From contig NW_021834693.1 of assembly GCF_006345805.1 (NCBI RefSeq), positions 1-45,702 on the forward strand: a DNA stretch of 45,702 nt, written 5' to 3'. Origin of the DNA: Octopus sinensis. Its lineage: Eukaryota. The stretch's first letter is position 1. Each line of letters begins with the position of its first letter. Made by a program: the position numbers and the translations under genes. The notes under the pieces are model-generated. The model was not told where the DNA came from, did no database searches, and was given only the letters and a program-made list of their open reading frames with translations. This document shows, in pieces, positions 1 through 45,702 of the stretch.

Positions 1-246
1 CACGTAAAAAGCACCATCCGAACGTGGCTGATTGCAGCACCGCCTTGACTTGCTTCTGTGCCGGCGGCACGAAAGAAGCACTCACTACACTCACAGAGTG
101 GTTGGCGTTCGGAAGGTCATCCACCTGTAGAAACACTGCCAGATCAGACTGGAGCCTGGTGCAGCCTCCTGGCTTCCGAGACCCCGGTCACACTGCCCAA
201 CCCGTGCTAGCACGGAAAACGGACGTTAAACGATGATGATGATGAT
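1..246 (+). mobile_element. 3' end (UTR plus (GAT)n tail) of an RTE-clade LINE, 5'-truncated by window edge
   Basis: Reverse complement of the 3' UTR downstream of the RTE ORF at 8584-9100; ends ggacgttaaacgatgatgatgatg. Confidence 0.8.
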
Positions 247-1066
247 TCTCCGTATTTGTTTCTCTCTCCTTTCTCTCTCACTTTCCCACTCTCTTACTTT
301 TCTTTTCTCTCGGACTCTTCCTCGCTTTCTCTTACTCTCTATCTTTATCTATCTCTCTCCCATTTATAAACAACAGAAGATCTTGAATAAGTTGAGAAAT
401 AAAATATTTAGAAAGATCAATCAGAAATATGAGGCAGTGGCAATGGAAAGGTCTGCTTCAAGGCAGACAGCAAAACGCTAACATTTAAAAAGGACAGACG
501 AACTTGCGAGCTGAATAAAAATAATAAAATATTGGAAACCAAAGTTTGAAGGGATAGAATCTGAGGATAGTAGAGTCACCATGGCTGGCATTTGTTAACG
601 ACGGACAGCAACGTAGTGACAGTTTAACGGCTGGCGTAAAATTTTGAACTGTAAAAGAAAATTCGTAAACACCAATTTTTGAAGTGATTCTTTCTCATGA
701 CAGTAGACTCACCATGGCAAGCATTCAAAACTTCTTTATCATGGACGGCAACACATTGACGATTAAAAGGCTGGCGCAAATTTTTTAGCTTGATGTAACA
801 GAGAATTCCTAAACACCCACTCCTAGAAATTTTAATCCTCTTCCAGCCCCATTTAGACCCCTTTTCACATTTTGGTTAATATAACCCGATTTCATTCGGG
901 TATACTGGGGCCACATTTTATAAGATGAGGAATTTTGTCCTAGAGGTGACACCTTTCATTTGAGGAACAAAATAGTTGTCATGGAAACTTGTCAGCACCT
1001 TTAACATAGGTGTGCATATTTTCAGGTGAATCGACCGACTACGTAATGCACACATATATATATGTG

Positions 1067-1098
<32 letters not shown>

Positions 1099-1241
1099 CA
1101 CGCATTATATATACAAATGTATACAAATGAGATATATATCTGTATAAATTAAATTAGAGATAAAACCACTAATAGGCAAATCAAACAGTGAAAAACCAAA
1201 AACAAAAACATAAAAAAAGAAAATATAACATAGAAAATATA

Positions 1242-2135
1242 TCTATATATATAAAACTGTAGTTGTGTGAGTGTCTGTCCCCTTCGATTTAGATTACTAA
1301 CTACTCCCACATTTTGCGGTGCAGTTTAACCAAATTCGGGTATCTTATAGTCGTGATTCATATCGGGCCCGTCTGCGTATTAGCGCGCGTCTACGATGAG
1401 TCTACGATTTTAAAAATAATTTAACATTATTTTTTATTCCATTTTAATGCATATTTTTTCGTGTGTCGATGGCGGCGGAGTTGGCGTCCACGCTCACGCC
1501 TGCACCTGTGTTGCTTGTCCCCCTTCCCTCCCTCGTGAAGCTGTGGGGAAGGGAGTGTAAGGAAATCAACGTCGTAATGCGTTGTGAAGGAGACCAGCGT
1601 TCTTTTAGAACAACGACTTCATGGCTTGAAGTCGCCAAAACAGAAATCGCTAAAAAAGCTGAAACAGATCCACAAAAACGGCAAAAACCGCCACACAGGG
1701 CAGGTTTCCTGTGCAAACAATTTGCACAACCGAATGTTTTAGTTGTTGCACAAATCTTTATATATAAAAGTAAGGTTGTGTGTCTGTCTCCTACGATTTA
1801 GATTCCTAACTACTCCCACATTTTGCGGTGCAGTGTAACCAAAACCGGGTATCTTATAGTCGTGATTCATATCGAGCCCTTCTGGGTATTAGTCTACGAT
1901 TTGAAAAAAAATTACCATCATTCTTTATTCCATTTTAATGCATTTTTCGCTATTATATAAGGGAAGTAACTCTCTAAAAATGTCTACGAAGAGTCAACGA
2001 TTAAAAAAAAAAATTACTATCATTTTTTATTCCATCTTTAATGCATTTTTTGCTATTTTTTTGCTATAACTCACTAAAAATGCTTATATAGTTATTTCCC
2101 TTACAAACCCGAGCAACGCCGGGCGATACTGCTAG
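1242..2135 (+). mobile_element. Composite non-autonomous Helitron with two 5' ends (1242 and 1755) and one 3' end
   Basis: Starts a|TCtatatatataaaa; second a|TCtttatatataaaag at 1755; ends with hairpin cccgagcaacgccggg then CTAG|t; no TSD; A|T target. Confidence 0.85.
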
Positions 2136-2280
2136 TAAAATATAAAATTGAAAACTTTAAATTATTTAAATTGAAAATAAAAATTATGAAATTATATTTA
2201 TAATTTGTTTAAAAATATATATAACTATGAAAAAGTATGAAAAAGTTTAATATACATAAATACAGATATATACACTTTGT

Positions 2281-2597
2281 ATATATACATTATATATACA
2301 TATTTATATATAGAACACACATACACACATACATTATATATACATATTTATATATAGAACACACACACACACACACATACATTATATATACATATTTATA
2401 TATAGAACACACACACACATACATTATATATACATATTTATATATAGAACACACACACACACATACATTATATATACATATTTATATATAGAACACACAC
2501 ACACACATACATTATATATACATATTTATATATAGAACACACACACACATACATTATATATACATATATATATAGAACACACACACACACACACATA
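2281..2597. repeat. Minisatellite, ~36-42 bp unit acatacattatatatacatatttatatatagaac(ac)n
   Basis: About 8 near-identical tandem copies differing mainly in (AC)n length. Confidence 0.9.
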
Positions 2598-2599
2598 TA

Positions 2600-3008
2600 A
2601 ATGAACGCAAGAATATCTGATTCATAATATTTGTTCTCATGCTCGTGTGTTGATTGTTGGTGACAGACATATACTTCAAAGAACGCCGCCGAAGTGATAG
2701 GAAGGTAGGAAACAGAGTCAGTGAAAAAGAAAGGAAATAGCGATAGTGACAGATACTTTAAATAACCATAGTGGCATTCTGAAAGTTATAAATGAAGAGG
2801 AGTGACAGAGTACTGGAGGAAATAGGGTGAGGTAGGAAGATGGCCCCTAGAAACCACAGCTTTTAAGATAGAGATTTCTAAGGTAGCCCACGCGCATCGT
2901 CACCTCATTCTACATGTCCCTGTAAATTTTGGAGCGAATCGGACGGGATGTAGTGGCATTGAAAGCGAACCAAGCGGTAAAAACGCATTTCAGTTTTATA
3001 TATAGAGA
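2600..3008 (-). mobile_element. Probable Helitron-like 5' segment
   Basis: Minus strand begins TCtctatatataaaactg; the motif aaattttg..aatcggac..ttttatatataga recurs at 30283-30406. Confidence 0.4.
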
Positions 3009-3071
3009 TATATACATACACACACACACACACACATATACATATATATACATATATATATATATATACAT

Positions 3072-3104
<33 letters not shown>

Positions 3105-3170
3105 CATACACACCCACACATATACATATATATATATATATATTATATATATATACATACACACCCACAC

Positions 3171-3202
<32 letters not shown>

Positions 3203-3367
3203 ATACATTTATATATATATATATAGCACCCAGATGTACCGTCTAATATATATGCACACACACACATACATATATACATATATATATATATACATACACA
3301 CACACACACACACATATACATATATACATACATTTATATATATATATATATAGCACCCAGATGTACA
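3009..3367. repeat. Compound (TA)n/(CA)n microsatellite with a duplicated tagcacccagatgtac end
   Basis: Directly visible; the motif occurs at ~3224 and ~3351. Confidence 0.85.
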
Positions 3368-4136
3368 GTCTAACCAATGTTGGCAAGGGAGGCAGACTGA
3401 CCCTGTTACCATGACTACTTTGTCTTCCTCTCTTCTGTTTCCATCATTCTCATCCTCCCACAATAAATCCTCCTTCCTTCCATCCATCATGGGGACTCTC
3501 TGTTGCTTTTCAAGCAGCAAGCGAATCCCCGAAATGCTGGTGCCACATAAAGCACCCAACATACTTTAAGTGATTATCTAGGCTTGAGAGGGTTGCTGAT
3601 GACAAGGCAACATCTATAACGCTGGTGCTACTTGAAAGAAAAATGCACTCAGTACACTATGTAAACTGATTGGTACAAGTCTAGGAATGGCATCAAATTG
3701 TAGAAACCATGCCAAAAGTGAGATATCAAGGCAAGGTGTGATTCTCCAACCTGTTGAAACCTGTCAAACTAACCTACCTGTGTCAGCTGATGAAAACTGA
3801 TGTAAATAGATAATATTATATATATATATATGTGTATATATATGTGTGTATATATATGTGTGTGTATAGGGAGACTTCACGAAAAAAACAAAAGATGAAG
3901 ACAGGTGGTGTAGAAAACAAACAGATGTATTAGTATAACGCTCCTTGTCAGTAAATGTTTTTATATGTATGATAAATAATACATACATGGCAAGTGAAAG
4001 ATAAAGGGTTCAATCACCAATCACCCCCATTAGCTTGTTGGTCTTTTTCAATCTAAAATTAGTGTTTTACATAGGTGTGTCTATATATATATATAGGTGA
4101 CTATATATACATTCATGTATGCGTTTGTATTTATAT

Positions 4137-4552
4137 ACTCTTTACTCTTTACTCTTTTACTTGTTTCAGTCATTTGACTGCGGCCATGCTGGAGCACCGC
4201 CTTTAGTCGAGCAAATCGACCCCGGGACTTATTCTTTGTAAGCCCAGTACTTATTCTATCGGTCTCTTTTGCCGAACCGCTAAGTGACGGGGACGTAAAC
4301 ACACCAGCATCGGTTGTCAAGCAATGCTAGGGGGACAAACACAGACACACAAACATATACACACACACTTATATATATATACATATATACGATAGGCTTC
4401 TTTCAGTTTCCGTCTACCAAATCCACTCACAAGGCATTGGTCGGCCTGGGGCTATAGCAGAAGACACTTGGCCAAGATGCCACGCAGTGGGACTGAACCC
4501 AGAACCATGTGGTTGGTTAGCAAGCTACTTACCACACAGCCACTCCTGCGCC
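4137..4552 (-). mobile_element. tRNA-derived SINE family 1, full length, internal TA/TG microsatellite, (AAAGAGT)n-like tail
   Basis: A box tggctgtgtggt, B box gggttcagtccc, CORE-like cttggc/gcaagt motif; more than ten homologous copies in the window. Confidence 0.9.
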
Positions 4553-5249
4553 TATTATAATATGTATGATTAGGAAGACTTTTTTTAGTCTGTTTAATGG
4601 CCATGCTGAAAGGGTTGACAGGGTAAACATGAACGAAAGGTCTGGTAAAATGGAGATGAGTGAAGGGGCAATGAACAAGTATCAGAAAGATAGGCAAAGA
4701 TGAGATTACTGGTGCTCTAGGCTAGGGGAAATTTCATTGAAAAATGGTGGGGTTTGGTCTTTGTTTTGCCTATAGATGCAGTAGGGACATGCTAATTTGT
4801 TTATAGTTGAAAATGATAGAAATTTCAAGCTTTTTGATTGTTCCTTGTAGCTTTCTTTAAGGGAGTCCTCTTTTCCATTTCAATAATTGTAGCATAATAG
4901 ACCCATGATCAAAGACTTTCCAACCTTACTATATTTAGAACTATATTATTCAATGTGTCTGTTCATATTTTTAAATTGGTAAGATATACCGTGAGGCAAT
5001 TGGCTGCTATATCTAGCTGGTGTATGTAAATTATTTTGTATTCAATCACTGTAAACTACCTCCTTTTGTTTGTATATAGATCTATTGCCATTTTATGTCC
5101 TCCCACACTTCCTACTGGTGAAATTAATTGATATTTCAGTATTAAGTTAATTCACTTTATCTTATGAATGCCTCAAATTCAACTGGGGCCATCTTCACCT
5201 TTACTCCTTCCAGGAGTTGTTGTTATTATTATTATTATTATTGTTATAA

Positions 5250-5420
5250 AAGCAGCAGAATCAATAGCATTCCAGGCAAAATGCTTAGCAGCATTTCATC
5301 CGTCTTGATGTTCTGAGTTCAAATCCCACAAAGGTTGACTTTGTCATTCATCCTTTTGGGGTTGATGTAATCAAGTTATTCTCCCCCAGAATTGCTGGCT
5401 TTGAGCCAATATTTGAAATC
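5250..5420 (+). mobile_element. SINE family 2 (Meta-domain-like), diverged
   Basis: gttctgagttcaaat..gttgactttg..ttcatccttt..ggggttgat, homologous to 14750-14975. Confidence 0.7.
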
Positions 5421-5452
5421 ATTATTATAATTATTATAATTATTATTATTAT

Positions 5453-5490
<38 letters not shown>

Positions 5491-5589
5491 TCAGCAAACA
5501 GAGGAGTGCCAGACTAAATACTAGACAGTAAGAGAATCTGTACTTCCTCTTTTTGAGGAAGATTCACATATTCCATTGACCAAATGCTC

Positions 5590-5818
5590 TATTTTCTGTA
5601 AACACCTTGGTTGGCTGGTTACCTTCTTGAGTCATACTGACTCATAAGGGCTGATTTTCTGGTTTCTATGGCACATAAATTCCTCATTTTTGCCAGCCAA
5701 GTGAACTGGAGCAATGTGAAATGAAGTGTTCTGCTCAATAACAAAATGCATTGCCTGGACCAGGAACTGAAACCACAATCTTATGATCATGAGTCCAACA
5801 CGCTAACTAAGCCACATG
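5590..5818 (-). mobile_element. tRNA-derived SINE family 3 (CORE-like), diverged
   Basis: Reverse complement aligns by eye with 21403-21725 (ttgagcagaacacttcatttcacattgctccag). Confidence 0.6.
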
Positions 5819-5819
5819 C

Positions 5820-6915
5820 CTCCTGTAAACATCTGCTGAGGGAAGATTGGGCATGGTGTAGTTGATGATATAGACATGTGCTGAGGTTGTGACATCCACA
5901 GCAATTCCCTGATGGTGAACAGGTATGGTTGCTGTTTATCAAATGTATTTTTACACAGCTCTTCTCTTTGACACAGATGCAGAGCTGTGTCAAGCAAAGG
6001 CTGAGAGAAGGTGCTTAGCATCTGGAATGTCACAAAGTACACACAGGCCTTTACCAGCTGGTGGCAGTTCTATGTTGGCATTCTACAGAGGATTAGTGGC
6101 ACAAAAGCAATGATGTTCTTGGGGGTGAGAGAGTCTGGGTATCAACGAAAATTAACTGGCTGGAAATTTCAAAGGATTTTCAGGCCTGGACTCATTGATG
6201 ATTACTAGAAATCCCTGGCCTTGCTTTGCTACCAGGGGTTATTACCAGTTTGAGATAAACTCTGCAGGTCAAGAAGCACCATCAGCTAAACCAGTTTGAG
6301 ATATGTGCAGAGCAATGAAACCTTCCTGTACTTACTCGTCCAGTGCCTAGGCATTGCTGACTTGTGGAGTTATGTCTAAAACCTACTGTAATGTGTGGGG
6401 GGATCCATCAATCAGTTGTATCTGTTGTGAAGTTCATCCCACCACTTTCCTTTCTTGGGAAGGACAGGCAATCTTTAATTGTCAGGGGACTTTGGTAAAA
6501 GAAGTTGTGTGGTGGATGAGGTTGAAAGACAGACACTTTCATCAACTTTATCGAGTTTCACTTCAAAGGGAAAATGAGTGTAAAAACGGGAAGTACTGCC
6601 TCCCAGTAAATTTGGTGAAAGGTGGATGTGAGTAGTAAGTAGGGTCTGACTGAGGGAGCTGTCCTAAGCATGCACCTACTGATTGGAAGAGGCCAACGTG
6701 AGAGGGCACTTGTCTTAATGGTCAGGGTAACTATGGTTTTATGATATTTCCATAAGTAACCCTTAGAAGTCTCTTCTTTTGGAGAATTATACCTTGTTTG
6801 AATTTTCTTGTTTCTGTTATTTTACTTTTTACACTCTTTTATGCAATCCCTTACTGTGTGACATCTTGTAATGTCCCCAATGTTTTTATCAACCTTTATT
6901 AGTTAATAAAGAAAG
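5820..6915 (+). mobile_element. Degenerate L1/Tx1-clade LINE, ORF2 C-terminus and 3' end
   Basis: Reading across stops gives LAFYRGLV..KSLALLCYQGLLPV*DKL..C..ET..LLVQC.GIADLWSYV, like the zf-RVT C-terminal region; aataaa near 6905. Confidence 0.6.
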
Positions 6916-7088
6916 CATTATTTTAATTATAATTATTATTATTAGTAATAGTAGTAGTAGGATGGGGGAGTGGTAGAATTCATAGTGCTGATACAACTTG
7001 TCTTTCATTCTTAAAAAACTCAATAATATAAGTAAATACAAACCAATTACTAGAGTTCGTCTAATTACACACCACCACTCCCTAAATT

Positions 7089-7127
<39 letters not shown>

Positions 7128-7194
7128 AAATAAAATCACTGTCATTATCATCATCATCATCATCATCATTATTATTATTATCATTATTATTCTG

Positions 7195-7625
7195 AAGGCA
7201 GCAAGCTGGCAGAATCGGATGGAATGCCGAGAAGCATTTCTTCCAGTTTTACGTTCTGAGTTGAAATGCTGTTGAGGCTGACCTTGACTTTCATCCTTTA
7301 ACCCTTTCGTTACCAACCTGGCCCTGGCTCTCACTACAAATGTCTTGTTTTCATAAGTTCTGAATCAAAATCTTCCACCAAACCTTAGTCACAATTTATG
7401 TTCCTAACACTAGCTGAATGATAACTAAGTTATTTTACTAAATTCTTTGTTATATTTAAAGTAATTGAAAGAAACACAGAGCATCTCAAAATAAATACAG
7501 TAACGAAAGGGTTAAGGATCATTGAAATAAGTCAATGAAATAAGTACCATTTGAGCATTAGGGTTGACATAATCAACTAGCCCTCTTACCCAAAATTTCA
7601 GGCCTTGTACCTGAATTAGAAAGAA
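7195..7625 (+). mobile_element. SINE family 2 copy interrupted by a piggyBac MITE
   Basis: gctggcagaatcg..ttcatcctTTAA[MITE]TTAAgg..aataagtacca..aaatttcaggccttgt. Confidence 0.75.
7302..7511. mobile_element. piggyBac-type MITE
   Basis: TTAA TSD at 7298-7301 and 7512-7515; TIRs CCCTTTCGTTAC / GTAACGAAAGGG. Confidence 0.92.
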
Positions 7626-7656
7626 TTATTATAATTATAATAATTATTATTATTAT

Positions 7657-7835
7657 CCAAAATGCTTTGCGGTATTTCGCCCATCTTTACATTCTGAGTT
7701 TGAATTCTGCCAGGATCGACTGCCTTTCATCCTTTTGGGGTTGATAAATTAAGTACCAGTGATACACTGGGGTCGATGTAATCGACTATCTCACTCCCCC
7801 AAATTTCAGGCCTTGTGCCTTTAGTAGAAAGGATT
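7657..7835 (+). mobile_element. SINE family 2 copy
   Basis: ttctgagtttgaattc..gcctttcatccttttggggttgataaattaagtaccag. Confidence 0.75.
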
Positions 7836-7920
7836 ATTATTATTATCATTATTATTATTATTATTATCATCACCAACATCATTTATTGTAGTAGTTAAGG
7901 TAGAAGTAGAAATTGTAAAT

Positions 7921-7969
<49 letters not shown>

Positions 7970-8102
7970 AAGCAGCAGCAGTTGTAGTAGTATATTGTTA
8001 TTCATTTCAGAAACATCTTTATTAAGTGGTATTAAATAATTATCTTATAGGGAGCTGAAATGCTGATTATGAGATGAGGTGTCTGAGTGCAAGAAAGAGC
8101 AA

Positions 8103-8145
<43 letters not shown>

Positions 8146-8320
8146 AAAGATGAAATGAATAGGAGTGAAACACTTGGCAGTCAAAATATTGATGATTTTG
8201 ACGTGACATTTGTCATTGTTAAAACATTTGACATTTTGCAGTCTTCAAAGTTTATTAAAAAAAAAAAATCTTTTTTTTTCGCTTTCATTTGTTTTACGAA
8301 TGATGAAATTTGATGACACA

Positions 8321-8332
8321 TCCTCATCATCC

Positions 8333-8384
<52 letters not shown>

Positions 8385-8403
8385 ATCATCATCCTCATCA
8401 TCC

Positions 8404-8443
<40 letters not shown>

Positions 8444-8510
8444 CATCATCATCCTCATCATCATCCTCATCATCATCATCATCATCATCATCTCATCATC
8501 CTCATCATCC

Positions 8511-8583
<73 letters not shown>
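8321..8583. repeat. (CAT)n/(CCT) microsatellite forming the expanded tail of the adjacent RTE
   Basis: Directly abuts the RTE 3' terminus; about 260 bp. Confidence 0.92.
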
Positions 8584-9815
8584 TTAGCGTCCGTTTTCCA
8601 TGCTAGCATGGGTTGGACTGTTCAACTGGGGTCAGTGAAGCCAGAAGGCTGCATCAGGCCCAGTCTGATCTGGCAGTGTTTCTAAGGCTGGATGCCCTTC
8701 CAAACGCCAGCCACTCCGTGAGTGTAGTAGGTGCTTTTTACGTGCCACCCGCACAGGTGCCAGACGGAGCTGGCAAACGGCCAAGGACGGATGGTGTTTT
8801 TTACGTGTCACCGGCACGGAGGCCAGTCGGGGTGGCGCTGGCAACGGCCACGATCGGATGGTCCGCTTACTTGTCACCGGCACTGGTATCACAGCTGCAA
8901 TTTCCACTGATGTTGATCGACTTCGATTTTGGTTCTGCTTTCTGATATCTGATTTGATTTGGTTTGATTTTGATTTTTTGATTTTGATTTTCACTTGTCT
9001 CAACGGGTCTTCACAAGTGGAGTTCTGTGTCCCAAGAAGGAAAGGTATGTATAAGTCGACTGGCTACATACCAGGTAGAGGCCACGGGTTATGGTCTCAC
9101 TAGTCTTGCCGGGTCTTCTCACGCACAGCATACTTCCATAGGTCTATGTCTCTAGTCATTTCCTTGGTGAGACCTAAAGTTCGGAGGTCGTGCTTCACCA
9201 CCTCGTCCCAGGTTTTCCTGGGTCTACCTCTTCCACAGGTTCCCTCAGCTGCTAGGGTGTGGCACTTTTGCACACAACTATCTTCATTCATTCTCGTCAC
9301 ATGACCATACCAGCGCAGACGTCTCTCTTGCACATCACAACTGATGCTTCTTAGGTCCAACTTTTCTCTCAAGGTACTTACACTCTGTCGATTATGAACA
9401 CTGACATTACACATCCATCGGAGCATACTGGCTTCATTTCTTGCGAGCTTACGCATATCCTCAGCAGTCACAGACCATGTTTCACTACCATGTAGCATGG
9501 CTGTACGTACACATGCCTCATACAATCTGCCTTTTACTCTGAGCGAGAGGCCTTTTGACACCAGCAGGGGTAAGAGCTCTCTAAACTTTGCCCAGGCTAT
9601 TCTTACTCTAGCAGTTACACTTTCAGCGCACCCACTGACTTGGTCACCTAGGTAGTGGAAGCTATCTACTATTCTAGTTTTTCTCCCTGGAACGTGGTAG
9701 AAGTTGGTCTCTGCACATTTTCAGTGTTTATTGCTCCTGAGCATCTGCCACAGACAAAAACTCTTTTCCTAGTTAGCCTTCCTTTGGCATTGCTGCACCT
9801 CTTATGTGTCCACTG
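8584..9815 (-). mobile_element. 5'-truncated RTE-clade LINE (RT C-terminus plus ~515-bp 3' UTR)
   Basis: WTHKRCS..FVCGRC, HYLGDQ, RIAWAKFRELLP upstream, then the open ORF at 9100-9561; UTR homologous to many solo copies. Confidence 0.92.
9100..9561 (-). pseudogene. RTE LINE ORF C-terminal fragment
   Basis: KGRLYEACVRTAMLHGSETW, MLRWMCNV, RLRWYGHV.RM and GRGRPRKTW are typical RTE motifs. Confidence 0.92.
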
Positions 9816-10169
9816 CAATCAAACAGTCACAGGCTGAATGAAAACAGAAACTGTAATGGAGTATAAATCAGATGAGGGGGAAAAATAAATAAAAGTGTTT
9901 AAAAAAAAAAGAACCAACAAAAAACAGGAGGTAATTTAGAAAAAAAGAAAGGAAAAGAAATCCAAAGCAGAAGATTAAATAAACTTTAAAAATCCTGACA
10001 GGGAAGAAATGAAAGAACTCAGACACAACATTTGACAGTAAAAATTATAAATATAATTTAAGAGTAAATATTGCTGAGGAAGTGAAAAACAAAATTAAAA
10101 AATACAAAAACATAAAAAAAGAGAGAGGAAAGTTTGTAATTTTATAAATGACATTAAATTAAACATTCA

Positions 10170-10999
10170 GACGTTTGCCAGAATCTTAAATTCTGTATCA
10201 TCTTTGTTTTGTGGATTTTTCCAGATAAACTTCTTTTGAAAATTCCAAAATTTTTTCATCACAGCCTTCGTATTACGTAGTCAGAGGCTGCTGATTTCTT
10301 TTGATTTCATTGCTTTCAGTGGGGTCAGTGGAAGCCCCTGCAAGTGTGAGTGCAGGGCTGTTGGCGAGGGAAGCAATTTGAGGAGATTGGTACAATTTTC
10401 GACAAGCTCCCAATCCAGAGTCTTTTGAAATATGTGGAGTGTCTCTAGAAGAGCAGATAAATTCTCATTCAAAGAAATGCTTGTTACTACTTTGCTCAAA
10501 ATCTGACAAATCAGTATTTTCTTTATTATGTGATCTCGATCTTCAATGTTCTAACATTCCTCTGTGTCTGCGATTACTTGAAGAATTGTTGTTATTGGCT
10601 CTCTTATCGTGATTTCTTTTGGCCACTTGTCTGTGGACCTTTGGTTTGGCACCTTCTGGCTTCATTTGATTGTCTTTAGAGATGTTAGATATTGGACTGA
10701 AAGGAGACAGACCTTTGTGACAATGGGATGACTTGACAGGAGAAAAATACAGAGAACTAGTGTCTTGGAATGAATCAGCTGGCAAACTTTGATTGCTGTA
10801 TGAAGATTTATCTTTGCAAAGCTGATTCGTTGAATATACTGAATGAGGCACATTTTTTACTCTTAGCTAAAATTTGGTTGTGATTTTGTTTGGAAACAGC
10901 AGCAGCAGTAGTAGTAGTAGTAGTGGTGGCAGCATTTTGCTGTTCTGAAGATGTTGAAGAAGAACCATGAAGAGCAGCATTCTGCATTATGGAAGCATG

Positions 11000-11031
<32 letters not shown>

Positions 11032-11057
11032 GATGATGATGATGAAGATGATGATGG

Positions 11058-11110
<53 letters not shown>

Positions 11111-13062
11111 GTGATGATGGTGATGATGATGATGATGATGTTGGTTATTTTCCTCAAATGAAATTAATGAAAGAGAACCCATATCAATAGAAAAGGGAGA
11201 GATAATTACTGGCCCTTTTCTCTCAAGTGATATGTCTTTCTGACTGTTTCGGGTTGATGACAGAATATTTGATGACAGAATGTTGAAAAGAATTTGAGTC
11301 ATTACTCTTATCCCTGGCTTCAACATTTTCATTCTCAGCCTTTGCTTCAGAATCACTGCTACATGACAGACCAACACAACCAGGCGTTTCCCCAAGAGAA
11401 ACAGAAAGTGAAACTGAACTGTCAGAGAGAAGAACTATTTCATGTTTTGTATCTCCACTTGCATTGCAAAGCAGCTGCAACTGGGATTGTTCATTGGAAG
11501 TTTCAATTTGAACAAATGCTTTGTTGCCTTCCTCAAGGGACGTATCAAGGCTGTCACTAGCAGAAATATGTTCTTCCACTGAAGACAAATTTAGGGAACT
11601 ACTAGGTAAGGGCAACTCTTGGCAAGGTCCTGATGAAGAGTCTGAAATGTTAGGTAATGGTGAAGATGTAAACTGACCGGGATCAATTCTAGACTTGAAC
11701 AACCCATAGCTGCTTCTACCTGATATTACTTCTGTATTCATGCTCTCTGGAGTCGACCAAGTCTGGCTGCTACATGGATATGAAGTATCAGATAAAATAA
11801 CACTTGTATGTGACTCCAAACATGGATGTTCATTTTTGCTGTCTCTACCAGAATCAGTCAGTACCAAATCAGATTGGCCAAGACGACCAATTGTTTCATT
11901 TAAGAGATCAGCAGTTTCAGAAAATTGATTCTGGAATTATTCTTAGATTTTAAATTACTATTTACAATTCTTCTTTTGCGACTAGAAAACCAAAGGCTAG
12001 AAAGGCAACAAAAATATTTGTTGCTATGAAACATTTTTTTCTTCCGTTCATGGTGAGCAGACACTGGAGTGTTTTGTTCCATGTAATTCTCCAACTGACA
12101 CTTTTTGATGAGTTTTCTTTTGCGAGAGATAACTTGCTGTCGCTTTGGTGATCTCCCCCATACTTTCTTGGTGCAAGCAGTTTTCTCAATTCGACACTGT
12201 TTTATATAGTGTGAATGATATTCAAACTTTCTCAGACCACGTGGTTTGTTATAATTTTGACCATAAGGGCAGTCTGAGGTGTCCCCTGTGAAAGCAGGGT
12301 AACCATCAGTTAAACTTGATAAGGATGAAGTAGACAAAGGTTCGGCATTACCTTCATCATTAGCCTCAGTTCTATGAATACTGCTAAGGTTAGCATATGT
12401 TGGTCTCTTTTCCAAACGAGGTGTTGTAACATTTACCTCAATGGGTTTTCTCTGTTCATCACTTGAACAGGTTTGACGCTTATCAGATATAAACTTTGTA
12501 AAAGAATCTTCCTTTGAATATTTTGTTGATTTTTTAGGCCATGAGGAAACAGATGACAATGATGATGATAATGATGAGGACATTGGTGGTGACAGTATAC
12601 CATGAGTTTTTAACGAGTCAGGTTGATTTGTTGGAGACTGAACCATATTGGATGCTGAACTTTGCGACATAGGTGAACAGTACAATTTGTAATTTGTAGT
12701 CTGACTATGTAGTATAACCGGAGGCATTGGTGTTGACTCAGAAGGACAGAGTAAATTTTTGTTCCTCGTGTCACCAACTTTTGATTGTTCAAAACTCTGA
12801 TCTTCATCATCGTCTGTGTCACTGGACATTTTTAATAGGGCTTCAATGGTACGGTTCCCATAATCTAAGCCTACATTTGAAGATGTAATTGGAAGAGGCC
12901 CGCAATGAGAAAGTTTTTCCATGTTGGGCAAAATTGTTCTACAACCCATCCGACAGAGTGTTTTTTTTTTAATTTTTCTTTCACAGAATATGTTACCATC
13001 TATCTTAATGTTATTCATCAAATCAGGATTGTCAACCAGTGAAGTGAGGGATCAAATGCAAC
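10170..13062 (-). pseudogene. Large (~2.9 kb) disrupted coding exon of an unidentified Ser-rich protein with a poly-His tract
   Basis: Chain of abutting same-strand ORFs (373, 214, 195, 102, 72 aa) in non-repetitive DNA; acceptor ttttatttccag| before 13062; several frameshifts; lower boundary uncertain. Confidence 0.7.
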
Positions 13063-13802
13063 CTGGAAATAAAAATAAAAAGGAAAATAAATAATAAATA
13101 AAATAATTATTGAGTAGTCACAAGAAGTCCTACCATCCCATTTTTTTGCTTCAATAAATCTGTGGTTGAACATCATCGTCATCATCCTTTCATGTCCATT
13201 TTCCAGACTGGCAAGCCGAAGAACTCTACCAGGTTCCAGTCTGATTTAGCTTGGTTTTTATGGCTGGAAGTGCTTCCTAACACCAACCACTTAACAGTGT
13301 GTGCTGGATGCTTTTTATGTGGCACCAGCATGGGAGCTATTACATGGCTCCTGTGCCGGTGCCATGTAAAAAAAAAACATGTATGTAAGATAATAGATTC
13401 CTTAAATATGCGCAGAGCTCAGTGTAACATAAAGTCTAAGCTGGATTCATAACCTGAACTTGTGGTTACCAACCAGAACCCTTCATACATTTGTCAGTAT
13501 TTTTGTTGCTATTTGGTTTTCTAGCCTTGTAACACAAAACTTTATTCAAGCTTCTGTTTATGCTTCCTCTTTCTTATCTTTTGCTTGTTTCAGTCATTAG
13601 ACTCTGGCCATGCTGGAACACTGTTTTCAAGGATTTAGTCAAACAAATTGATCCCAATACTTAGCTTTTTTTTTCGGGTCTGATATTTATTCTACTAGTT
13701 TCTTTTTGCTGAGCTGCTAGGTTACAGTGATGTAAATGAACTAACACCAGTTGTCAAGTGGTGGATGGGGACAAATACAACACAAATAGATATATATGCA
13801 TA

Positions 13803-13967
13803 GGCGCAGGAGTGGCTGTGTGGTAAGTAGCTTGCTTACCAACCACATAGTTCCGGGTTCAGTCCCACTGCATGGCACCTTGGGCAAGTGTCTTCTGATA
13901 TAGCCCCGGGCCGACCAATGCCTTGTGAGTGGATTTGGTACATGGAAACTGAAAGAAGCCTGTCATA

Positions 13968-14022
<55 letters not shown>

Positions 14023-14232
14023 ATGTGTTTGTGTGTCTGTGTATGACCCCCTAGCATTGCTTGACAACCAATGCTGGTGTGTTTTTGTCCCCGTCACTTA
14101 GCGTTTCGGCAAAAAGAGACCGTTAGAATAAGTACAGGGCTTACAAAGAATAAGTCTCGGGGTCGATTTGCTCGATTAAAGGTGGAGCTCCAGCATGGCC
14201 ACAGTCAAATGACTGAAACAAGTAAAAGAAGA
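13803..14232 (+). mobile_element. SINE family 1, full length
   Basis: ggcgcaggagtggctgtgtgg..(TA)n..gactgaaacaagtaaaaga. Confidence 0.9.
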
Positions 14233-14749
14233 GAAAAAGAAAGAACACACACACACATACACGACATGTTTCTTCCAGTTTCTATCTACCAAAGTCATTT
14301 ACAAGGCCTTGATTGACTGGAGTTATAGAAGACGCTTGCTAAAAGTACCATGCAATGAGAACGAACCCAGAGCCACGTGGTCGAAAAGCAAGCTTCTTAT
14401 CACACAACCAATTGTCTTATGACAATTATATAAACAAGAATAAGTCATTTAGTCAGTTGGTGCCAAGCATTTGAGAGTGCACATTGACTAAGATAACACA
14501 AGTACTGTTACCACTGTCACAACATGGAAAGAACAGTAACCGTATCCTCTTTGGTTTACCCCTAGTCAAGAGACTGCTATGAGCAAAACACTGCTTGCTT
14601 AAAGTTGGCACACACACTTACACCCTAACTGACAGGTCAACCAAAATGTCCTCACATACATGAATACACACTGTAGATTTGTCTACCAGAAATAATTTAT
14701 TTTGTTGTTCATACTGTTAACAATCTTTATGAATTTGAATGAAATTTGC

Positions 14750-14975
14750 TAGCTGGCAGAATCGTTAGCACGCCGGGCGAAATGCGTAGCCGTATTTCGT
14801 CTGCCGTTACGTTCTGAGTTCAAATTCCGCCGAGGTCGACTTTGCCTTTCATCCTTTCGGGGTCGATTAAATAAGTACCAGTTATGCACTGGGGTCGATA
14901 TAAACAACTTAATCTGCTTGTCTGTCCTTGTTTGTCCTCTCTGTGTTTAGCCCCTTGTGGGTAGTAAAGAAATAG
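14750..14975 (+). mobile_element. SINE family 2, well-preserved CpG-rich copy
   Basis: tRNA-like head followed by gtcgactttgcctttcatcctttcggggtcgattaaataagtaccag, resembling the MetaSINE central domain. Confidence 0.8.
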
Positions 14976-15020
14976 AAATAGAATATAATGATTGTTGGTG
15001 TACACTGCTGTAGTTTTTAC

Positions 15021-15319
15021 CTATTGTCATGCCACTTTCACCTGCCAAAGTAAGTTGAATACAATTAAATTGATTACACTGAAGCGTTTCAACATATGTA
15101 CACAAAATATTGATTCCATGGAATTAATTTCCTGTTTCAGAGCTGAATTCTTTTTCCAGTTTGTCTCTGAAACTTTGAACCTGCAAAACTCTCAAAAGAA
15201 AAAGACTCCAAGAGATATCTTAATCTTTTATCTCCTCCATTCAATGTTTTGTATGGCTCAACAAATTAATGCTATTTACTCTTATTACACGGTTCATAAA
15301 CCTACCAGTAAGGAGAGAT
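15021..15319 (-). pseudogene. Candidate upstream exon of the same disrupted gene
   Basis: Protein-like FVEPYKTLNGGDKRLRYLLESFSFESFAGSKFQRQTGKRIQL*NRKLIPWNQYF/TYVETLQCNQFNCIQLTLAGESGMTI; donor ATAG|gtaaaa in phase 1, matching the frame of the 13062 exon. Confidence 0.55.
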
Positions 15320-16183
15320 CTACATTCAAAATATATCACTAAAGTAATGGGCCTTTAAAAAAAACATCTTTATCACTCACCAATGAAAGCATTGATGCAA
15401 AAAACACCAAACAATGTAATAAATAACTTAACTTCTGCTCACAACTGATAAAATTGCAATATCATTTAGATCACTGGAGTATAAAGACAACACTGAAATA
15501 TCACTCTAATTATTTTATCCAAGTTCAAACTCCCTTTTGCAAATTAAATATTTAATAAATAACATCACAGAATTGTAACCCAACACTTTGAGGTCTTAAT
15601 ACCATTAAGCCCCCAAATCAAAGAAAAATCTGGAGAAATTTGTTCAATAAAATACAGAATGTAAACACATGTTAAACAGGAAATTCTTTCTAAAGTGAAG
15701 CTAAACATTGTTTCCTGTGCAAAAGAGTGCTTAGTTACAGTTTTCAATCCTAAACGACGGCATTGCTTGAATTGTGGCTTTGTGCAGTTCAGGATTTTGT
15801 GACAGTTGCAGATATTTGCAGGGTAGGATTTCAAGGGTTAAGAAACTAAAATACTTTTATGCATCAGACAGCAGCCTTGTCTCCAATATCCTTATTCTGA
15901 TTGTCAATCAGACTTTGCTTATTTGCCAACCATCTTACAACAGTGCACTGGGTGCCTTTTACTATGATGCCAGCATTAATGAGGTTGCTTTGACCCTAAA
16001 AGCCGATAAAGTTTACGTGAACTTATGGTGTCTCCAGTACCCTAAGGCAACCGCTTCCCCCTGATAAGATGAATAGCAGAGAGATAGAAAGTGAGAGAGA
16101 GAGAACCAGGCTGAGTGCGTGAAGGGAGTTTGAAGGGTGAAACAAAGTACAAGAGCATAATGGAAAACACACCTGAACACATA

Positions 16184-16227
<44 letters not shown>

Positions 16228-17252
16228 TAATTGAAAGAAGGGAGTAGTGACAGTGAAAGAGAATTACAGGCAAGAACATTATTTTGGATAAAAAAAACCT
16301 CTACATACACACAGAAAAAAAAAGGTTTCTATTGAGAAAGATATAAAATGACATGGAAGGAAGAGGATAAATGTGCATTGTGTGAGATAAAGGGTGAGAG
16401 TGAATGAGAGAGAGAGAGAGAGAGAGTATTACACGAACTCAAACTCAGTATATGCATCTTTATATCTTTATATTTTGTCTTCAAAGAAAACACTTCTACT
16501 CTCTTCTCTTTCTCTTTAGAAGCATAGCAGCCTAAATTCCTTCAAGTCACACTCTACAATCACAAGAGAAGAAAGGGACACATTGGATAATGTAGTCTTA
16601 AATACAATATGTCTGGGGAATAAAAAAAAAAGAGAAAGAAAGAAAGCAAAATGCTGGGATGATCCCAGCTGGAATGCCTTTCTCATGAGTCTGCTAGATT
16701 TCATGGTTTGACTGGGGCTAAACAACTAGAACACACTGCACTTTCCTCCATGTCCTATGATGTGGAAGAGGATGAGCAAAACAGTGAGAATATGTTTCTT
16801 GTTATAGTTGTTGTCTTTGATTTGTCTATTCTATTCAATTGTTCTTTCCATACATTTCATCTCTGCCTCACATCTTCTACTCGGTCTTCTCAACAAACCC
16901 AACATATCAATTGTCTGTCTTTTACATTTTCTTTTTCTTTCTAACTAGCTGTGGCCATGCTGGATTTGTTTGTCATGGTCGTCATGATTTGTCATCATCA
17001 TCATCACCAAAACCACCACCTATCCTTCATTTTCATGTTCACTTTTCCACAGACAAAATTCCTTGAGGCAAATTTTCTACAGCCTTCCTGTCATCCACCC
17101 TCACTTCTTTCCGAGTAAGCTAACATTCCCCCATGGCTGGACATTTTTTCACAGAAGAATGGGAATGAAAGAGACTGCTTGTACAAGGTAATGCCTGCTT
17201 ACAACTATTAGGCGATGTCAAGACAACAAGTACACACACAATATATACATAT

Positions 17253-17610
17253 TCTTTTATTTGTCTCAGCCGTTTGACTGTGGCCATGCTGGAGCACCAT
17301 CTTTAATTGAACAAATCGACTTCAAGACTTATTCTTTGTAAGCCTAGTATTTATTCTATCAGTCTCTTTTGCTGAACTGATACGGGGACATAAACACACC
17401 AACATTGGTTGTCAAACGATGGGGGGGACAAACACAGACACACAAACATATATACAAACACACACACATATATGACAGGCTTCTTTGCCTGTCACAAGGC
17501 TTTGGTCAGTCCGAGGCTATAGCAGAAGACATTTGTCCAAGGTGCCATGCAGTGGGACTGAACCCGGAACCATGTGTTTGGTAAGCAAGCTACTTACCAC
17601 ACAGCCACTC
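17253..17610 (-). mobile_element. SINE family 1 copy (a further 5' half follows at ~17665-17790)
   Basis: Homology to 4137-4552. Confidence 0.85.
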
Positions 17611-17614
17611 TTGC

Positions 17615-17660
<46 letters not shown>

Positions 17661-17803
17661 TGTGATGGGCTTTTAAAGTTTCCATCTACTGAATCCATTC
17701 ATAAGGGTTTGGTCAGCCTAAGAGTACAGAGTAAAAGACACTTGTCCAAAGTGCCATGCAGTGAAACTGAACCTGAAACCTTGTGATTGGGAAACATGTT
17801 TAA

Positions 17804-18352
17804 TCATCATCATCATCATCACCGTTTAACGTCCGCTTTCCATGCTAGCATGGGTTGGACGGTTCAACTAGGGTCTGGGCAGCCCAAAGGCTGCACCAGG
17901 CCAGTCAGATCTGGCAGTGTTTCTACAGCTGGATGCCTTTCCTAATGCCAACCACTCCGTGAGTGTGGTGGGTGCTTTTTACATGCCACCGACACAGATG
18001 CCAGATGAAGCTGGCGAACGGCCATGCTCGGGTGGTGCTTTTTACGTGCCACCGGCACGGGGGCCAAGTGAGGCTGGCAACGGCCACGATCGGCTGGTGT
18101 TTGTTACGTGCCACCGGCACGGAGGCCAGTCGATACAGCGCTGGCTATGGCCACGTTCGGATGGTTCTCTTACGTGCCACCGGCACTGGTATCACAACTA
18201 CAAATTCCATTGATGTTGATCGATTTTGATTTTCACTAGCCTCAACAGGTCTTCACAAGTAGAGTTATGTGTCCCAAGAAGGAAGGTATGCACAGGTGGA
18301 CTGACTACGTCCCAGTTAGAGGCCACGGGTTGTGGCCTCACTTGTCCTGCCA
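17804..18352 (-). mobile_element. Solo RTE 3' UTR with (CAT)n tail
   Basis: Colinear with 8570-9110, with one additional internal repeat unit. Confidence 0.88.
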
Positions 18353-18780
18353 GATAAATAAAATAAAAAATTGCAATTCTACTGAAGCTGAATATCTGTA
18401 TGTTACCAGGTGACTGTATAACCAATTAAAGCATATTACGGAGTAGCTATTCGAAATTAAGACATAGACGTGAGGTGGCATGAATTTAAAAGGTGCTGGG
18501 CTACTGACCATATTAATTAGAATTACTAATTATATTATTTGAGAACCAATACAGCACAAATTATGGAGAAATAAATGTATGAAGTAATTTCTGTATGTAT
18601 TTAATGTTGCTATGAAATAAGGCCTCATGTGAACATTTTTGGCAGTTTGGATGAAAACTGAACTGGCTGCTCTCTGTTAATTACTGGCCTTCCATTCTCA
18701 AGATGTCCAGCGTAAGAAATGGGAGACCATTAAAATATTAACATATTTCTGTGAAGGAATAAGTCATTTAAATAATGATT

Positions 18781-19072
18781 GTGGCCCGTTGCCAGCCTCG
18801 CCTGGCCCCCGTGCCGGTGGCACGTAAAAAGCACCATCCAATCGTGGCCGCTCGCCAGCCTCGTCTGCACCTGTGCCGGTGGCACGTAAAAAGCACCCAC
18901 TACACTCACGGAGTGGTTGGCGTTAGGAAGGGCATCAAGCTGTAGAAACACTGCCAGATCAGACTGGGCCTGGTGCAGCCTTCTGGCTTCCCAGACCCCA
19001 GTTGAACCCTCCAACCCATGCCAGCATGGAAAGCGGACACTAAACGAAGATGATGATGATGATGATGATGAT
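18781..19072 (+). mobile_element. Solo RTE 3' end with (GAT)n tail
   Basis: Reverse complement of 8570-8850. Confidence 0.88.
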
Positions 19073-19262
19073 GTACAAGGTTGATGGCTTGACAACAATT
19101 ACTAGGATTTTGTCTTCCATCCTTTCATGATTGATAAAGTAAGTACCAGTTATGTACTGGGGTTGATGTAATTGACTTATCCTTTCCCTTGAAATTACTA
19201 GTTTTGTGCCAAAATTTGAAATCAATAATTACTATGATATTGTTAGTGTACATTTATGAATA

Positions 19263-19427
19263 GGCATAGGAGTGGCTGTGTGGTAAGTAGCTTGCTTACC
19301 AACCACATGGTTCCGGGTTCAGTCCCTCTGCGTGGCACCTTGGGTAAGTGTCTTCTACTATAGCCTCGGGCCGACTAAAGCCTTGTGAGTGGATTTGGTA
19401 GACGGAAACCGAAAGAAGCCTGCCGTA

Positions 19428-19482
<55 letters not shown>

Positions 19483-19695
19483 GTATATGCGTGTTTGTGT
19501 GTTTGTGCTTGTCCCCCCAACATTGCTTGACAACCGATGCTGGTGTGTCCCCGTAACTTAGCGGTTCGGCAAAAAAAGAGACCAATAAAATAAGTACTAG
19601 GCTTACAAAGAATAAGCCCTGGGGTCGATTCGATCGATTAAAGGTGGTGCTCCAGCATGGCCACAGTCACATGACTGAAACAAGTAAAAGAGTAA
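19263..19695 (+). mobile_element. SINE family 1, full length
   Basis: Homology to 13803-14232. Confidence 0.9.
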
Positions 19696-20631
19696 ATTAG
19701 TTGGCACTAATGAAAAGCATCCAACTGTAAGAAACGAGACCAAAGCAGACACTGGATCATGATGCAGTCCTTGGACCGTATGGATCATTGTCAAACCATC
19801 CATCTCATGCCAGCATGGAACATGGATATTAAATGATGATGATGATGACAATGATATATAAATATTTATATCTGGATTCATCAAATTAAGTAACCAGTAC
19901 ACTCTGTTGGCATCAGGAAGGGCATCCAAACAAAAAAGCGTCTCAAAGCAGATAGTGAAACATGATGCGATGCTCAGACCCTTTGGATTTGTCAACCCAT
20001 CAAACCCATGCCAGCAAGGAAGGATATTAAAAGATGAAGATTATGAGCTAATATCCACACATATTTACTGGGCAATTTTTTTCACAGTTAGGGAGAATTA
20101 AAATTACAAGTTTCATTGTTAATTACAAATTCAAGGGCCTAATTTAACAGCCTCAATGCAGTCATTCAATCTGATAGAAACAGAAGTTAAGTCTCATTTA
20201 CAGTACACTCTACCAACAAAGGAAGTATATATTGAATAATGCAGTCCTTGATGCTCCTAACAGAAACAGATGGTCATGGATGGAATGTCTTTGATTGTGA
20301 GGCCTGCTTGATCAGAACAGAACCAGGGCTAAACAACCACAACATGAATGTCTAACCCCCAAAATGAGAGATGTGATTTATTGCTAACCCATAATAGGTT
20401 TTGTATGTTACCTTTCACTTTGCGTTAGTACAACAGATGTTTCCAAAATCAATAATCTTGTTTAATTTCTAACCCGGCCCAAGTATTCTGTTTTATGTTA
20501 AAATCGACCAGATCTGACCTCTCACACCTACCCTATAATGTCTTTCTAAAAATATACAAACACCCCGTTGAAATCTTGAAGCTACAATGTGTGATTAATA
20601 CAAAACAACATGAATAAATTCACATAGTTGC

Positions 20632-21061
20632 AGGCATGGCTGTGTGGTAAGAAGCTGGCTTCCTAATCACAGGGTTCCGAGTTCAGTTTCACTGCATGGC
20701 ACTTTGGGCACAAATATCTTCTACTATAGTCTCGGGTCAGCCAAAGCCTTGTGAGTAGATTTGGTATATGGAAACTGAAAGAAGCCCATCATATATATAT
20801 ATATATATATAAAGTGAGATAGGGGTTATGAGTGTAACCCACGATGGGATATCAGTTATCCAATATACTGCTGGTGAAGTACAGCTGTAAGATCCATTTT
20901 ATGTGTAATTTTTTATGGTTTTATCTTCTATTATGATGTAAATTGTTTTATTCTGTTGGATTTGGATGTTCCTATTGAAGTAGTTAATAAATAATATGAA
21001 TTGGTAATATCTGTAAGTCGGTGATTGAAGGGAATCTGTTCCTCCATTTTCTTATTTGTAT

Positions 21062-21092
<31 letters not shown>

Positions 21093-21315
21093 ATATCTAT
21101 GTGTGTAAGTCATTGTGTTTGTCCCCCACCAGTGCTTAACAACCAGTTGGTATGTTTACATCCCCATAACTTAGCGGTTTGACAAAAGAGGCTACTAGAA
21201 TAAGTAGTAGGCTTTAAAAAATAAGTCCTCAGCTCAATATGTTTTACAAAAAAAACCCTTCAAGATGGGGTCCCTGCATGGCCACAGTCCATTGACTGAA
21301 ACAAGTAAAAGAAAA
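20632..21315 (+). mobile_element. SINE family 1 with a ~250-bp foreign insert in its (TA)n tract
   Basis: 5' half ends at ~20790 and 3' half resumes at ~21070; insert at 20811-21060. Confidence 0.75.
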
Positions 21316-21402
21316 ACGGTAACTGATACATAAGCAATACAACTGACAAAGGAATCTGAATTCTAAGGGGTTTTATATATATATATATATCTAATACCTT
21401 TG

Positions 21403-21725
21403 TGCTGGCTCAGTGGTTACAGCGTCGAGTTTACGATCGCAAGATTGTGAGTCTGAATCCCAGACCGGGCTGCGTGATGTGTTCTTGAGCAAGACACTTT
21501 ATTTCACGTTGCTCCAATCCACTCAGTTGTAGAAATGAGTTGCGACATCACAGGTGCCAAGCTGTATCAGCCTTTGCCTTTCTCTTGGATAACACTGGTG
21601 ACGTGGAGAGGGGAGGTTGGTATGCATGGGTGACTGCTGGTCTTCCATAAACAACCTTGCCCGGACCTGTGCCTGGGAGGGTAACTTTCTAGGTGTAATC
21701 CCATGGTTAATTATAACTGAAGGGG
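21403..21725 (+). mobile_element. tRNA-derived SINE family 3 (CORE-like)
   Basis: tggctcagtggtt A box, degenerate B box, gtgttcttgagcaagacactt..ccactcagttgtagaaatgagt. Confidence 0.7.
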
Positions 21726-21819
21726 GTTCTCAGCAGTGCTGGTGCTGCTACAATAACACATTAAGGCTCATTTTTCATAAGGAGATTGTTTTCTACACAT
21801 ACAGGCTTGTTCTTTCAGG

Positions 21820-22140
21820 TGCTGGTGCCACATAAAAAGCACCCAGCACACTCTGTTAAGTGGTTAGCATTAGGAAGGGCATCCAGCTGTAGAAACCATG
21901 CCACAACAAGCAGTTGGAGTCTGGCCAGTTCCATGCCAAACCATGCAACTCGTGCCAACATGAAAAGCAGACGTTAAATGATGATGATTGTATGTGAAAT
22001 GGTGAAATTGTCCGTGTTCCATGCTGGCATAGGTTGGACGGTTTGACTGAGGGCTGGGAAGCCAGAAGGCTGCACCAGGCTCCAATCTGATCTGGCGAAG
22101 TTTCTACCGCTGGATGCCCTTCCTAATGCCAACCGTTCCG
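21820..22140. mobile_element. Two tail-to-tail RTE 3' end fragments
   Basis: + copy ends acgttaaatgatgatg at ~21988; - copy starts gtccgtgttccatgctggc at ~22009. Confidence 0.7.
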
Positions 22141-22382
22141 AAAATTACTCATAAATTATAATTATAAATTAGGGAAGACATTGACAATATACAATCATAA
22201 TTAACTTAAATAATCTTTTCGTTTTACTGTTGCCAATAGCCGTGGCTGTGTGGTAAGAAGCGTGCTTACTAGCCATATTATTCCGCTTCAGTCTCACTGC
22301 GTAGCACCTTCAGTTAACGTCTTTTGCTATAGCCTCGAGCCGACCAAACCTGTGGTAGACAGTAACTGAAAGGAGCACATCG

Positions 22383-22995
22383 GGATCTTTTCCTTTTGAA
22401 CGGCAGTTTTCAACACAATTTCTAGTTAACTAAACACTTTTAAACTTCGTATACTGGTAGAATGTGTCAAAATAAAACATTTTTTCTCTTGGCTTTCTTG
22501 AGAAAATTGTAATTTGTAAGTTTAACGTAGTTTAATTTTTCGAATTTTAACCAATCCTATGGCCTCTATTTCGCTAAAATCATTTGCTGCGTCTAAAACA
22601 GGCAACATCCTGTCACTAACTCTAATCCTCACCCTAACCCTAAATTTTAGCCTTTCGTTTTTTTTCTTCTTAATTGTTAAGTTAATTTAAGGATAACAAT
22701 TAAGAAAAAAAAACGAAAGGCTAAAATTTAGGGTTAGGGCGAGGGTTAGAGTTAGGGTTAGTGACAGGATGTTGTCTCAGTTTTAGACGCAGCTAATGAT
22801 TTTAGCTCAATAGAGGCCATAGGATTGGTTAAAATACGAAAAATTAAACTATGTTAAACTTATAAATTACAATTTACTCAAGAAAGCCGATAGAAAAAAT
22901 GTTTTATTTTGACACATTCTACCAGTATACGAAGTTTAAAAGTGTTTAGTTAACTAGAAATTGTGTTGAAAACTGCCGTTCAAAAGGAAAAATCC
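22383..22995. mobile_element. Foldback element/MITE with ~300-bp inverted arms carrying telomere-like repeats
   Basis: Arms 22383-22679 and 22694-22995 are near-perfect reverse complements; ccctaaccctaa on the left, ttagggttaggg on the right. Confidence 0.92.
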
Positions 22996-23020
22996 ATATA
23001 TATATATATATATATATATA

Positions 23021-23290
23021 AAACAATTGCAGCGTGGAAGGTGTTTGTAAGCCATTTAAGAAACACACAAAAGCCGTTCAATTCACTTCAACATTTAAGT
23101 TTAATTTGTCAAAACATTTTCGTCGCTTTAAGACCGCAACCTGTTCACTGACAAAAATGTTGAAGTGAATCGAACGGCTTTTGTGTGTTTCTTAAATGGC
23201 TTACAAACACCTTCCACGCTGCTATTGTTTTCGTTCCAGCACACGATCTCAGATCAAATCACTTGCTATGCAAGTACATCTCCGTAATAT
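23021..23290. mobile_element. Penelope-like pseudo-LTR fragments in inverted arrangement
   Basis: Arms 23021-23096 and 23155-23230 are reverse complements; flanked by (TA)n; homologous to 36868-37195; contains the hammerhead fold. Confidence 0.6.
23105..23155 (-). ncRNA. Candidate minimal type-I hammerhead ribozyme (variant core)
   Basis: tttgtca GTGAACA g gttgc ggtcttaaa gcgac GAAA atgt T T tgacaaa: 7-bp stem I, 5-bp stem II, minimal stem III. Confidence 0.62.
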
Positions 23291-23399
23291 ATTTATGTAT
23301 ATACATCTCCGTAATATATATGATTTTGATTTTGATTTTTCCAGTTTCAGCTAATGAGCTGTGGCCATGCTGGGGCACCGATTATATATTTTTATTTAT

Positions 23400-23765
23400 T
23401 TTTTTACTTGTTTCAGTCATTTGACTGCGGCCATGCTGGAGCACCGCCTTTAGTCGACCAAATCGACCCCGGGATTATTCTTGTAAGCCAGTACTTATTC
23501 TATCGGTCTCTTTTTGCCGAACCGCTAAGTGACGGGGACGTAAACACACCAGCATCGGTTGTCAAGCATGCTAGGGGGACAAACACAGACACATACATAT
23601 ATATACATATATACGAAGGCTTCTTTCAGTTCCGTCTACCAAATCCACACAAGGCATTGGTCGGCCCGGGGCTATAGTAGAAGACACTTGCCCAAGATGC
23701 CACGCAGTGGGATGAACCCGGAACCATGTGGTTGGTTAGCAAGCTACTTACCACACAGCCACTTC
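23400..23765 (-). mobile_element. SINE family 1 copy
   Basis: Homology to 4137-4552. Confidence 0.9.
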
Positions 23766-23929
23766 TGGCTTAAATATATATATATATATTAAAGCGGTGC
23801 TCTAGCATGGCCGCAGTCAAATGACTGAAAGAAAAGAATAAAAAGAAATATTTCTGATCACCAAACTTATGTTTACATACTGCATACATACACTACATAC
23901 ACACACAACACACATACATACATGCACAC

Positions 23930-23960
<31 letters not shown>

Positions 23961-25324
23961 TACATATCTCTACACGTGTGCATCACTTGCTCTATTTAGA
24001 TTTTGCTTGTGTTGTTTTATTGTTTTCTGTTTTTCTTGGTACCAATCGAAGTGGAGGGGTGAGGGGGAGAGAGAGAGAGTGAGAGTGAGGGGGAGGGCAG
24101 AAAAGGAGTAAAAGAAGAAGTAGAGAGAGAGGGAGGGCGGGGAGAGGGAAGTATTATTAGTCTCTCCGCCAAATACTATAAAATTTGAATATCTTCATAT
24201 CCACTCTCAACCGAAGACGTCGTTATACATTCATCTGCCGAGACGAAGAGAAGTCAACTCGAACGAGAATGCTTCTCGGTGGTCGCTCTGTTTGCTAGAA
24301 ATAGCAACCCACTCATGCTGGTTCAATCCTGACTGAAACCTATGTAAAGTTCACACGAGTCAATGCAGGAGCCACTAAGCGGTCGCTTAACCTATGGCTA
24401 GTCGAATCTCATTGAAATCCCACCCTACCAGTCTTTAAAACAAAAAAACATTAAAGCCTGATTGTTATAATTGGAAAATCAGTATTTTCCTATTATCAAC
24501 AGCCATTTTTTTTTTAAATTAAAGGATTATTAAATAAGCTGTTACACACACTCTTGGCTGGATGTAATAATCGATCGGTGGACTTTCAAAATAGCTATCT
24601 CTGCCTCATGGATAAAGAAAAGAGGAAGGAATTGTGATTGTTTCCTTTTCTGAAAGAATTTTTTGTTCGCAATATTTGAATTTTAAAAAATATATTTGGC
24701 CTCTCCATTCCATGCCTTTCCCACAATAAATTCCAACTGATTCTCCTCTCCAGGAATAATTAGTTGGAAAGTCTGCCGATCAACTATTACAGCCGTCTCT
24801 CGAGTGTAATAGTTTAGAATTCGGAGCGTATCTTCACAAATATCCCCCCCACCACAACTTTGTCTCATAACTTTCAGAAAAATAGAGATTTTCTGATGAA
24901 ATTTTCTACAAATTCCTTTGACCTGGTGTAAATTCTGATTACATCAGAATTTTTGATGAAAAAATTGGGGGAGATTCGGATAATTCACGCGAATCGACTT
25001 TGTTTCCTCATAGTTTTCAGAAAAATGGGTCATTTTTAATTTCCTACAAATACCTTTCAGATGGTATCGCAATTTAATGTGTAAAACAAAAAACAAAAGA
25101 AAACACCGGTGTGTGTGTGTGTGTGTGTGTGCCACCATTTAAAAAAATAATAAATCCCGATATTATCGAAATCTACGGCAGCTGATTTGGAGCTAAACAA
25201 TAATGATAAATAACACTAAACATTTTGAAATTTTCCTACATTTCGGTGGCCCTTGTTGGCACAAGTAAACTCCTATAAAAGTGGGGTCCCTCGTACCCAA
25301 ATTATTGTTTATTATTTGTAAAGA

Positions 25325-26265
25325 CGAGGTAGCGGGTTGGTAGAATCGTCAAAGCGTCGGGGAAAAAAATGTCTTGCGATATTTCTTCTTACTCTTTACG
25401 TTCAGAGTTCAAATCCTGCCGAGGTCAACTTTGCCCTTCATTGTTTCGGGAGTCAATAAAATAAGGTACCAGTCAAGTACTGGGATCGCTGGTGTCGATT
25501 ATCCTCTCTCCCACAAAATTACTGAAACTATTTATAAAGATTCGAAAGGAAAAAGCAAGCGGACTGGCAGAACTGTTAGAGTATCGCAAAAAATGCTTTC
25601 CAGTACATTTTCCCCTACTCTTTGAGTTTAAATCCCAAGGAGGCCAACCTTTGACTTTCATCTTTTCAGAGTCGATATAATTAAATACCAGTTGCGTACT
25701 GGAATCGATGTAATCGACTCACTACTCCAAACTTGCTGGCTTTAGTCCAAAATTTGAAACCGTTATTTGAAAAGTTGGTTGACAGGCAGAAATGTTAAGG
25801 CGTTGGAATAAATAATTTGCGGTTAATTTCCTCTCCTGAAATTGCCGGCCTTTGTAAGTACCTATTATTTATGACACTTGAAAAGACATTAGAGCGGCAG
25901 AAGTGATAAAGTACCAGACAAAATGCCTATCTTATTAGATGCCTTTATGTTGTGAATTAAAATCTGAGGCCAGCTTTGCTCTTCAGTACCAGTGGAAAAG
26001 ATTTTCTAAGTGTAGAAGTGTAGTAAGGTGAGAGGGCAATTGTTATTTAAAACCAGATGAAAGCAGTGAGATGGCATAATCGTTAGTGCGTCGGACAAAA
26101 TGCTTAGTAGCATTTCTTCTGGCTTTACGTTCTGAGTTCAAATCCCAGACATAGATTTTGTCTTTCATCCTTTCGGAGTCGATAAAATAAGTACAAGTCG
26201 AGCCCCGGTGTCGATGTAATCAACTAGCCCCCAACCCCAAAATTTCAGGCCTTGTACCTATTAGT
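25325..26265 (+). mobile_element. Cluster of 3-4 same-orientation SINE family 2 copies
   Basis: Repeated ggcagaa..gagttcaaat..ctttcatc..gagtcgataaaataagtac at ~25330, 25560, 25890 and 26065. Confidence 0.7.
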
Positions 26266-26327
26266 TGATAGAGCTATTTCAATCCAGATAAACTGATTCA
26301 ACAGACATATACTCCATTGATGGCTAT

Positions 26328-26468
26328 ACTAGCGTAGCTAGAGGGAGCGATCCGCCCCAGGTGGCACCAGTTTTCGATCTGCTGTAGGCAATATGTATTT
26401 TTTGTGGGGCACCGGGGGCAGCACACCAAAAGGCTGCCCCAGGAGGCACACACTGTAGCTACGCTCGT
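26328..26468. mobile_element. Short GC-rich MITE, possibly hAT-like
   Basis: Inverted ends agcgtagcta / tagctacgct; TSD not established. Confidence 0.5.
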
Positions 26469-26566
26469 GTCACTAGACCATAATTCTATTTTGGGGGAAC
26501 AGAAGGTAGCCCTCGGGTTTACTTACTTATTATCTTTCAAACTAGGATCTTATTATCTTTCAAACT

Positions 26567-26695
26567 AGGGCTCGATATGAATCACGACTATAAGATACCC
26601 GGTTTTGGTTAAACTGCACCGCAAAATGTGGGAGTAGTTAGGAATCTAAATCGTAGGAGACAGACAGCACACAACCTCACTTTTATATATAAAGA
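26567..26695 (-). mobile_element. Helitron 5' fragment
   Basis: Reverse complement of 1755-1880. Confidence 0.85.
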
Positions 26696-26962
26696 TATAT
26701 CCCCCTCAAGCCGGCTATTTTCATGCTAGAAATAACAGCCAAATCTCACTAAACTGCGGTAACATAATGAAATGAATTGTGTAATGAATCTACTCACCTT
26801 TCTGCAAATATTTCTTTCGGGGTATTTTCCCCACATCAATATGAAATTAAGGTTTTTTTTTTTTATTATTTTATTTGAAAGTTACAAAAAAATATGAGTT
26901 TTGTCGAGAAGTGTGTTCGGGGAAACAGCGTTGGCAGGGTTTAGAAGAGATGTGTTCGAGAA

Positions 26963-27131
26963 AGAGTGGATGGCTGTGTGGTAAGTAGCTTCCTCACCAA
27001 CCACATGGTTCCGGGTTCAGTCCCACTGCGTGGCACCTTGGCCAAGTGTCTTCTACTATAGTCTTGAGCCAGCAAAAGCCTTGTGAGTGGGTTTGGTAGA
27101 CGGAACCTTTAAGAAGCCCGTCGTATATATG

Positions 27132-27163
<32 letters not shown>

Positions 27164-27190
27164 CGTGTGTGAGTGTGTTTGTCCACCCAA
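26963..27190 (+). mobile_element. SINE family 1, 5' half
   Basis: Homology to 13803-14050. Confidence 0.85.
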
Positions 27191-28419
27191 CAATATTTGT
27201 TGAATATACATTGCATTAGAAGTATTTAGACGGTTTCTGTTGCGCTCCTGCGACCGGGTGTTGAGCTTTACTGCTCGGATCCTCTACTGTTGATCGTGGG
27301 TATTTTCCGAGCCCCCTCCCCACCCCTTTGTCAGCGCGATTTTTTTTCGTCATATTCCTTCTATATACGATGCCTTACACCTGTTACACATATTCTTTTC
27401 CAGTTTCCCACCCGGGCGCGGATCTATATATTAACCGAGACTGTACTTAAATAAAAGACTGGGTGGTCACGACTGGAACGCTTTTGATAAGTCTACTGGA
27501 TTAGTGTTGTCCAGGGACTAAAACACAACTACTTTTGATATTTCGGAAGTTGTGTCTGTCTCTACAAGCTAGAAATAACAGCCAAATGTCTTTTCAATTA
27601 CACTGTTGTTTTAGATATAGTCACATTGCTTAATGTCGCCCAAGGTACATTACTACATGATTGTCATTTTCAGACATATTATATCTTGGATTACCTGCCA
27701 TTAATTGTAGTTCTACCCGTTCAGGTCTGACCTGGGGCTAAACGTCAAAACCGATATTCCTATTTCCTCATTTTGTTTTTGGTTAATTCTTCATTAGACT
27801 CTTTCAGGGTTGAAATATGTCAAGCATGTTGTTTAATACCAGGTCAGATCTAAACAAGTACTGACCTATGATCAAATATACTCCAGCTGTGATCATCGTG
27901 TCTGTTTCAACTGCATATATCTTATATATATTTTAAAGAATCGCAGGATGTGACTTGAGGGAGATTTGACTACGCTTCCATGTGTTTTGTTTGTGTAAAA
28001 GCACTTAGGTTAGTTGGTTTGCAGATGCATTAAGTGTGCTTGTGTGCATGGTTGAATATTGAATCTTATAGGACCTATCAAATATGCAATGAAAATAAAA
28101 AAATAAAAAAATTAAATGGTAAACGGTTAAATTTGGAAAACGGTTAATACCAAAAATCACAGCAGAATAAGATAGAAATAATGAAGTGAGGGGAGAGAGA
28201 AAGAGAAAGGAAGGGAAAGAAGGGGAGAGAGGAGCCGGAAGGAAAGAGAGGAAGAAGAGGGAAAGGGAAGGATAGAGAGCAAGGAAGAGAGATATTGAAA
28301 GTAATTTCCCTAAGAGACTCGTTTTAAAGAAAATCATTTTTTGTGTGTGTTGCAAATAATGACAAACCATTATTTACAGAGTTTACTCTTCTTTTTTTTT
28401 TTACTTCGTTGAAGCATCT

Positions 28420-29105
28420 CTTAGCAATAACTGAATGTTTTGCACCTCCGTTAGCAACAGTAACTACATGTTTCTGCGTGGATTCTGTTAGCAACAACCA
28501 AACGTTTCTAGAATGGGGTGTATCGATCTGTTAGCAACAGTAACTAGATGTTTCTACTATGTGGTCTCTCCATCTGTTAGTAACAGTAAGTAAATATTTC
28601 TATGTGGCCCCTCCATCTATTAGCAACAGTAACTTGATGGTCCTAGTACGAGGCCTCTCCGTCTGATAGCAACGGCAACTAAATGCTTCTGTTTGACGAT
28701 ACCATTTGTTAGTAACAACAACTACATGTTTCTACTATCTAGTCTTTCCATCTGTTAGCAACAATAAATTAATAACTCTACGTGATCACTGTTAGCAACA
28801 GTAACTTAATAACCCTTACTCTGTGGCCTCTCCATCTCTTAGCAACAATAACTAAATGTTTGTTTGATCTTCCCATCTATTAGCAACAGTAACTAGATGT
28901 TCCTAGTATGTGGTTCTTCCCGTTTGTTAGCAATAGCAACTAAATGCTTCTCTTTGGCTTCGCCACAACTACGTTTCTACTCTGTGGTCTCTCCATCTTT
29001 TAGCAACAGTAACTTAATATGTCTGTGGTCACTGGTAGCAATTAGTAAGTTAATATCTCCATTCTGTTACCTTTCCATCTGTTAGCGACAGTAACTAAAT
29101 GTTTT
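28420..29105. repeat. Degenerate minisatellite, ~16 units of mostly 37-47 bp, core ccatctgTTAGCAACAGTAACta
   Basis: Core recurs regularly with variable intervening sequence. Confidence 0.85.
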
Positions 29106-30639
29106 ACATTAACATCGACAACAATGGTAACTAGTACTACTAATGCTACTACTATTACTGCTACTACTACAGCAACTACCACCACCACCACCACCACCAC
29201 CACCATCACTACCACTACTACTACTGCTGCTGCTGCTGCTACTGCCACTGCTACTGCTGTTGTTGTTAAGCAACAAGGCGGGTAAGGGTGATTAGGTGAT
29301 AGTCTAGGGCTTAGGGGCGGGAGACCCCAGACCTTGGGGAAAAAAAAAAACTTTGGTCGTCTTGTTGTAGTCGAGGGCTCTTCGTTGACGCCCGACACCA
29401 CTGGGAGGTGGCCCTCGAAGCCGCTGGAAATGGAGATCTCCAGGTCCAAATTCTTGGACGGCTGCTGCTGATATCACTACTATTATCTGTTCCACAGACA
29501 CATGGACTCCTAACTTAATTCTCAGACAGAATCAGCGTGACACAATAGAACAAGTTTGGACTTTTCAATTATGAGTTCAGTCCATCTGATAGGCTTCACT
29601 TAGTTTCCGCCACAGACAAGACTCGGATTGACTCGAATCTATGATAAAGGATACTTAGCCACGTATCACAAAGTGGGATTGAAGCCGGGACCTCGTGACT
29701 GCAAAGCGAACTTCTTAACCATTCGGTCATGCTGCAGCAATTTTATACACAAGTGAGCGCGTGCACTCACTCAGACGCGCACGTGTAGACATGAACACGC
29801 ACGCACACACACACACACGTGTTCTTGAATATTCATTTCTGCTCTAGGCACAAGGCCCGAAATTTTTGGGGAGGGGTGCTAGTCGATTAGATCGACCCAG
29901 TACTCATGGGTTCTTTTGCTGTCTTTCTTCAAAGTAAAAATTTGTAGCAATGGAATGACTAAACGTTTGGCAACTGGCTTTTTTAAGGTAGCATTGCATT
30001 GAACCCTGGCAAAGAAAGGGTAAGTGCTTCATTTATTGGGCCAAAACATGTGTCAAAAGGGTAGCTAGAGGTGCAAAACGTGTTGGTGCATGATCCTTTT
30101 TGCTCTCTCCCCCCAAAATAACACATTAACGTGTAAAATGGAGCAATTCAGGCGTGAACAAAAGTTCAGCAACACATGTGCGCATAAGGTCACTTTATGT
30201 GTATGCCCCCCGATCATGCATGCAGGTCACGGGGGTGATTTCCTCTCCATTATCTAGCTCTGACCTTGTGGAGCATGTGTATAAATTTTGAGGTCAATCG
30301 GACATTGAATGTGGATTTCTATAAAAAACATAAATGGCTACAGACACACTGACACACAGGCACACACACACACACACACACAAACTCAATTTTATAAATA
30401 TAGAAGATGTGTGTGTGTGTGTGTGTGTTTATGTGTGCGTGTGTGTGTATTAAACTCTATATACGTTTTTACGTGTATGATGTGGATGTGTAGATGTGTA
30501 GTATTTGTATAATGGATGCTGAAGTGTGTATTTATGGAAAGATGCTGTATGTATATACAAGTATATGTGTGTATACATCATGCATGTATGTATGTTTTTA
30601 TTTGCTTAGTCTCGAAGGCGGGGCAGAGCCCATGGCCTC

Positions 30640-31600
30640 TGTAGACCCTCCAACACCATGTCATTAATGTTCTGGTCTAACCCCTGCAAGAAAGATATGA
30701 GCAGGGAGAAGACAATTACGGTGGGTCGATGTTTCAGGGAGGAAAGAAGGACGGCGTGGATTGGTCAGACCAGGACTGAAGTTTGGATTGAAGAGAGGTG
30801 AGAGAGAGGAGCGGATCTGTGGTTGCTGAATGGGAGAGGGACATGAACAGCAACCTTCACAGGCATGATGGAAACATGCCGGAGAGTAAAGAGTCTGTTC
30901 TTTAGGGGTTTAATGCCAATCAGTTGAGCAGCCCTTATTTGGACGTGGTCCAGGGTAAATGGTTGAGGCTGATTGGTGAGGAATGAAGGTTCATATTGAC
31001 TCCATGAGGATGGTCATTGTTGGATTTAGCAATAAGCAGGTGATTGGCTTATGGAAGGAAGAGAAGATGTGACAGAATCAAACCCCTGGAAGTACACGAG
31101 AGTTAATTTTGAATGAGATGGAATGAGCTCCATCAACATAAGTTGCAATGGTGTGATCTGATTGGAAGCTACTGACTGAAGAGGTGTGAAATGGGTAGAA
31201 ACCGTACGTGGGAATTTTCATTTTTTTTTTTTCTTTGTTGGAGATTCACATCCCAGACAGGGACAAAAGTTTTGTTGATGTCTTGGGGTAACAACGTGGC
31301 TTTTACTGAACATCTCAGAAATGTCATCCGGCTGGTGAATGACAAGAAACCATCGGTCCCCAACGGATCTGGCTCAACACAAGATGTGCTAATGGTCACT
31401 GGGCTAATTGAGGGATTCAACGTGTTGGAGAAGGTCTTTGTTTTCATTACCTGGGAGATGTTTGAGGTGAGAGCCATAGCGTGATACTTGATTGGGTTAA
31501 ACGAGCTGCCTTATTTGGAATGGGGCACACTGAAGCATGCCTGAAAATGTCAGTAATAATTGGAATTAATATGGATTTATAATCAACGTAGAGGAGCTTT
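30640..31600 (-). mobile_element. Highly degenerate CR1/Jockey-group LINE RT relic
   Basis: AMALTSNISQVM and QDINKTFVPVW resemble the RT motifs PIALTS.ISKVME and LDISKAFDRVW; many stops and frameshifts. Confidence 0.55.
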
Positions 31601-32119
31601 AGGTTTCAAAGCAGTTACCCATAAATGTTCTCCTTCTCACTGATTGTATTACAGATGTATATATATATATCTATATGTACGTGTATCTCTAGTTATCTGT
31701 CTGTCTGTCTATGTAAATATATGTATGTGTGTCGGTGTGTGTATTTCTTAGCAGAGGTGTTGAATATATTTATCCTGCGGCAGTCTTTGCTGAGGTTGGT
31801 ATTGTATCTTGCTGTAGCCAAAACATCATGTGACAGTAGGGGGGAGGAAGCCCCTCGATGACATTCAGGCAGCTGATGATCACATGTGTTATTGCACGGT
31901 CAACATTTACTGTTGTGTATCTTGGTTGGCAATTTAAGGGTTTCACTGTCTCATCTGTTCATTAGATACTCCATAGCTTTCTCCTGCTCTTGGGTCACAA
32001 ATATAAAAAAATAAAATCCCCCAAAATAACATAGCCTTCAAGACGTGAAATGGTGTACCAATCACAATTTGTTTTAAGGTTGCACTTCAGGTCACACTTC
32101 ATTTCAAGTTTAAGGGAAA

Positions 32120-32560
32120 CCATCATCATCATTATCATAATCATTGAACATCTGCCTTCCATGCTGGCATGGGTTGGACGGTTTGACAGGAGTTGGCCAG
32201 GCAGCAGCTAGCACCAGACTTCTCTATCTGTTTTATCAGGGTTTTTATGGCTGGATGCCCTTCCTAAAACCAATCACCCAGCAGAGTGGACCTTTTTTTA
32301 CATGGCACAAGCACAGGCGAGGTCAGTTTTGGCAAGGTTCTCACAGTTTGATGCCTTTCCAAATGCCAACCACTACACAGTGTGGACTGAATGCTTTTCA
32401 CATGGCACCAGTGCTAGCAGGGCCACCAAGTGACTTGGAAGACAAAGGTCCTTTGAGAAGGGAGGGGACGGACATTGGAGGAGATGATCTTGTGTCAGAT
32501 GATGAAAGCTTACACTGAGACAGAAACAGGTGTGTTTCAGTAGAGGAGGTACATAGTTAC
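32120..32560 (-). mobile_element. Diverged RTE-type 3' UTR with (CAT)n tail
   Basis: ttccatgctggcatgggttggacggtttgac..gctggatgcccttccta as in the other RTE tails. Confidence 0.65.
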
Positions 32561-33034
32561 CCGGGCCATACATTATTGTTTATAGTATAGAGAATGTTTG
32601 TGTTCTTGTGTCGGCTGAGGTAGGCTAGTCCTACGCACCTGGGTTCAAACGAGAGGTCAACAGAAAGCGAATGTTTATTGAAGAGTCAGTTGCAGGAACC
32701 GAAGGATGTTACAGACTTCATTTGGTTTGATGTATCTATTTTTGCATCTGTTCTTTTTACACTGCTGTGTGATATCGTTCAGTGATATCAAACTGCCTTT
32801 AAACCCTGCCTGGTGTTACTCTGGCATGGGATCCACGACCTAAACGGAGATTACTTTAGGTTACTTTTTAGTTTATTTTCCCATTTTTAAATACCTTTAA
32901 GATGTTGGCTAAAGATTTTTTACAATAAATTCTTCTGTACTTAGCATTGTAAATGCATTCTTTCAAACTTCTTTCTATTTTAATGATGATAAAACTGTTT
33001 CCTGTAGGACTTAGTGAATAATGATCCTGTCTAT

Positions 33035-33235
33035 TATAGGCAGAAAGCCTGAAATTTGTGGGAGGGGCATAGTCGATTACATTGACCCCCAGTACTCAAC
33101 TGGTACTTAATTTATCAACCCCAAAATAATGAAAGGTAAAGTCGACCTCAGTGAAATTTGAACTCAGAACGTAGCGATGAGCGAAATATCGCTAAGCATT
33201 TTGTCCAGAATGCTAATGATTCTGCCAGCTCACCT
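33035..33235 (-). mobile_element. SINE family 2 copy
   Basis: Reverse complement of the 14750 and 7657 copies. Confidence 0.8.
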
Positions 33236-34974
33236 CCTTGACTTCGAGAATAATGATAAAAAAACAAAAACAGGAATAAAAATAAGCCACGAGTTTCGCA
33301 ACGAAAGAAATGAACCTAAAGTACGATGATGGTAGTGGTGGTGGTGGGTGATGATGATGATGATTGTGGTGGTGATGATGATGATGATGATGTAGACTGT
33401 CAAATGTACGAATGGAAAATATTTCAAGAAAGACAAAAAAACGGTCAAATTGGAATTAGTCAAGGGATAGAAATCACGTGGAAAACCAGAGTATTTCCCC
33501 CTCATCTGATAAAGTTACACGGAACTACCTAAGAAAGTTTGTATGTGGACAAACAAATGTTTAGAAATAGCAGTCACGTATTTCCGAAATCCGTCAATTC
33601 TTTTTATAAAAGGAAGGACACTATTTACACACACACACACACACACACACACGGGTGCAGGCGTTTCACTGCATGACACCACAAACAAGTATTTTCTATT
33701 ATAACTTCTTAGAAACTGAAAGTAGCATGTTGTACATGTATATATACAGGGTGTCCCCCACGCGAATGTATACACACTTTAGATAATTGTAATGTGGGTG
33801 TTTATTAATGTTACACGTTCATATCTATGTGTATGCGTAGATATACGTATATATGAATACATCCCCACTATTAGTACTATTAGTAAACAGTATGAACTGT
33901 GTCTAAGGCGGATACGCACAGTGTGTATCACTCCGCTGTACATTTACAGTTTGTGAACATGCCAAGTAAAGAAACGGGTAGAATCATAAAAATGCCTTCA
34001 GTGAGTTGTTTATTATCTCACCTCGAACCAAAAGAATACATAACACACTGGTTGACATTAACAACAAGGTTCACATCAAATCTAATACTTTCTATACACA
34101 AACTATATTTACATCACATAATGTCGTATGGTGACTTGTATGTTTTAGGTTTGTTTGAATAGATTTTGCTTTTGATCACTGAGGTGGCTTTGCTTTCTTT
34201 TTTCCTCCTGAAATACTTCTGAACAGTTTTCGATACGATTCTGCCGTGTCTGCTGTGTTTAAACGATAGAAAGAAGACGGCAGGCGATAAAATATATACA
34301 CCAGGAAAATGGAGACGTTAAGAAATAGGTGACGATATTAAGTAAAGAATATTGATTCACTGTTGGGTGAATTGTTAGAAAATGAGCATTTTTCGTTGCC
34401 TTTTGGAGCTGGCAAACCAGTCTGAGTTGGTCAGATATAGACTGCTGTTTCCAGACGTTCACTTGTGTCTTTTAGGTGAGTCCTAACCTCTGCCTCAAGG
34501 GACGAAGTCAAGAATTGCAGGGGAGCTGGTTCTGAAAGACTTGAATCGCCTCTCGTAAGTGGAATAGGAAATCTCTTAGGAGAGCTGTTTGTTGCTAGAG
34601 GCACAAAAACTGCAGTCGACAAGACTAGGTTAAATGCTGACTAAACTTTTTAAATGTTTACTGGTTGCACATGTAAGAATTCAGGAGAGATGCAACGCAT
34701 AAAAGGAAGGCATTTTCTGTTGGAAGTTGTTGATAGGATGAAGTGTGCAGGTGAGACATGTCTGTCGATGTGGAGTGAGAGAATGGTAACTGTTGCAGCC
34801 TGTGATGCACAGGATTTAGCGACAACATTTCTATGAATCTCATTGTGAGGATGTTACCAGAGCCATAATTATATAGGTGTATGCAAGTATATAAATACTT
34901 GCATAAACTTACGTGTGTGTGTGCGTGCGTGCGTATGCTTACACGTGTGTTTGTCTATGTATACATATATATAT

Positions 34975-35121
34975 ATACGACGAGGCTCTTCTGTTTCCGT
35001 CTACCAAATCCACTCACAAGGCTTTGGTTGGCCCAAGGCTACAGATGTGCCACGCAGCAGGACTGAACCCGGAAGCATGTGGTTCGTAAGCACGCTACGT
35101 ACCACACAGCCACTCCTGCGT
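34975..35121 (-). mobile_element. SINE family 1, 5' half
   Basis: ccgtctaccaaatccactcacaagg..accacacagccactcctgcg. Confidence 0.85.
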
Positions 35122-35275
35122 CTATCTACGTATCTGTCTTCTGTCTGTCTATCCATCTCTCCCTCTCTTTCTCTCTATCTGTCTACCTATCGATCGATCA
35201 GTGTGTGTTTCTACTTGGTGAGTCCTAGAATAGAGGCCGAAAATGTTCTGTTCATTCTACCTTGTTATATACATA

Positions 35276-35521
35276 TTGGCTTGGTGCATAATTATTGCGG
35301 CTTTTTCAACAAATTTCATTCACAAAAACAATAACAACATGCTATAAAAACATCTTTAAATGATTATCCGGAGCATATTCACCATCTCCTTCAATTACTG
35401 CTTCCCATTTGCTTGGGCAGACGGTCAGACCGTCATTCAAAGATGTTTTTGTTAAATATGTTATTGTTTTGTTGAATAAAATTTGTTGAAAAATAGCCGC
35501 AATAATTATACACCGACTCAA
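35276..35521 (-). mobile_element. Internally deleted mariner element (MITE)
   Basis: TA flanks; imperfect TIRs ttggcttggtgcataattattgcggc / gccgcaataattatacaccgactcaa; retains transposase C-terminal-like PSKWEAVIEGDGEY. Confidence 0.82.
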
Positions 35522-36001
35522 TATCTCATAGATATACACGTAATATGGCCACAAGCAGAGAGACGTACACACATGTTTTGTATATGACTGTGTACTTGTG
35601 GCTGCATGTGTTTATATTGGTGAATGTATGTATAAAACGCGTGTTATAATTCTGCGAGTTGGTTTCCGTGGATTCGCGTTCAAATCCATGACAAGGCAGA
35701 GGTAGAGAAGAAATCTATTTCCTTATTTCTCTTTCTATATTGAGTAAAAGGATTGCCTCACCACCTACACATCTGCACAAATAGGACGGATGTCCCTTTC
35801 CATCACTGAACGACGTGAGTGTGTAGTGTTGGATTGTTTGCATGTGTGTGTGTGTGTGTGTGTCTTGAGGACTCAGTGGTAGAATGGGAGGCTGAAACAC
35901 TCCTTGTAAAACATACCACTTCCATAAACAACCAACCCCAGACACTGGTACAGAGTGGAGGTTGTTGTAGATAAAGACAAGTGAGAGAGTTAAATACAGA
36001 C

Positions 36002-36050
<49 letters not shown>

Positions 36051-36052
<2 letters not shown>

Positions 36053-36244
36053 TGAGGACTGAACACGAAAAGTGGACAGTCAACATGCTAGATATAGACG
36101 TCAAATCGCCATTCTCCACAAAAGATTATGTTCTCAGATCAAACTTGGTGAGTTTGATCTGAGAACATAATCTTTTGTGGAGAATGCGATTTGACGTCTA
36201 TATCTAGCATGTTGACTGTCCACTTTTCGTGTTCAGTCCTCAAT
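36051..36244. repeat. Near-perfect ~95-bp-arm palindrome embedded in (TA)n
   Basis: Arms 36051-36145 and 36151-36244 with a 5-nt loop tggtg. Confidence 0.92.
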
Positions 36245-36378
36245 GGTATATATAAAATATTTTAATCTTCGGATTCTTTTTTAATATGCTAGACCACTGG
36301 TCTTAATTGATAAATATCAATTTCTACCCTTAATTAATATTATATATATATACACATATACATACATATATATATATA

Positions 36379-36769
36379 CTAGCAGTATCGCCCGGCGTTG
36401 CTCGGGTTTGTAAGGGAAATAATTATATAAGCATTTTTAGAGATGTAAAGTATAATAGCCATCTCAATATGGCTAACCACAAAGGGGGAGGGGTGTTACT
36501 GTAGCTTTTTACGTTCTGAGATTTAATAATAAATTTTAGAGAGTTACTTCCTTTATATGTCAAAAATGGATTAAAAAATGGCAAAATTGATGGTAATTTT
36601 TTTTTTAAATCGTAGACTCATCGTCGACGCGCGCTAAAGCCGCTAATAGCCGGTCTCGAATGAATCACGACTATAAGATACCCGGTTTTGGTTAAACTGC
36701 ACCGCAAAATTGGGAGTAGTCGATATCAAATGTAGGAGACAGAACAACAACCTCACTTTTATATAAAGA
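36379..36769 (-). mobile_element. Non-autonomous Helitron (family of 1755-2135)
   Basis: a|CTAGcagtatcgcccggcgttgctcggg 3' end; ..ttttatataaaGA 5' end. Confidence 0.88.
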
Positions 36770-36867
36770 AGTTTCCTCTATTTACGTAATATTGAGGTCT
36801 CTTTCTTTCTATTGTTATCTTACTGTTTTACCAATATACATATATATATATATATAAATATATATAT

Positions 36868-37195
36868 AGTTACAGAGATGTACTTGCATAGCAAGTGACT
36901 TGATCTGAGATCGTGTGCGGGACGAAAACAGTTGCACGTGAAGAGTGTTTATAAGCCATTTAAAGAAACACACAAAAAAACAGTTAAGATTCACTTCAAC
37001 ATTTAAATTAAAATTGGTCAAAATACATTTTCGTCGCTTTGAGACCGCGACCGTTAGCACGATATTTTGTCAGTGAACAGGTCGCGGTCTCAAAGCGACG
37101 AAAAATATTTGGCAACTTAAATTTAAATTTGAAGTGAATATGTAACGGTTTTTTGTGTTTCTTAAATGGCTTACAAACACCTTCCACGCTGCAAT
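36868..37195. mobile_element. Penelope-like pseudo-LTR inverted pair, second locus
   Basis: Homologous to 23021-23290; inverted about ~37055-37065; flanked by (TA)n. Confidence 0.6.
37067..37115 (+). ncRNA. Candidate minimal type-I hammerhead ribozyme, second copy
   Basis: ttgtca GTGAACA g gtcgc ggtctcaaa gcgac GAAA aata T T tggcaa. Confidence 0.6.
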
Positions 37196-38685
37196 ATATA
37201 TAACACACCTATATATATATGTATGTAGTATGAGTGTATATGTGTATGCATGTATGTGTGTGTGTGTGTGCGTGTCTGTGCTTGTGATTGTCCTCCACCA
37301 CTGCTTGACAACGAATGTTGGTTTGTTTACATCCCTGTCACCTAGTGGTTTGACAAAGGAAACAGATAGAATAAGTACAATGCTTACAAAAATAAAACTG
37401 GAGTTGATTCATTAAACTACAATTCTCAAGGCATTGCCCCAGCATGGCACAGAGCAATGGCTGGAAAAAGCAGAAGAATAAAATAATTGAGGGGGACCTT
37501 ACATGGTAGCTAGACCTGGTAGAAATAGCAGCAAAATTTCCCCAAATCACACCTTACTGTCTTATATATGTATATGTATGTATGAGCCTATGAGGGAGAC
37601 CTCTACATGGCAGCTAGACATGGTAGAAATAGCAGCCCAAATCTCCCTCAAATCACACCTTACTGTCTTATCTTTCTGCTACTTGGATATACGTGTTATA
37701 TTCGTCTAAAAAAACTTTCCTGTCACACACTCACGCACACGCACACACACACACACACACACACACGCGCACCGTCACACACACACACACGCGCACACAC
37801 ACACACACACGCACGTTAGCTTACAATTTTATTTATATATTTGCGTGTGTATGTGTGGAAACGGAAGTGGGAGGCAGAGTGAAAGAATCACTCACCACAG
37901 TAAGTGAATTAGTTTCATTTTATTCGTTGCCCACTGTGTGTGTGCGTTTGCGTGTGGTGTAAACCAGACTAAGAAAAGCATTTGACACACACACCAGAAT
38001 GTGAGTTTTCTGTAAATTTTGCTTAATTGGAGTTTAAATTTTAAAAACTGGACCTGGCATGACGCGATGCATTGTACTCTTAAAAATGCCAGGTAAATTG
38101 TAATTGAAGAAATCCTATATTGTAGATTTGTATAACTCCCAAAGGGAGGCAGATAAAATCTGCCTTTTATAATAAGACTAGCAGAATCGCCCGGCGTTGC
38201 TCGGGTTTGTAAGGGAAATAACTATATAAGCATTTTTAGAGAGTTATAGCCAAAAAATAGGAAAAAAATGCATTAAAAATGGAAAAAAAATTAAGGTAAA
38301 TTTCTTTTTAAATCGTTGACACATCGTAGATATTTTTAGAGAGTTACTTCCCTTATATAATAGCGAAAAAAATGCATTAAAATGGAAAAATATGATGGTA
38401 AATGTTTTTAAATCGTAGACTCATCGTAGACGCGCGCTAATACCCAGAAGGGCTCGATATGACTCACGACTATAAGATACCCGGTTTTGGTTACACTGCA
38501 CCGCAAAATGTGGGAGTAGTTAGGAATCTAAATCGTAGGAGACAGACACACAACTTCACTCTTATATATAAAGATATAAGCCACGTAGTTATATACACAT
38601 ACTTTGTTATATACGCATTCTTAAAAGAAAATGTTATTTTGAATACAACATTTATAAGAATAAAATATTTTTTGGTTTTTCTTAA

Positions 38686-38925
38686 CCCTTTCGTTACTAT
38701 ATTTCTGACCAAAATACACCCCTTATGTGTTTCAATTAATTTCTAACGTAATCATAAATTTAGTCTGGTTTCATTAAACAACTATAACTTTTTTATTTAT
38801 CAATATATTAATGTGATTTTTGGAAGATAATTTAATGAAATGTCCTCAAAACCAATTCTATACTATAATTTTGTCACAAAGTGACTCTAATTGCAGGTAG
38901 ATACAGGTAAATTCAACAATATATA
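38686..38925. mobile_element. piggyBac terminal segment
   Basis: TTAA|CCCTTTCGTTAC, the same TIR as the MITE at 7302. Confidence 0.8.
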
Positions 38926-39960
38926 AAATTATTAAAATTTTGTTCAAACATCGCTATAGAAAATGGGTTATTAGCTAATATTCAATTGGGTATACAACAA
39001 AATTTTATGATAGAATTTGTTATTCTGGGTAACTTTCTGTAAAATTATTAAAATTTTGTTCAAACATCGCTATAGAAAATGGGTTATTAGCTAATATTCA
39101 ATTGGGTATACAACAAAATTTTACGATAGAATTTGTTATTCTGGGTAACTTTCTGTAAAATTATTAAAATTTTGTTCAAACATCGCTATAGAAAATGGGT
39201 TATTAGCTAATGTTCAATTGGGTATACAACAAAATTTTACGATAGAATTTGTTATTCTGGGTAACTTTCTGTAAAATTATTAAAATTTTGTTCAAACATC
39301 GCTATAGAAAATGGGTTATTAGCTAATGTTCAATTGGGTATACAACAAAATTTTACAATAGAATTTGTTATTCTGGTAACTTTCTGTAAAATTATTAAAA
39401 TTTTGTTCAAACATCGCTATAGAAAATGGGTTATTAGCTAATATCAATTGGGTATACAACAAAATTTTACGATAGAATTTGTTATTCTGGGTAACTTTCT
39501 GTAAAATTATTAAAGTTTTGTTCAAAAATCGCTATAGAAAATGGGTTTTAGCTAATATTCAATTGGGTATACAACAAAATTTTACAATAGAATTTGTTAT
39601 TCTGGGTAACTTTCTGTAAAATTATTAAAATTTTGTTCAAACATCGCTATAGAAAATGGGTTATTAGCTAATATTCAATTGGGTATACAACAAAATTTTA
39701 CGATAGAATTTGTTATTCTGGGTAACTTTCTGTAAAATTATTAAAATTTTGTTCAAATATCGCTATAGAAAATGGGTTATTAGCTAATATTCAATTGGGT
39801 ATACAACAAAATTTTACAATAGAATTTGTTATTCGGGGTAACTTTCTGTAAAATTATTAAAATTTTGTTCAAACATCGCTATAGAAAATGGTTATTAGCT
39901 AATTCAATTGGGTATACAACAAAATTTTACGATAGAATTTGTTATTCTGGGTAACTTTCT
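38925..39960. repeat. 116-bp tandem repeat, 9 copies (about 1.2 more at 40864-41001)
   Basis: tgttcaaa starts at 38941, 39057, 39173, 39289, 39404, 39519, 39634, 39750 and 39866. Confidence 0.96.
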
Positions 39961-40175
39961 GATACCCATAATAATATTTATGGCAAAATAGGCCTTAATT
40001 TCATTTAAGGTTGTGGGAAATAACAAACTATCCTTTCTTTCGTTTTGTTTACGTTTAGCGTAACGTTTCGTTTCTGCCGTAATGATTTCAAATGATTTCA
40101 AATTCGAAAAAGTAAATAGAAATAGTCTAAGGCTTTACTCTTCTGGGAAAGTCTGTGGCTTGGTGCAGTTTCTTC
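39935..40175 (-). pseudogene. piggyBac transposase fragment (second copy ~40976-41215)
   Basis: FEIITAETKRYAK..PTTLNEIKAYFAINIIMGIRKLPRITN matches the piggyBac pattern ETN.YA..T..EI.AF....MG..KLP. Confidence 0.8.
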
Positions 40176-41669
40176 AGAAAAATCACCGAAAGAAACAGTT
40201 TTTAAATTTTCACTCCATTCAGGTACCAATTCGTTTTCTTTATCGCTGTCGGATTCACTGTTTTCACTTTAATAGCTGCAAACTTGCAAAGACAAAGGAG
40301 GAGAAGGGTGATAGCGTCAGTGAAACAATTCGCTCCCTTTGTGTGTGTGTGCGTTTCGTGTGGTGTAAACCACATTAAGAAAAACATTTGACATACACAC
40401 CAGAATGTGAGTTTTCTGTAAATTTTGCTTAATTGGAGTTTAAATTTTAAAAACTGGACCTGGCATGACGCGATGCATTCTACTCTTAAAAATGCTAGGT
40501 AAATTGTAATTGAAGAAATCCTATATTGTAGATTTCTATAACTTACAAAGGGAGGCAGATAAAATCTGCCTTTTATAATAAGACTAGCAGTATCGCCCGG
40601 CGTTGCTCGGGTTTGTAAGGGAAATAACTATATAAGCATTTTTAGAGAGTTATAGCCAAAAAATAGCAAAAAAATGCATTAAAAATTGAAAAAAAATTAA
40701 GGTAAATTTTTCTTTAAATCGTTGACACATCGTAGATATTTTTAGAGAGTTACTTCCCTTATATAAAAGCGAAAAAAATGCATTAAAATGGAAAAATATG
40801 ATCGTAATTTTTTTTTAAATCGTAGACTCATCGTAGACGCGCGCTAATACCCAGAAGGGCTCGTTTGTTATTCTGGGTAACTTTCTGTAAAATTATTAAA
40901 ATTTTGTTCAAACATCGCTATAGAAAATGGGTTATTAGCTAATTTCAATTGGGTATACAACAAAATTTTACGATAGAATTTGTTATTCTGGGTAACTTTC
41001 TGATACCCATAATAAATTTATGGTAAAATAGGCCTTAATTTCATTTAAGGTTGTGGGAAATAACAAACTATCGTTTCTTTCGTTTTGTTTACGTTAGCGT
41101 AACAGTTCGTTTCTGCCGTAATGATTTCAAATAGGATCATTCGAAAAAGTAAATAGAAATAGTGTAAGGCTTTACTCTTCTGGGAAAGTCTGTGGCTTGG
41201 TGCAGTTTCTTCAGAAAAATCACCGAAAGAAACAGTTTTTAAATTTTCACTCCATTCAGGTGCTAATTCGTGTTCTTAATCGCTGTCGGATTCACTGTTT
41301 TCACTTTAATAGCTGCCAACTTGCAAAGACAAAGGAGGAGAAGGTGATAGCGTCAGTGAAACATTCGCTCCCTTTGTGTGTGTGTGCGTTGCGTGTGGTG
41401 TAAACCAGACTAAGAAAAGCGTTTGAACACACACACCAGAATGTGAGTTTTCTGTAAATTTTGCTTAATTGGAGTTTAAATTTTAAAAACTGGACCTGGC
41501 ATGACGCGATGCATTGTACTCTTAAAATTGCTAGGTAAATTGTAATTGAAGAAATCCTATATTGTAGATTTGTATAACTCCCAAAGGGAGGCAGATAAAA
41601 TCTGCCTTTTATAATAAGAGATATATATATATATATATATATATATGTTTGTATGTATGTATGTATGTA

Positions 41670-41724
<55 letters not shown>

Positions 41725-41734
41725 TGTGTGTGTA

Positions 41735-42125
41735 GGCGCAGGAGTGGCTGTGTGGTAAGTAGCTTGTTTACCAACCACATGGTTCCGGGTACAGTCCCAC
41801 TGCGTGGCATCTTGGGCAAGTGTCTTCTACTATTGCCTCGGGCCGACCAAAGCCCTGTGAGTGGATTTGTTTGATGGAAACTGAAAGAAGCCCGTCGTAT
41901 ATATTTATATTTATATATGAGTGTGTGTGTGTGTCTGTGTTTGTCCCCCTAGCATTGCTTGACAACCGATGTTTACGTCCCCGTTACTTAGCGGTTCGGC
42001 AAAACAGACCCATAGAATAAGTACTAGGCTTACAAAAGAAAAAGTCCCGGGATCGAGTTGCTCGATTAAAGGCGGTGCTCCAGCTTGGCCGCAGCCAAAT
42101 GACTGAAACAAGTAAAAGAGTAAAA
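41735..42125 (+). mobile_element. SINE family 1, full length
   Basis: Homology to 13803-14232. Confidence 0.9.
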
Positions 42126-42159
42126 GGATATATATATATACATAAATAGATATATACAT

Positions 42160-42440
<281 letters not shown>

Positions 42441-42822
42441 AATACACACACACGCACAAACATAAACAGGCGTGTATACACACACACAGACACACCGATA
42501 CACACCCCAGACATCATTCGTCTTATGTGTATACATGTGTAATACTCCACCCTCTCTCTCTCCCCCTTTCTCTCTCTATAGACGTATGTAAATATTCATA
42601 CACACTTACATATATAAATATTTACCTGCTTATGTACATACATAAATACATACATATACACACATCCGTTAGTTTTCCTTTCTTTTTCACGTCCAAATTA
42701 ATTATAATTCCTAATTAATGACTTAATTGTGAGACCTTAATGTCAACATTATTTAATTCATAAAAATGCTGACAATGTCTCTTTGATTTTAAATAAATAA
42801 TTTAGACAAAGTTTTGTCTAAA

Positions 42823-42930
42823 TTTCCCGCCTTTTTCTCCACGTTTTTTCATTCAAATTAGCGTTGCTAGGCAACAGATAGAAACAATGAACGGGAAGCG
42901 GAAGAAGTATAGAGACTCCAGACTGGGCGG
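42823..42930 (+). promoter_or_regulatory. Candidate promoter with E2F site, RFX X-box, ETS motif and GC box
   Basis: TTTCCCGCC 42823-42831; GTTGCTAGGCAAC 42863-42875; GCGGAAG ~42898; GGGCGG ~42925; local CpG enrichment. Confidence 0.55.
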
Positions 42931-43017
42931 TTTGTGTGATACCAGACCCGAAATATCACCGGACACCCTTAAGCATGGGTTGTCACAGATGGATTTACCC
43001 GTCATCTTCTCTACGAG
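42887..43017 (+). CDS. Candidate first coding exon, product unidentified
   Basis: acaATG, open frame MNGKRKKYRDSRLGGLCDTRPEISPDTLKHGLSQMDLPVIFST, donor GAG|gtatgc followed by AT-rich sequence. Confidence 0.42.
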
Positions 43018-43252
43018 GTATGCTTATGTGTGTGCAAGAAGGCTACGTATAATAATGATGTATATTATATTCCTATAAATGTATGGAATCTGAGTCGGAA
43101 ATTATCCAAACCTCAAATATTCCAACATCTTTTGATATTTTTTTTTAAACTTGTACATATACATGAATAAATGTATACACAACACCACATACAATAATAA
43201 TATATATATATACACACCTACATTTCTACAGTTATATATATATATAATATAT

Positions 43253-43285
<33 letters not shown>

Positions 43286-44429
43286 TATATACATCCTGTG
43301 GCATAACTACAGATGAACACCCATCGACTTTGTTTCTCATAACTTCCAGGAAAATGGATATTTTTAATGAAACTTCCACTTTCATTTTCTAACAGAAAAG
43401 GATGCTCAAAAGAAATCCTTTTTAAAAGCTCTTATTTAAATCCCTGTGGAAAATCCCAGAAGAATCTTCTCAGGCTCTCCAATATATTTACAATTATATA
43501 AAGAGAAAGAATCGGGGGCCAGGAAGTGGGGCTAAAAATAATCAGAGATTTTAAAAATATTCTTTTTTTTTTTTATAACATAAATGTATTTCTGAGGGAA
43601 AAAATGAGAAAAAAAAAGAAGACAGGAGGGTGGTGTGCTAGAAACAACAGCCAAAATCTCCCTTAAATCACACACTTTTTCCCTCGAACCCTTACAAAAC
43701 ATTTTGCCAACAAATTTCTTTTAATCGTATCTACATCGTTTGAAAAAGTTATTTCTACCAAATTTCATTCAAAAATACCCATATTTATACAAAAAACCTT
43801 ATACACATGTATATACCTATATACAAACATGTCTTTGCTATGTTTTTAAACACATAAAACTCATAGATGCATACTTTTATAATATTTTACACTTAAACCG
43901 CCGCAGGACAATATTTTTAGAGTTGCTTCTTAAAGTGTCCTTCATTTTTTTATGAAAAACGATACAAATTTCAGAGTATTTGGCTGTTATTTCTAGCATG
44001 ATGTTAGGCCATCTATAGGACAATATTGACATGGATGTTTTGTAAATTGTCCTTAGATTTTATTTGTGATTGAGACAAAATGTGAAGGTTTTTGTGGCTC
44101 TTTCTAGCATGAATGAGACCATATACAGGTCAATTTTATTTATGAATGCTTCTTATCTGTCCTTCAAATTTTATATGAAAAGTAAAGTGGTTTCTTTTCT
44201 AGCGTGAAAAATGACCGGCTATGGGAAAGCTTTTACTGAATGCTTCTTAAAGTGTCCTTCTCTTTTTTTATGAACCCCCAACAGCAACAACAACAACAAC
44301 CCTACGAGGACGAAAGGGCAATGTTTGTGCGTGTGTGCAGTTGGAATGTCACTGCAACAACAACAACAATCTATTCTTATTAAACGTTAAAAACTGTCAG
44401 ATGCAGACTGCACACACGCACACACAACG

Positions 44430-44704
44430 CTGATGACGACGACGATGATGATGACGATGATGATGATGATGGTGATGATGATGATGGTGATTATGACGAT
44501 GATGATGATGGTGATGATGATGATGACGACGATATGATGATGATGATGACGACGACGATGCTGATGATGATGATGATGACGATGATGACGATGATGATGA
44601 CGACGACGATGATGATGATGATGATGACGACGACGACGATGATGACGATGATGATGATGACGACGATGATGATGATGATGACGATGATGGTGATGATGAC
44701 GACG

Positions 44705-44736
<32 letters not shown>

Positions 44737-44872
44737 GATGACGACCACGACGACGACGGCGGAGACGACGACGACGGCGGAGACGGCCACGAGGACGACC
44801 ACGACGACGACGACTGCGGCGGAGACGACGACGACGACGACGGCGGAGACGGCGGAGACGGCGGCGGTGGTC
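44430..44872. repeat. Mosaic trinucleotide tract (GAT/GAC grading to GGCGGAGAC)
   Basis: Directly visible. Confidence 0.92.
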
Positions 44873-45249
44873 GTCTGCCTTTTAATGGAGAATCAATGAT
44901 TATGAAAGTCTCTGCTTTCGGACCAGACATTCCATACATACATGCATGCGTATATATATATATATATATACATATATATACATGCGTATATACACACACA
45001 CACAACATACATACTTATAGCCTTATTCTATACATACATTCCTAAAATGTGTATATATATATAAACACATGTACACATACTGTATATAAATATACACACA
45101 CACACAAAGAGAGAGAGAGAGTGTTGAGGAATGTTACAACAATAAGTGTGTAGATGAGAATGCAATGTATGCGATGCAGGTTCGATTCGGGCGAAGCCAT
45201 TTACAACAACAACAATAATAAGAAGAGAAGAAGATTGAAGTTTAATATT

Positions 45250-45702
45250 TCTGGAAAATATTTATTTGTCAAAATAAAAGAAAGCAAAAGATTGACGTCC
45301 AGGAATAATTCCAAAAACCATCAAAGAATTGTCTGAAACATCCAACCCAAGAACTTCAAAGATTCATTATCATCCCCTCTGAGGAGTAAATATTTTGGAT
45401 TATCTTTTAATCTCAGGATTTCATCATCTTCAGATGTTTCTTCTTCAATATGTCCAGGTATTTCGTAAATATTGTTTCTTAAATCTGTTATATAAACACA
45501 TTCACCAATTATGGTCAGACGAGGTCTTGGAATATAATATCCCAGAAAATAAAATACTTCTTCTATTCTTATCCTCCTCGCCAAAGACTTTCCCTGAACC
45601 ATTCCACAAAACACAAAACTTCCATCCATCCAAACCCCTCCTCCTTCATCTCCCTCCTCACAACAACAACATCACCAAAGATGTGACTCCCACACCATCC
45701 AC
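45250..45702 (+). mobile_element. Possible very degenerate LINE ORF2 relic
   Basis: Weak resemblance to the pre-RT region (..GLG..NIP..LLAK.F) across stops; not firmly assignable. Confidence 0.25.

What the first reader, a model, noticed from the sequence alone, without database searches (positions are those of the whole stretch)
23105..23155. Hammerhead-ribozyme fold with a swapped G3-C8 core and an extra nucleotide in a Penelope-like repeat
Seen: the minus strand reads uuuguca-GUGAACA-g-guugc(ggucuuaaa)gcgac-GAAA-augu-U-U-ugacaaa, giving stem I (7 bp), stem II (5 bp), GAAA and a minimal stem III before a UH site. Established: the core is C3UGANG8A; C3-G8 is a tertiary Watson-Crick pair that tolerates compensatory swaps; an extra residue between A9 and stem II occurs in the CChMVd viroid hammerhead; Penelope-like elements carry minimal type-I hammerheads whose short palindromic stem III permits dimer activity. 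Inference: this is a natural G3-C8 plus extra-G variant that a CUGANGA motif search would miss. Activity is not shown.
Basis: partly seen in the sequence, partly recalled or inferred. Interest (0 to 1): 0.85.

Follow-up and report, generated by a model that had tools for sequence, protein, structure and literature searches.

The report
Swapped-core hammerhead in octopus retroelement
Thousands of copies of a Penelope-type jumping gene in what is likely an octopus genome carry a hammerhead RNA motif with two paired core letters swapped; it likely still cuts itself slowly, but no cutting has been shown.

Summary
The motif at 23105-23155 (minus strand) is real. It is the hammerhead of a Penelope-like retroelement (PLE) family in a likely octopus genome.

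G3-C8 is the family norm: 5,190 of 5,678 pattern hits, and 0 of 12 double variants are C3-G8. The parent element encodes RT plus GIY-YIG. The motif lies in its 5' UTR, between a likely start site 58 nt before the predicted cut and the AUG 57 nt after it.

Related PLE families keep a Watson-Crick pair at 3-8 as C-G or U-A; another PLE family in this genome has A-U. A model built without G3-C8 sequences ranks both window copies first.

The extra nucleotide is ordinary for PLE hammerheads. The engineered C3G/G8C swap partly rescues a lizard PLE hammerhead (PMC11167929). I found no natural G3-C8 in print, but key papers were not held. The scan noted G3-C8 before in protist PLEs and a phage (unchecked).

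Cleavage is not shown: 56 of 68 insertions read through the site, and this copy is truncated and probably misfolds. Verdict: new variant of a known kind.

The parts
23105..23155 (-). Minimal type I hammerhead motif with G3-C8 core
23149..23155 (-). Stem I, 5' strand (7 bp with 23105-23111)
23142..23148 (-). Core G3-U4-G5-A6-A7-C8-A9
   Evidence: G3-C8 in 5,190 of 5,678 family hits
23141..23141 (-). Extra G between A9 and G10.1 (clade-wide; either of the two Gs could pair with C11.1)
   Evidence: PMC4209133
23122..23140 (-). Stem II (5 bp, G10.1-C11.1) with 9-nt loop; the loop varies between subfamilies
23113..23121 (-). GAAA plus stem III palindrome; AAUAUU in the family, AAUGUU in this copy
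23111..23112 (-). Predicted cut between U17 (23112) and U1.1 (23111)
   Evidence: inferred from hammerhead numbering; not observed
23020..23155 (-). Short arm of the insertion, about -43 to +92 relative to the cut; lacks the likely start site at -58
   Evidence: 94% over 136 nt to intact copy L204
23155..23287 (+). Inverted long arm, +16 to +148, with the 57-nt PLE tail and the parent ORF's AUG at 23196-23198 (first 30 codons)
36870..37195 (+). Second, older insertion of the same family, also a foldback; G3-C8 motif at 37066-37116 (+) with a shifted palindrome

Best explanation
This is a truncated, inverted copy of the pseudo-LTR of a Penelope-like retroelement whose minimal hammerhead motif has G3-C8 fixed in place of C3-G8, and in the parent element the motif likely acts as a slow, conditional self-cleaving RNA that would need a second copy or the element's own protein to cut. 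Shown: the family, the parent ORF, the motif's position in the 5' UTR, the paired changes at 3-8 between families, and that inserted copies were made from RNA not cut at this site. Inferred: transcription starts 58 nt before the cut; the AAUAUU palindrome completes stem III in a dimer; U17 in place of C17 spares G3 from a Watson-Crick trap with position 17. A cut would remove the cap from the ORF's mRNA and, at the 3' pseudo-LTR, separate the ORF from the reverse-transcription start sites at +91 and +148. Only a weak ribozyme is therefore compatible with transposition. The window copy itself is probably inactive.
For: (1) Fixed in the family: 5,190 of 5,678 hits G3-C8; 62 of 70 arms in a sample anchored on the tail, not the core; 0 of 12 double variants C3-G8. 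[quoted passage not shown] (3) 3-8 covariation in scans that did not ask for pairing: 9 of 9 motifs in 40 GIY-YIG loci are Watson-Crick (C-G 2, U-A 6, A-U 1); 4 of 5 in 47 metagenome loci, all four just 3' of the ORF. The two nearest sister families (50-60% protein identity) have U3-A8 and C3-G8. On 12 aligned motifs the 3-8 pair is formed in 12 of 12 and all pairs in 91% of cells against 71% shuffled (rows are related). (4) Between the older and younger subfamily 17 columns vary: 4 in loop II, 1 in stem I that keeps a U-G pair, 12 outside, none in core, stem II or palindrome. Contigs of four runs under three organism labels list variants at 20 places, none in the core and two in stems, both giving U-G. 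(5) In the predicted 208-nt transcript stems I and II form with the core open. (6) C3G/G8C partly restores cleavage of the Anolis PLE hammerhead, which cuts only with its protein (PMC11167929).
Against: No cleavage is seen. 56 of 68 long arms cross the predicted cut, only 1 starts at +1, and that one is also explained by fold-back at stem I. The subfamily signal is modest: at the outside rate about 4 changes are expected in the 42 non-loop positions and 1 is seen; about 1 is expected in the 11 core positions and 0 is seen (my arithmetic). The double-hammerhead fold is not the predicted minimum: -28.8 against -32.7 kcal/mol for the best dimer and -30.8 for two monomers in L204; the best fold adds a G3-U17 pair. 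No loop I-loop II tertiary contact was identified. Minimal PLE hammerheads cut poorly even with the canonical core (PMC4209133). In the window copy AUGU pairs with the core (mean pairing probability 0.56 against 0.21 in L204). Pfam and PDB do not recognise the ORF.
Confidence: 0.62

Rival explanations
1. The motif descends from a PLE hammerhead but no longer cuts. The fold, including the 3-8 pair, is kept for another job, such as binding the element's protein or shaping the 5' UTR.
For: Insertions come from uncut RNA. Hammerhead mutants do not affect insertion by the Anolis element in vitro, and no RNA-seq reads ended at its cut site (PMC11167929). Naiad PLEs thrive without canonical hammerheads (PMC8557442 passages). 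A sister family has C at position 9 (8 of 9 loci).
Against: The 3-8 pair forms in the catalytic conformation (PMC3884650 passage), and U4-G5-A6, G12-A13-A14, A15.1-U16.1 and H17 are all kept across families at 35-60% protein identity.
Confidence: 0.25
2. The motif is a decaying relic. Two independent mutations drifted to G3 and C8 in one master copy, and the pairing is coincidence.
For: Single changes at 3 or 8 abolish activity, so a path through an inactive state is likely; no intermediate or C3-G8 subfamily is left; core decay among copies is neutral.
Against: No family examined has a fixed mismatch at 3-8, while all four Watson-Crick pairs occur; stems change only to wobble pairs between subfamilies.
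Confidence: 0.1
3. The hammerhead layout is a chance reading of an AT-rich foldback repeat.
For: The loose pattern and the local fold are not above chance.
Against: Same position in the element as canonical hammerheads of related PLEs, covarying stems, and recovery by an independent model.
Confidence: 0.03

Closest known systems
Minimal type I hammerheads in PLE pseudo-LTRs (Cervera and de la Pena 2014, PMC4209133)
   Same: Location in the pseudo-LTR, extra nucleotide between 9 and 10.1, G10.1-C11.1, palindromic stem III, UH site (UU is common in their Fig. S3).
   Different: Their 56 listed motifs have C3-G8 (53) or U3-A8 (3), as their descriptors required; none has G3-C8. Stem I is longer here (7 bp) and the extra letter is G.
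Anolis Poseidon PAc hammerhead and its engineered C3G/G8C double mutant (Frangieh et al. 2024, PMC11167929)
   Same: Same swap; two internal reverse-transcription start sites inside the ORF that give the tail; uncut RNA is the template.
   Different: Here the swap is natural and fixed; the cut lies 57 nt before the AUG instead of 26 nt after it; the protein has a Neptune/Nematis-type linker.
Natural U3-A8 hammerheads (Perreault et al. 2011, PMC3088659; Schistosoma Cercyon PLEs)
   Same: Compensatory change at the 3-8 tertiary pair in nature.
   Different: U3-A8 needs two transitions and keeps a purine at 8; G3-C8 needs two transversions and puts a pyrimidine at 8.
Viroid hammerhead with an extra core nucleotide (De la Pena and Flores 2001, cited in PMC4209133; the name CChMVd is recalled)
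   Same: One unpaired nucleotide after A9.
   Different: Canonical core and full stems; paper not read.

Membership tests
Hammerhead ribozyme (type I) | Three-way junction with stems I and II and U4-G5-A6, A9, G12-A13-A14, A15.1-U16.1, H17 | tested here: met
Hammerhead ribozyme (type I) | Literal CUGANGA consensus (C3, G8) | tested here: not met
   G3, C8 in 5,190 of 5,678; no Rfam hammerhead match. Filed as a variant, not a consensus member.
Hammerhead ribozyme (type I) | Watson-Crick pair between positions 3 and 8 | tested here: met
   G-C here; 12 of 12 aligned motifs paired
Hammerhead ribozyme (type I) | Site-specific self-cleavage 3' of H17 | not testable with these tools
   Only contigs were available; genomic junctions show uncut templates
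Hammerhead ribozyme (type I) | Loop I-loop II tertiary contact | not tested
   No search made; poorly defined in minimal PLE motifs
PLE minimal hammerhead | Lies in the pseudo-LTR of a PLE | tested here: met
PLE minimal hammerhead | Extra nucleotide between 9 and 10.1, G10.1-C11.1, palindromic 15.1-16.1 | tested here: met
   palindrome imperfect in the window copy
PLE minimal hammerhead | Works as a dimer | tested here: inconclusive
   Six-pair palindrome present, but the double-hammerhead fold is about 4 kcal/mol above the best dimer
Penelope-like element, EN+ | Single ORF with RT and C-terminal GIY-YIG | tested here: met
   Motifs read; homologues named reverse-transcriptase-domain proteins; EN region 49% identical to L070, which passes PF01541. 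Direct Pfam scan was blank.
Penelope-like element, EN+ | Partial tandem or inverted insertions with a tail | tested here: met
   38 of 68 with an inverted arm; short arms end near +91, long arms near +148; tandem junction L322
Neptune/Nematis clades | CX2-5CxxC linker between RT and EN | tested here: met
   C-x3-C-x2-C; definition from PMC8557442
Neptune/Nematis clades | Phylogenetic placement with reference elements | not tested
   No named reference PLE proteins were at hand; the tree has none

The most novel reading that the evidence does not exclude
PLE hammerheads are selected to be weak. In this element the ribozyme sits between cap and AUG and between the ORF and the reverse-transcription start sites, so a cut triggered by the element's own protein or by RNA dimerisation would decap the mRNA and destroy full-length templates: a built-in copy-number brake. 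The 3-8 pair is the tuning knob, and PLE families of this one genome have fixed all four Watson-Crick pairs there (C-G, U-A, A-U, G-C), a natural rate series.
Probability: 0.2. Interest if true: 0.78.

Novelty: new variant of a known kind. Interest (0 to 1): 0.52.

Why it matters
It supplies natural covariation for the hammerhead's catalytic 3-8 pair with the two combinations (G-C and A-U) that I did not find reported from nature in the papers I could read. It shows that CUGANGA descriptors and Rfam miss at least 5,000 motifs in one genome, so PLEs reported to lack hammerheads may carry swapped ones. It also gives a defined system for an open question, namely what PLE hammerheads do: a parent ORF with open frames, a likely start site, the AUG and both reverse-transcription start sites are mapped around the motif.

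Tried and rejected
- Canonical sister subfamily with the same flanks: none (0 of 12). The C3-G8 hits (19 against 2 control; 10 viewed) belong to other repeat families; they were picked by a pattern resembling this motif, so I left them out of the model (two are in alignment A4).
- Pile-up of 5' ends at the cut: none.
- Splice-acceptor reading of the 5' ends near -57 (the DNA there looks like a branch point, pyrimidine tract and AG): rejected as the main cause. Copies end at -58 with one extra G and share no letters beyond it. An intron is not excluded.
- Coding constraint on the core: the motif lies upstream of the AUG, and the ATG at -56 runs into a stop within the motif (read).
- RNA evidence: no RNA holder listed; all four runs laid were contigs, so no ends, strand or level.
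- Pfam and PDB: no informative hit.
- First nine-row alignment misaligned three rows; they were dropped for A3, which still has one row shifted in its 3' part.
- Tree: quick method only, careful search unfinished; L105 and L106 dropped for short coverage; the fork joining the three genome families is open, so the order of swaps is not resolved.
- The tail-anchored sample is 70 of the first 100 listed of 5,707 hits, all from the start of contig C1; 2 local duplicates dropped; six loci share one junction and are not independent; alignments ending at -207 to -240 run into microsatellite and are unreliable.
- Papers not held: Lunse et al. 2017, Przybilski and Hammann 2007, Martick and Scott 2006.

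Full report
Observation. Alone it is weak: the loose core pattern gives 6 matches against 4.8 by chance, the 61-nt fold has z = -1.44 and pairs the core with AUGU, and Rfam gives no hammerhead among 27 matches at E <= 10. A second copy lies at 37066-37116.

The family. The window is contig C11164 of a 2.72-Gb genome. It is likely an octopus: the best homologue of the element's protein, at 58% identity, is labelled Octopus vulgaris, and the flanking repeats match my recollection of octopus DNA. A 22-nt pattern with positions 3 and 8 left free has 5,678 hits against 0 for the reversed control; 5,190 are G3-C8. Of 12 hits changed at both positions none is C3-G8. In a sample anchored on the 3' tail rather than the core, 62 of 70 arms are G3-C8. 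The swap therefore belongs to the master element.

The parent. Walking upstream led to elements with stop-free frames of 1042 (L203), 839 (L204) and 793 (L158) codons. [quoted passage not shown] Pfam and PDB scans of the ORF were uninformative. The assignment rests on these motifs, on homologues named reverse-transcriptase-domain proteins and on 49% identity to locus L070, which passes PF01541. The linker fits the Neptune/Nematis type (PMC8557442, passages); the clade was not tested with references. The motif lies 0.9-1.05 kb behind the stop. In the tandem copy L322 the same pseudo-LTR runs straight into the ORF, with the AUG 57 nt after the predicted cut and in frame with the L203 protein; L323 shows the same join from +13 on.

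How the copies were made. Of 68 insertions, 38 have an inverted arm. Short arms end near +91 and long arms near +148 (the reference used stops at +143). This is the PLE tail, which in the Anolis element marks two internal reverse-transcription starts (PMC11167929, main text read). 56 of 68 long arms cross the predicted cut, 31 begin between -61 and -51, and one begins at +1. Among all loci held, 16 of 23 copies that end at -58 carry a G at -59, where 24 of 24 longer copies have C or T, and the letters beyond it are mixed (P about 9e-6 against 25%). I read this as the copied cap of a transcript starting at -58 in an initiator-like TCAGAT; both the cap signature and the initiator consensus are recalled, not from a call. 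Templates were thus full 5' ends of uncut RNA. The window copy starts near -43, folds back at +16 and lacks this start site.

Is the fold under selection? Among copies, no: the 11 core positions differ at 3.9% of cells, against 2.4-4.1% decay within subfamilies, 6.2% downstream with subfamily sites included, and 26% in loop II. Between the two subfamilies 17 columns vary; none is in the core, stem II or palindrome, one in stem I keeps a U-G pair, and four are in loop II. This is suggestive only (about 4 expected in 42 positions, 1 seen). Contigs from four runs under three organism labels show variants at 20 places, none in the core and two in stems, both giving U-G. Between families the signal is strong. 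The sister families at 50-60% protein identity have U3-A8 with a near-identical stem II (L205-L207) and C3-G8 with C at 9 (8 of 9 loci). Scans that did not require 3-8 pairing found it in 9 of 9 motifs near GIY-YIG frames in this genome and in 4 of 5 motifs in 47 metagenome loci; the fifth is antisense, and shuffles gave 0-2 hits each. One family has A3-U8 in 89 of 90 hits. On 12 aligned motifs 91% of cells pair against 71% shuffled, and the 3-8 pair is C-G 6, G-C 3, U-A 3 (related rows, imperfect alignment). A model built from 7 non-G3-C8 motifs ranks the two window copies first. C3-G8 is the likely ancestor because 3 of 4 distant relatives have it, but the quick tree does not order the changes.

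Mechanism. Stems I and II form with the core open in the predicted 208-nt transcript. Stem III is a six-letter palindrome with no room to close as a monomer, so a dimer or protein help is inferred. The double-hammerhead fold is about 4 kcal/mol above the best predicted dimer. Kalweit and Hammann note that a G3-C8 variant is less active with C17 than with G17 (data not shown; PMC3884650, passages). U17 across this clade allows only a G3-U17 wobble, which may have permitted the swap (inference). A cut would take the cap off the mRNA and would separate the ORF from the +91/+148 start sites, so any insertion reaching upstream of +1 needs uncut RNA. A slow, conditional ribozyme fits both the conserved chemistry and the uncut templates. 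A non-cutting structural role fits the second but explains the first less well. The window copy's AUGU lets the core mispair (0.56 against 0.21), so it is probably dead.

Comparison with print. Cervera and de la Pena 2014 (PMC4209133; main text parts 1-2 of 4, supplement file 2 parts 1-2 of 3; file 1 not searchable) describe the extra nucleotide, G10.1-C11.1, the palindrome, U3-A8 and low dimer activity. Their 56 motifs are C3-G8 or U3-A8 by design of the search. Perreault et al. 2011 (PMC3088659; section 8 and passages) report U3-A8. Frangieh et al. 2024 show partial rescue by engineered C3G/G8C. I also saw passages of PMC6765202 and PMC6155905 and part 1 of 5 of bioRxiv 10.64898/2026.07.22.740005; these showed no natural G3-C8. 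Eight searches listed none either. Lunse et al. 2017, with its large variant set, was not held and could contain it; nor were Przybilski and Hammann 2007 or Martick and Scott 2006. The scan's own notes list G3-C8 motifs in two protist PLEs and a phage (unchecked, not counted as support), and nothing for this sequence or genome.

Verdict. A real, family-wide G3-C8 hammerhead variant in a PLE: homology about 0.95, slow conditional cleavage about 0.62. New variant of a known kind, interest 0.52.

Noticed in passing
L071:2064-2104 (+): Another PLE family has a hammerhead-like motif with A3-U8, C17 and a very short stem II; 89 of 90 genome hits are A3-U8.
   Followed up: partly
L213:3653-3702 (+) and L208-L216: Sister PLE family with C3-G8 but C at position 9 in 8 of 9 loci; metagenome locus L275 has U3-A8 with C9.
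   Followed up: partly
L060:2354-2406 (+), L066, L207:1922-1968 (-): Three separate PLE families of this genome with U3-A8 cores.
   Followed up: partly
L322:225-250: The likely start site at -58 overlaps a sequence shaped like a 3' splice site (branch point, pyrimidines, AG); copies ending there carry one extra G.
   Followed up: partly
window 22388-22991: A different foldback element next to the finding: 212-nt arms at 96% with telomere-like repeats inside; its Rfam microRNA matches are all below the gathering score.
   Followed up: no
window 38924-39961: Tandem array of nine 116-bp units at 97% identity.
   Followed up: no
window 11223-13051 (-): Two long serine-rich open frames (237 and 383 codons), possibly host exons.
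   Followed up: no
window 9100-9720 (-): 206-codon frame resembling the end of a LINE reverse transcriptase (resemblance recalled).
   Followed up: no
L002 (G000:C9762:56101-59311): A near-identical copy of this locus with its flanks on another small contig: assembly duplicate or segmental duplication.
   Followed up: no
L080, L086, L090, L246, L263, L269: Six insertions share the same fold-back junction with 12 extra letters, so a rearranged palindromic copy has itself been amplified; window 37038-37056 has a similar junction.
   Followed up: no

Follow-up and report, generated by a model that had tools for sequence, protein, structure and literature searches.

A hammerhead-like motif with a swapped G3-C8 core pair in an octopus repeat that is likely the end piece of a Penelope-like element

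Introduction

Minimal hammerheads (min-HHRs) occur in the pLTRs of metazoan Penelope-like elements (PLEs). Their hallmarks are one nucleotide that lies between 9 and 10.1, a G10.1-C11.1 pair, a palindromic helix III and an arrangement in opposite-strand pairs (PMC4209133). Even with a canonical core, these motifs cleave poorly (PMC4209133), and it has been proposed that their helix III is completed by pairing within a dimer (PMC4209133; PMC6765202). What PLE hammerheads do in vivo is still a mystery according to PMC7761336. In the 56-row alignment of the supplement of Cervera and De la Pena 2014, positions 3 and 8 are C3-G8 in 53 rows, U3-A8 in two and U3-G8 in one, and no row has G3-C8. The U3-A8 variant of the min-HHR is represented by Cercyon of Schistosoma (PMC4209133), and a natural U3-A8 covariation has been reported by Perreault et al. 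(PMC3088659).

A natural hammerhead with a G3-C8 pair was not found in the literature searched, and relevant reports beyond that search could contain one. An engineered C3G/G8C double mutant of the hammerhead reportedly goes back to Martick and Scott 2006. In the PAc hammerhead, which belongs to a PLE of Anolis, either C3G or G8C alone is dead, and C3G/G8C is partly active, only when protein is present (PMC11167929). Elsewhere, G8C alone lowered the rate approximately 100,000-fold and C3G partly rescued it (PMC8495972); a G3-C8 construct is also mentioned as laboratory data in PMC3884650. On the way from C3-G8 to G3-C8, each single mutant is nearly dead (PMC11167929; PMC8495972). It is also known that cleavage is not needed for PAc insertion in vitro (PMC11167929).

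PLE insertions are described as carrying an inverted truncated pLTR and an optional tail, with a bias towards microsatellites (PMC3846280; PMC8557442), and their pLTRs cover the first codons of the ORF (PMC3846280). Among the matches listed, the octopus entries in the supplement of PMC8557442 are Naiads. Here, a window of 45,702 nucleotides from Octopus sinensis (contig NW_021834693.1) is analysed, in which a hammerhead-like motif with a G3-C8 core lies just upstream of an ORF start.

The hammerhead-like motif and its two copies

Two copies of the motif, A and B, are located approximately 14 kb apart on opposite strands of the window (Table 1). The motif is ordered as helix I, a 7-nt box, an extra G (in copy A at 23141), helix II, GAAA, helix III, U17 and the 3′ strand of helix I. 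The canonical core box CUGANGA, with C3 and G8, is not matched, as both copies and the family carry G3 and C8. A Watson-Crick pair between positions 3 and 8 is possible as G-C, and U4, G5, A6 and A9 are intact. Of the 13 conserved core letters, 11 are canonical, and the deviating two are each other's pairing partners. The triplet is UUU in copy A and in the family majority and AUU in copy B, and the helix III hexamer of copy A pairs with itself with two G-U wobbles.

Table 1. Positions of the motif, of the arms of the two insertions and of the ORF starts in the window.
Feature	Position	Strand	Remarks
Hammerhead-like motif, copy B	37066..37116	+	type I layout
Copy B helix I	37067-37072 / 37110-37115	+
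Copy B core	37073 (G3) to 37079 (A9); C8 at 37078	+
Copy B extra nucleotide between A9 and G10.1	37080	+	G
Copy B helix II	37081-37085 / 37095-37099	+	5 bp, closed by G10.1-C11.1
Copy B GAAA, G12-A15.1	37100-37103	+
Copy B helix III region	37103-37108	+	not self-complementary in copy B
Copy B N17	37109	+	U17
Hammerhead-like motif, copy A	23105..23155	-	same G3-C8 core, G3 at 23148
Copy A helices			7-bp helix I; 5-bp helix II with one U-G
Insertion B sense arm	37053..37194	+	13 nt upstream of helix I, motif, AT-rich spacer, first 29 nt of ORF
Insertion B inverted arm	36870..37052	-	83% like sense arm; tail of about 60 nt
Insertion A sense arm	23020..23158	-	tail-less, adjoins (TA)n; 89.5% identical to sense arm of B
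Insertion A inverted arm	23155..23287	+	75/77 nt like sense arm
Insertion A tail	23232-23287	+	56 nt, inverted arm only
Element ORF start, insertion B	37166..37194	+	cut short at arm end
Element ORF, first 31 codons, insertion A	23196..23288	+

A descriptor that accepts any Watson-Crick pair at positions 3 and 8 finds exactly two sites in the window, which are copies A and B. In 100 windows shuffled block-wise by dinucleotides, G3-C8 sites appear at 0.05 per window with the loose descriptor, and at 0.01 per window when helix II has at least 5 bp and helix I at least 6 bp. The two copies are therefore a hammerhead-like motif beyond chance. Other measures are less distinctive. The core 8-mer by itself is not significant (four matches in the window versus 1.64 expected), and the folding z-scores of the copies, of about -1.8 to -1.9, are mildly unusual. 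The minimum-energy fold is not the bare hammerhead in either copy (-12.0 versus -10.3 kcal/mol in A and -12.9 versus -11.6 kcal/mol in B). Helix cells are paired in 96.6% of cases versus 17-48% in slid controls, with a structure that was derived from the same sequences. An Rfam scan of the window at E<=5 gave 101 matches, none of them to a hammerhead family; they were hairpin and microsatellite noise only. The 71 metagenome matches to an 18-nt motif were dismissed as chance, as none of them extends into helix II and GAAA.

All four hallmarks listed in PMC4209133 are found in the octopus motif. With the min-HHRs of that report it also shares the type I topology, with the extra nucleotide between A9 and G10.1, a helix II of 5 bp, a short helix III, U17, the position in a terminal repeat and thousands of dispersed solo or opposite-strand copies (PMC4209133). 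It differs in its G3-C8 core pair and in a helix I that, with 7 bp, is at the long end. In addition, the extra nucleotide is G in octopus and H in the min-HHR consensus, although G is seen in one published row. As precedents, the table of PMC4209133 shows an extra G in Nasonia, a UUU triplet in Crassostrea and a palindrome of 6 nt in Drosophila. Judged from its sequence, the octopus motif is best regarded as a G3-C8 variant rather than a literal member of the PLE min-HHRs, showing every listed trait except the letters C3 and G8. Compared with the engineered C3G/G8C of PAc, it has identical letters at positions 3 and 8, likewise in what would be a PLE hammerhead, but the former is a laboratory construct whereas the octopus G3-C8 is the natural state of a family (PMC11167929). 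The two also differ in that the PAc ORF starts inside helix II, whereas the octopus ORF starts 57 nt after the predicted cut site (PMC11167929).

Architecture of the insertions

Both copies belong to insertions with a common plan, in which a sense arm with the motif is fused at its 5′ side to an inverted arm, a tail of 55-60 nt is present on one side only, and (TA)n tracts flank the whole. In insertion B, the sense arm has no tail and runs into (TA)n. The inverted arm begins at about G10.1, without an intact core, contains a frameshifted ORF start with its ATG at 36959 and abuts (TA)n. In insertion A, the inverted arm begins only past the predicted cut site, 16 nt downstream of it, and consequently has no motif. 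The inversion junction is thus at a different point in each insertion. Of the four arms in the window, two begin at helix I or upstream of it, one begins within the core or directly behind it, and one begins 16 nt downstream of the cut site; none of the four begins at the predicted cut site itself. The earlier note on this DNA had counted a third, core-damaged copy at this locus. That copy is the inverted arm of copy B's own insertion, 5′-truncated at a junction at about 37052-37055; it is neither independent nor point-mutated, and it adds no independent evidence.

The pLTR-like traits, that is, a repeat that covers the ORF start, an adjacent inverted truncated copy and a one-sided tail, are found in both insertions. 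Endonuclease-bearing (EN+) PLEs, such as Penelope of Adineta (PMC3846280) and Neptune, Hydra and Naiad (PMC8557442), also have an inverted 5′-truncated copy beside a direct repeat, a one-sided tail, a repeat over the first codons and a (TA)n target. By contrast, the octopus insertions in the window consist of the terminal unit of 270-325 bp only, with no RT or endonuclease seen, and their tail of 55-60 nt is longer than the 30-40 bp described for PLEs (PMC8557442). Target duplications are unreadable in (TA)n.

Other classes of repeat were considered as well. A MITE, with fixed TIRs and a constant centre, was rejected because the inversion junction differs between A and B and the tail is on one arm only. 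Retrozymes lie in head-to-tail tandems without an ORF, and a non-LTR retrozyme was rejected because the octopus copies are inverted, with a single motif per insertion and an ORF start. The non-LTR retrozymes of animals are, like the octopus repeat, small non-autonomous repeats with a type I hammerhead (PMC7229834; PMC7761336); nevertheless, their hammerheads are classical and most have a stable helix III, unlike the octopus motif (PMC7761336).

At 23294-23319, the last approximately 13 bases of the tail of insertion A plus TA repeat twice in tandem with a spacing of 27 nt, as slippage or renewed priming at the target would produce.

The reading frame and related Octopus proteins

In both copies, an ATG is located 57 nt downstream of the predicted cut site, and in insertion A the frame is open to the end of the tail. 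The 31 residues of this ORF start are identical at 29 positions (94%) to the N-terminus of an O. sinensis protein (P0001, XP_029654200.2), and they also match an O. bimaculoides protein (P0002), which was the only match of a phmmer search with the 31 residues. The match to O. sinensis agrees with the cephalopod source assumed in the earlier note. P0001 overlaps an O. vulgaris protein (P0003) with 78% identity over 151 aa, so that the window ORF is linked to P0003 through P0001 and the ORF continues in three Octopus proteins. P0003 contains PPKF (144), LRWR (169) and TDKSG (292), which are similar, but not exact, to GxKF/Y, RWK and DKG/DKT, the N-terminal motifs named for PLE clades. The last motif in P0003 presumably resembles the start of a PLE RT.

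Only N-terminal pieces were retrieved, with neither an RT nor a GIY-YIG domain linked to the ORF, and no longer homologue of 570-2000 aa was found. A Pfam search of P0003 gave no family, no relatives were found among viral contigs, and a PDB sequence search gave chance matches only. A degenerate motif scan gave one viral and five prokaryotic loci, none of the six with a tblastn match beyond the motif. The Atlas search with P0001 gave nothing above 0.8, and DUF8422 clusters of rotifers at 0.96-0.97 in the Atlas are a lead. The AlphaFold model of P0003 has a mean pLDDT of 35.

Taken with the architecture, the octopus repeat is likely the end piece of a Penelope-like element, comprising pLTR, ORF start and tail. 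From the sequence features we strongly infer the PLE identity, and we infer that the element is endonuclease-bearing.

In the gene model of P0001 (LOC115227545), approximately 225 residues from the element ORF are joined to part of a methyltransferase (Pfam PrmA/Methyltransf, residues 243-310). The model is probably mis-joined, although exonisation is possible.

Differences between copies and the state of the family

The earlier note had taken the variant core as a family trait, and not as a one-off mutation or sequencing error, because stem differences between the two copies keep pairing. The 8-nt core and GAAA are indeed identical letter for letter in copies A and B. The two differences on which the argument relied are also real: helix II has C-G at 37083 in copy B and U-G at 23138 in copy A, and helix I has U-G at 37112 in copy B and U-A at 23109 in copy A. 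Nevertheless, this choice was selective, as only these two of the seven differences in 51 nt keep a pair, both through G-U, and the one in helix II is a CpG transition. One other difference lies in loop II, and with another the outermost pair of helix I is lost in copy B (U-C at 37066/37116). The remaining three (37105-37107) lie in helix III, where copy B is slipped and a self-dimer has A-A at two of six appositions. Since helix III is out of register in copy B, this copy is probably inactive.

The family was surveyed in four of 24 public sequencing runs, one for each of four organism codes. Contigs of the runs were aligned to 36990-37200 at 80% likeness with a listing threshold of 3%; copies less than 80% alike are invisible at this setting, and the depth-weighted contig counts are a crude measure of frequency. 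Between 2,093 and 4,826 contigs were aligned per run. The ratio of peak summed depth to median long-contig depth is approximately 17,000-43,000, which indicates an order of magnitude only and is not a copy number; the family probably comprises tens of thousands of copies. Among the rows listed, no alternative letter reaches 3% in the core (37073-37080) in any of the four runs. The variant core is thus a family trait, as had been claimed, and G3-C8 is the founder state of the family.

The runs also bear on the helices. At 37105, 98.6-99.3% of the depth departs from copy B towards AATATT, and the majority of loose ends beyond 37104 reads AATATT in all four runs, so that the palindromic helix III supposed earlier is the family majority. 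This majority also has A at 37116, which gives a 7-bp helix I together with a perfect helix III palindrome. Minor letters are observed in loop II (37086, 37089 and 37093) at 1.7-8.0%. In helix II, the CpG transition C37099T, which keeps the pair, is found at 2.3-5.4%, and the CpG transition G37097A, which breaks it, at 2.0-3.6%. Positions that are neither core nor CpG are as invariant (<3%) as the core. Consequently, the run data show homogeneity and a founder state, not selection on the core. Minor letters at 37062-37064 and the share of copies with U-G in helix I (37112) suggest several subfamilies, all of them G3-C8.

Stem covariation was therefore discarded as support. Two-sided changes were found in none of the 12 pairs among the four arms, where the homogeneity of the family leaves little power, and no compensatory helix change at 3% or more is implied in the four runs. 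It had been set beforehand that pair-breaking changes as frequent as pair-keeping ones would speak against covariation, and this is what copies and runs show. Pairing-preserving stem changes thus lend the family trait no support. The genomic copies appear to be decaying neutrally at present, and both copies in the window are ordinary decayed transposon fragments.

In the runs, the loose ends remain alike for approximately 15-20 nt upstream of helix I. Thus, the templates carried an uncut motif.

A probable slow self-cleaving RNA in the founder element

In the founder element, the motif may well have worked as a slow self-cleaving RNA, and we consider this the probable reading, with considerable room for doubt. 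In this scheme, two motifs, either in tandem pLTRs or on two RNAs, would pair through their AAUAUU palindromes and so complete helix III. The G3-C8 pair would then form the active core as C3-G8 does, and cleavage, probably slow, would follow U17. Uncut RNA would be copied into (TA)n by target-primed reverse transcription to give the short copies, and with such templates no arm would be expected to start at the cut site.

What speaks most for function is the swap itself, in which the paired letters have both changed complementarily and the other 11 are intact. By a post-hoc calculation, two random core changes would fall on positions 3 and 8 and remain Watson-Crick with a chance of 1/78 x 1/3, approximately 1 in 230. 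The swapped pair is likely a natural variant of the self-cutting RNA of PLEs. A more demanding proposal is that the family crossed the valley between C3-G8 and G3-C8 and fixed a working swap in tens of thousands of copies and in several Octopus species; this is put forward tentatively, as a possibility that we hold to be somewhat doubtful.

Alternatively, the motif could be a true descendant of a PLE hammerhead that is catalytically dead or irrelevant, with G3-C8 as a chance outcome or a relic, with cleavage dispensable for spread and with a fold that may serve protein binding or as a template signal. We take this to be rather unlikely, though it has to be weighed seriously. Under drift, one would not expect just two paired letters to change complementarily while the remaining 11 core letters, helices I and II and the palindrome stay intact. 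Nevertheless, hammerhead mutants left PAc insertion in vitro unimpaired, and no RNA ends were seen at the PAc cut site (PMC11167929); Naiads proliferate without canonical hammerheads (PMC8557442). Such a descendant would also agree with the absence of arms that start at the cut site in the window and with the loose ends in the runs, which indicate uncut templates as for PAc, and the mutant with both C3G and G8C is only partly active. A different possibility is that the likeness to a hammerhead is a coincidence in a foldback repeat, such as a MITE-like DNA element or another non-PLE repeat. A large inverted repeat makes up the region, no hammerhead is matched in Rfam, the folding z-scores are weak and no RT was retrieved. 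However, the helices form within one arm and not between arms, and descriptor sites are expected at 0.01-0.05 per shuffled window. In addition, fixed terminal inverted repeats would have neither a point of inversion that differs between insertions nor a tail on one side only. The motif also lies shortly upstream of an ORF whose continuation is a long protein with PLE-like motifs, which is where PLE hammerheads lie. A coincidence is consequently regarded as very improbable.

If a working swap was indeed fixed across that valley, the octopus family would be a first case in animals of a G3-C8 hammerhead that is natural and works, and it would provide direct evolutionary evidence of selection for catalysis in PLE hammerheads. 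Had the active conformation been under selection, a natural double transversion that leaves precisely the tertiary 3-8 pair intact is what one would expect. Standard descriptors and Rfam miss this motif family, which is very abundant in octopus genomes, and every search based on CUGANGA would have missed it. Reports of PLEs 'lacking hammerheads' may therefore need to be re-checked with descriptors that allow any Watson-Crick pair at 3-8.

Other features of the window

A separate foldback element is located at 22388-22991, with arms of 212 nt that are 96% complementary and degenerate telomere-like hexamers near its centre; it ends approximately 30 nt from insertion A, across a (TA)n tract. On the minus strand, a frame of 206 aa at 9100-9720 may correspond to the C-terminal portion of an RTE-type LINE protein, and two long open frames rich in serine (237 and 383 aa), probably exons of a host gene, are present at 11223-13051. 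Finally, tandem arrays are found at 38845-39963 and 2241-2638, with units of approximately 116 nt and 44 nt, respectively.
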